Shown here one piece after another: positions 1-43,706 of a stretch of DNA of 43,706 nt (the first letter of the stretch is position 1; each line of letters begins with the position of its first letter). The notes below the pieces were generated by a model. The model made no database searches, was not told the origin of the DNA, and saw only the letters and a program-made list of their open reading frames with translations. The position numbers were made by a program, and so were the translations under genes. The DNA lies in the IMG/VR virus record IMGVR_UViG_3300049792_000050, positions 1-43,706 of that record, one strand, 5' to 3'. The stretch is from a virus (taxonomy: Duplodnaviria > Caudoviricetes).

Positions 1-126
1 CTGCGCTCGAGGCGCGCATCGCCGCCAGCGTCGAGCAGGCGAAGGCGAACGACCCGAATGTGCTGAAAAGCCGCTTATCGACTCTCGAGAAGGAGCTCGC
101 GGCCGCGCGCGCCGCGAAGCCGCCGG
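1..126 (+). repeat. Terminal direct repeat, left copy (circular-assembly overlap)
   Basis: CTGCGCTCGAGG...AAGCCGCCGG at 1-126 is identical to 43575-43700. Confidence 0.95.
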
Positions 127-845
127 TGCCGGCACCGGAGCGCGTCGAGGTCCCGGTCCTGCGCGACGCTCAGATCGAACGCCTGGGCACTCTGGTCGAG
201 CAGCTCAGCGTGCGCGCCAAGGCGATCGAGAGCACCGCGGGCGAGCTGCGCTCCGCCATCGACCGCGTCAAGCATTCGGATCAGTTAAAGGAAAATCGCA
301 AGTTCGTTAGTTCCGCTCCCGAGCCGCGCCCGGCGCCGCCGGCGCCGCGGCCGCGGGTCAATGGCGCGGACCCTCATCCCGAGCTCGGCAAGGGTGGACT
401 GCGCCGGATGCTCGTGGCGCTCGCGCAGCGGCCGCGCGGCCTCTCGACCAGCCAGATTGGGATCCGGGCCCAGCTCTCGAGCTCGAGCGGCTCATTCGAC
501 ACCTATCTCTCTCGCGGGCGCAAGGCCGGCTGGATCGCGGGCGATCGTTCCTGCCTGACCATCACCCAGTCCGGTCTAGACGCCCTGGGCGAATACGAGG
601 CGCTCCCCACGGGGGAGGATCTCCTGCGTTACTGGATCGGCGAGTTCGGCTCCAGCGGCGCCGCGCGGATGCTTCAGGTGCTGGCCGAGGCTTATCCCGA
701 AACCCTGACGCGCGCGGAGCTCGGGGAGCGCGCCAACCTCAGCGGGAGCAGCGGCAGCTTCGACACCTATCTCAGCCGGCTGCGGCGCCTCGAGCTCGTC
801 GAGGGTAAATCGGATCTGCGGGCGAGCGAGGAGCTGTTCTCGTGA
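1..845 (+). CDS. C-terminal part of HerA/DUF87-like P-loop ATPase (coiled coil plus two tandem winged-helix-like repeats); continues from 42695 across the junction
   Basis: The frame of ORF 60..845 matches the frame from ATG 42695 through the overlap. The motif SSGSFDTYLSR occurs twice. Confidence 0.85.
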   Translation, partial: ALEARIAASVEQAKANDPNVLKSRLSTLEKELAAARAAKPPVPAPERVEVPVLRDAQIERLGTLVEQLSVRAKAIESTAGELRSAIDRVKHSDQLKENRKFVSSAPEPRPAPPAPRPRVNGADPHPELGKGGLRRMLVALAQRPRGLSTSQIGIRAQLSSSSGSFDTYLSRGRKAGWIAGDRSCLTITQSGLDALGEYEALPTGEDLLRYWIGEFGSSGAARMLQVLAEAYPETLTRAELGERANLSGSSGSFDTYLSRLRRLELVEGKSDLRASEELFS

Positions 846-1030
846 CCGACGAGGCCCTGGGCGTCTATCACGTCGTTCTTGAGGTGGATGGTACGCGCAT
901 GACGCGCTGCCCCTATACGACGGTCAGGGAACGCGCCGTCCACGGAGAGCTCGCAGGGTTCATCCCGCTCAATCGCTCGCGCTCGCGGTGCCCGCGGTGC
1001 GAGACCCGGCTCATGGAGCCGGCGTCGTGA
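842..1030 (+). CDS. Small hypothetical protein with CxxC (possible zinc ribbon)
   Basis: GTGA overlap with the upstream stop; 62 aa; CPRC motif. Confidence 0.6.
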   Translation: MTDEALGVYHVVLEVDGTRMTRCPYTTVRERAVHGELAGFIPLNRSRSRCPRCETRLMEPAS

Positions 1031-1176
1031 CCTCCGAGCGCACGTCGCTCTGGGCGTGGCGCGGCGCCGGCGCGGCGGCCCTGCTCCTGATCTGGATGCT
1101 CCTGGTCCAGCCGTTCGCGGCCGCGGTGTTTCGGGAGATCTCAGCGGAGTTCTCCACCGAGGATCGAGAGCCATGA
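1027..1176 (+). CDS. Small single-TM membrane protein (49 aa)
   Basis: GTGA/ATGA couplings on both sides; hydrophobic stretch AAALLLIWMLLVQPFAAAVF. Confidence 0.55.
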   Translation: MTSERTSLWAWRGAGAAALLLIWMLLVQPFAAAVFREISAEFSTEDREP

Positions 1177-1367
1177 GCGCGCACCTCGAGGATGACGAGC
1201 CGCTCTACGATCCAGACGACATGATGAAGCTGCTCAAGCTCAACACCAAGAAGCACCTCTACAAGCTGATTGAGCGCGGTCAAGCGCCCCCTTCCATCCG
1301 GATCGGCCGATCCGTAAGATTCGTCCCTCGCGACTACCGGGAGTGGCTGGAGAGCCGGAAAGGCTAA
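1173..1367 (+). CDS. xis: Excisionase / AlpA-like HTH recombination directionality factor
   Basis: 64 aa, MMKLLKLNTKKHLYKLIERGQAPPSIRIGRSVRF...WLE, typical of AlpA/Xis; directly upstream of the integrase. Confidence 0.8.
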   Translation: MSAHLEDDEPLYDPDDMMKLLKLNTKKHLYKLIERGQAPPSIRIGRSVRFVPRDYREWLESRKG

Positions 1368-1369
1368 CC

Positions 1370-2485
1370 ATGTCCAAACTCCCGAAAGGCATGATCAAGA
1401 AGCACAACTCCTACTACTCGAGGATCCGCGAGACGAAAGGAGGTCGACGGGGCGAGTCGACCGTCGCGCTCGGCGGCGACTACGGACTCGCGCTCGCGAA
1501 ACATCGCCAGCTCGAGCGCCGGCGGGAAGAGTGGCGCGGCCAGCCAACCGTGCGCGACTTCTCGAAAATCTGGCTCGCCGACTACGTGAGGTCGATGCGC
1601 ACCGGGAAGGGGCCGGCGCTCGCAGCGCAGCGTCTCAACGACTACGTGCTCCCTGTTCTTGGCGACATGGCCGTTCCCGAGGTGACCGAGGCGCACGGCA
1701 TGAAGCTGAGGGCGATGCTCGAGCGGCCGCACAAGCGTGCGCTGCCGAACGGGAAGGTGATCGAGACGGAGCTCTCCTCGCTCAGCGTTCGGCACGTTCT
1801 ATCGGACGCCCGCTGCCTGTTCGGGTTCGCGATCGCGGCGCGGCTGATCGACCGGAACCCGATCGTCGGCCGGGTCTTCCCCCGCATCCAGGAGGAGATC
1901 CCGGATCCGCTCTCGGATATCGAGCTCGGCCGCGTGCTGCAGGTGGTGCCGGAGCAGTACGAGCTGCTGGTCGGGCTCGCGCTGTGGACGGGGCTCAGAT
2001 ACAGCGAACTCCGCGGCCTCGCCTGGGAGAGGATCGAGCTCGCAGGCGATCCGCATCTGCTGGTCGTTCGATCGGGGCACGCGGAGTGGACGAAGAGCCG
2101 GCGCGCGCGCCGGGTTCCGGCGCTCCCCGAGGCCGTTCGCATCCTCGAGCACGCGCCGCGGACGTCGCCCTGGGTGTTCACCGGCAGGTTCGGCGAGATG
2201 ATCAGCGAGAAGCCAGGGCCATTCAACCGGGTGATCGCCGAGGACGTGCCCGGCTACCACTTCCACCGCCTGCGCCACACCTTCGCGAGCCGCTTCATTA
2301 GAGCGGGCGGGCAGCTTCCGATCCTCCAGCGAATCCTCGGCCACTCGTCGATCCGGACGACCGAGCGATACGTTCGGCTCTTCGACTCCGAGGTGTCCGC
2401 GCAGACGCGCGCGCTGCCCGCGGGATGGATGCCGGACATCGTGCTGGGGGAAGGAAGGGGGAAAATCGGGGGAAGCTCGATCTAG
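1370..2485 (+). CDS. int: Tyrosine recombinase (phage integrase)
   Basis: Catalytic residues in order: TGLRYSE (R), TKS (K), HRLRH (HxxR), LGH, TERY (Y). ATG lies 2 nt after the xis stop. Confidence 0.95.
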   Translation: MSKLPKGMIKKHNSYYSRIRETKGGRRGESTVALGGDYGLALAKHRQLERRREEWRGQPTVRDFSKIWLADYVRSMRTGKGPALAAQRLNDYVLPVLGDMAVPEVTEAHGMKLRAMLERPHKRALPNGKVIETELSSLSVRHVLSDARCLFGFAIAARLIDRNPIVGRVFPRIQEEIPDPLSDIELGRVLQVVPEQYELLVGLALWTGLRYSELRGLAWERIELAGDPHLLVVRSGHAEWTKSRRARRVPALPEAVRILEHAPRTSPWVFTGRFGEMISEKPGPFNRVIAEDVPGYHFHRLRHTFASRFIRAGGQLPILQRILGHSSIRTTERYVRLFDSEVSAQTRALPAGWMPDIVLGEGRGKIGGSSI

Positions 2486-2500
2486 GGCTCGATCTCTCGT

Positions 2501-2530
2501 TTGACGCAACGCGCTTCAATCCCGTAACTT
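2501..2530 (+). promoter_or_regulatory. Putative sigma70-type promoter for the tRNA-Cys 5' half
   Basis: TTGACG (2501-2506), 18 nt spacer, TAACTT (2525-2530), ending 10 nt before the first tRNA base. Confidence 0.55.
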
Positions 2531-2540
2531 GCAGACGCGA

Positions 2541-2584
2541 GGCGGCATAGCCAAGTGGCTAAGGCGACGGTCTGCAAAACCGTT
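2541..2584 (+). tRNA. 5' fragment of tRNA-Cys(GCA), serving as attP core; not a complete tRNA
   Basis: GGCGGCA-TA-GCCAAGTGGCTAAGGC (D arm)-G-ACGGT-CTGCAAA-ACCGT (anticodon arm, GCA). No T arm or 3' acceptor strand (TGCCGCC) follows. Confidence 0.88.
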
Positions 2585-2977
2585 CGGAGTCTCAACCATC
2601 GATCAGCCACAACCGGTGTCGCGACAACACAATTCGCGCCCGCTGGCGAAGTTAGCCGGCGGGCGCGAGTGGTTTGGACGTACTCACTGGCGACAATCTA
2701 TCCCCGTTGTCCCCAGCTTTCGGGGGAAGGTTCGGGGGAAGGTTGCGCGCCATGCGCGGCGTCCGCTACCATCCTCGCGTGCCGCGCCGCTGGTCCGCTC
2801 ACGCGGGCCGGCTCGTTGTGTCCAGGGCCCCTCTGAGGTCCTCCCGCACGCGCGCCGGTTGTCACCCCGCGGCCGGCACGATTCCATTGGCACCCGCCCT
2901 CTTGGCCGCCCCTTTTGCCGTCTGCTCCGGGCCTCAGACCACACCGACCCGTCCCCCGGATTGGGAGCACCATAGCC

Positions 2978-3295
2978 ATGCCTCAGGACGCTGCCAGTGC
3001 CCGAAAGTCGCTGCGCTCCTCCCGCCCCCCGTCGCACCTGGTTCGAACGATACGTGGCCGCCTCGAGGCCCTGGGGTGGCTCGTGGTGGTTTCCACGGCC
3101 GAGGGGCCATTCGAACTCATCGCATTGCCGTCCCGGCGAAGCCAGGAGGTGGTCGAAATCACGGCAGCTGCGCCGACCTGGCTGGGCGTCTCGCTGGGCG
3201 GCTGGGACGCCAGGCAGGAGATTCGCGACCTCGCCCTGGCCCATGGGGGAAGGGCATGCTTCGCGAGCGGCAACGGTAGTCAGCTTGAAAGCTAA
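2978..3295 (+). CDS. Hypothetical protein, weakly like Hjc-type PD-(D/E)XK resolvases (probably degenerate)
   Basis: GGAG upstream of ATG. LEALGWLVVVSTAEGPFELIAL resembles the Hjc N-terminal pattern, but no ExK is visible. Confidence 0.45.
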   Translation: MPQDAASARKSLRSSRPPSHLVRTIRGRLEALGWLVVVSTAEGPFELIALPSRRSQEVVEITAAAPTWLGVSLGGWDARQEIRDLALAHGGRACFASGNGSQLES

Positions 3296-3314
3296 GCCAT
3301 GTGTGGTTTAAGAT
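3285..3314 (+). promoter_or_regulatory. Putative promoter for the lipoprotein gene
   Basis: TTGAAA-N18-TAAGAT in a locally AT-rich stretch, followed by a GGAGGA RBS. Confidence 0.4.
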
Positions 3315-3342
3315 AGATCCCCGTTTCTAACTCGGAGGAACT

Positions 3343-3834
3343 ATGCGGCTTCTGGCATGCATCATTCTTGCAATTGCGGTCTCAGGCTGCGCGACGGCCG
3401 GGCGGCGTCCGGTCGGCAGAATGGCAACGTTCAATTTCTCGGAGTACTCGCCGTACGCGAGGGAGGGTACGGGCGTGCTCACCGGCCAGGCATTTCTGCG
3501 CACGCGTGGCGGCGATGTGAAGTATGCCGCCGGTCGCGAGGTAACCCTCAACCCGGTAACGGCATACTCGACCGAGTGGTACAACCGCGGCGTGATCGCG
3601 GGCAAGAATCTGGAAGAGGCCGACGCTCGCGCGACTCCGTATAACCGAGTATGCACCGCGGATGGCGAGGGCAGATTTCGATTCGAGAAGCTCCCGACGG
3701 GAGACTATTACGTGGTCTCGAGCGTCTTCTGGGAGATCCCCGGTGCGTGGGGGCTTCGGAGAACGGGTGGGAACGTATACGCGCAGGTGCACGTCACTGA
3801 GGGTCAGACGAACGAGCTCATCCTGACCCAGTAG
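3343..3834 (+). CDS. Lipoprotein with carboxypeptidase-regulatory-like (transthyretin/prealbumin-fold) domain
   Basis: Signal MRLLACIILAIAVSG|C with lipobox; ADGEGRFRFEKLPTGDYYV pattern; GGAGGA RBS; convergent with terL. Confidence 0.75.
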   Translation: MRLLACIILAIAVSGCATAGRRPVGRMATFNFSEYSPYAREGTGVLTGQAFLRTRGGDVKYAAGREVTLNPVTAYSTEWYNRGVIAGKNLEEADARATPYNRVCTADGEGRFRFEKLPTGDYYVVSSVFWEIPGAWGLRRTGGNVYAQVHVTEGQTNELILTQ

Positions 3835-3841
3835 TCGGCGG

Positions 3842-5788
3842 CTACTTCTTCCAGTTGTTGACCCACCCACCGCGCGGCCGCGGCCGCGGCGCCGGCGGCC
3901 GCGCGGCCTCCTCGAGCGCCCCGGCGACCTCGGGCGCGTCGCCGGCGTCGCCGGCCGGCGTCGCCGCGGCCGCGGCGAACCGGTCCGCGCGAGCCTTGAG
4001 CCCCTTGATCAGCGTCTGCCCGAGGATGTGGAGCGCGGCCAGCGCATAGACCTCGCAGTCGAGCGCCTCGTTCCGCTCGCGCTTCTTGACCCACGTACGG
4101 ATCGAGCCCTTGCCCTTCACGTATTTCCGGATCGCGGTCTCGGCCGTGAGCTGGGCTGCGTACTCGGGATCGACCCAGCTCGGGAAATGCATGTAGCCCG
4201 GCCCCTTGTCCTTGATCCGGAGCCGCGCGTAGATCACCTCCTTGCAGGTGTCGGGGCTCACGGTGAAGAGCGGCAGACGGTAGCGATTGCCGAACGTGGG
4301 CTTGGAGACGATCTCGGTGCCGTGGGCGGATCCGCCGCGGACCGCGAACACGCGGCGGGCCCGGCGCGCGTAGCAGAACTGGTAGGCCTGGTTGGTTTCG
4401 AAGTTGGTGTCGACGCCCACGCACTCGATCTTCATGGTCTGGCCGCTCTCATGGGCGAACGTGTTCTTGAGGAACCGGTCGAGCTCGTACCAGGCGTCCG
4501 GCTGCCCGGTGTCGCGCTTCTCCCCGTAGAACTGCTGGTGCGCGATCAGCCAGCTCTCCTCGCCGGCGCCGTAGCCCTTGACCACGCACTCGATGCGGTC
4601 CGCCTGGACGTCGACGCCGGCGATCAGGATGCCGACGCCCGTGGGGACCTCGCCGCCGTAGGCCTCCGCGCGGCCCATCACCGACTCGGGCTCGACGTTC
4701 GACCCGGTTTCTTCCCAGGTCTCGCCGAGGCGCGTGTTGACGAACGTCTTGAGCTGGTAGGTGTCCTCCTTCGACGCGAGGAACATCGCGACGAGCTCGG
4801 GCCACGACTCCCATCCCAGCGGCGAGTACAGCGCCGACAGGTGAAAGCCGATCGTCCTCGGCTCCTGGGAGACCGCGGTCGGCTCCCACATCCCCTCGGC
4901 GAGCATCTTCGTCTTGTGGTGCTCCTCGATCAGCTCGCTGCAGCCCGAGCACTTGAGCCGCGCCGTGAACGGATCCCGGTTCTCGAACACGATGTAGTGG
5001 TGGCGCCCCTCCTTGCCGTACCAGCCGCCGGCGCTCCACTGGATCCAGTCGAGCGTTCCGCAGTATGGGCAGGGAACCACATAGCGTCGTTGGTCCGTCT
5101 GGAGGTAGGCCTTCTCGATCCGCGACACGTTCCGCACGGTCGGGCTCGAGCACATGAAGATCTTGCGATCGGGGAACGTCGACGTCCGCGCCTCGGCCAG
5201 GGAGACCGGGTCACCCTCGGTTCCGACCTCGGCCGGGTAGCGGTCGGGCTCATCCAGGAACAGGTTCTTGATCGGCATCGAGCTGAGGCCTGCCGCCGAA
5301 TTCGCTCCGGTCATCAGGAGGATCCCGCCCTCGAAGTCCTTCGCGAACGTCGTGTTTCCCGAGTCGCGCGATCGCGCGGACTTCACGCGCGAGGTGAGCC
5401 GCGGCGAGACGTTGATCATGGGCGTGATGCGCTGTTTGCTCACGCGGCGCGCGATGTCGACAGTGGGCAGCACCATCAGCATCGGGCCAGGCGCGACATC
5501 GATCGTGTGCCCGACCCAGTTGTTGCCGCACTCGGTGGCGCCGATCTGGGTGCCCTTCTGGAGCACGATCCGCTCGTAGGGGCTGCCGGGCGTCAGTGCA
5601 TCCATGATCTCGCGCAGGTAGGGCGTGCGATCGGTGCGCCAGGGGCCGCGGCTCGAGGACGACTTACTCGAGAGGATCCGGTGGAGATCGGCCCACTGGC
5701 TCACCGTGAGCTTGGGATCGGGGCGGATCCCGGCTGCCCAGGCCTCGCGAACGATCCGCCTGGCGTCGGCGAGCTCGAGCTCACCCAT
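3842..5788 (-). CDS. terL: Terminase large subunit, lambda gpA family
   Basis: LTVSQWAD, WRTDRTPYLREIMD, Walker A-like KGTQIGATE, Walker B LFLDEPD, SSPT, CPYCG, FVNTRLGETW, GVDVQ, RNEALDC. Confidence 0.95.
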   Translation of the reverse strand: MGELELADARRIVREAWAAGIRPDPKLTVSQWADLHRILSSKSSSSRGPWRTDRTPYLREIMDALTPGSPYERIVLQKGTQIGATECGNNWVGHTIDVAPGPMLMVLPTVDIARRVSKQRITPMINVSPRLTSRVKSARSRDSGNTTFAKDFEGGILLMTGANSAAGLSSMPIKNLFLDEPDRYPAEVGTEGDPVSLAEARTSTFPDRKIFMCSSPTVRNVSRIEKAYLQTDQRRYVVPCPYCGTLDWIQWSAGGWYGKEGRHHYIVFENRDPFTARLKCSGCSELIEEHHKTKMLAEGMWEPTAVSQEPRTIGFHLSALYSPLGWESWPELVAMFLASKEDTYQLKTFVNTRLGETWEETGSNVEPESVMGRAEAYGGEVPTGVGILIAGVDVQADRIECVVKGYGAGEESWLIAHQQFYGEKRDTGQPDAWYELDRFLKNTFAHESGQTMKIECVGVDTNFETNQAYQFCYARRARRVFAVRGGSAHGTEIVSKPTFGNRYRLPLFTVSPDTCKEVIYARLRIKDKGPGYMHFPSWVDPEYAAQLTAETAIRKYVKGKGSIRTWVKKRERNEALDCEVYALAALHILGQTLIKGLKARADRFAAAAATPAGDAGDAPEVAGALEEAARPPAPRPRPRGGWVNNWKK

Positions 5789-6344
5789 CGGGCTGCTCGA
5801 GCTGAGCGGCCACGCGGGCGCAGAGCTTCTCGATCGCGTCGGCGAGGAGGGCGCGGCACTCAGCCTCGCTCGAAAGCGGGGCGAGCAGAGGGGCGAGTTG
5901 CGGGATCTCCTCGAGGGCGTCGCGCAGCTCGCGCGCGACCTCGAACTGCGCCTTGCGCACCCCGTCGCGCGCGACCAGGTTGCCGATTCGCTCCTCGAGG
6001 TCGAGCTTGGCGAGCTCGGCGTTGGTTTCCTCGCGGCGCGCGCGCTGGAAGTTGAACGTGTCCTTGCGCGCGCGCGGCCTGCGGCCGGAATCCGGCGATG
6101 CCACCTTAGGCGTTACACCGTTACTTTTGCCGTTCCCCACCGCGGGCGGGGCCGCCGCGGCCGCGGCGGCCTCGGGCAGGAGCCTCAGTTGCGAGCGATC
6201 GGTGTTCTCCCACCACTCCTGGTCGGCGGTCGAGAGCTCGACCTTGCCGTCGACCGCAGTGATCCGTCCCATCGCGATCGCCTTGTTGACGGCCTGACGG
6301 CTGATGCCGCGCCGGCGCGCGTACTCCGCCTGGGTCACGAGCAT
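5781..6344 (-). CDS. terS: Terminase small subunit (Nu1-like)
   Basis: N-terminal HTH QAEYARRRGISRQAVNKAI; ARARREETNAELAKLDLEERIGNLV coiled coil; overlaps the terL start. Confidence 0.85.
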   Translation of the reverse strand: MLVTQAEYARRRGISRQAVNKAIAMGRITAVDGKVELSTADQEWWENTDRSQLRLLPEAAAAAAAPPAVGNGKSNGVTPKVASPDSGRRPRARKDTFNFQRARREETNAELAKLDLEERIGNLVARDGVRKAQFEVARELRDALEEIPQLAPLLAPLSSEAECRALLADAIEKLCARVAAQLEQPDG

Positions 6345-6410
6345 CGCGCCTCGCAATTGCTAATACCGGATGATCCGCCGCGCGCTAGCAGCAGGCGATC
6401 GCATCGCGCC

Positions 6411-6535
6411 GTCAACCGCGATGACAGAACTGCGCACGTAAGGACAGTCAACTCGCGTCAACCCCGATCCAATCGGCCACGCTAGAGAAAAGCCGCGGGC
6501 CGCCGGCACCCGCTCCTAACCCTCTGGGAGGACCC
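6411..6535 (-). other. Lambda-like cos packaging site (cosQ, cosN, putative terminase-binding repeats)
   Basis: Minus strand reads GGGTCCT (lambda cosQ heptamer), 15 nt, GCGGG-N9-CCCGC, then GGCTTTTCTCTA (lambda: GGGTTTTCGCTA). GTCAAC at 6411, 6447 and 6457. Lies just upstream of terS. Confidence 0.7.
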
Positions 6536-6578
6536 AAATTACATGGATACATTCGATGCGCATCAGGATTGATCGGCA

Positions 6579-7289
6579 TCAGGACTCGCCTGCGTGACGT
6601 GCCAGCGTGGATGCGATCTGCTCGTCCAAAAATTTCGGAAACCATCGACGCGCTGTCGCGCTCGCAACGTCCACGAAGGCCAGCTTCTTCGGGAGCGCCT
6701 CTCCCGCGACGAACGCGTAGAGGAGCTGACTGGCCGCATGACCCTTGCGTTGGAACACACCTATGCCAGGGATGAGGTATGTGTCCTGCGCGCCAAACCT
6801 CACCGCCTCACCCTTCGACTTCTTCGTACGACGGCGCCGCTTGCCGGGCTCTGCTGGCTCTACGCCCTTCGGGCGCGTCAACGTGAAGTGGAGCTGCGTG
6901 AACTGGAGCGCCTTGGGCACGGGCTGGCTAAAGACGGGCCGAGCCGCATGGCCGATGATGGGCACGGCGACGCGCTTGCCCTTAAAGGGCTTCCTCTCAC
7001 CACCGATCTCGAATTGTGACAGCAGCAGCCGATCCTTCTGACCGACCGCGATCTCGGCATAGGGGATCGCCTTGCCGACGCTCGCGAAGGGCTTGATGAT
7101 CGCGGCCTGGCGGAGCACGAACTCCTTCTTCCTGACCGTGAAGTCCTCGAGCACGCGCGCCTTCTCTGCCTCCTGGATCTTGAGCGCAGTGCTGTTGATC
7201 GCGTTGACCACGGCGAACGCCATCCGCTTTTCGGCGTTCCGCATGCGCGACAGGAGCCGCGTGTTGTCGATGTTGACGTTGATCCTCAC
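6579..7289 (-). CDS. Putative neck/tail-completion protein (gpZ-like)
   Basis: Basic 236-aa protein with AFAVVNAINSTA pattern of gpZ-like minor tail proteins; coupled to the upstream gene by GTGA. Confidence 0.55.
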   Translation of the reverse strand: MRINVNIDNTRLLSRMRNAEKRMAFAVVNAINSTALKIQEAEKARVLEDFTVRKKEFVLRQAAIIKPFASVGKAIPYAEIAVGQKDRLLLSQFEIGGERKPFKGKRVAVPIIGHAARPVFSQPVPKALQFTQLHFTLTRPKGVEPAEPGKRRRRTKKSKGEAVRFGAQDTYLIPGIGVFQRKGHAASQLLYAFVAGEALPKKLAFVDVASATARRWFPKFLDEQIASTLARHAGES

Positions 7290-7579
7290 GTGCGGCCCGG
7301 CTCGATGCGTGAGGGGATCGCGAACGGGCCCGACACCACCTTGAGCTCCTTGCGGTGATCGTAGATCTGCTGGATCGAGATCCGGCCCGACGACAGGTAG
7401 ACGAGTTTGAGCGCGATCGAGGTGCGCACGTACACCCGGCCGGAAAGCCAGCAGTGGACGGTGGCGGGATGGATCGGTTCGCCGGCGGCGTGGAGATCCT
7501 TGACCAGGGCGCGAACGCCATAGTCGGATACCCAGCGGCCGAACGTGGTCTTCCAGTATGAGGGATTACGGCGTGGCAA
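7286..7579 (-). CDS. Small Cro-like HTH DNA-binding protein
   Basis: GGAGGAG RBS before TTG; VRALVKDLHAAGEPIHPATVHCWLSGR HTH-like pattern. Confidence 0.55.
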   Translation of the reverse strand: MPRRNPSYWKTTFGRWVSDYGVRALVKDLHAAGEPIHPATVHCWLSGRVYVRTSIALKLVYLSSGRISIQQIYDHRKELKVVSGPFAIPSRIEPGRT

Positions 7580-7659
7580 CTGGACTCCTCCCGCGGGGGC
7601 TCAGAGGTGCGGCAGGCAGGTCCGGGTGGATAGTACTACGGCGCGCGCGCGCGCGCCAG

Positions 7660-8163
7660 TCAGATAGGAATCTGCCAGGAGTTGGGGCTGGAAGGCGCCC
7701 AGGCGCGAAGCGAATCGATCGTGATCCCCGGGTGCCACTCGATGTGACCGTAGTCATGGAACGATCGGCCCGAGATGATTCCGAGAGCGGCCCCTTCGTT
7801 CGCGATCTCGTCGTAGACGTCTGAGGCGTCCATCGGCGAATAGACCCAGTCGAGGACTCCCTTCACCAGCGGCGCGAAGTCGAGCGCGCAGCCCGGGTAG
7901 TGCCAGGTCTCGAACCACTTCGCGTTGGTGATGGTGCGCGTGTTGTCGGCGGCGGTGATCGGAGCGAGTCCAGCGGCGATGTAGAGGCCGTTCACCACGG
8001 CCAGCGGCTGCCGGCCGCGGGCGTAGTAAGCCTCGCCGGTCGCACGCGCGCGACGCGTTTCGAGGACGAAGGGCAGGAGCGACTTCGCGGCGCAGCGGCG
8101 CTGCCATTCTGCGAACACCGGCACCGCCTTGGGATGCAGCTCCCTCATGTCCCGAATCAGCAT
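7660..8163 (-). CDS. Endolysin, M15 family zinc peptidase (L-Ala-D-Glu type)
   Basis: LHP...ETRR...YARGR...ITNAK..TWHYPGCALD (Hx6D)...DYGHIE; AGGAG RBS before ATG 8163. Confidence 0.85.
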   Translation of the reverse strand: MLIRDMRELHPKAVPVFAEWQRRCAAKSLLPFVLETRRARATGEAYYARGRQPLAVVNGLYIAAGLAPITAADNTRTITNAKWFETWHYPGCALDFAPLVKGVLDWVYSPMDASDVYDEIANEGAALGIISGRSFHDYGHIEWHPGITIDSLRAWAPSSPNSWQIPI

Positions 8164-8171
8164 CGGCGCTC

Positions 8172-10574
8172 CTAGGCCATCGTGAAAAGGCGTTCCTGGT
8201 AGGTGCCGACGACGGCTCCATTGACCGGAATCACGCGGATCGAGACCGAGGCCCCGGCCGTGGCGGCGTCGGCCGACTGGAAGGCCGCCGTCCACGTCCA
8301 GGACGTGCCCGTCAGGGCCGTCACCGTTCGCTTGAGCGTGCCGCCGACCCTGACCTCGATCGTGTAGTCGCCCTCGGGCGCGACGAAATAGTCGCCGGCG
8401 TCCTGGGCCACCACCCGATGATCGAAGTACTGATGGACGCGGTGCCGATGATTCCAGCTCACCACGGCGTCGACGCCGGCCGTCACAGTCGCCGGATAGG
8501 TGGTCCCGGCGACCTTCACGTTGCCCGGCGGGTAAGGCCTGGGCGCCCGACTCGCCGTCGTGACCGACGTCGCGGTCGCAGAGGCGATAGGCAGCACGCC
8601 ACGCGCGTTGAAGGGCAGGAGCTTGGCGGCAACGGTGACGTCGGCCGGGTACATGCTCGGATCGACCAGGCCCAGGGCTGTGGGCCCGATGAACCAGACG
8701 CGCGCGTTGTCGGCGTGTGCGGCCGCGACGGTGTCGAGCACGCCGCGCATGACGCGGGAGATCGTCCACGTGCCGTCGCCGTTGTCGACGACGTCGCGGA
8801 AACTCAGGATCTCGTCATCGATCAGGGCGAGGTTCTTGCCCGCGAGCAGCTCGGTTTCCGTGCAGGGCAGGAGGAGCGACAGATCAACCCCGCCGTCGAC
8901 GATGAACCCGGTCGTGTCGGTCGCGGCCGTGTTGAGAGCGTAGGCCCCGACGAGCTGGGCGCTCGGCGTGAATCCCGTTACGGTATTCGTCAGAATGTAC
9001 GCCGTCCCGCCCGCGCGATCGCTCCAGACCTCGTAGCCCTGGGCGGCGCCCTGCCCACGCGCAGCGCAGGCCCCCGCGAGACGCGCCTCGCTGCCGACCA
9101 GGTGATACGGAAACTCGATCAATCTCTGCTGGCTCACCGCCATCGGCGCGCCCACCGGGTTGACCCAGCCGGACGCCGGCGGCGGGCTGAAGGCGGCGGT
9201 CTCGAGCGAGAAGATGTCCTGGATGGCCTCGAGCGTGATCTCGGGGTCCTCGAGCTCGCCATACGAGGGCTTGACCACCCGCATGACTAGGCCGGCGATC
9301 CCAAGGGGCGCGTAGTTGACCTTGAACGGTGCTCCGGGGGTGAGCGCCCACGCCTGGCGGTTGACCTTGATCGTCGCGCGCGCGAGCGGGTAGGAGCCGG
9401 CCTTGACCTCGCGCGCGGCGATCAGATTCGCGACCTCGGCGCGCGACGCCCCCATGAAGTCCATGGTCTCGACCACGCGCGTGCCCTGGATCTGGACGGC
9501 GGCCAGGTTCTGCTGCTCGGCGACGCGCTGCGTGTACTGGTCGGCTCGAGAGGCATAGCGGACCTGGGCGGTGTTCGAGAGCTCGGACCAGGACGGCCTC
9601 GAGAGCTCGAGCGAGGCGATCATCGACTCGTCGAGGATCGGGATCGTGTTCGGGTCGAAGTCCGCGCGGATCAGCCGGATGGTGATGAGGCCGGTCGCGG
9701 GGTCCTTGTAGATCGTGGCGTCGATGTGCCGGAGGATCTCCTCGATGATGGCATCACCGTCGGCCTGGCTGTCGTGGTTCATCGAGAGCCCGAGGCCCTC
9801 GGCATAGATCGCGTTGCCGGCGGCCTGGAAGCTCGCAAGGTCGATCTCACCGCTTGGGCGCTCGCAGCCCCAGTCCTGGTTGATCAAAATATCGTAGAGG
9901 TGGCAGACCGGGTTGGCGTCGTAGGTCGCGATGATGTGCTTGCTGCCGGTCAGGCCCAGCGTGTTCGGATAGAGCGAGACCTCGAACGCGAAGTTCTTGA
10001 GATAGGCGCTCGTGCCGACGTAGATGTGCCGGAAGACCGCGTACGCGAGCGTCCGGTAGGCCGGCAGGTCCGTGCCCAGCGCCGCCTCGAGATAATCGCT
10101 CGGATTCTGCGAGCTGGTGCCCAGGAACACGTCTACCGCGCCATCGGGATCATCCCCGTGCACCGGAATGAACAGGAACGACTTGAACGGAGCGATGGTC
10201 GCGCGCTTGTGGTCGCCCACCGTCGTGATCACGGCCCCCAGGGGGCGCTCGTCCCACCAGATGTCCCTCAGGACGTCCACCAAGCCCTGGCAGAGCGCGA
10301 GCTGCATGCCGAGGAAGTAACGATAGCCGGTCGTCGTGCCGCCCGACTTGATCGCCTGGGTGGTGAGGTCGCCGTACCACAGGACGTTCGGCCCCTTGAG
10401 CAGCACCGTGCCGCAGGCGACCGGGATCGCCCGCGCCGCATCCACCGTCGGCACCTGGAAGTCGCCGAGGCCCGAGGCCTTGGGCCGCGCCGGGTCTTTG
10501 CGCATGAGCTGGGTCAAGCCCCACTGCGCGATCGTGGTCCCGATCCAGACGAGAACGAACACCCACCAGGCCAT
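8172..10574 (-). CDS. Tail tip / central tail hub protein (800 aa)
   Basis: IPVACGTVLLKGPNVLWYGD, GYRYFLGMQLALCQG, DANPVCHLYDIL, IDLASF, RGVLDTVAAAH, typical of siphovirus/GTA-like tail-tip proteins; last large tail gene. Confidence 0.85.
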   Translation of the reverse strand: MAWWVFVLVWIGTTIAQWGLTQLMRKDPARPKASGLGDFQVPTVDAARAIPVACGTVLLKGPNVLWYGDLTTQAIKSGGTTTGYRYFLGMQLALCQGLVDVLRDIWWDERPLGAVITTVGDHKRATIAPFKSFLFIPVHGDDPDGAVDVFLGTSSQNPSDYLEAALGTDLPAYRTLAYAVFRHIYVGTSAYLKNFAFEVSLYPNTLGLTGSKHIIATYDANPVCHLYDILINQDWGCERPSGEIDLASFQAAGNAIYAEGLGLSMNHDSQADGDAIIEEILRHIDATIYKDPATGLITIRLIRADFDPNTIPILDESMIASLELSRPSWSELSNTAQVRYASRADQYTQRVAEQQNLAAVQIQGTRVVETMDFMGASRAEVANLIAAREVKAGSYPLARATIKVNRQAWALTPGAPFKVNYAPLGIAGLVMRVVKPSYGELEDPEITLEAIQDIFSLETAAFSPPPASGWVNPVGAPMAVSQQRLIEFPYHLVGSEARLAGACAARGQGAAQGYEVWSDRAGGTAYILTNTVTGFTPSAQLVGAYALNTAATDTTGFIVDGGVDLSLLLPCTETELLAGKNLALIDDEILSFRDVVDNGDGTWTISRVMRGVLDTVAAAHADNARVWFIGPTALGLVDPSMYPADVTVAAKLLPFNARGVLPIASATATSVTTASRAPRPYPPGNVKVAGTTYPATVTAGVDAVVSWNHRHRVHQYFDHRVVAQDAGDYFVAPEGDYTIEVRVGGTLKRTVTALTGTSWTWTAAFQSADAATAGASVSIRVIPVNGAVVGTYQERLFTMA

Positions 10575-11452
10575 CAGGGATTCCCGCCGAGCAGGTCGTC
10601 GATATCCGTGCCGCCGACGTTGTGGGAAAGGAGAGCGGCGAGGCCCGACCCCGTCCCCGAGCCCAGCGCCGAGCCGAAAGGGTTCCTCGTGGGTACGCGC
10701 GCGAAGCCGAAGTGGTTGTCGAGGTTAGCGAACTTCGAGGCGCACACGGCCTCGGTCCGCTCGCAGCCAGCGAAGGCGGTGACCTGCTCGTTGACCAGGA
10801 GGGTCGCGAACGGGGCGACGAGCGTGAGGACGGTGCCCACGTGCTTGACGATCCAGCGGCGCTCGCCATTGGCGCGCTCGACCCAGCCGTTGTTGAACCA
10901 GCCGTCAGGCTGGGAGGAGAACGCGCTCCCGGTGATGGTCTCGCCCGAGATCACGGTCACGGTCGCGAGCACCTTGAAGAGGTCCTTGTTGACGCCGCAC
11001 TGGGGAGAGTAGAGCGCCCAGTTGCACTGGGCCTGGAACGTGTTTCGCGGGATCCGGCGGCGCAGATTTGCGTCGGTCGGAACGCAGGTCAAATGGCATT
11101 CCGCGCCCTCAAATCTGGCGTGCCCGATCTCCCACGTGCCCACGACCTCCTGCGCCTCGCTGCGATGCCGGCTGATCACGGTGACGGTGATGGCGGGCTC
11201 GGGCGCATAGGCGACGAAAGGAGCGGCGATCGGGTTGTCGCGAGGGACTGAGATTTCGATCGCGCCCTTCAGGCTCTCGCCGTCGAGCTCGAGCTGGCCC
11301 CGGTGGATCGGCGCGGGAGTGTACGTCTCGCCCGAGCGCGACTGCTCGACGTCGGCCGAGGTGTACGTGTAGACCGTCGAGCCGTAGATGAACCGGAAGA
11401 GCTCGATCGGCTCGCCCAGCGCCTGGGAGGTTTCACGTGCGGCATACGTCAT
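10574..11452 (-). CDS. Tail tip assembly protein, DUF2163/BR0599 family (gpL-like, Cys-rich)
   Basis: PIELFRF, CNWALYSPQCGV, AGCERTEAVCASKFANLDNHFGF..P; ATGA coupling. Confidence 0.85.
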   Translation of the reverse strand: MTYAARETSQALGEPIELFRFIYGSTVYTYTSADVEQSRSGETYTPAPIHRGQLELDGESLKGAIEISVPRDNPIAAPFVAYAPEPAITVTVISRHRSEAQEVVGTWEIGHARFEGAECHLTCVPTDANLRRRIPRNTFQAQCNWALYSPQCGVNKDLFKVLATVTVISGETITGSAFSSQPDGWFNNGWVERANGERRWIVKHVGTVLTLVAPFATLLVNEQVTAFAGCERTEAVCASKFANLDNHFGFARVPTRNPFGSALGSGTGSGLAALLSHNVGGTDIDDLLGGNP

Positions 11453-12063
11453 GCCGGCACCTCGAGCGGAAGCTCGCGGAACGCCAGGTCCGCCTCGGCC
11501 AGGAACGGGTTCTGCCATCGGATCGGCACATCGTCGGAATCCAGCCGGCAGAACGCGAGGTAGCTCACCAGTCGATCGACCGGCACGTCCTCGGGCAGGC
11601 TGGCCGACAGGTTGAGCGTCTCGGTGCCATTGCCGTTGTCGACCGAGGCGGTCACCTTGGCGATGAAGAACGTGCCCTGGGGTCGCGTGAATGCCAGGTA
11701 GCGGCGCGCGAGCACCTGGAACATGGTCCGGGTGTAGCTGATGAACCGGATCGTGATCGTCGAGGCGCCCGAGGAGGCCGCAGCCGCGAGCGGGATCTCC
11801 GCCCCGAAGGTGGGCGTCCAGAAGGGCACGAAGCGGCCGCGGCGCGCCGCGAGGAAGGCGCGCAGCAGGGCGATCTCGCTCCGCCCATTCGCCAGCCACG
11901 TGAAACTGCGCGCGGGGATCGCTTGGCCGACGTCGTCGTCCCAAGTCCGCCGGCCGAGGCCCGAGCCGACGAGCGTTCCTTTCCTCGAGAACGAGTGGCG
12001 GATCGACTCGCGCATGTTGTGGGTCTGCTGGTCGAGCAGGTCGACGCCGAGGTAGGTGCTCAT
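11449..12063 (-). CDS. Minor tail protein (distal-tail-like)
   Basis: LRAFLAARRGRFVPFWTPTF and CRLDSDDV motifs; coupled to both neighbours. Confidence 0.7.
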   Translation of the reverse strand: MSTYLGVDLLDQQTHNMRESIRHSFSRKGTLVGSGLGRRTWDDDVGQAIPARSFTWLANGRSEIALLRAFLAARRGRFVPFWTPTFGAEIPLAAAASSGASTITIRFISYTRTMFQVLARRYLAFTRPQGTFFIAKVTASVDNGNGTETLNLSASLPEDVPVDRLVSYLAFCRLDSDDVPIRWQNPFLAEADLAFRELPLEVPA

Positions 12064-13115
12064 CTGGGCTCGGTCTCGAACTGGGCGTCGATCTGGTAGA
12101 GGCCTGGGCGCAGCTCCTCGGGCGCGATGTCCCCGGTCGGGCGCGCCGGCAGAAGCGGGGCGACCGTCGTCGTGCCCTTCGGCCACGCGGCCGCGGTCGG
12201 GGATTGGAGCACGAGCGCGCTCGGGCTGACCGAGAGGATCTTGACCGCCTCCCAGGTCATGGTGTCCTTCCACAGGACCGCCAGGTCACCGGCCTCGTAG
12301 ATCCGGGTCGTGGTGTCGATCGCGATCGAGGTCGCGCCCGAGGCGATGTCGGCCGTCGGATGCGAGGCGTCCGGCCAGTACGGCACGGTGAAGAGCAGGC
12401 GACCCTCGTTCAGGAGCTTGGCGAGCATGTAGGCTGCCTCCTGGGACGAGCTCGCGAGGCCCGCGAGGTCGAGCACGCGTCGCGGCACGGTGCGCAGGCT
12501 GCGGCGCTGCTCGTTCCCGTTCTTCGCCTGGGTGACCGTCGTCAGGTGCCCGAACGTCTCCTTGAGCTCGACCGCCCAGTTGTGGGGAAGGGGATAGACC
12601 GTGAGCCGGACGCCTAGCACGTGCGTGTCGGTGCCGGTGAACCCGGGGAACACCCACGTGACCAGGCTGTCGATCACCGGGTCGCCCTCAGGCGAGACCA
12701 CGATGGTCGTGAAGTAGCTCGAGAAGGGGGGCCAGAACGTCGGCAGCGTCGGGCCCGAGCCGATGGTGACGCCGTCGGACCCGGTGACGCCGACCGAGTT
12801 GCCGCGGTGCGAGATCTCGTCGGCGTTCCAGACTTCGACCTGGAACGACACCTGGGTCACCACGCCGCCGACGTCTTTGACGCGCGGGATCACATGGATG
12901 ATGCCGAAGAAGATCTGGTCCCACAGCCGCTGTCGCCTGCCGAGCACGTTCTGCGCGATGACACTCGGAACGCCCGTCAAAACGGATCCCCGCAGCGCGG
13001 CATCCGTCTCGACCAGGTTGTGTTCGAAGTAGCTCGTGTAATCGTCCAGATCGCCGGTGACGCCGGGGGGCGACGCGCTCTCCTCGAGCAGCTCGATCGA
13101 ACGACCGTCGGCCAT
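12060..13115 (-). CDS. Minor tail / virion structural protein
   Basis: HNWAVELKETFGHLT..GNEQRRSLRTVPRR; position after the tape measure gene. Confidence 0.7.
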   Translation of the reverse strand: MADGRSIELLEESASPPGVTGDLDDYTSYFEHNLVETDAALRGSVLTGVPSVIAQNVLGRRQRLWDQIFFGIIHVIPRVKDVGGVVTQVSFQVEVWNADEISHRGNSVGVTGSDGVTIGSGPTLPTFWPPFSSYFTTIVVSPEGDPVIDSLVTWVFPGFTGTDTHVLGVRLTVYPLPHNWAVELKETFGHLTTVTQAKNGNEQRRSLRTVPRRVLDLAGLASSSQEAAYMLAKLLNEGRLLFTVPYWPDASHPTADIASGATSIAIDTTTRIYEAGDLAVLWKDTMTWEAVKILSVSPSALVLQSPTAAAWPKGTTTVAPLLPARPTGDIAPEELRPGLYQIDAQFETEPR

Positions 13116-14116
13116 CAGGCGAACTTGCGGACGGCGATGTGCGGGAAGAGCATGAAGTCCTTCCCGTTCACCGTCTGGATCGAGGCCGCGGAGAAACCGT
13201 TCTCGACCGCGCCGCAGATGAACACGTTCGGCAGGTCGCCGATCAGGCTCCAGCCGCCAGCGTCACGCTCGGCATACGCGCGGATCGGCAGCATCGGAGC
13301 CTGCGCGTTGAAGTTACTCACGATGTGGGTCAGGAGGCGCGCGAATCCGGCGATCTCTGGCGGAACGAGCACGGCACCCGTGTTGTAGTCGATGCCCGAG
13401 TGGCCGCGCTTGCCGGTGTAGCCCTCGGCGCCGGTCGTGCCGAGCGCGGAGAAACCGACCCACTTGCCGGTGAACGCGTCGACGTCGACGCGCACGAACG
13501 CGGCGCAGCCGAGTTGGGTCGAGGTGCCCGTGTTGTAGTTCTGGCAGATCCCGAACGGGGGACCTCCGCTCGTGTTGTCGTCCCCCATGATCTGGGTGGT
13601 CGTGCCGCCGAACTGCGCGGCATGGGTGGAGAAGAAGTAGAGCCCGCCCGTCCACGTGCCCGCCTTGTTGAACGTGCGGCCGAAGCCGAGGTGCGTGAAC
13701 AGGCCGCCCGACCGCTCGACCACGACCACGATGTTGTCGGCGCCGTCGTCGAAGAAGTGGTAGGCGGTGATCGCCCCCGAGAGCATGCGCATGGTCGCGC
13801 CCACGGTGTCCGAGGTGCCATTCGCCTTGGGGGCGCCCGCCTGCAGGCTCCACGCGGACGCGCCCGAGTAGCCCGTGCCCATGTAGAGGCCGATACCGGT
13901 CGAGACCGGGGTCGACTGGACGTTGGGCCAGATCGCCTCGGCCACGTGGCTCCGGAAGTTGACGTAGTCCGAGCCCTTGTGGAGATGGGCGCGCTTGCCG
14001 GTGCCGTCGGTCGCGACCGAGTCCGACGTCCAGCCCTGGCCGGTCAGGAACGTCACCAGCTTGTCGAGCAGGTCGGTCGGGCTGGTGGCGGCTCCGGTCG
14101 CGTAGTTGGCGGCCAT
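13115..14116 (-). CDS. Virion structural (tail) protein
   Basis: YATGAATSPTDLLDKL N-terminus, apparently paralogous to the upstream 532-aa gene. Confidence 0.7.
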   Translation of the reverse strand: MAANYATGAATSPTDLLDKLVTFLTGQGWTSDSVATDGTGKRAHLHKGSDYVNFRSHVAEAIWPNVQSTPVSTGIGLYMGTGYSGASAWSLQAGAPKANGTSDTVGATMRMLSGAITAYHFFDDGADNIVVVVERSGGLFTHLGFGRTFNKAGTWTGGLYFFSTHAAQFGGTTTQIMGDDNTSGGPPFGICQNYNTGTSTQLGCAAFVRVDVDAFTGKWVGFSALGTTGAEGYTGKRGHSGIDYNTGAVLVPPEIAGFARLLTHIVSNFNAQAPMLPIRAYAERDAGGWSLIGDLPNVFICGAVENGFSAASIQTVNGKDFMLFPHIAVRKFA

Positions 14117-14117
14117 G

Positions 14118-15716
14118 TCAGTCGAGCCTCACGGCGAAGAAGTCGCCGGCGCCGCCGCGCGTGACGTCCGGGAACGCGACGTAGTTGTCGCGGCCGATCG
14201 CGATCGCGGCCTCGGCCGAGAGCCCCGACCCCGTGACGGCGTGCACGCCGTCGAGCTGCCCGTACGCGTTGTCCGGGGCCCGCTCGAAGAGTACGACCGG
14301 GAACAGCGAGTATTTGCCGTCCAGGTCGGGCTTGAGGCCCGAGAACCCGTAGGCGTACGGCCAGGTCGTGCCGCACGGGGACTGAATCTTGAGGTCGTAG
14401 AAGTCCGAGCGCGACAGGAACGCCAGCCAGGAGCCGTCGGGCTTCCGGAGCCGCGCGCTCGAGCCGGTCGCGAAGTCCGAAGCCCCGCTCGGCAGGGTGA
14501 CGAACGGCAGGACGAACGTGGTGTGCTTCGCGTGAGCGGTGCCGACCAGCCACAAGTTCGACGTGCTCACGGGCTCGCCGCTCGAGAGATCGAAATAGAG
14601 CGAGCCGCCCACGAACAGGGGATAGGGCCACTGCCCCGGGGATGCGTACGGGTGGATGAGCCCGAGATAGGCGGCGCCGTAGGTCGAGCCCGACTTAACG
14701 ACCACGATCACGCGCCGCCCGTTCCCGATGAACCAGTAGCCGAGCGAGGCGTTCGAGAGCGGAAGCACCGGGCCATAGGGCGACGTCGTCTTGATCGATC
14801 CCGGCTGGGTGAAGAAGTCGGCCGAGGCGTCATAGGCGGTATAGCCGTTGAGCCGCCAGTCGTACCAGCCGGCGCCGGCGTTCTCGAACGGGTGGACGCC
14901 GACGATGATCTGGGAGGCGTTGTCGTTGCCGGGCGCTTGCCAGATGTAGCTCGACAGCCGGAACACGCGGCGCTCGCCCACGCCCCAGGCGGTTTCGTTC
15001 CGATAGCTGCCGACGATCACCCAGGTCGTACCGTTGAAGTACTCGAGCGTGAAATCCTTCGGCATCGCGCTCGTTCCGGCGCCGGTCGCCGAGGACAGCG
15101 TGAGCGCGACCTCCTTGATCGCCTTCGTCGTGCCGAGCGCGTACTCGAGCCAGCCCGAGGCGCCGGTCAAGATCGCGCGCGTCGAGTTGCTGCCGTCGAA
15201 CGCGTTCGCGGCCGTCGATCCCGAGCTCGCGCTCGCGGTCCCGCCAGTGGCCAGGTTGGGGCCGCCGTGGGTGTCCATGAGCTCCATCTCGCCGATCTCG
15301 ATGGGAGCAGCGCCGACGGTGGTCTGGACGTTGAGCCGCCAGCGCGTGGCGGTCGCGGTCACGGGCGAACGCAGCGCCTGCCAGGGGGGAGCCGTGGCGA
15401 GCGTGAAGGCGTCGCCGACGATGAACGCGGTCCCGCCGGCCGAGATCAGGAAAGTCAGCTTCGCGTGCGAGAAGGGCGTGCCGACGGTCGCGCTGCCGAG
15501 CGATCCCGAGATCGAGCCGACCACGCTGAACGCTGTCGCGCTCGTCGCGGTGATGGTGAACGTCTCGGCGATCGTGGACGCACCACCGGCCCAGGCGGTC
15601 ATCAGCCCGTTCCCCGTGCCCGTGTAGGCGACTCCGAACGCGCTCCCCTTGGTGAGGAACACGTTGAGCTTCGTGAGGAGGTCGATGTGGTCGGTGGCGG
15701 TGCCGATCTCGTACAC
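14118..15716 (-). CDS. Virion structural (tail) protein with inserted discoidin/F5/8C-like domain
   Basis: YEIGTATDHIDLL start, GQWPYPLFVGG, GQLDGV..V.G, FFAVRLD end; internal GGTASASS..AFDG...PKDFTLEY...TW segment. Confidence 0.7.
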   Translation of the reverse strand: MYEIGTATDHIDLLTKLNVFLTKGSAFGVAYTGTGNGLMTAWAGGASTIAETFTITATSATAFSVVGSISGSLGSATVGTPFSHAKLTFLISAGGTAFIVGDAFTLATAPPWQALRSPVTATATRWRLNVQTTVGAAPIEIGEMELMDTHGGPNLATGGTASASSGSTAANAFDGSNSTRAILTGASGWLEYALGTTKAIKEVALTLSSATGAGTSAMPKDFTLEYFNGTTWVIVGSYRNETAWGVGERRVFRLSSYIWQAPGNDNASQIIVGVHPFENAGAGWYDWRLNGYTAYDASADFFTQPGSIKTTSPYGPVLPLSNASLGYWFIGNGRRVIVVVKSGSTYGAAYLGLIHPYASPGQWPYPLFVGGSLYFDLSSGEPVSTSNLWLVGTAHAKHTTFVLPFVTLPSGASDFATGSSARLRKPDGSWLAFLSRSDFYDLKIQSPCGTTWPYAYGFSGLKPDLDGKYSLFPVVLFERAPDNAYGQLDGVHAVTGSGLSAEAAIAIGRDNYVAFPDVTRGGAGDFFAVRLD

Positions 15717-15717
15717 G

Positions 15718-18336
15718 TCAGTTCTTCCCGAGCGCGCGGTTGTAGGCCTTGGGGCGCCGCGTGACGCCGTTCAGGATGATCTTCTGGCCGCGCGGGGATT
15801 CGATCGCCTTGAAGATCACGCTGTCGTCGGCCGCGATCGTCACCGTGCCGCTCACGTCGGCCTTCGCCGTCACGCCGCCTGAGACGAGGCCGCCGTCCGC
15901 GAATCGCTGGGCGCGTAGCGTCGCGCGCATCGGATCGACGGGGGCGATGGGCTCGTTGATCATGCGCAGGATCGAGAGCACACCAGGCTGGCGCACCGCG
16001 GCCGCGCGCACGACGTACTCACCGCGCGAGAGCAGGGCCGGGATACTGTCGCTGGTCTCGGAGCCTGGCCCGTGGATCAAGCCTCCGCGAGCAAGCCGTT
16101 TCGGCGCGGCCGCACCGCGAGGTGCGCCGCTGGCCCCGCCGGCGCCCCCGCTAGCCCCGGCAGTGGCGACTCCGCCGATCAACGCGAGGATCCCGCTGAT
16201 GATGATCTGGGCCGCAAGTCGATTGAGGCCCTGGATGATCTGTTCGATCGACTGCAGGGCCACGTCACCGAGATTCTCGAACCCGCGGCTGGCGCCGGTC
16301 AGCAGCCCCTCCAATCCCTGTCCGAGAACGTCGGTGGCCGAATCCCCGAAGTTGACCATCAGGCGCTGGGTCTCGGTGACGGACACCCCGATCTCATGGA
16401 TGGTCTGCTGGAGCTCCTTCGCGCGCTGGATCCGGTCCGGGTCTCCGGTCTGCTCGGCGGCGTCGCGCGTGAGCTGGGCAATGCGATCGAGATCGCCCAC
16501 GCGCGCCGCGTCGAGGGCTGCGATCTGCCGCTTGCCGTTGAGCTCGGAGATCACGCCGGCTTCGATCTGGGCCTGGATCGCGGAGCGATCACGGTCGAGA
16601 TCGGCAAGCGCGCGCGTGAGCAGCTCCTGCTGGTGCTGGAACTCCTCGGCAGCCCGCAGCCTCAAGGCAAATTCGTTGAGCTGCTGCAATCGATTGGCGT
16701 CCGTGAGGTTCGGCGTCTGCTCGAGCAGCTTCTGGAACGCGAGCGTCTCGGTGTTGATGTCGACCAGCGCCTGCTCGTGCCTGCGCCCCTCGGCATCGAA
16801 GATCTTCGACTGCGCGTCCAGCTGCTGCTTCGTGAGATCGTCGCGGCCCTTCTGCTCGTCATGGAACGATCCGGCCAGGTCCTGCTGCAGCTGGAGCTTC
16901 CTGCGAACGATCTCGGCCTCGGTATTCGCGATCGCGAGAGCTTTCTGCGCATCGTCCGGATTCTGGCGCTCGGCGGCGAGACGCTCGGTGAGGGTCGCGA
17001 TCTCGGCCGCCGCGGCCGCCTCGATGAGAAAACGCCGGCGCGAGTAGTAATCCTTGAGATTGGTGAGCCCGTCCTCGAACCGTTGCTTCTCGAGGTCCTG
17101 CTGGGCCTTGTTGATCTGCTGGTTGAGCTTGAGCTCGTTGTCCGCGGTCGCACGCGCGAGCGCGATGCGGTCGCGCGCGTCCTTGCCCGGATCGCGCGGC
17201 GGCGTGCCGCGGCCGCCACCACCCGCCGCCGGCGGCGCCTGCGCGGTGCCACCAAAACTCACGAGTCCCTTGAGCTGAGCCTTTCGCGCGTCGTCGCGAG
17301 CCTGGAAGTCCTTGGTGATCTTGTCGATCTCGCGAAACGTGTCGCGGAATACCTGGCCCGCCCGTTCGAAGTCGCCCGTGAGAGCAAACATCGTGGCGGA
17401 GATCGCACGCGCGGTTCCGGTCGCCAGGACGTTCACGCCCAGGAGGATCGCATCGACGAGCGTCGCGATGAGGAGAATCCCGACGGTCGCGGTGTCGACG
17501 AGGAACTGGAGGCCCGGGGCCTGGTCGCGGATGCCGCGCTGGACGTTCCCGATCTCGGTTCCCGCGGCCGTCAGGGCATCGATGATCGCCGGGCCGAGCG
17601 TCGAGGCGAACGTAATGGCCAGGTTGCCGGCGACCTGCTGCAGACCGTGGAGCTCGTTCGAGACGCGCGCCGCGCCGGCGATGACGTTCTTATCGAGCGC
17701 CGTGCCCGCGGCCTCGGCCGCCTTGACGACGGCGCCGAGCCCGCCCGAGCCGGCGATCTGTCCCAGCACCGGGATCAGGCGCGCGCCCGACTTGCCGAAC
17801 AGGTTGCCCGCGATGGTCGTTTTGCCCTCGCTGGCGGCCAGATTGTTCATGCGGCCAGCCACGAGGTCGATCGCCTGCGAGAGGTCCTTGCCGCGCAGGT
17901 CCTCGGGCGTGAGCCCGAGCCGCTTGAAGATCCCCTGCGCTGCCTGATCGCCCGAGGCCAGGGCGTCGAGCTGCTTCTGGAAGGTGTCGAGGTTGCGGGT
18001 CAGCTGCTCGACGCCGACGCCTGACTTCTGGGCGAGAGCGAACAGCGACTGAAGCTCGCTGGTCGTGAGCCCGGTGGTCTCGGCCAAGTCGGTCAGGACC
18101 GACGCCGCCTCGGCGCCGCGGCGCGTGAGCTCCACGAGGCCTGCGATGCCCGCGGTCACGCCGAAGAGCTCGAGCAGCTGGACGCCCTTCTCGAGCACGG
18201 CGTTGAAGCCCTCGAAGCTCCTGGCGTTGCTGGTGGCGGTCTTCTGGCCCTCGGTGCGGATCTGCCGGAGCGCGGAGAGGACCTCGGCCAGTCCTTCGGC
18301 GGAGAGCCTTACCCGGGTGTCTGGAATGTCAGGCAT
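15718..18336 (-). CDS. Tape measure protein (872 aa)
   Basis: Long Ala/Gln/Leu-rich helical protein after the chaperones; C-terminal ARGGLIHGPGSETSDSIPALLSRGEYVVRAAAV motif of lambda-type TMPs. Confidence 0.9.
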   Translation of the reverse strand: MPDIPDTRVRLSAEGLAEVLSALRQIRTEGQKTATSNARSFEGFNAVLEKGVQLLELFGVTAGIAGLVELTRRGAEAASVLTDLAETTGLTTSELQSLFALAQKSGVGVEQLTRNLDTFQKQLDALASGDQAAQGIFKRLGLTPEDLRGKDLSQAIDLVAGRMNNLAASEGKTTIAGNLFGKSGARLIPVLGQIAGSGGLGAVVKAAEAAGTALDKNVIAGAARVSNELHGLQQVAGNLAITFASTLGPAIIDALTAAGTEIGNVQRGIRDQAPGLQFLVDTATVGILLIATLVDAILLGVNVLATGTARAISATMFALTGDFERAGQVFRDTFREIDKITKDFQARDDARKAQLKGLVSFGGTAQAPPAAGGGGRGTPPRDPGKDARDRIALARATADNELKLNQQINKAQQDLEKQRFEDGLTNLKDYYSRRRFLIEAAAAAEIATLTERLAAERQNPDDAQKALAIANTEAEIVRRKLQLQQDLAGSFHDEQKGRDDLTKQQLDAQSKIFDAEGRRHEQALVDINTETLAFQKLLEQTPNLTDANRLQQLNEFALRLRAAEEFQHQQELLTRALADLDRDRSAIQAQIEAGVISELNGKRQIAALDAARVGDLDRIAQLTRDAAEQTGDPDRIQRAKELQQTIHEIGVSVTETQRLMVNFGDSATDVLGQGLEGLLTGASRGFENLGDVALQSIEQIIQGLNRLAAQIIISGILALIGGVATAGASGGAGGASGAPRGAAAPKRLARGGLIHGPGSETSDSIPALLSRGEYVVRAAAVRQPGVLSILRMINEPIAPVDPMRATLRAQRFADGGLVSGGVTAKADVSGTVTIAADDSVIFKAIESPRGQKIILNGVTRRPKAYNRALGKN

Positions 18337-18670
18337 CCCTGAGCTCCTCGAGGAGGCGCGGCAGCCTGGGCGCCTCGCTCTTCTTCCGGCGGTGGGGCGC
18401 GAGAGCCGCCCAGACAATCACGTTGTGGCGGTGGCTCTCGATCAGCTCCTGCGCCAGGAGAGCGCGGTAGGCCTCGAGGGCGTCCGCGAGCGGCCAGCGC
18501 CGGTAGATCGAGCGCGCGCGGTCTAGGTCCTCTCCTGCGAGAAACCGGACGACGCCGCTCCACTCGCCGTAGCGCGCGCGAACTCCGGAACGTCCGGACT
18601 TGCCCCTGGAGCGGCGTCCGAAGGCAGTTCGGTATTCGTCGAGGAGGCGAGCTCGCGCGCGAAGAAAGGG
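18329..18670 (-). CDS. Tail assembly chaperone, -1 frameshift extension (gpT-like)
   Basis: Open -1 frame from slippery CCCTTTC (minus strand of 18664-18670) to a stop overlapping the TMP start. Confidence 0.6.
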   Translation of the reverse strand, partial: PFLRARARLLDEYRTAFGRRSRGKSGRSGVRARYGEWSGVVRFLAGEDLDRARSIYRRWPLADALEAYRALLAQELIESHRHNVIVWAALAPHRRKKSEAPRLPRLLEELRDA

Positions 18671-19017
18671 ATCAAGAGCGAGGCCAGCGTGACGTCCTTG
18701 GTGCGCTTGTCCTCGGGGTCCTCGAGGCCGCCGACGAAGGCGGCGGTTTCGGCCGCCATCTCGGGCGTCCACGGGCCCTTCGCATCCGCCGGCACGAGCA
18801 CGCCGCCGAGCAGCTCGAGCGCCAGGTCGCCGTTTAAGAGCGCGTCGAGAACGCGCAGTCCATAGGATCGCGCGTCCTCGCCGGGCTCCTGGTGGATGTC
18901 GGTGATGCCGGCCTTCCGAATCCGGCTCATCATCCAGTGGTCGTGCCGGATGGTGGAACGGGCGGACGGGCGAAACTCCCGTCCGCCCAGGACGATCTTC
19001 GAATCGCGGGGGCGCAT
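18523..19017 (-). CDS. Tail assembly chaperone (gpG-like)
   Basis: Between tail tube and TMP; 164 aa; contains an XXXYYYZ slippery site at IPF. Confidence 0.75.
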   Translation of the reverse strand: MRPRDSKIVLGGREFRPSARSTIRHDHWMMSRIRKAGITDIHQEPGEDARSYGLRVLDALLNGDLALELLGGVLVPADAKGPWTPEMAAETAAFVGGLEDPEDKRTKDVTLASLLIPFFARELASSTNTELPSDAAPGASPDVPEFARATASGAASSGFSQERT

Positions 19018-19020
19018 GGC

Positions 19021-19797
19021 TTACGGCCTCGGGGTGACCCGGAAGTACGGCTCCGTCGGGTGGTTGGCGGCGTCGGAGATCACCTTGCCCGTGAGCTGGA
19101 GCTGGCCGGTGTCGTCCTCGGTGATGAACCCGGTCTCGCCGTCGACGTTGATCTGGACGTGCCAGACCTCGATCTCGAGCTTCGGGCCGTTCGCCGGGTC
19201 GGGGACGAAGAGCAGCGAGGCGTCGATCACCGTCGCGGTGCCGGCGGCGATGCGGGTCTCGTTGGTGATCGTGCCCTTGGTGTAGTCGATCAGGACGGTG
19301 TCGCCGTCGACCAGCACCCCGCCCGTCGTCAGGATGTGGATGATCCCCTTCTCGGCGTCGACGACGGTGTAGTCGGTGCCGAGGACCATGGGGGTCGATG
19401 GCGACTTCTTGACCGTGATCGCCGTGATGCGGCGGTTGGCGGTCGCGTAGTAGCCGCCCTTGACCACGGCCGCCACGAGCGTCTCGCCGGTGACCGCGCC
19501 CGTGGTCTGGCTGTAGGTCGCCTTCGAGCCCATCAAGCCGAGCTTCACGTTGTCGACCTGGAACTCGTCGAGCGTGATCGCGAACTTGTCCGTCCGCTTC
19601 CTCACGATCGAGAGCACGAGCGGAGCCGAGGCCTCGCAGCTCGAGTTCTTCTCGAGCACGTCGTCTTCGGTCGTGACCGCGAACTTGGGGACGTTCCCCA
19701 TCATGCGGTACTTGCCGGTCTTGACGCCGCCGGACCACTCGTCGATGTAGAGGTTCCCGCGGCCGAGGAGATAATTTGAGCCGACTGCCGGTTCCAT
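19021..19797 (-). CDS. Major tail tube protein
   Basis: NYLLGRGNLY...MGNVPKF...ITLDEF...; 258 aa; AAGGAG RBS; position. Confidence 0.8.
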   Translation of the reverse strand: MEPAVGSNYLLGRGNLYIDEWSGGVKTGKYRMMGNVPKFAVTTEDDVLEKNSSCEASAPLVLSIVRKRTDKFAITLDEFQVDNVKLGLMGSKATYSQTTGAVTGETLVAAVVKGGYYATANRRITAITVKKSPSTPMVLGTDYTVVDAEKGIIHILTTGGVLVDGDTVLIDYTKGTITNETRIAAGTATVIDASLLFVPDPANGPKLEIEVWHVQINVDGETGFITEDDTGQLQLTGKVISDAANHPTEPYFRVTPRP

Positions 19798-19822
19798 GGG
19801 CTACTCCTTCAGTGGACCGGCC

Positions 19823-20266
19823 TCAGGCCGCCACGGTTGCGTCGTTGACCTTCTGCAGGTAGAACGCGACCACGAACACCGTCGCGTGCGCCGCCCGGGA
19901 TTCCTTGCGCTCCCGGTCCCACTGGATCTCCACCTCGACCGTCCGATCGACCAGACCTCCGAGTTGCGATCCACAGAGCGCCGCGACCACCCATTCGAGC
20001 AGGGGGTCGAGCGCCTTGCCGGCGGGCGCGGCCGTCGTTCCCCTGGCCCAGCAATCGACCGCGGTCACGAAGCGGTGGTGCGCGAGCGGCGCGCGTGGGC
20101 CGATCTCGAAGACCTTCTCGGTCAGCTCGCCGACCGAGATCGCAAGGTCGGTGCCCTCGGGCAGATCATCGAGCAGTTCCCGCTCCGCCTGGGGAACTCC
20201 CGATGGCCGCCCGGTGTTGAGCGCCAGGAGCTCGGCCTCGAGGATCTGGTTTCGTAGCGTGCTCAC
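19823..20266 (-). CDS. Tail terminator / tail completion protein
   Basis: STLRNQILEA...LDPLLEWVVAAL...LGGLV; position before the tail tube gene. Confidence 0.65.
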   Translation of the reverse strand: MSTLRNQILEAELLALNTGRPSGVPQAERELLDDLPEGTDLAISVGELTEKVFEIGPRAPLAHHRFVTAVDCWARGTTAAPAGKALDPLLEWVVAALCGSQLGGLVDRTVEVEIQWDRERKESRAAHATVFVVAFYLQKVNDATVAA

Positions 20267-20562
20267 GGTTTCCTCAGGTAGAGCGTGATCAGCTCCCCGT
20301 CCTCGATCTCGAGGATCGTGCTCACCACCCAGCTCACGCCGTCGACTGTGAGCTGGCTCTTGACCGCCAGGCCCGGAAGCGAGCCCTGCTGCATCGTCAC
20401 CAGGATGTCGCGGCCGATCATCGCCGCCGGCGTTCCATCACCCTCCAGGATCCGGCTGCCGGCGCGATCGACCAGCCCCTTGACCGTGGTTGCGCCCAGC
20501 GTCACGTCGACGCCGAGATCCCGGAGGAGGGCCGGCACATCGCCGGCCCCGAAGTTCGGCAT
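20263..20562 (-). CDS. Head-tail joining protein (gpFII-like)
   Basis: 99 aa; LTVDGVSWVV...DGELITLYL pattern; position. Confidence 0.7.
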   Translation of the reverse strand: MPNFGAGDVPALLRDLGVDVTLGATTVKGLVDRAGSRILEGDGTPAAMIGRDILVTMQQGSLPGLAVKSQLTVDGVSWVVSTILEIEDGELITLYLRKP

Positions 20563-20568
20563 CTCTCC

Positions 20569-20952
20569 TTACGCGTACTTCTTCATGCCGACGAAGGCGC
20601 AGCTCGTCAGGAAGTGCGGCGAGGTCCCGCCGATCGTCGCCGTCGCGCGGAGGAACTTCTTCCGCGGTCCGACGTCGAGCACGATCTTCTGCTGGCTCGC
20701 GGCCGCGTCGGTGACGCCGGTGTAGGCCCCGCTCGGCACGGCGGTGTAGGTACCACCGCTCGTGTCGCACTCCTCGAGAACAACGGCGAGCGTCGGCGTC
20801 GTGCCGGTGCCCGCCGCGGAATTCAGGATGACCAGGGCGAGCCCCTCGTACTGCGAGATGTCGACTCCGGTGCCGGAGGCCGTCGTGATCCGATCCGCCG
20901 GGGCGAGGAGCGTCTCGGTGCTCGCCTTCGCGAGCGCGTTGAACGTGTTCAT
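20569..20952 (-). CDS. Probable capsid decoration/cement protein
   Basis: 127-aa beta-rich protein (GTGVDISQYEG...GTTPTL...KKFLRA) two genes after the capsid gene. Confidence 0.6.
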   Translation of the reverse strand: MNTFNALAKASTETLLAPADRITTASGTGVDISQYEGLALVILNSAAGTGTTPTLAVVLEECDTSGGTYTAVPSGAYTGVTDAAASQQKIVLDVGPRKKFLRATATIGGTSPHFLTSCAFVGMKKYA

Positions 20953-20954
20953 CG

Positions 20955-21458
20955 TCAGGTGCTCCTTCCGCCGCGGCGCGAGCCGCCAGGACCGGGATCC
21001 CGGTGCGTGGGCTTGGGATCCGCGTTGGTGATGTCGCCCAGGTTCTTGGGCGAGTCGTCGTCGTCTCCGCCGTCCGCTTCGGCGAGCGCCTGTTCGACAC
21101 GGCGCTTTACCTCGGCCTCGAGCTCCTCTTCGCGCGCTGCGACGCGCTCCGCAACGCGCCTCTCGATCTCCGCCTCGATCGCAGCCGCGTCCTGCTTCGG
21201 CCCGGCCGCGACGGCGTCCTCTTCCTGGTTCCGTGCCACGACCGCGGGCGGAGGATCGCTCTCGTATGCAGCGATTTCCTGAGGCGTGGCGCGGCGCACG
21301 GAGTTCGTCTGGATGAGCCCGATCGCGCGCGCCTTCGGAACCAGCATGGTCGTGCCAGGGAGGACGTCGACGCCTCCGCCGAGCGAGAACGCGCTCGTGG
21401 TGGTGACGTACTCCGATGGGCCGTTGATCGCGTTCCCCAAAAGGTCGAGATGCCTCAT
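20955..21458 (-). CDS. Hypothetical head-region protein
   Basis: GGGAG RBS; 167 aa with charged coiled coil; immediately after the capsid gene. Confidence 0.6.
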   Translation of the reverse strand: MRHLDLLGNAINGPSEYVTTTSAFSLGGGVDVLPGTTMLVPKARAIGLIQTNSVRRATPQEIAAYESDPPPAVVARNQEEDAVAAGPKQDAAAIEAEIERRVAERVAAREEELEAEVKRRVEQALAEADGGDDDDSPKNLGDITNADPKPTHRDPGPGGSRRGGRST

Positions 21459-21473
21459 GGCTGGCTCGCTCCC

Positions 21474-23489
21474 TTACAGCGTCGCGTCGACGGTCTTGGC
21501 GAACGACTCGCCGCGGCGCAGGAGGATGTCGACCATCTGGAAGCTCGTGACCTCGATGACCGCCTTCTTCTTCTGGCTGAGCTCGTCGACGATCAGCTCC
21601 ATTGCCGCCCAGCTGAGGAAGAACAGGTCCGCCCAGTTGCCGAAGACGAGCCCGACCTGGCTGCCGCCCGTCGGCGCCGAGCCGGACATCGTGGCCGACA
21701 CCTGGTTGGTCGAGCGCGCCTTGTAGCCGGCGATCTGGCCCTCGCCGACGCTGCCTTCCCAGAGCCAGCCGCCGGCCGCGCCGGCGATCCGCGGCTTGCC
21801 CATCATCACCGCGGCGAGCGTCGGGTGCGTCACCCAGCCGAGGTTGCCCATCTGGGCGTTCTTCGCCGCCGGTAGCGCCGACATGTTGACCAGCTTCGCC
21901 CAGTCGGGCTGGCCGCCCATGACCGCGACCTGGACGTCGGGCGCGTTGTAGATGCCCTGGGGCTCGGCGTTCGTGCCCCGGCCGTAGAGACCGGCGTAGT
22001 CGAACGCCAGCCCGTGCGCCTCGGCCATGTCGTTCTTGACGATGCGCTCGACCTCGGCCGAGCTCTGGACCAGCAGCTGGCGCGTGAACGGCGTGTTCGC
22101 CATCAGCGTCTTGGGCACGGCGCCCAGGATGCCGAGGATCGCCTGGCTGTCGCCGACGTCGCTGGGCGGGTTCTCACCGACCCACGTCGCGGTCGAGCCA
22201 GCGGTCTGCTTGACCAGCTCGAAGTTGCCGGTGAGGTCCGAGACGATGGTCGCGCCCATGCCGGCGAGCACGGTCGCGTTGCGCAGGAGCTCGACGAACT
22301 CGCCGCGGATCGCCTGGACGAGCTCGGGCCCGGCGCCGGCGACGTTGCCGGCCATCGTGCGCTGCTCGGTCGGCGTCTGCAGGCGCGTCGGGACGAAGAA
22401 CCCGCCGCGGCGCTTGTACTCGCCAGGCAGCTTCTTCTCGATCTCGTCGGAGACCTCGCGCTCGAGGCCGGTGATGCCGCCGCGCGAAACGGACTCGAGG
22501 ATCGCCTTGCGGTAGCTGTAATTCGAGGCGTCCTTGTCCGAGAGCTCGACCGCGCGCTCGGATGGAGGCTGCGCGATCGCCCGGCTCGTCTTGAGCTTGA
22601 GGATGTCGGTCGCGACCTGGTCGTAGGTCAGCTTGCGGCGCACGTAGTCGGCGATGCGATCGCTCATGCCGTGCGACTGGCAGAGGTCCGCGATCTCGGC
22701 GATGTCGCGCGTGGCGCCACCTTCGATGGTCGCGCTCGGCGCGGCGGTGCCGCCGCGGGTCTCGACGGCAGCGGGCTGCGCAGGAGTCTGGGCGGACGCC
22801 GCGGGCGCGCCGCTCCTCGTCTCGACGGTTTCGCTGCCCGCGCGCTCGGCGGGCGAGTGGGCGCAGGTTTCCTGGCCACAGAGCTTGCACTTCATGCTTC
22901 GTTCCTCCTCGGCGGACGCGCCGCCCTCGATTTCGACGGCGAAGGACTCGCCGGTCTCCGCACTGCGTCCCACGCCCACGGACAGGTCCGCGGGGATTCC
23001 CACCAGCGAGTACTCGACCGGCATCCACCGGGTGATCAGCCACTCGTCCTCGGCCATGGTCTCGCCCTGGACGGTCAGCTTTGCCTTCTGGATCACGTAA
23101 CCCGTCGAGACCCGCGTGCGGATCCCGTCGTTGACGTCCTGCTCGATCTCCCGGCCACGCACGCTGCGCGAGAACCGGATCTTCGCCCTGAGCTTCCGCG
23201 TGCCCTCGTCGAGCCAGCTCTCGAGCACGACGCCCACGACCTCGCCGCCGTGCTCGACCAGCAGCGCGCCGTTCTTCCTCATGTAGCGCAGGTCGACCGC
23301 GCTCTTCTCGTGCGACAGGACCTCGAGCCCGTACCAGCGCGGGATCTTGGCTTCGCTCGAGACCGACATCTCGTAGGTTGCGGGCTCGTCTTCAGCCGCA
23401 CCGGCCGCGCGATCGAGCTTCACGAGCTCGAGGTCGAGCGTCCGGTACTGGCGGGGGAGGTTCTTGAGCGCGGCCGTCCTGTGCTTCAT
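21474..23489 (-). CDS. Prohead protease - major capsid protein fusion (HK97 fold)
   Basis: N-terminal SVSSE..RWYGLEVLSH..LLVEH..VSTGY..EYSLVGIPADLSVGVGRS (HK97-type protease); C-terminal FVELLRN..ATWVGE..PKTL..TRQLLVQS..EPQGI..FGNWAD capsid motifs. Confidence 0.9.
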   Translation of the reverse strand: MKHRTAALKNLPRQYRTLDLELVKLDRAAGAAEDEPATYEMSVSSEAKIPRWYGLEVLSHEKSAVDLRYMRKNGALLVEHGGEVVGVVLESWLDEGTRKLRAKIRFSRSVRGREIEQDVNDGIRTRVSTGYVIQKAKLTVQGETMAEDEWLITRWMPVEYSLVGIPADLSVGVGRSAETGESFAVEIEGGASAEEERSMKCKLCGQETCAHSPAERAGSETVETRSGAPAASAQTPAQPAAVETRGGTAAPSATIEGGATRDIAEIADLCQSHGMSDRIADYVRRKLTYDQVATDILKLKTSRAIAQPPSERAVELSDKDASNYSYRKAILESVSRGGITGLEREVSDEIEKKLPGEYKRRGGFFVPTRLQTPTEQRTMAGNVAGAGPELVQAIRGEFVELLRNATVLAGMGATIVSDLTGNFELVKQTAGSTATWVGENPPSDVGDSQAILGILGAVPKTLMANTPFTRQLLVQSSAEVERIVKNDMAEAHGLAFDYAGLYGRGTNAEPQGIYNAPDVQVAVMGGQPDWAKLVNMSALPAAKNAQMGNLGWVTHPTLAAVMMGKPRIAGAAGGWLWEGSVGEGQIAGYKARSTNQVSATMSGSAPTGGSQVGLVFGNWADLFFLSWAAMELIVDELSQKKKAVIEVTSFQMVDILLRRGESFAKTVDATL

Positions 23490-23525
23490 GGGCGGCAGTC
23501 TCGTGGTCGAGCGGGCGGCAGGTCG

Positions 23526-23544
23526 ATTCGTAATTTGTACGAAT
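23526..23544. promoter_or_regulatory. Palindromic operator-like site ATTCGTA-N5-TACGAAT upstream of the capsid gene
   Basis: Perfect 7-bp inverted arms; the same motif occurs at 26756-26774. Confidence 0.7.
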
Positions 23545-23556
23545 GCCCCGGGCGGA

Positions 23557-23973
23557 TCACGGCAGGGGCTCGGCCGGCTGGTCCTCGGTCATCACCTCGA
23601 GCGCGTTCTTGATCCACTTGTGCGTGGGCGGGGTGCTCGCCGTGTCGTGGTAGCGGAGCCACCCTACCAGCCGGCGCTGCCCGCGTCCCTGCATGAGGAA
23701 GTCGGCCGGGTAGTAGGGCTCGGTGTTGCTCGGCGTGAACGTCGCTTCCGCTTTTTCCTCCGGCGTCGTGGCGCTGGCGGTTTCGGGGAGCGTCGCCTTC
23801 CACAGCGCCTGCTTCACGTTACCGACGGCGCCCGAGTCCCAGACATAGAGCTCGACGGACTTGGTGAGCCCCGTCCGGTCGATCAGGGCGCCGGCCTGGT
23901 CCCTGAGCGTCCACTTCAAGATCGGGTGGGTGTCGTGCTCAGCCAGGTCGACGCGGATCGGGGTGGTGGTCAT
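23557..23973 (-). CDS. BppU N-terminal-like structural adaptor protein
   Basis: HDTHPILKWTLRDQAGALIDRTG pattern resembles BppU-family domains. Confidence 0.5.
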   Translation of the reverse strand: MTTTPIRVDLAEHDTHPILKWTLRDQAGALIDRTGLTKSVELYVWDSGAVGNVKQALWKATLPETASATTPEEKAEATFTPSNTEPYYPADFLMQGRGQRRLVGWLRYHDTASTPPTHKWIKNALEVMTEDQPAEPLP

Positions 23974-24173
23974 GGCGCCTCTTTGAGTTTCGCTTCGCCC
24001 TCGGCCTCGAGCTCGACGATCGCGTCTCCGCCTGAGGCCAGCTGCAGGTTGGCGATGCCCAGGGCCTCAAGTTCCACGTAGACGGTCCCCGAGAGAGTGA
24101 TCGGGATCGAGGGGGTGGGGGGCGCGACTGGCCCCTGGGGACCGAGGAAGGTGGACAGGAGGTTCAGGAGCAC
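23970..24173 (-). CDS. Small hypothetical protein (67 aa)
   Basis: Fills the gap between co-oriented genes, with coupling at both ends. Confidence 0.55.
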   Translation of the reverse strand: MLLNLLSTFLGPQGPVAPPTPSIPITLSGTVYVELEALGIANLQLASGGDAIVELEAEGEAKLKEAP

Positions 24174-24174
24174 G

Positions 24175-24876
24175 CTAGACCCCCATCCCGACGAGCGACT
24201 GGAGCGGGAACTGGCGTTCAGCCATGAGTTCGACGGCGACGTGCGCCCACGGTTTCGAGACCGCGATCGAAATAGCCGCGTTCACGCTCGGCCCCGTCTG
24301 GAGTTGCGCGTTGCCCGCCATGCCGCGCGTGCGATTGGGCGAGGTACCCACGAGTACGTTGTCGTCCGTCGAAAATGGCGCGGCGATGGTTCCCGCCGTG
24401 GTCGCCGTCCCGCAATTGATCGCAAGGTGTTCGAGCAGGAGCGACGCCACGCCGCCGGCGATTGGGTTCAGCACGCGCGTGTCCGCGGTGCCGGTACCGG
24501 TCGCCCCGTCGGTGACGCCGACCGGGGTGCCCGGCTCGACGTACTCGTATTCGTACACGAATACGCGGCAATTGATGAGCGACGACGGGTTGAAGTTCAC
24601 GACCACGGCGAACGTCGATTTCGGCGGTTGCTTGAACCGGTAGATGGCCGAGCAGACGTTCGCGTTCGCCGCCCGCACGAGCGTCGCCGCGACCCCGCCG
24701 ACCGTCACGCTCGCGACGACCGCGTCCGTCGCGAGCTGGTCCCATGATGCGATGCAGATAAACAGGTGACGCCCGATCGAATCCGGGAAGCTCGGCGTGA
24801 AGTTGAGCGTGAGCGACGTCACGGCGACCCCGCTCGCGCCCAGAACCCCGTCCTGAAAAATCGCTTCGTAGCCCAT
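24175..24876 (-). CDS. Beta-rich putative virion appendage protein (233 aa)
   Basis: ATG 2 nt after the upstream stop; Thr/Ala/Val-rich beta-type sequence (SVTVGGVAATLV). Confidence 0.6.
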   Translation of the reverse strand: MGYEAIFQDGVLGASGVAVTSLTLNFTPSFPDSIGRHLFICIASWDQLATDAVVASVTVGGVAATLVRAANANVCSAIYRFKQPPKSTFAVVVNFNPSSLINCRVFVYEYEYVEPGTPVGVTDGATGTGTADTRVLNPIAGGVASLLLEHLAINCGTATTAGTIAAPFSTDDNVLVGTSPNRTRGMAGNAQLQTGPSVNAAISIAVSKPWAHVAVELMAERQFPLQSLVGMGV

Positions 24877-24878
24877 TG

Positions 24879-26675
24879 CTAGACCTCGGCGTACACGATA
24901 AAACCGCACGCCTGGGTGATGGTCGCCAGCGCCGCGGACAGCTTGTTCCCGGACGTGGTCTCGAACCATCCGAGCGGGTTGAACGGCAGCACGAAGCCTC
25001 CGCCCTGGCGAAGCGTCCAGGCTGCGCCGAACAGCGTCACGTTATCGCGGAACCCGAACGTGCCATCGAGGTTCACGTTCACGACAGCGGCCAGGACGCG
25101 CAGTTTCTTCCCGCCGACGGCGGTAATCACGTCGCCGGTCGCCGTGAGATTCAGGGTCGCGAACTTCGGCGTGAGCGCGGTGAGCCCATTCATAAGTGCG
25201 TCGGTCTGGAGCGCAGCGGCCATCGAGTCCGTGGTCCGCGCCGACGCCGGCGAGCTCGAGACCGCGACCGTGCCGGAGACAGGCTGCGCCACGCCGCCCG
25301 CTACGCCTTCGACTTTGATCCCGCCGCCCGCGGCGAGCGCCGCCGGCATTTGCGGACTGTCGACCGTGAGCGAACCCGCGTTATCTGTCACCGGAACGGG
25401 AGCGGCGACCGACACCGGCTGTGTCACGGCCGAGCCGTCGACCTTGACCGCGCCCGCGGCCGAGACCGCCGCGCGCTGCCCGCGCGTCGTCGCGTCCTCG
25501 AGCGTGAGGACCTGGGCGCGCTTGGAATCAATTCTCGCGGCTGCTGCATCGTTCTCGGTGAGCGCGGTCCCGGCGACTTCGTCGAGGATGAACCCGGCCG
25601 GCTGGACCTTGGTCGTGCCGTCCGTGAACGCGGCGTTGTCGGCGACCGCCAGGGCCGCGACCGTCGCGTCCAGGGCGGCCCCGGTCGGAAGCGCGGAAGC
25701 GCCGACGTCGACGGAGAGCCTTCCGCCAACCAGCGCGGCTGGGAGCTGCGCGCTGTCGACGGTGAGCGACCCGGCCCCGTCGTCGACCGTGAGGCTTCCC
25801 GCGTTGTCGGTGACGGGGACCGCGGCCGCGATGGAGACCGGCTGCGTATCAGCCGGGGTCGTCCCCTTGTAGAACGCGGCGCCGTCGGAAAGCCGGACCG
25901 AAGCCGGGGCGGCCGCGGTGGCGCGGTCGGTCGCAGGGCTCGCCGGGATTTTGTCGGTGCCGGTTTTGATCGCGGCGACCGTCGCCTCGGTGGCCGCCCC
26001 TGCCGGCAGCGCCGAGCTCGAGACCGCGACCGAACCGTCGACCGTCAGGGACCCGCCGCCGTCTCCCACGGGGAGCGGCTTGGCGGCCGAGACGGTGCGC
26101 AGCGTGTCCGCGGCGTCCTCCCAGAGCATCGCCTGGCCGGTGATCGTCGCGTCGGTGTCGCCTTCGGTGTATTCGGTCCCGCCTCCTCCGCCGCCGCCGG
26201 CGACGACCTCGACCTTCACGCCGCCGGCGCCGCCGAGCGCGGCCGGTAGCTGAGGCGTGTCGATCGTCAGGCTGCCGGCGTTGTCGTTGACGGGGACGGC
26301 GGCCGCGATCGAGACCGGCACCGTGCCCGAGATCGCGACCGTCGAGCCCGTCGCGTCGACGTCGAGCGTGGCTCCCAGGGTGGCCAGAATCGAAGCCTGG
26401 GTGGCCTGCGTCGCGGCGCCGGCGGGGAGCGGCAGCGCCGCGGCGAAAATCGGCTGGATGCCCGCGCCGGCGATCGGCCTCACCACGAGCGCCTGCTCGG
26501 TGCCGGCCGGCGTGCTGTCCGTCACCGCCGCGACTTCAGCGAGCAGCTTTCCGGCGACCTGGACGCGCTCGCGCAGCGGCTTGGGAGTTCCCGGGGCGTC
26601 GGTGACGCTCTCATTGTCGAGCTGGGGGCCGGTGTTCGCTGCGTCATCGGGGAGTTTGACCACTGCGTCGGACAT
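24879..26675 (-). CDS. Repetitive fibre-like virion protein (598 aa)
   Basis: GGAG RBS before ATG 26675. Repeats PVS(I/V)AA.VPV.DNAGSLT(I/V)D..Q(L/M)PAAL three times and LP(A/T)GAA..AT three times. Confidence 0.7.
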   Translation of the reverse strand: MSDAVVKLPDDAANTGPQLDNESVTDAPGTPKPLRERVQVAGKLLAEVAAVTDSTPAGTEQALVVRPIAGAGIQPIFAAALPLPAGAATQATQASILATLGATLDVDATGSTVAISGTVPVSIAAAVPVNDNAGSLTIDTPQLPAALGGAGGVKVEVVAGGGGGGGTEYTEGDTDATITGQAMLWEDAADTLRTVSAAKPLPVGDGGGSLTVDGSVAVSSSALPAGAATEATVAAIKTGTDKIPASPATDRATAAAPASVRLSDGAAFYKGTTPADTQPVSIAAAVPVTDNAGSLTVDDGAGSLTVDSAQLPAALVGGRLSVDVGASALPTGAALDATVAALAVADNAAFTDGTTKVQPAGFILDEVAGTALTENDAAAARIDSKRAQVLTLEDATTRGQRAAVSAAGAVKVDGSAVTQPVSVAAPVPVTDNAGSLTVDSPQMPAALAAGGGIKVEGVAGGVAQPVSGTVAVSSSPASARTTDSMAAALQTDALMNGLTALTPKFATLNLTATGDVITAVGGKKLRVLAAVVNVNLDGTFGFRDNVTLFGAAWTLRQGGGFVLPFNPLGWFETTSGNKLSAALATITQACGFIVYAEV

Positions 26676-26752
26676 GCCCGGCTCCTGACTCGATCGCTCG
26701 GCGGAAGAGGTTGCGCTGCGCGCCGCGAGCATCGTCAGGAGGACGCGCGCGA

Positions 26753-26777
26753 GCCATTCGTAATTCTTACGAATGGC
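26753..26777. promoter_or_regulatory. Perfect inverted repeat GCCATTCGTAA-TTC-TTACGAATGGC between the divergent structural operons
   Basis: 11-bp arms; core shared with 23526-23544. Confidence 0.7.
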
Positions 26778-26811
26778 CCGCCCCCGAGCCGGTCGGCACG
26801 ATGCGGCCACC

Positions 26812-27354
26812 ATGTCGATCTCCCTGACCAGGCTCCCCGACGTGATCGACGCCGGAACCTCCATCGTCTATACACGCACCTTCGACGCCTACCCGGCGAG
26901 CGCGGGCTGGGCGCTCACGCTCTACCTGGCGGGTGCTTCGATCGCGAGCGTCGCGGGCGCCGCCAATGGCGACTCCTGGGACGTCACGCTCACGCCGGCC
27001 GCGACCGGGCTCCTGGCTGCTGGTGCCTATACCTGGGTTGAGCGCGTGTCCAAGGCGGCGGAGGCCTACGACGTCGAGCGCGGCACGGTCACCGTGCGGC
27101 CGGACATCGCCACCGCGGGCCCCGGGGCGTTTCAGAGCTGGGAGGAGAAGACGCTGGTCGTGGTCGAGGCCGCGCTCTCAGGCCAACTCACGAGCGGGAT
27201 TGTGAACTACCAAATCCATGGCCGCTCCGTGGGCAAGATTCCGCCCAAGGAGCTCATGGAGATCCGCGCCGCGCTGCGCTCGACGGTCGCCCAGCAGAAG
27301 ATCGGGGGCTTCGGCCGTCCGATCGGCGTGCGCTTCACGCAGGCGGGCCAGTGA
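26812..27354 (+). CDS. Head completion / head-tail adaptor protein with gpW-like C-terminus
   Basis: YPASAGWALTLYL N-terminus and IVNYQIHGRSVGKIPPKELMEIR C-terminus; coupled to the portal gene. Confidence 0.7.
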   Translation: MSISLTRLPDVIDAGTSIVYTRTFDAYPASAGWALTLYLAGASIASVAGAANGDSWDVTLTPAATGLLAAGAYTWVERVSKAAEAYDVERGTVTVRPDIATAGPGAFQSWEEKTLVVVEAALSGQLTSGIVNYQIHGRSVGKIPPKELMEIRAALRSTVAQQKIGGFGRPIGVRFTQAGQ

Positions 27355-28943
27355 GCGAACTCCTCGCCGGCGAGCCGCGGTCCATCGCCGACCGCGCGCA
27401 TTCCCTGAGGCTTCAGCGGATCGCGCGCAGCGGCGAAGTGGTCGCGCGCTCGCAGGACCCGATCGACCGCCACATCGCCGCGCGCGCCGAGGCGCTCCGG
27501 CGCTCGCGCGTGTCCTACCGCGACGCCTACAAAGCCGCAGAGATCAGCCGGCTGACCCTCGACTGGATGGCCGGCAACGACCGGGCCGACCGCGAGGTGA
27601 TGCAGGGCATGCTCAAGCTGCGCGCCCGCGCGCGCGAGCTCTCGCGCAACGCCTCGCCGATCAAGCACTTCCGCCGGCTGCTCGCCATGAACGTCATCGG
27701 GCCCAAGGGCTTCCGGATCAAGACCACCGACAGCGCGCACCGCAAGGGCTGGCAGGCGTTCGCGAAGTCGAAGGTCACGGTCGACGGGCGCCTGACCTAC
27801 AACCAGCTCTCGCGCCTGGCGCTCAAGACCGTGGCCACCGACGGCGAGGCGTTCATCCGCATGCACCGCGGGTTCCCGAACCGCTGGGGCTTCGCGCTCC
27901 AGATGATCGACGCCGACCAGGTGGACGACCGCTACAACCTGCCCCGCGCCAACGGCCGGAACGAAGTGCGCATGGGGATCGAGGTCGATTTCTACGGGCG
28001 GCCCGTCGCCTACCACGTGTTCGAGGATCCCGCTGGCATCCAGCTGGGTCCTGGTCTCAGGAAGCGGATCCCGGCGGATGAGATCGTGCACGTGTACGAC
28101 CCCGAGAGACCAAACCAGACGCGCGGGATCACCTGGTACACGAGTGCGATGTTCCCGCTCAAGATGCTCGAGGGTTACAAGGAGGCCGAGGTCGTCGCCG
28201 CGCGCACCGCCGCGGCGAAGATGGGCTTCTTCACGCCAAGGGATGGGATCACCGGCGAGATGATGGGCGAAACCGGCGTCGACGGCGCCCCGCCATCGAT
28301 GGAGGCCGCGCCTGGCACGTTCGAGGCGCTGCCGCCCGGATACGAATTCCAGGAGTGGAACCCGCAGCATCCCTCGACCGCATTCGACTCGTTCCTGATT
28401 GCCATGATGCGCGACGTCTCCTCCGGCCTCGGCGTTTCCTACAACGCCCTCGCCAACGATCTCGAGCGCACGAGCTACGCCTCGGGCCGCATGGGCATGC
28501 TGATCGACCGCGACATCTACGAAACGATCCAGGAGTGGTGGGTCTCGGACTTTCAGGATCCGATCCACGACGAGTGGGTGATGTTCGCCTCCCTCAAGGG
28601 CGCGCTCGAGACGGGAACGCGGGACGGCAGCAAGTTCAAGGGCGTGCCGTGGATCGGCCGCGGCTGGGACTGGGTCGATCCGCTCAAGGACGTCCAGGCG
28701 AGCTCGCAGGAGATCACGGCCGGCCTCAACTCGCGGACGAGGCTCTCGGCCGCGCGCGGCGAGGAGTTCGAAGAGATCGCCGAGGAGCTCGCGCGCGAGG
28801 AGGAGACCGCGCAGAAGCTGAAGATCGACATCACGCCCAAGGGCGCGGCGTTCGCGCCCGCGGATCCCAACAAGACCGACAGCACCTCCGGCAACGGAAA
28901 CGGCAACGGACGCTCGCGCCTCGGCGCACTGGCGCAGCACTAG
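27351..28943 (+). CDS. Portal protein, lambda family
   Basis: YKAA, LRARARELSRN, DGEAF, LQMIDADQV, MGIEVDFYGRPVAYH, QTRGI, SYASGR, WVDPLKD motifs. Confidence 0.95.
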   Translation: MSELLAGEPRSIADRAHSLRLQRIARSGEVVARSQDPIDRHIAARAEALRRSRVSYRDAYKAAEISRLTLDWMAGNDRADREVMQGMLKLRARARELSRNASPIKHFRRLLAMNVIGPKGFRIKTTDSAHRKGWQAFAKSKVTVDGRLTYNQLSRLALKTVATDGEAFIRMHRGFPNRWGFALQMIDADQVDDRYNLPRANGRNEVRMGIEVDFYGRPVAYHVFEDPAGIQLGPGLRKRIPADEIVHVYDPERPNQTRGITWYTSAMFPLKMLEGYKEAEVVAARTAAAKMGFFTPRDGITGEMMGETGVDGAPPSMEAAPGTFEALPPGYEFQEWNPQHPSTAFDSFLIAMMRDVSSGLGVSYNALANDLERTSYASGRMGMLIDRDIYETIQEWWVSDFQDPIHDEWVMFASLKGALETGTRDGSKFKGVPWIGRGWDWVDPLKDVQASSQEITAGLNSRTRLSAARGEEFEEIAEELAREEETAQKLKIDITPKGAAFAPADPNKTDSTSGNGNGNGRSRLGALAQH

Positions 28944-28958
28944 CCCAAGGACACCACC

Positions 28959-29066
28959 ATGACCCTCAGTCTCGGATCCTTCATTGCGGCATTCGTGTTC
29001 GGACTCGGAGCGGCGCTCGGCTGGACCCTGATGATGGGGCTGATCGGGCTCTTGAAGCGCAGCTAG
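28959..29066 (+). CDS. Small hydrophobic membrane peptide (35 aa; not in the ORF track)
   Basis: AAGGA RBS; MTLSLGSFIAAFVFGLGAALGWTLMMGLIGLLKRS. Confidence 0.65.
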   Translation: MTLSLGSFIAAFVFGLGAALGWTLMMGLIGLLKRS

Positions 29067-29081
29067 CCCGGAGGTTCGTCA

Positions 29082-29360
29082 ATGGATGGAGCATCGACTA
29101 ATGGCGGCAACACGGCAGCAAAGCTCCTCTGGTGGATCATGGGCGGCATGGGCGCGGTCCTGGTCGCGCTGTTGATGGCGCAATACCAGCAGACCGGGTC
29201 GCTGGTCGCGCGGGTCGCCGTGCTCGAAACCGAGATGCGCGACGCGCGCGCGGACATCAAGGAGACGAAGCAAAGCCTGCTCGATCCGAGCGACGAGCAG
29301 CTGCGGCGCTGGCGCCGCGACGCTGCGCAGCAGGCCGCCGGGGGCGGCGGTAGTCCATGA
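29082..29360 (+). CDS. Single-TM protein with coiled coil
   Basis: GGAGG RBS; LLWWIMGGMGAVLVALLMA, then RVAVLETEMRDARADIKETK. Confidence 0.7.
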   Translation: MDGASTNGGNTAAKLLWWIMGGMGAVLVALLMAQYQQTGSLVARVAVLETEMRDARADIKETKQSLLDPSDEQLRRWRRDAAQQAAGGGGSP

Positions 29361-30109
29361 ACGACGACCGCAAAGCCGCCGCGACGTTTCTGCTCTTCGT
29401 GGCCGCGGTGATCGCCGCGTTCGTCTGGGTCGGGCCATGCGCAAGGCCGGCGCGCTCGAACCCGGTCGAGCGGATCACCGCGCGCGTGCGCATCGTTCAG
29501 GACGGCCGCGCGGGGTTCTTCCACGCCGGCGGGACCATCGAGACGGTCGAGTACTTCCCCGGCTCAGGCTACGCGGTGCGCACGGACTCGGCGACGCTGT
29601 GGGTCCAGATCGATGGGCGGATCCAGGAGCCGGCCGAGTCCACCGAGGCGAACGGCGCGGACTTCGGTTCCCCGGCGCTCGACGCGAACGGAGACGGAAC
29701 CTACGAATGGCTCGGCAAGGTCGAGGGGCTCGAAACCTACCGCGCGAAGCAGCCGCGCGAGCCTGGCATCGCGGGCGACACCGTTTCCGTCGGCGAACTC
29801 TCCGGGAAGATCTTCCGCGACGCCGGTGCGTTCGTGCGCGTCACCTACCAGAACTTCATCCCGGTCGACGTCACCGCCTGGGGAACCGAATCCCTTCCCT
29901 ACCCTGACGCCGATGGGCTCAGGGCCGACGACGGCGCAAATCTCTACGCGACCGCCGACTCGACGCAGTTCGGGTTCAGCGCGCAAACGCGCGTGGCCGG
30001 ACTGCGGTACGTGCTGCGGACCCTCGGCGCCTGGACGGCCGGGCCCGACCGATGGATGCGCCTCGAGGTCACGCGGGATGTGGCCGCGCTCGACGCGTTG
30101 CAACCCTGA
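29357..30109 (+). CDS. Exported or membrane-anchored hypothetical protein
   Basis: N-terminal hydrophobic segment; DANGDG Ca-binding-type loop; ATGA coupling. Confidence 0.7.
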   Translation: MNDDRKAAATFLLFVAAVIAAFVWVGPCARPARSNPVERITARVRIVQDGRAGFFHAGGTIETVEYFPGSGYAVRTDSATLWVQIDGRIQEPAESTEANGADFGSPALDANGDGTYEWLGKVEGLETYRAKQPREPGIAGDTVSVGELSGKIFRDAGAFVRVTYQNFIPVDVTAWGTESLPYPDADGLRADDGANLYATADSTQFGFSAQTRVAGLRYVLRTLGAWTAGPDRWMRLEVTRDVAALDALQP

Positions 30110-30127
30110 CTCAAGGAGGTACCCACG

Positions 30128-30997
30128 ATGAAGTTCAGCTTCAGTCACGAACCCGCGGCATGGATCGGCGCGATTTCGGCGGTCCTGACGCTCCTGGTCG
30201 CGTTCAACATCAAGCTCGAGCCCAATCAGCGCGACGCGATCATCGCGGTCGCTGGTGCCATCTTCGGCCTCGCATTCATAACGCGCAGCCAGGTCGTGCC
30301 GAACGTGAAGGTTATCACCTCCGTGGACGGCCCTGGGCCGGCCGCGAAGTCTCAGGGCGGCCCGGGCGTCACGAAGATCCTCGTGGCCGGCCTGCTCGGA
30401 GCGACTCTTCTGGCCGGCGCCGCGCAGGCACAACCCACGCATACCGTGATCCGTAACGGCGTGGCCACGACAGAGCCGGACTCGTCCGTGTTCGGGTGGT
30501 GGCGGCTCGGGGGATCGGTCTCGGCCCAGGCCGCGGCACTCGAGGGTGCGGACGGACAACGGTTCACGGCCTTCCTGCCCGGCGCGGGCCTGTCCTACTC
30601 GTGGACGGACGAGCTCTCCACTTCTGCAAACGTCGAGGGCGAACCCTCGAGCCAGCTCGGATGGGCCTCCGTTGGCGCGCGCCTGCGCACCTACAAGAGC
30701 ACCGGAGAAACGCCTCTCTCGGTCTACGTGGGAGTCGATTACGTCTGGGCGAACAAGAAGGCGCGCGAGCGACTCGGGCTCATCTCGGATCGCCACACCG
30801 AGCTCTCGATCCGGATGGCGGCGCCGGTCGTGCGCCGCAAGCCCAGGCCCGATGAGGAGCAGGGCTCGACCGCCGTCTTCGTGATCGCTTCGACGCGCTG
30901 GTCCCCCGATGAGCGCATCACGGTCGAAGGCCTCGAGCGCCGGCGTGCGCCTGAATACGCCATTGGACTGCGCGCCGGCGTCTTCGGCGGCCGCTAG
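30128..30997 (+). CDS. Holin-like N-terminal domain fused to a putative outer-membrane beta-barrel
   Basis: AAGGAGG RBS; EPAAWIGAISAVLTLLVAF..LEPNQRDAIIAVAGAIFGLAFITRSQVVP (2 TM); internal signal-like KILVAGLLGATLLAGAAQA|Q; about 8 amphipathic strands ending YAIGLRAGVF. Confidence 0.65.
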   Translation: MKFSFSHEPAAWIGAISAVLTLLVAFNIKLEPNQRDAIIAVAGAIFGLAFITRSQVVPNVKVITSVDGPGPAAKSQGGPGVTKILVAGLLGATLLAGAAQAQPTHTVIRNGVATTEPDSSVFGWWRLGGSVSAQAAALEGADGQRFTAFLPGAGLSYSWTDELSTSANVEGEPSSQLGWASVGARLRTYKSTGETPLSVYVGVDYVWANKKARERLGLISDRHTELSIRMAAPVVRRKPRPDEEQGSTAVFVIASTRWSPDERITVEGLERRRAPEYAIGLRAGVFGGR

Positions 30998-31030
30998 AGA
31001 TTCACATCCACGGGCAACGAGGAGGAGACA

Positions 31031-31300
31031 ATGTCGAACGACAGAGTTGCCAAGACCATCGCGGACTTCGAGGCCGCGATCGCGTTCATGCGCGAGAAGG
31101 CCGACGACACGCTGATCGCGGTGGAGAAGGCGAACCCGACCCTCAGCGAGACGGAGCTGTTCCAGAAGTACGAGGCGGAAGTGCGCGTGGGGCTCTCGTC
31201 CGTGAGCCTCGGCGTGGTGTCCCTCGCCGCGGAGCGAAGCTTCCTCGAGCTCCGCCGCGGGCGCTCCGGTTACAACCGCGACCACCTGGGCGGCGGGTAG
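31031..31300 (+). CDS. Hypothetical helical protein (89 aa)
   Basis: GAGGAGGAG RBS before ATG. Confidence 0.7.
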   Translation: MSNDRVAKTIADFEAAIAFMREKADDTLIAVEKANPTLSETELFQKYEAEVRVGLSSVSLGVVSLAAERSFLELRRGRSGYNRDHLGGG

Positions 31301-31311
31301 GCCAGCCCGGG

Positions 31312-31917
31312 GTGGTCGCCGGATTCGTCGCATTCATCCTGGTCCTAGCCGCGGGCTACGCGCTCGCGAAGATCAGGTGGCCCCGCTGGAAGGAGACAGG
31401 CATGTCTGAGGAGCAGATGCGAGGCGGACGTAGGGGCGTGAAGCCAGGGCAGAACGACTGGCGGATCGAGCAGCAGCTGATGGAGCTGCTGTGCAAGGCG
31501 CTCGAAACGCAGGAGCGCATCGTCGCCCTGCTGTGCCGATGCGAAGGCGCCGGCGGCAAGCGGAGAATGAACACGGCAATCAACATCATCCTCGAACAAA
31601 GGAGCACAGCAATGCGCAACGACCCGATCAAGCTACTCCCGACCGAGAAGGTTCTGCTCTCCTCGACCCCGATCAAGGACGGCGCGGACGACACGAGCGT
31701 GGACATCTCGTGGTCCAGCTCCGATCCCTCCGTCGGGATCGAGGAGCAGGAAGATGGCCGCTCGGCCTACGTGACCACTCCGCTCGACGCGGGCTCCGGC
31801 GAGATCACAGCGTCGGCGCCGGGGTACGAGGACGAGATCTTCCCGGTGAGCTACGCGGCGCCTGTGCCGGGCAAGCTCAACGTGACCGTCGGCGTTCCCG
31901 TTTCCGACGCGCCGTAG
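31312..31917 (+). CDS. Protein with N-terminal TM, helical middle and C-terminal Ig-like domain (alternative starts at 31402 and 31612)
   Basis: ISWSSSDPSV...GSGEITASA is a Big_2-type Ig pattern; AAGGAG RBSs precede two internal ATGs. Confidence 0.65.
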   Translation: MVAGFVAFILVLAAGYALAKIRWPRWKETGMSEEQMRGGRRGVKPGQNDWRIEQQLMELLCKALETQERIVALLCRCEGAGGKRRMNTAINIILEQRSTAMRNDPIKLLPTEKVLLSSTPIKDGADDTSVDISWSSSDPSVGIEEQEDGRSAYVTTPLDAGSGEITASAPGYEDEIFPVSYAAPVPGKLNVTVGVPVSDAP

Positions 31918-32053
31918 ACACAGGAGACGAAGCGGATCCGGGATGGGCCGGCGGAGCGCGGCGCGGAGGTCCTTGCGGGGGTTACCGAAGCGCGAGCGGC
32001 CGCCGGTCTGTTCGGTCGAACACGGAGAGGAACGTGAAACCGGAGGTTGAGCC

Positions 32054-32176
32054 ATGGCAAACGCTGCAGTGATCGCAGCCGCAGAAGATCCCAAGATCAA
32101 GGACGCGCGCACGCGCGAGCTGGTCCGCCAGGCCGGGGCCAACGACGATTTCGACTTTCCGCAGCAGGGGGACTAG
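32054..32176 (+). CDS. Small hypothetical protein (40 aa; not in the ORF track)
   Basis: GGAGG RBS; MANAAVIAAAEDPKIKDARTRELVRQAGANDDFDFPQQGD; its TAG abuts the protease ATG. Confidence 0.6.
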   Translation: MANAAVIAAAEDPKIKDARTRELVRQAGANDDFDFPQQGD

Positions 32177-34498
32177 ATGCCGCGCGAGATTCCGCCAGAT
32201 ATCGACCCGGGGGGCGTGGGGGGCGGGGGCGGCCCGATCAATCCCAGGACCAAGATGTCGTGGATCCTCAAGGGCACCATGACGCAGGGCGCGCTAGAGG
32301 CGGTGTCGGGGCTCAAGGTCAACGCGTTCGTTCCCGGGTACGCATCGTGCCGCTTCGACATCAACGTTCTTCCGAACGCGCTCGCCGTCGCCGGCGTGAC
32401 CGAGCTCCGCCTGGCGCCACCGGTGGACTACGCGATGGACGAAGCCGCGCAACTGATCTATGCGCCGCCCCTGTGGGGTTCCCGCGTGCCGCCGCGGACA
32501 GGGTTCACCGGCAGGGGCCAGCTCGTCGCCATCATCGACACCGGAATCGACGCGCTGCACAAAGATTTCCGGAGCGAGGACGCGAATCTGGACACGCGCA
32601 TCATCGACGCGTGGGACATGACGCTCTCCGGCACCCCGCCGCCCGGGTTCAGTTACGGCGACCGCGTCGACAACTCGCGGATTCAGACCATGATCAACGC
32701 CGGGAATCAGACCGCGCTCGTGGACGACTCGGGGCACGGCACGATCATCTCCGGCATCGCGGTCGGGAACGGCGCGTCGCCGAACGGCAATATCCCGCTC
32801 CCCACGGGGGAGCCCGCCTATCGCTACGTCGGCATCGCACCCGAGGCCATGATTCTCATCGTCAAGCTCCCGGACCAGCCGACGACCGCTAACGTTGTGG
32901 ACGCCGTGCGTTGGGCGTTCGGCGTCGCGACGACGACCGGAAGGATGATCGTCTGCAACCTGTCGCTGTGCTCGCGAGAGGGGCCGCACGACGGGTTCAG
33001 CGACCTCGACAAGATGCTGGACGGGCTCATCGCGGCAGAGGAGGCCGCAGGGCGCACCGGTCGGCACATTGTCGCGGCCGCCGGTAATGAGGGGAACACC
33101 TACCGCCACGTGCACACCGTGATTCCGGGCGTCGGTTCCCCCGACGTGAACACCGATTGTTCCATCGCGTCCCACGTCTCAGGTGGAATCCAGGAGTCGC
33201 TCTGGGTCCAGGGCTGGGCCTCCGACGCCACGAGCGAATACACGCTCAAGGTCATGCCTTACGCGAGCTCGCACGATTTCGTCGCGGCGCATGGGGTCGA
33301 AACGACCGAGACGTTCGGCGGCGTCACGGTCACGATTCGGAACCAGGTCGACGCGGCCGTGAACGGCAAGCGGAAAATCGACGTGTTCATCCGCTCGGAC
33401 ACGGCGACCATCGTCGGCCTGACCGCGTTCAAGCTCCACCGCACGGGCGGCGCGTCGGTCGCGGGCATCGTCGACTGGTACATCGTGCAGTCGATCACCA
33501 ACGGCGCGCGCGACACATTTAGGTGGCCGCAGATTAACCCGCTGCCGCAGAGCATGATCGATTCGGGGATCACGTCTCCAGGCAGCTGCGCGTCGGCGCT
33601 GTGCGTGGGCGCGGAGTCGGCGAGTTCGCAGTTCCCGGACTCGACCGGCGTCATCGAGGTCCCGGGGACGGGCATCGTGGGGCAGTACCAGACGTTCTCA
33701 TCGCAGGGACCGCTGCTCGGAACCGCCACGGTCAAGCCCGACCTGGTGGCGCCGGCGACGGCGTTCGTGACCGCGTTGTCGTCGCGTCGCACGCCGACGG
33801 TCCCGAGCTACCAGGTCGATCGCGACCTGAAACACGCGCAGATCGTGCAGGGCACGACGCTAAGAGACGGCGGGACGTCGGTCGCCGCGGCGTTCGCCGC
33901 AGGCGCCGGCGCGCTCGTGCTGCACCGCAGCGGCCGGCAGGCGAACTCGCAATGGCTCGCGGCCATGAAACTGCTCAGGACCGATCGCATCGCTCCGCCC
34001 ACGGGAACGCCGCGAGACTCGGCCGCCCAGGACCCACTCCCGAACAACTTGCTCGGGAACGGGAAGCTCTGGCTTCAAAGCATGGCGGGGAACGTCGGCG
34101 TCGAGCCGAATCCGGTCATCCCGCCGACGCCGGGCACGGGCGGCGGTTCTCCCGGTGACGTCGTCGGGCCCGATCCACCGGTGAAGCGCGCCGGCTCCGG
34201 CGTGGGGGACAGCAAGTACATGGACCCCGACACCGGCGAGGTTCACCCGATCGTCACCGGCGACCCGGCGCTTAGCACCTACCGGTTCGATCTGCCGGCC
34301 GGCGCTACGCCCCAGTTCACGCCATCCGTCACGCTGCGCATCGTCGATGACGTTGACGTGGAGGTCCATCACGCCAGTGGGTCGATCGCCGACGGCGACA
34401 CCATCTTGCGGTGGGATGCCTCAGCCCTGGGGCCTGGTAGGTATTTCGCGACCGTCATCTGTGGATCGCAGAGCGTGACTCGGACCGTTTACGTCTGA
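32177..34498 (+). CDS. Subtilisin-family (S8) serine protease with C-terminal T9SS/FlgD-Ig-like domain
   Basis: IIDTGID (Asp), DDSGHGT (His), AAAGNEG (oxyanion Asn), FSSQGP..KPDLVAP, GGTSVAA (Ser), PNNLLGNGKL; tail VTLRIVD...LRWDASALGPGRYFATV...SVTRTVYV. Confidence 0.9.
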   Translation: MPREIPPDIDPGGVGGGGGPINPRTKMSWILKGTMTQGALEAVSGLKVNAFVPGYASCRFDINVLPNALAVAGVTELRLAPPVDYAMDEAAQLIYAPPLWGSRVPPRTGFTGRGQLVAIIDTGIDALHKDFRSEDANLDTRIIDAWDMTLSGTPPPGFSYGDRVDNSRIQTMINAGNQTALVDDSGHGTIISGIAVGNGASPNGNIPLPTGEPAYRYVGIAPEAMILIVKLPDQPTTANVVDAVRWAFGVATTTGRMIVCNLSLCSREGPHDGFSDLDKMLDGLIAAEEAAGRTGRHIVAAAGNEGNTYRHVHTVIPGVGSPDVNTDCSIASHVSGGIQESLWVQGWASDATSEYTLKVMPYASSHDFVAAHGVETTETFGGVTVTIRNQVDAAVNGKRKIDVFIRSDTATIVGLTAFKLHRTGGASVAGIVDWYIVQSITNGARDTFRWPQINPLPQSMIDSGITSPGSCASALCVGAESASSQFPDSTGVIEVPGTGIVGQYQTFSSQGPLLGTATVKPDLVAPATAFVTALSSRRTPTVPSYQVDRDLKHAQIVQGTTLRDGGTSVAAAFAAGAGALVLHRSGRQANSQWLAAMKLLRTDRIAPPTGTPRDSAAQDPLPNNLLGNGKLWLQSMAGNVGVEPNPVIPPTPGTGGGSPGDVVGPDPPVKRAGSGVGDSKYMDPDTGEVHPIVTGDPALSTYRFDLPAGATPQFTPSVTLRIVDDVDVEVHHASGSIADGDTILRWDASALGPGRYFATVICGSQSVTRTVYV

Positions 34499-34512
34499 GC
34501 GTTGCCGATGAG

Positions 34513-34550
34513 AACGGCCGCCCCGGTAGTCCGGAGCGGCCGTTTCTTTT
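34513..34550 (+). terminator. Rho-independent terminator of the portal-protease operon
   Basis: AACGGCCGC-C-CCGG-TAGT-CCGG-A-GCGGCCGTT hairpin followed by TCTTTT. Confidence 0.8.
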
Positions 34551-34571
34551 ATGGCCCCGCGAGCCCCCGTT

Positions 34572-34838
34572 CTAAGGCGTTCTGCTCAGCTCTCTCTCGC
34601 AGTAGATCATCAGCTTGTGCTGCGGGCCATTCCCCTTCTTCGCGTCCCAGATCAGGTGCTCGATTCGAACGACCCGCAGCAGTGGGTCCTGGGGAGCCCC
34701 GTCGTCACGCATGAACTGATCGTTGACGAAGTCTCCGACGGAGATCGCTTGAAAGGTAGTGGGGGCCTCGAACGCGGCGATCGGGTCGCGCGCTCGCGGG
34801 CCTTCGTATAGCTCCAGCGTATACATGGATTTGCTCAC
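34572..34838 (-). CDS. Hypothetical protein (88 aa)
   Basis: AAGGAA upstream; globular-looking composition; downstream of the replication gene. Confidence 0.6.
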   Translation of the reverse strand: MSKSMYTLELYEGPRARDPIAAFEAPTTFQAISVGDFVNDQFMRDDGAPQDPLLRVVRIEHLIWDAKKGNGPQHKLMIYCERELSRTP

Positions 34839-34952
34839 TGGGCGTTCCTTGGTTGCGCCTCGGCCGCGCGCACCGCATTCGCGGCCGCGACTTCCTCGGC
34901 AATGCGAAGAGACCTACCACAGGGAAGTGTCAGCGGTGATCGAACCGCAAAC

Positions 34953-36140
34953 TCACGAGTTAATCATACCCCGCGCGGCGAACGTGCACGCCTCGCCGTA
35001 CTCGGCTCCGCCGTCGACGAGCTGTTCGATCCGGCGCGAGAAGGCGCGGGCGGCGGCGCGGTCCTCGGCCATCCGCTCGTCGTGCTGGCGCTCGCCGACG
35101 TCGGCGTTGTACCGCATGGCCTCGCCGGGCACGATCCGGAGCACGACCGCGTAGAGGCTCGAGAGCAGTCGAACACCCGGCCTGCCGGCCATGTCCTGGT
35201 ACCGCTGGACCGCCTCGAGCGCGCAGCGAAACCCGTGCTCGAGCGCGGCGAGGCCCACACCTCGCGCCTCGCCGGCGGCCGCGACCAGCCCGGCCTGCAT
35301 CGCCTGGCGCCGGGCGAGCTCGGTGAGCCGCGGGAACTCGACCAGGACGCGCCGAAGTGCGCGAACGTGTGAAGGATCCGTGGGTTGGGGTGGTTGTCCA
35401 CGGGGTTTTCCACAGGAGGGCGCGCCGCTCGGCGCGCTTCTTCCGGATCCAGATTCACCGGAGCCGGAAGAAGCTTCCTTTGACCTGAGGGCATTCTTCC
35501 GGTTCTCGGTAGAAGCACCAAGTGGGCCAAGCGGCAGAACCCCTTGTCCGGTATCATCTACGGGGACTTCGCGCTCGGGAGTCTGCGGCCATTTGTGGCC
35601 GCTCACACCGGCCACTTTTGGCCGCGGACCGTCACGCCCTTTCGCACCGGGAAGCTCCGGCCGGAACGCGGGATCGAGGTAGCGGCTCGTGTCGGCCTTC
35701 CGGCCACGGCCCTGCTCGAAGCTGATGCGTTCGACCACGAGGAAGACGAGTCCATCGCGGAATCGCCAGGTGCGCAGGTAAGGGTGAGGCTGGATCGACT
35801 CGTCAGCGCCAGCGTGGTCCTTCTCCAGGACCTTGATCCAGCGGCGCAGAGTGCGGGACGGGACGCCGGTCGCCTCGTGGAGCTGGTCGAGCGATCTCGG
35901 GGTCCTGCCGAACGCGTAGGGCGATTGCCCGCGGCACTCGTGGACGAGGTACAGCAGGAGGTGACTGGGGCTCCCGAGGCTCCGCCAGTGATGGCGGTCG
36001 AAGAGCCCGCGCGAGACCTCGAGCGGACGGCGTGGGTCGGGAACCCCGGGCGCAGGTGTGCCCTGGACGAGTTTCTCCACAGGGGCGCTTGCGGCGGGTC
36101 GGGGTTGCTGGTAGGGTTTTGGCCGGGTTTCGGCGTGCAA
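34953..36140 (-). CDS. Putative replication initiator (lambda O-like layout, N-terminal wHTH)
   Basis: AAAGGAG-N8-TTG start; LLLYL...SLDQLHEATGVPSRTLRRWIKVLEKD HTH; low-complexity linker containing DNA repeats. Confidence 0.65.
   Translation of the reverse strand: MHAETRPKPYQQPRPAASAPVEKLVQGTPAPGVPDPRRPLEVSRGLFDRHHWRSLGSPSHLLLYLVHECRGQSPYAFGRTPRSLDQLHEATGVPSRTLRRWIKVLEKDHAGADESIQPHPYLRTWRFRDGLVFLVVERISFEQGRGRKADTSRYLDPAFRPELPGAKGRDGPRPKVAGVSGHKWPQTPEREVPVDDTGQGVLPLGPLGASTENRKNALRSKEASSGSGESGSGRSAPSGAPSCGKPRGQPPQPTDPSHVRALRRVLVEFPRLTELARRQAMQAGLVAAAGEARGVGLAALEHGFRCALEAVQRYQDMAGRPGVRLLSSLYAVVLRIVPGEAMRYNADVGERQHDERMAEDRAAARAFSRRIEQLVDGGAEYGEACTFAARGMINS
35394..35624. other. Putative replication origin inside the initiator gene
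   Basis: Two CGGCCA-N4-TGGCCG palindromes (35585-35602, 35609-35624); DnaA-box-like TTTTCCACA (35406-35414) and TTGTCCACG (35394-35402). Confidence 0.55.
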
Positions 36141-36195
36141 ACCGCCGACTCCTTTCAGGGCGGCCGCGGGCAGACACCCCGGCCGCTCGTTTTTT
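36089..36195 (+). ncRNA. Candidate antisense RNA unit (promoter, about 70 nt RNA, terminator) over the initiator start codon and RBS
   Basis: TTGCGG-N17-TAGGGT with extended -10 TG (36089-36117); hairpin 36158-36188 followed by T6 (36190-36195). Confidence 0.5.
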
Positions 36196-36234
36196 GTGGC
36201 GGTCCCGGGTGAAATCGGAACCGCCTGTCTTGCG

Positions 36235-36263
36235 TTGATAGAACGCGAGTTAGCGGGTATCCT
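36235..36263 (+). promoter_or_regulatory. Putative promoter of the XRE HTH gene
   Basis: TTGATA-N17-TATCCT, then GGAGG RBS. Confidence 0.55.
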
Positions 36264-36299
36264 TGACGGCTGGTCCCCATTCGGAGGTCAGCCCCGCCC

Positions 36300-36608
36300 A
36301 TGTCCCCCAAGCGCCGGGTCACGATCGACTACCCGGAGTTCCCTCTCACACTGCGCAATCTTCGGCTCGGTCTCGCCGGGCGACTGGGCAGGCCGTACAC
36401 CCAGGAGCAGCTCGCGAAGAAGGTCAGGGTGACGCGATCGCACATTGCGAACGTCGAGGGGGCATTCATGCCGGCGAGCCCATCGTTGATCTTCAGGATC
36501 GCCGAGTTCTACGACATCGACCCGCGAATCGTTCGAAAGGCGTACGACGCAACGCGCGTGAAAGTAGCCTCGCCCGAGACGAAGCCCAAGCGGAAAAAAG
36601 CCAAATAA
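36300..36608 (+). CDS. XRE-family HTH regulator (candidate repressor)
   Basis: LRNLR...TQEQLAKKVRVTRSHIANVEG...IFRIAEFY. Confidence 0.85.
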   Translation: MSPKRRVTIDYPEFPLTLRNLRLGLAGRLGRPYTQEQLAKKVRVTRSHIANVEGAFMPASPSLIFRIAEFYDIDPRIVRKAYDATRVKVASPETKPKRKKAK

Positions 36609-36705
36609 GACATCCTCTGTAAGTGCAGTAAGTTAGCGGCGTAGATCTCGACATGACGGAATAAGACATTTTCCTATTGCCATAAGACCATCGCGCCGAT
36701 ACCTT
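36605..36705 (+). promoter_or_regulatory. Early-operon promoter with ATAAGAC direct repeats
   Basis: TTGCCA-N17-TACCTT (36677-36705); ATAAGAC at 36605, 36661 and 36682. Confidence 0.6.
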
Positions 36706-36755
36706 GGGTGCCACGCGCTGACAACGCGAGGGACAACGAACCCTAGGGAGGACCG

Positions 36756-37178
36756 ATGAGCCCCACCGAGACCCAGAACAACCCGAAGAGCGAACCGAGC
36801 GGCGACGAGCATCCGGCCGACGATCAGCAGATGACCACGTTTCGAATCGAGATCGACCGCACGGGGCGAACCCTGCTCCAGGGGTTTCACGTGGGAGCGC
36901 GCTTCTCGCCGCTGCGCGAGCTCGTCGACGAGTCGCGCGTCGCGGAGTTCGGCGACCACCTGATCGCGACCCAGGTGATCGCGCGGCTGCGCCACGCGGC
37001 GCCCCTGATGGTCGTCCGCAAGGACTGGGGCCGCATTGAGGGGGCCACGCTCCAGCGGCTCTGCTGCCGGGTCGAGACCACGGGCGGCGCCGCCAACATG
37101 CTGTTCTGGAACCCGGTTTCACGCGCTGCGCGCGCGCTTATGGACATGCCGAGCGGGCACGTCGTGGTGCGGAGGTGA
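36756..37178 (+). CDS. Hypothetical early protein
   Basis: GGGAGG RBS; first gene after the early promoter; coupled to the next gene. Confidence 0.7.
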   Translation: MSPTETQNNPKSEPSGDEHPADDQQMTTFRIEIDRTGRTLLQGFHVGARFSPLRELVDESRVAEFGDHLIATQVIARLRHAAPLMVVRKDWGRIEGATLQRLCCRVETTGGAANMLFWNPVSRAARALMDMPSGHVVVRR

Positions 37179-37774
37179 CCGTGATCCAGATCCTCGAGCT
37201 TGAGACGAATGACACGCAGTACGGGTTCCCCTGCCACGGCCTGGGGTCGCTCGTGGATCCACCGAAGCCATGCGGCGACGCCCGCGCGCGCACCCGGTTT
37301 CTGGCGGTGTCGGTGACGAGGTCCGGCGTGCGCCGGCGGACGTCGCTGTGCCAGGGGTGCGCGTCCGAGCTCGCCGCCAAGAAGGCGATGCCGATGCCGG
37401 AGCCCATGAATCAATCGCGCAGAGAAAGCGGGCAGTCGCTGATCGAGTTCGCTTTCGTGCTGCCGATTTTCCTGCTGGTCGTGCTGCTCGTCGCCGACGG
37501 CGCCGCGATCTTGTGGCGGTTCAACCTGACGACCGAGATCGCGCAAATGGTTTGCCGAGACGCCTCGATCTACGGGCCCGCCCAGGCGCAGGCGAATGGA
37601 GCGCAATACAGCGCGAAGTTCGGGCTCGTCTCGACGATCGCGGTCAGCTATGTCACTCCGGCGCGGAATGACGTCAGGGCAACGGTGATGACTCCGAACA
37701 AGGCCATCCTGTTCGGCAAGGGCATCATCATCGAATCGGTTCACGTCGCGCATGTCGAGATTCCAGCGCCATGA
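37175..37774 (+). CDS. TadE/TadG-like pilin domain protein (Cys-rich N-terminal extension, or internal start at 37388-37406)
   Basis: RRESG|QSLIEFAFVLPIFLLVVLLVADGA...AQMVCRDASI matches the TadE prepilin motif G|Q..(I/V)EF plus hydrophobic helix. Confidence 0.75.
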   Translation: MTVIQILELETNDTQYGFPCHGLGSLVDPPKPCGDARARTRFLAVSVTRSGVRRRTSLCQGCASELAAKKAMPMPEPMNQSRRESGQSLIEFAFVLPIFLLVVLLVADGAAILWRFNLTTEIAQMVCRDASIYGPAQAQANGAQYSAKFGLVSTIAVSYVTPARNDVRATVMTPNKAILFGKGIIIESVHVAHVEIPAP

Positions 37775-37920
37775 GCGGGGAAACGCCGACGCTCCGGGGC
37801 GTGGCGGCGGCCGAGCACGCGTGGTTCTGGATCGGCCTGGGATTGATTGCCCTCGGCTCGCTCATTCTGTGGCGGGCGCCGTTGCTGATCGGTTGGATCG
37901 CAGCGGGGGCGGGCTTGTGA
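37771..37920 (+). CDS. Small membrane protein (49 aa; not in the ORF track)
   Basis: ATGA/GTGA coupling on both sides; WFWIGLGLIALGSLILWRAPLLIGWIAAGAGL. Confidence 0.6.
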   Translation: MSGETPTLRGVAAAEHAWFWIGLGLIALGSLILWRAPLLIGWIAAGAGL

Positions 37921-38267
37921 CGCATGACCTGCGCGCCACGCTCGACCACCCGGACCGGCATCTGCAGCAGCCGCTGTTCGAGGTCGGCGCGCGCCTGCGC
38001 CGCGACACCGAGACCTTCATCGCCGAGCACCCCTGGGTCTACGACCGGGTCGTGAAGATGGCGCGCGACGACAGGGAGAACGGCTGGCCCCGCGGCAACG
38101 TGAACTTCTACTGGAGCGTGCTCCGCCGCGAGGCGGGCCCGAAGCCCCGCGACAAATGGGGGTTTGCTTTCAACAACGACTACCGGGCGCCGCTCGCGCG
38201 GATCATCGAGGAGCGCGAACCGGACCTGGCCGACTACTTCACGAAGCGCCCACAGAGGAGTGTGTGA
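37917..38267 (+). CDS. Conserved phage hypothetical protein
   Basis: FIAEHPWVYDRV...FAFNNDYRAPLAR...PDLADYF pattern, resembling small phage early proteins; coupled on both sides. Confidence 0.65.
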   Translation: MTHDLRATLDHPDRHLQQPLFEVGARLRRDTETFIAEHPWVYDRVVKMARDDRENGWPRGNVNFYWSVLRREAGPKPRDKWGFAFNNDYRAPLARIIEEREPDLADYFTKRPQRSV

Positions 38268-38479
38268 TGTCAGTGCAGATCGGAAGCAAGGTGCGACACA
38301 AGGCAACTGGAATCGTGGGAGTGGCCGCGACCGACGAATCGTCGTCGGTGGGCGGCAGGCGGATCCGCATCGACTACAAGGACGCGAAGGGCGACCACGA
38401 GTATTGGGCGCCCGAGAACGAGATCGAGGCGATTGCCGAGGTTGCAGCGCCGGATCGGACGTCTCCTCCTCGCTCCTAG
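38267..38479 (+). CDS. Small SH3-like hypothetical protein
   Basis: GAGGAG RBS; IGSKVRHKATGIVG...WAPENEIE. Confidence 0.65.
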   Translation: MSVQIGSKVRHKATGIVGVAATDESSSVGGRRIRIDYKDAKGDHEYWAPENEIEAIAEVAAPDRTSPPRS

Positions 38480-38568
38480 GGAGCGGGGGCCGGCGTGCTG
38501 CGCGTCACGCACGGACGGGCGATGCGGCCAGGGACGACCGGCCGGCCCCTTTCCCAAGGAGTGCGACG

Positions 38569-38751
38569 ATGGAAACCGAGATCTTCGACGACGTCTTCAC
38601 CGCGCGCACGCGCGGGCGCAGGGCCTGGCAGACCCGGCAGTCCCTCGCAGCGAACCCGTTCGAGAGCTCGACGCACCCGGACCTGTTCGCCGCCTGGGCA
38701 CAGGGCTGGCTCGGTGAAGACCACATCGCAGAACTAGAGGAAACGGAGTAG
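38569..38751 (+). CDS. Rmf/CrpP-fold small protein (60 aa)
   Basis: AAGGAG RBS; RGRRAW...NPF......AAWAQGW motif. Confidence 0.6.
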   Translation: METEIFDDVFTARTRGRRAWQTRQSLAANPFESSTHPDLFAAWAQGWLGEDHIAELEETE

Positions 38752-38976
38752 CGCGCCCGGTAGCCCGGCCTGGTCGCTCGCAGTCGCAGGTCCGCCGCGA
38801 CTGGAGCCGGAGCCGGGCGCGTAAGGAAAGAGGCCGCGGTGAGCGGGGTGCTGCTGGCGTTCCTTTCGACCCCGCGCAAGGAGGCAGTCGAGCTGGCGCG
38901 CGGTCTGAGGGCGCCAACCCTCGGTGGTCCATCCTGCCGCGGCCTCGATTCGCGCAGTCCACCGGAGGGATCCCAC

Positions 38977-40683
38977 GTGAGCCTCGAGATCGAGACTGAA
39001 GACTTTCCCGGCACGATCAGCCTGATGATCAGCGTCGACGCGATCGTGCGCGGCGGCTACAACCCGAACGGCCGAATCGAGGGACCGGAGTACGACGAGT
39101 TCCGCGAGGACGTGCGCAAGCGCGGGGTGCTCCAGGCCGTGCTCGTTCGGCCGGCGACCGACGCCGAGAAGCGCGGGCTGCTCAATGCCATGTCCGTTCG
39201 GCTGGAGACTGACGCCGAGAAGCCCGAGGGCGACGCCTACTTTCTGATCGCCGGCCACCGCCGCGTCCAGGCCGCGATCGACACCATGATCGACAGGATC
39301 CCTGCGGTCGTGATCGCCTCGGACCCCAAGTCCGATGACGAGCTGCGCCTGATCGAGAACATCCACCGCGCCGACCTCGACCCGCTGGTCGAGGCCGAGG
39401 TCTACAGCGCGATGATCAAGACGTTCGGCGCCGATGGGCCCGAGGAGATCGCGACCCGCGTCGGCAAGCCCGCCGGGCACGTGCGCCGGCGGCTAGACCT
39501 CCTGCGCGTCTCGAAGAAGGTGCTCGACGCGGTCCGCGCCGGCGAACTGCAGCTGCGCGTCGCCGAGCTCGTGGGGTCGATCAGCAACGACAAGCTGCGC
39601 GCGAGCGCGTGCGAGGAGGCGATCGGGAGCCGCTGGAACGGCCCGGTCTCCGTGGCCGTGATGCGGCGCTGGATCGCGCAGAACGCCGGGCGCGCGCTCT
39701 CAGACGCCCCGTGGGACGTCACCGACGAGCAGCTCTACCAGGGCGATCCCTGCAAGGGCTCCTGCCGCCACTGCCCGTTCAACACCCAGAACCAGGGCGA
39801 GCTCTTCGGCGACGTCGGCAAGGAGGCCGCGTGCATGAACGCGGCGGGCTGGGCGGCGAAGTCGAAGGCGTTCTTCGATAAGAGGAGCGCCGAGGTCAAG
39901 GCCGCCGGCGGCGCCGTGCTCTCGAGCGTTGAGGCGAAGGCGCTCGCGCGCGGGAAGAGCGCGGGCCGCTACGCCGAGGTACGGGCGATCTGCCACCAGG
40001 ACTCGAGATACCGGACGTTCGGCGAGCTCGCGGGCAAGGATCTTGGCGTGCGCGCGATCGGATTCGCCGACGGCGAGATCGTGGAGGCCGTCGACGGTAA
40101 GGCGGTGCTCGCGTCCGCGAAGGAGCGCGGGATCAAGCTCTCGAGCCCGCACCCCTCGAGTGCGCGGCACAGCGTGGCCGAGAAGAAGCAACGCGCGAAT
40201 AGCCAGCGCGTGCGGTCCACGGTCGCGATCGCCATGGAGAAGATCGTCGAGAAGGCCGAACACGTGGCCCTCTCCCCGAAGTGGGTGCTCGAGCAGCTCA
40301 CGCGCGAGGCGTCCTCGGAGCAGGCGCGGACGCTGTGCATCCGCCGCGGCTGGGTGCCCGAGAAGAAGGAAGCCAAGGGCATGGGCGGATGGTCGCCGCG
40401 CGACGTCGTTCAGAAGCGCGGGTTCGAGCTCACCGACTCCCAGGCCCAGGGCGCGATCGTCGAGATCCTCGCGACGCCGCCCTATCCCGGGAACACCACC
40501 GGGATCGAGTCCGCCTGCAGCCAGTACGGCGTGAGCTGGGCGAAGCTGCTCGAGAGCGCCGAGAAGGGCGGTAGCGAGAGGAAGGCGGCGAAGAAGGGCA
40601 CGACGGCGAAGGCGAAGCGCACGAAGCGCGTCCCGCGAAAGACCCTCATCAAGAAGCGCGCGAAGAAAGGACGGCGCCGCTGA
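38977..40683 (+). CDS. ParB/RepB/Spo0J-family protein
   Basis: GGAGG-GTG start; GVLQAVLVRP, LIAGHRRVQAA, LIENIHRADLDPLVEAE, HTH EEIATRVGKPAGHVRRRL, CRHCPFNT. Confidence 0.85.
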   Translation: MSLEIETEDFPGTISLMISVDAIVRGGYNPNGRIEGPEYDEFREDVRKRGVLQAVLVRPATDAEKRGLLNAMSVRLETDAEKPEGDAYFLIAGHRRVQAAIDTMIDRIPAVVIASDPKSDDELRLIENIHRADLDPLVEAEVYSAMIKTFGADGPEEIATRVGKPAGHVRRRLDLLRVSKKVLDAVRAGELQLRVAELVGSISNDKLRASACEEAIGSRWNGPVSVAVMRRWIAQNAGRALSDAPWDVTDEQLYQGDPCKGSCRHCPFNTQNQGELFGDVGKEAACMNAAGWAAKSKAFFDKRSAEVKAAGGAVLSSVEAKALARGKSAGRYAEVRAICHQDSRYRTFGELAGKDLGVRAIGFADGEIVEAVDGKAVLASAKERGIKLSSPHPSSARHSVAEKKQRANSQRVRSTVAIAMEKIVEKAEHVALSPKWVLEQLTREASSEQARTLCIRRGWVPEKKEAKGMGGWSPRDVVQKRGFELTDSQAQGAIVEILATPPYPGNTTGIESACSQYGVSWAKLLESAEKGGSERKAAKKGTTAKAKRTKRVPRKTLIKKRAKKGRRR

Positions 40684-41048
40684 TGTTCCTGATCGCGATT
40701 TCAGGCATCGAGATCCGATGTGAGCACGCGGAGGACGTCGCGAAGCTCCTGCGCCTCCTCGGCTCGAGCACGATGCCCGCGCGCGCTGCCGCGCCGCGTG
40801 CGAAGCGCGCCGAGCCGGCCGCCGCGGCCGTGAAACGGATCCCCTCGGGCGCGAAGGCCGCCACGAAAAAAACGTGGGGGGGTAATCCGTCGCTTTCCGA
40901 CTCCGAGGTTCGGGAGCTCCACGAGAGGTACGTCGCCGGCGAACGCTCGAGCGAGCTCGCAGAGGAGGTCGGGGTCAGCTTGGTCACAATCTACGCCGGA
41001 TGGAAGCGCCTCGGGCTGGCGCTCAGGGGGCAAACCAATGAGAGCTAG
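40683..41048 (+). CDS. HTH DNA-binding protein
   Basis: C-terminal LSDSEVRELHERYVAGERSSELAEEVGVSLVTIY. Confidence 0.7.
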   Translation: MFLIAISGIEIRCEHAEDVAKLLRLLGSSTMPARAAAPRAKRAEPAAAAVKRIPSGAKAATKKTWGGNPSLSDSEVRELHERYVAGERSSELAEEVGVSLVTIYAGWKRLGLALRGQTNES

Positions 41049-42171
41049 CGTGGTTCGCCGGGCGATCGGAATCGCCGCCCTTGCCGTGGTCGCCGTGCTC
41101 GGCGCGGTCGGCCGCCCGGCCGCCGAGGTCCGGGTCGGCACGTACGGCTGGAACTACAAGAACGTCCCGACCGTCGCTCCGTTCGAGGGCTACGAGTTCG
41201 TCGCGCTGTCCCCGCGCGGGATCCTCGCGCCCGGCGTGCTCGACTCCCTGCGCGCGTTCGGCGCGTCTCCGATGATCCTGCTCCAGCCGTTCGTCGCGGT
41301 GTCGAACGGCGCGATCCTTACCGGGACCGACTATCCGTGGGATACGGCCGTGGCCGCGCTGGCGCAGGAGCATAACGCGATCCTGCGCGCCCCAGACGGG
41401 AGCTACGTCGACCAGTTCCCCGGCGACCGATGGGACGCATGGATTCTCGACTATCGCGACACGGCGTTCGTCGACGAGTTCGCGGCGCTGATCGTGCAGA
41501 CGTTCGGCGGGAAGGCCTTTGGAATCCTCTGGGACTACGGGTGCGGTGACCTCTCCTGGGAGAACCTCTCCGGCGTCGATCCGACGATCTGGCCGGCATG
41601 GCGGCGCGGGTTCGCCCGCCTGGTCGCGCGCGTGCGCGCGGGGCGCGGCATCGGGATCCACATCACGCAATGCGATCAATGGCCCGGGGAGCTCGCGAGC
41701 TCCTTCGACGGCCTTCACATGGAGCAGGCGGGGATGAGCCTCAACCCGCCGGTGAAGGTGTGGGCGAACGCAACCAGGTACCCCGGCCGGTGGAACCTGA
41801 TCCGCCAGGAGGACACCTACCCGCAGCGCCGGCGCCTGTTCGCGGCGATCGCGCGCCTCACCGACGCGAGATTCAACCAGTGCGATCTCCGCGGCGACTT
41901 CGGCGGCGGATCCGAGCAGAACCTCCGCGACTTCGAGCACTTCGGCATGGACCTGGGCACGTCGACGAACAACTGGTGGGCGCGCGCGCCAGGGGTCTAC
42001 CAGCGCATGTTCTCACGCGGGGTTGTGCTGGCGAACCTCTCGAGCGCGCCCTACGTCTACCAGCTCTCCAAGACGGTCTCCTACACGATCCAGCCGAGCG
42101 ACGGGCTCACGATCCAGACGCGCGACGCCCTCGGGAGGTTCATCACCCGAATCACGGACGCTGGCCGATGA
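41038..42171 (+). CDS. Exported glycoside-hydrolase-like protein (resembles GHL15-type TIM barrels)
   Basis: Sec-type signal ending PAA|E; ILDYRD, GILWD, FDGLHME, DLG...GVYQRMFSRGVVLANLS. Confidence 0.6.
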   Translation: MRASVVRRAIGIAALAVVAVLGAVGRPAAEVRVGTYGWNYKNVPTVAPFEGYEFVALSPRGILAPGVLDSLRAFGASPMILLQPFVAVSNGAILTGTDYPWDTAVAALAQEHNAILRAPDGSYVDQFPGDRWDAWILDYRDTAFVDEFAALIVQTFGGKAFGILWDYGCGDLSWENLSGVDPTIWPAWRRGFARLVARVRAGRGIGIHITQCDQWPGELASSFDGLHMEQAGMSLNPPVKVWANATRYPGRWNLIRQEDTYPQRRRLFAAIARLTDARFNQCDLRGDFGGGSEQNLRDFEHFGMDLGTSTNNWWARAPGVYQRMFSRGVVLANLSSAPYVYQLSKTVSYTIQPSDGLTIQTRDALGRFITRITDAGR

Positions 42172-42449
42172 GCGCGCGCGTGTTCCGCGTCGACGATTAC
42201 GAGTGGTGGATCGGAGACTGCGAGCCCGAGCAGGTCCTCGAGGCGTATCTCAAGTCCGCATACACCACGCGCGAGGAACACCTCGATGAACATGGGCTGC
42301 CGCGGCCTCTGACGGACGAAGAGCTCGATGGGTTGGACTACTGGATCGACGAGGTTGGTGAGCTAACCCGCACGTTTAGAGAGCAGCTGGCCCTCGACAT
42401 CGAGGGGGGAGTGCCCGAGCCGCGGCTGTTCGCGAGCACGGAGGGCTGA
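42168..42449 (+). CDS. Conserved phage hypothetical protein (93 aa)
   Basis: ATGA coupling; VFRVDDYEWWIG...LTDEELD...TFREQL...FASTE. Confidence 0.7.
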   Translation: MSARVFRVDDYEWWIGDCEPEQVLEAYLKSAYTTREEHLDEHGLPRPLTDEELDGLDYWIDEVGELTRTFREQLALDIEGGVPEPRLFASTEG

Positions 42450-42452
42450 CCA

Positions 42453-42698
42453 ATGAACAAGCCAAAACCACGCACGCGTTTGCAGATGAACAAGGAGAGG
42501 GTCGCTGCCGTGCTGGGCTGTCACGCGGATGAGGCCATCATCACCTATCCCGTCGCAACCTACTCGGTCGGGCAGGCTCATCCGAAGGATCGGAGACGAG
42601 GCCACCCGGGGATGATTCCTCCTACCGGTACCGGCGCGACCCTTAAGGAAGCAATCGCCGATCTTCGGCGCAAAATCGGCGGCGGCAGCAGAGCATGA
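42453..42698 (+). CDS. Hypothetical protein (81 aa)
   Basis: GGAGG RBS; GTGATLKEAIADL C-terminus; coupled to the ATPase. Confidence 0.6.
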   Translation: MNKPKPRTRLQMNKERVAAVLGCHADEAIITYPVATYSVGQAHPKDRRRGHPGMIPPTGTGATLKEAIADLRRKIGGGSRA

Positions 42699-43706
42699 GC
42701 CAGGCAAAGCTCCACCTCGCACCCGGCCTCGACCTCCCCGCCGACGTCGTCACCCAGGCGATCGCGATCCTCGCTCGCCGCGGCGCCGGCAAGTCCTACA
42801 CCGCGTCCGTCCTGGTCGAGGAGGTCGTCAAGGCCGGCCTGCCGGTCGTCGTGATCGACCCGACCGGAGCCTGGTACGGCCTGCGCACGTCGGCCGACGG
42901 AAAGCGGCCGGGCCTCTCGGTCCTGATCCTCGGAGGACCTCACGGCGACGTCCAGATCAAGGAGACTGCCGGGCGCGAGATCGCCGACCTGGTCGTCGAC
43001 TACCCGGGCGCGTACGTGATCGACCTGTCCTCGTTCGACACCAAGGCGAGCGAGCTCAGGTTCGTCGCTGACTTCCTCGAGCGCCTCTACCGCGCGAAGG
43101 GGACGAAGAAGAACGCCATGCTGCTCGTGGTCGACGAGGCCGACACGTTCGCTCCCCAAAGCACGCGCGCCGAGGGTGGGCCGATCCTGCGCACCCTGGG
43201 CGCGCTCGAGGCGATCGCGAGCCGCGGACGGATTCGCGGGTTCGGGCTCCTCCTGGTGACCCAGCGGTCCGCGAAGCTCCACAAGAACGTGCTCGCCCAG
43301 ACCGAGATCCTGATCGCGCTCCAGACGACTGACCCGCGCGATCGCGCGGCGATCAAGGCGTGGGTTGAGGGCAATGGCACGCCCGAGGAGCAGGCGCAGG
43401 TGCTCGGCTCGCTCGCCTCGCTCGAGCGTGGCGAGGCCTGGGTCTGGAGCCCGAGCTGGCTCCGGCTCCTCAAGCGCGTTCGGATCCGCAAGCGCGAGAC
43501 CTACGACAGCGGGCAGACGCCCGAGGTCGGGAGGGCCGTCCTGGCGCCCACCGCGCGCGCGACCGTCGACCTGGCTGCGCTCGAGGCGCGCATCGCCGCC
43601 AGCGTCGAGCAGGCGAAGGCGAACGACCCGAATGTGCTGAAAAGCCGCTTATCGACTCTCGAGAAGGAGCTCGCGGCCGCGCGCGCCGCGAAGCCGCCGG
43701 GGGCGG
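42695..43706 (+). CDS. N-terminal part of HerA/DUF87-like P-loop ATPase (missing from the ORF track; continues at 1-845)
   Basis: Translation from ATG 42695: AILARRGAGKSYT (Walker A), VVIDPTGAWYGL, LLVVDEADTFAPQ (Walker B), RGRIRGFGLLLVTQRSAKL. Confidence 0.88.
   Translation, partial: MSQAKLHLAPGLDLPADVVTQAIAILARRGAGKSYTASVLVEEVVKAGLPVVVIDPTGAWYGLRTSADGKRPGLSVLILGGPHGDVQIKETAGREIADLVVDYPGAYVIDLSSFDTKASELRFVADFLERLYRAKGTKKNAMLLVVDEADTFAPQSTRAEGGPILRTLGALEAIASRGRIRGFGLLLVTQRSAKLHKNVLAQTEILIALQTTDPRDRAAIKAWVEGNGTPEEQAQVLGSLASLERGEAWVWSPSWLRLLKRVRIRKRETYDSGQTPEVGRAVLAPTARATVDLAALEARIAASVEQAKANDPNVLKSRLSTLEKELAAARAAKPPGA
43575..43700 (+). repeat. Terminal direct repeat, right copy
   Basis: Identical to 1-126; the final 6 nt of the window (GGGCGG) differ from 127-132 (TGCCGG). 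Confidence 0.95.

What the first reader, a model, noticed from the sequence alone, without database searches (positions are those of the whole stretch)
2501..2584. attP carries the 5' half of tRNA-Cys plus a promoter: the prophage would take over transcription of a host tRNA
Seen: a 44-nt tRNA-Cys(GCA) piece (acceptor 5' strand, D arm, anticodon arm) with no 3' half, preceded by TTGACG-N18-TAACTT, downstream of int. Established: tRNA-targeting integrases usually carry the 3' part of the tRNA, leaving the host promoter in charge, and tRNA-Cys is often single-copy. Inference: crossover near the anticodon loop would rebuild the tRNA from phage 5' half and host 3' half under a phage promoter. An essential tRNA, and any co-transcribed downstream tRNAs, would then depend on prophage DNA.
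Basis: partly seen in the sequence, partly recalled or inferred. Interest (0 to 1): 0.8.

Follow-up and report, generated by a model that had tools for sequence, protein, structure and literature searches.

The report
Reverse-polarity phage attachment site in tRNA-Cys
This soil phage carries the front half of a bacterial cysteine tRNA gene behind a promoter-like sequence, so inserting into its likely host would rebuild that tRNA on phage DNA; the arrangement is known and rare in general but common among relatives of its integrase.

Summary
Confirmed. The window is a circular temperate phage. 2541-2584 is the first 44 nt of tRNA-Cys(GCA); no 3' half was found in the contig. It lies 55 nt after an intact tyrosine integrase, between two clusters of arm-like repeats. 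TTGACG-18-TAACTT ends 10 nt before the tRNA, in register with host tRNA-Cys promoter-like sites. The host is likely Ca. Eisenbacteria. No integrated copy of this phage was found. Related integrases show the predicted product in 10 genomes: displaced 5' half, island, integrase, promoter region, full tRNA. The halves stop at or just after the anticodon loop. This is the known reversed type (Islander: 159 of 3919 islands; archaeal pTN3). 'Takeover' is overstated: the promoter resembles the host's own, and excision would restore the gene. Downstream tRNAs are rare at tRNA-Cys (6 of 84 loci). What looks new is the scale: 40 of 57 classifiable genome integrases of this family have the reversed layout, and stacks of promoter plus 5'-half repeats occur. 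The scan has reported 5'-half attPs and such stacks before on other DNA. Transcription is untested.

The parts
1173..1367 (+). excisionase-like HTH protein (likely directionality factor)
   Evidence: PF12728 HTH_17 E 1.5e-7; phrog_66 excisionase
1370..2485 (+). tyrosine integrase, 371 aa, uninterrupted, catalytic R210 K242 H299 R302 H325 Y334 present
   Evidence: PF00589; conserved columns of alignment A1; role of the residues from established knowledge
2446..2475 (+). three GGGGGAA repeats inside the 3' end of int: likely arm-type Int sites (P arm)
   Evidence: repeat family D1; 5 of the 8 GGGGGAA in the phage lie at 2446-2740; similar GGGGAAC repeats at the same place behind the closest genome integrase
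2501..2506 (+). -35-like hexamer TTGACG
   Evidence: sequence; one base upstream of the TTG of host tRNA-Cys promoter-like sites in a gapless alignment
2525..2530 (+). -10-like hexamer TAACTT
   Evidence: T, A and last T are invariant columns in 8 aligned sequences; ends 10 nt before the tRNA as in 10 listed host or element copies
2531..2540 (+). 10-nt GC-rich leader, 8 of 10 identical to the leader of the native-looking copies in L289 and L292
2541..2584 (+). 5' half of tRNA-Cys(GCA) = attP identity block; anticodon loop 2572-2578 is the likely 7-bp overlap
   Evidence: exact match to 90 GTDB loci; displaced halves in relatives stop at or just after the loop
2622..2680 (.). strong inverted repeat (16-bp stem 2632-2670), terminator-like; would face the host promoter after integration
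   Evidence: I1; fold z -3.8 for 2537-2680; terminator-like hit on the - strand 2650-2633
2722..2741 (+). two GGGGGAAG repeats: likely arm-type Int sites (P' arm)
   Evidence: 147 and 159 nt from the loop centre
43575..43700 (+). 126-nt repeat of bases 1-126: the contig is circular, so the site is in its free (attP) state

Best explanation
This is the likely attachment site (attP) of a temperate phage, probably of Ca. Eisenbacteria, built the reverse way round: it carries the 5' half of tRNA-Cys and a host-like promoter sequence, so integration at the anticodon loop would rebuild the tRNA behind the integrase, on a predicted phage-borne promoter. Shown: the sequence anatomy, exact identity to host tRNA-Cys, and the integrated layout in relatives. 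Inferred: Int binds the GGGGGAA arm repeats and the anticodon stem and exchanges strands across the 7-nt loop. One junction then reads host promoter, host 5' half, phage hairpin. The other reads int, arm sites, phage promoter, phage 5' half, host 3' half. The promoter acts as a like-for-like replacement; excision restores the host gene.
For: Circular phage with terminase, capsid, tail, int and xis-like genes. Exact match to 90 tRNA-Cys loci, identity ending at 2584. Arm-like repeats on both sides. Integrated layout with a displaced 5' half upstream on the same contig and a full tRNA just after a family integrase in 10 genomes: G001, G057 (Cys); G082, G120, G126, G134, G139 (Ser-CGA); G041, G052, G096 (Arg-CCT). 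The closest genome integrase (57% over residues 135-364, G073) is followed by arm-like repeats, TTGCAG..TAGCGT and a full tRNA-Ser(GCT) and groups with the window's integrase at SH-aLRT 100 in a quick tree. Promoter core upstream of 44 of 76 stand-alone tRNA-Cys 5' ends, against a shuffled mean of 0.8 and 0 of 42 copies that follow tRNA-Gly. Host: integrase hits in 38 of 206 genomes of the phylum of G001 at E<=1e-35, against 3 of 201, 0 of 251 and 0 of 201 in three other phyla sharing the tRNA piece at E<=1e-25.
Against: No integrated copy of this phage: the one run holding it gave a single contig through the site with no joint or loose end, and may be its source. The nine closest integrases (49-83% identity) could not be placed in DNA, and the nearest one with context targets tRNA-Ser, not Cys. 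The promoter is 8 of 12 and missed by the scanner. Across all 43 reversed-layout loci a strict core was found in only 4, against 0 of 12 controls. The same integrase family also carries the usual 3' half of tRNA-Cys in 6 loci. The 76 promoter sequences include relatives and several copies per genome.
Confidence: 0.8

Rival explanations
1. Same attP and crossover, but the rebuilt tRNA is made by read-through from the xis-int transcript (as described for archaeal pTN3); the hexamers are a worn copy of host DNA or an accessory-protein site.
For: No terminator-like site between the int stop (2485) and the tRNA. Several Arg-CCT relatives have a full tRNA 21-30 nt after int with no TTG..TA..T core (L236, L352, L355). 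An A/T-rich motif resembling an IHF site (consensus recalled) overlaps the spacer in relatives.
Against: TTG and TA..T keep their register with native promoter-like sites while the spacer has diverged. A repressed int would be a poor source for an essential tRNA (inference).
Confidence: 0.1
2. A true regulatory takeover or addiction device: the prophage controls tRNA-Cys supply, so the host cannot lose or silence it.
For: One full tRNA-Cys per genome in most genomes examined (G156 has two). Promoter and arm repeats persist in front of tRNA-Cys where the integrase is a fragment or not detected (L111, L167). Arm sites lie 25-55 nt upstream of the -35.
Against: The promoter looks like the host's. 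Precise excision restores the gene, and only about 50 bp of phage DNA would be needed (inference). No operator was identified.
Confidence: 0.06
3. The piece is not a working att core but a leftover, or a small decoy RNA (D arm plus anticodon arm, ended by the hairpin) made by the free phage.
For: Promoter, 5' half and hairpin could give an RNA of about 135 nt. No integrated copy seen.
Against: Intact int, xis-like gene, arm repeats on both sides and perfect identity to host tRNAs fit an active attP. In the predicted fold the tRNA arms are not retained.
Confidence: 0.04

Closest known systems
Genomic islands with a 5' tDNA fragment (Islander, PMC4383910, Table 1: 159 of 3919; Zhao and Williams 2002, J Bacteriol 184:859, title seen in reference lists only)
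   Same: Tyrosine integrase, tRNA target, element carries the 5' part, anticodon-centred site, tRNA restored on the element side.
   Different: Here a complete tailed phage in its free form; in this integrase family the reversed layout is the majority among loci examined (40 of 57) rather than 4%, though the two counts are not like for like.
Archaeal pTN3-like integrases (Badel 2021 PMC8371274; Cossu 2017 PMC5495485; passages read)
   Same: att site is the 5' half of a tRNA gene; the rebuilt tRNA is separated from its original promoter.
   Different: In pTN3 attP lies inside the integrase gene, which is split, and the tRNA uses the integrase promoter. Here int ends 55 nt before the site, stays whole, and a separate promoter-like site is present.
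tRNA-dependent lysogeny (Guerrero-Bustamante and Hatfull 2024, PMC10865867; first of 8 parts and passages read)
   Same: The lysogen's supply of an essential tRNA depends on phage DNA and a phage promoter.
   Different: There the core is about 10 bp, the host tRNA is not rebuilt and the phage encodes a whole tRNA. Here the core is 44 bp, the tRNA would be rebuilt, and no whole tRNA was found in the phage.
Tandem islands separated by partial tRNAs (tycheposons, bioRxiv 10.1101/2020.12.28.424599; passages read)
   Same: Serial integration at one tRNA leaves stacked partial copies and worn elements.
   Different: In the relatives here each partial copy is a 5' half, mostly with its own promoter-like site; the passages read do not mention promoters (0 occurrences).

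Membership tests
tRNA-targeting tyrosine-integrase attP, anticodon-loop class | intact tyrosine integrase beside the site | tested here: met
tRNA-targeting tyrosine-integrase attP, anticodon-loop class | identity block with a host tRNA that includes the anticodon stem-loop | tested here: met
   44 nt identical, ending just after the anticodon stem
tRNA-targeting tyrosine-integrase attP, anticodon-loop class | arm-type repeats on both sides of the core | tested here: met
   binding itself untested
tRNA-targeting tyrosine-integrase attP, anticodon-loop class | crossover inside the 7-nt loop for this integrase | tested here: inconclusive
   junctions of relatives stop at or just after the loop; no junction of this phage seen
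reverse-orientation (5'-fragment) tRNA islands | element carries the 5' part and not the 3' part | tested here: met
reverse-orientation (5'-fragment) tRNA islands | integrated form has a displaced 5' fragment upstream and the full tRNA downstream | tested here: inconclusive
   met in 10 genomes for related integrases; not seen for this phage
reverse-orientation (5'-fragment) tRNA islands | restored tRNA transcribed from element DNA | not testable with these tools
   no RNA holder listed; sequence comparison only
pTN3-like suicidal integrases | attP inside the integrase gene, which is split on integration | tested here: not met
   int stops at 2485, core starts at 2541
tRNA-dependent lysogeny | short core, no reconstruction, whole phage tRNA of the same isotype | tested here: not met
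   44-nt core; 0 tRNA genes by ARAGORN

The most novel reading that the evidence does not exclude
In Ca. Eisenbacteria one integrase family has made the rare reversed layout its main mode and flips between 5' and 3' halves repeatedly. Essential tRNA genes (Cys, Lys-TTT, a Ser-Ser-Arg cluster) there routinely run on mobile-element promoters, and serial insertion builds integron-like stacks of cargo cassettes, each ending in a promoter plus a tRNA 5' half. This phage is a free, mobile member of that system.
Probability: 0.45. Interest if true: 0.65.

Novelty: new member of a known kind. Interest (0 to 1): 0.42.

Why it matters
The textbook rule is that an element integrating in a tRNA gene brings the 3' part and leaves the host promoter in place. 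Exceptions are known but few. Here a whole phage, a likely host lineage and dozens of integrated relatives with both layouts are in hand. That makes it testable how polarity flips and whether an element-borne promoter is neutral, protects the element's end from deletion, or is regulated. It also warns that island finders looking only downstream of tRNAs will misplace islands in this phylum, and it gives a host assignment for an uncultured soil phage.

Tried and rejected
Exact 42-nt pattern in viral contigs: 0 matches. Sequencing runs: one DNA holder, possibly the source; no RNA holder listed; laying it showed no joint or loose end. The consensus promoter scanner missed the site. A strict promoter test over all reversed-layout loci was weak (4 of 43); it became informative only for tRNA-Cys copies. 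The tRNA piece alone does not name the host: it also matches Deltaproteobacteria, Krumholzibacteria, Armatimonadota and others. The careful tree did not finish; a quick tree was used, with rows under 200 aa left out. Of 13 genomes with an int-adjacent full tRNA checked had a displaced 5' half on the same contig, 3 had one on another contig (G088, G098, G156), 2 had none found (G091, G125) and in 1 the pattern did not match (G050). Williams 2002 and Zhao and Williams 2002 are not held. Rejected: a split or cryptic whole tRNA (no T arm or acceptor 3' strand); pTN3-type split integrase; tRNA-dependent lysogeny.

Full report
The window. It is a single 43.7-kb, 68% GC virus record with a 126-nt terminal repeat, hence circular. 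It encodes a gpA-type terminase, capsid, tape measure and tail proteins, an excisionase-like HTH protein at 1173-1367 and a tyrosine integrase at 1370-2485 whose catalytic residues are conserved columns of a 56-sequence alignment. The region after int is therefore an attachment site in its free state. One public run holds it, a soil metagenome that may be its source.

The observation. 2541-2584 is the 5' half of tRNA-Cys(GCA) through the anticodon stem. Its first 42 nt match 90 GTDB loci exactly; all continue into a host 3' half, 87 complete and 3 cut by contig ends, and identity with the phage ends at 2584. ARAGORN finds no tRNA in the phage and motif searches find no matching 3' half. GGGGGAA repeats lie 107-129 nt left and 147-159 nt right of the anticodon loop; these are 5 of the 8 copies in the phage. 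A 16-bp hairpin at 2632-2670 follows the half. TTGACG-18-TAACTT is as described.

Is the promoter real? It matches the sigma-70 consensus at 8 of 12 positions and the scanner did not list it. The comparative case is better. A TTG-N16..19-TAnnnT core precedes 44 of 76 distinct stand-alone tRNA-Cys 5' ends in the fetched loci (shuffled mean 0.8, maximum 3) and 0 of 42 that follow tRNA-Gly in a cluster; these sequences are not independent. In one Eisenbacteria group the -10 ends 10 nt before the tRNA, as in the phage. Three genomes with a shared upstream gene and no arm repeats carry what looks like the native version; the phage leader matches two of them (L289, L292) at 8 of 10. In a gapless alignment of 8 sequences the T, A and last T of the -10 are invariant while the spacer has diverged. 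Only 7 such cores exist in the phage. Against: over all 43 reversed-layout loci of the family a strict core was found in only 4. Ser-CGA copies carry a TTG..TAAACA-like variant, and several Arg-CCT copies show nothing within 60 nt. Transcription is inferred, not shown.

Host. The tRNA piece is shared by several phyla. The integrase narrows it: one homologue is named from Ca. Eisenbacteria; hits occur in 38 of 206 genomes of the phylum of G001 at E<=1e-35 but in 3 of 201, 0 of 251 and 0 of 201 sampled genomes of three other phyla sharing the piece, at E<=1e-25. Terminase relatives up to 62% identical occur in that phylum (19 of 206 genomes; no control phylum run). With the leader match, Ca. Eisenbacteria is the likely host.

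The integrated state in relatives. In G001 (L138) a 5' half at 412 ends at the anticodon loop, a 4.5-kb island follows, and a family integrase (35% identical) stops 43 nt before a full tRNA-Cys at 4915. The same layout on one contig was found in G057 (Cys), G082, G120, G126, G134, G139 (Ser-CGA) and G041, G052, G096 (Arg-CCT); 6 of the 13 genomes checked did not show it on one contig. The closest genome integrase (57%, G073) is followed by similar arm repeats, a promoter-like site and a full tRNA-Ser(GCT).

How common. I classified 94 distinct family integrases by the first tRNA-like sequence within 700 nt downstream: full tRNA on the same strand 33, 5' end on the same strand 10, 3' half on the same strand 12, 3' half opposite 8, full tRNA opposite 9, none 22. 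For the 77 from GTDB loci that is 40 reversed, 17 usual, 20 unassigned; within 210 nt it is 30 against 16; for the 16 viral loci it is 2 against 12 (one of the 2, L015, is a degenerate tRNA). Limits: these are the best-scoring hits I fetched (the 30 loci returned, 40 further regions and some earlier loci), not all hits; a full tRNA after int was counted as reversed though verified in only 10 genomes; related loci are not independent. Islander lists 159 of 3919 islands with a 5' fragment (PMC4383910, parts 1-2 of 3 read); the counts are not like for like. In a quick tree the two layouts are interspersed, also for tRNA-Cys (6 reversed, 6 usual), which suggests repeated flips, but 38 of 99 inner forks are unresolved. 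The main targets Cys, Ser and Arg-CCT share the anticodon stem RCGGT..ACCGY. A symmetric core would let either half be carried (inference).

Stacks. Several genomes hold 2-5 copies of the tRNA-Cys 5' half, mostly each behind its own promoter-like site, 1-11 kb apart. No family integrase was detected by tblastn in five such stretches (L304-L308) or in L232. 25 of 36 cargo ORFs had Pfam hits: kinases, two-component proteins, FG-GAP repeat proteins, transporters and enzymes. Serial integration at the restored tRNA explains them (inference).

Mechanism. Shown: anatomy, identity, and the product layout in relatives. Inferred: Int exchanges strands across the loop 2572-2578. The host promoter is left driving a 5' half that runs into the phage hairpin. 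The full tRNA is rebuilt behind int on the phage's host-like promoter, perhaps with int read-through, since no terminator-like site lies between. Most genomes examined hold one full tRNA-Cys (G156 has two), so the lysogen would need about 50 bp of phage DNA; excision would restore the gene. It does apply to relatives in front of Ser(TGA)-Ser(GCT)-Arg(ACG) (L262, L395).

Known or new. Badel 2021 (PMC8371274, passages) states that the recombinant bacterial tRNA gene keeps its promoter with very few exceptions, and that pTN3-like integrases use the 5' half and the integrase promoter. Cossu 2017 (passages) and PMC6563490 (passages) agree. Zhao and Williams 2002 was seen only as a title in reference lists; the lead came from earlier scan notes. 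Passages of PMC3861242, PMC13626063, PMC12540744 and PMC9897764 added nothing. Searches found no paper on Eisenbacteria phage integrases or on promoter-bearing 5'-half stacks; the library lacks most subscription journals, and the TIGER/Islander data tables were not inspected. The scan has reported similar sites in other phages and one such stack. Verdict: a real and well-supported new member of a known minority class. The added value is the family-wide prevalence and the host-like promoter. Interest 0.42.

Noticed in passing
G205:C1:1913874-1934313 (L304, L397, L408): Three tRNA-Cys 5' halves, then a distant integrase and a 3' half, but no full tRNA-Cys found in this 3.1-Mb contig by three pattern searches or by ARAGORN on 59 kb around it. 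Assembly artefact, divergent gene or a split tRNA.
   Followed up: partly
L304-L308, L232 (G205, G195, G177, G175, G181, G005): Stacks of promoter-like site plus tRNA-Cys 5' half with varied cargo and no family integrase detected; many copies share a conserved stretch after the half.
   Followed up: partly
L320 (G073:C264:2160-2470): Arm-like G-rich repeats on both sides of a full tRNA-Ser(GCT) behind the closest integrase: either two elements of opposite layout or an attP with a whole tRNA.
   Followed up: no
L262 (G141:C22) and L395 (G139:C1:3316922): Family integrase (whole in L262, a C-terminal piece in L395) directly upstream of a Ser(TGA)-Ser(GCT)-Arg(ACG) tRNA cluster, with no clear -35/-10 core in L262; L263 shows the same cluster broken by a 3'-type element.
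   Followed up: partly
window 2446-2485: The arm-like repeats lie inside the integrase reading frame; the encoded G/E/K-rich tail is conserved in the ten closest integrases.
   Followed up: partly
window 2978-3834: Two + strand ORFs between attP and the terminase; 3343-3834 (phrog_14789, looks like a lipoprotein) has the only scanner-listed promoter in 1800-3600 (3285-3314): a likely lysogen-expressed accessory gene.
   Followed up: no
window 42695-43706 and 1-845: An ORF runs across the circular junction; its start has a Walker A-like motif and it resembles a HerA-type ATPase by eye (not searched).
   Followed up: no
window 38839-40683: 614-aa ParB-like protein in an integrating phage.
   Followed up: no
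L001 (viral contig) 4187-4229: Another viral contig of the family with a 5' half, of tRNA-Ser(TGA), about 370 nt after int.
   Followed up: partly
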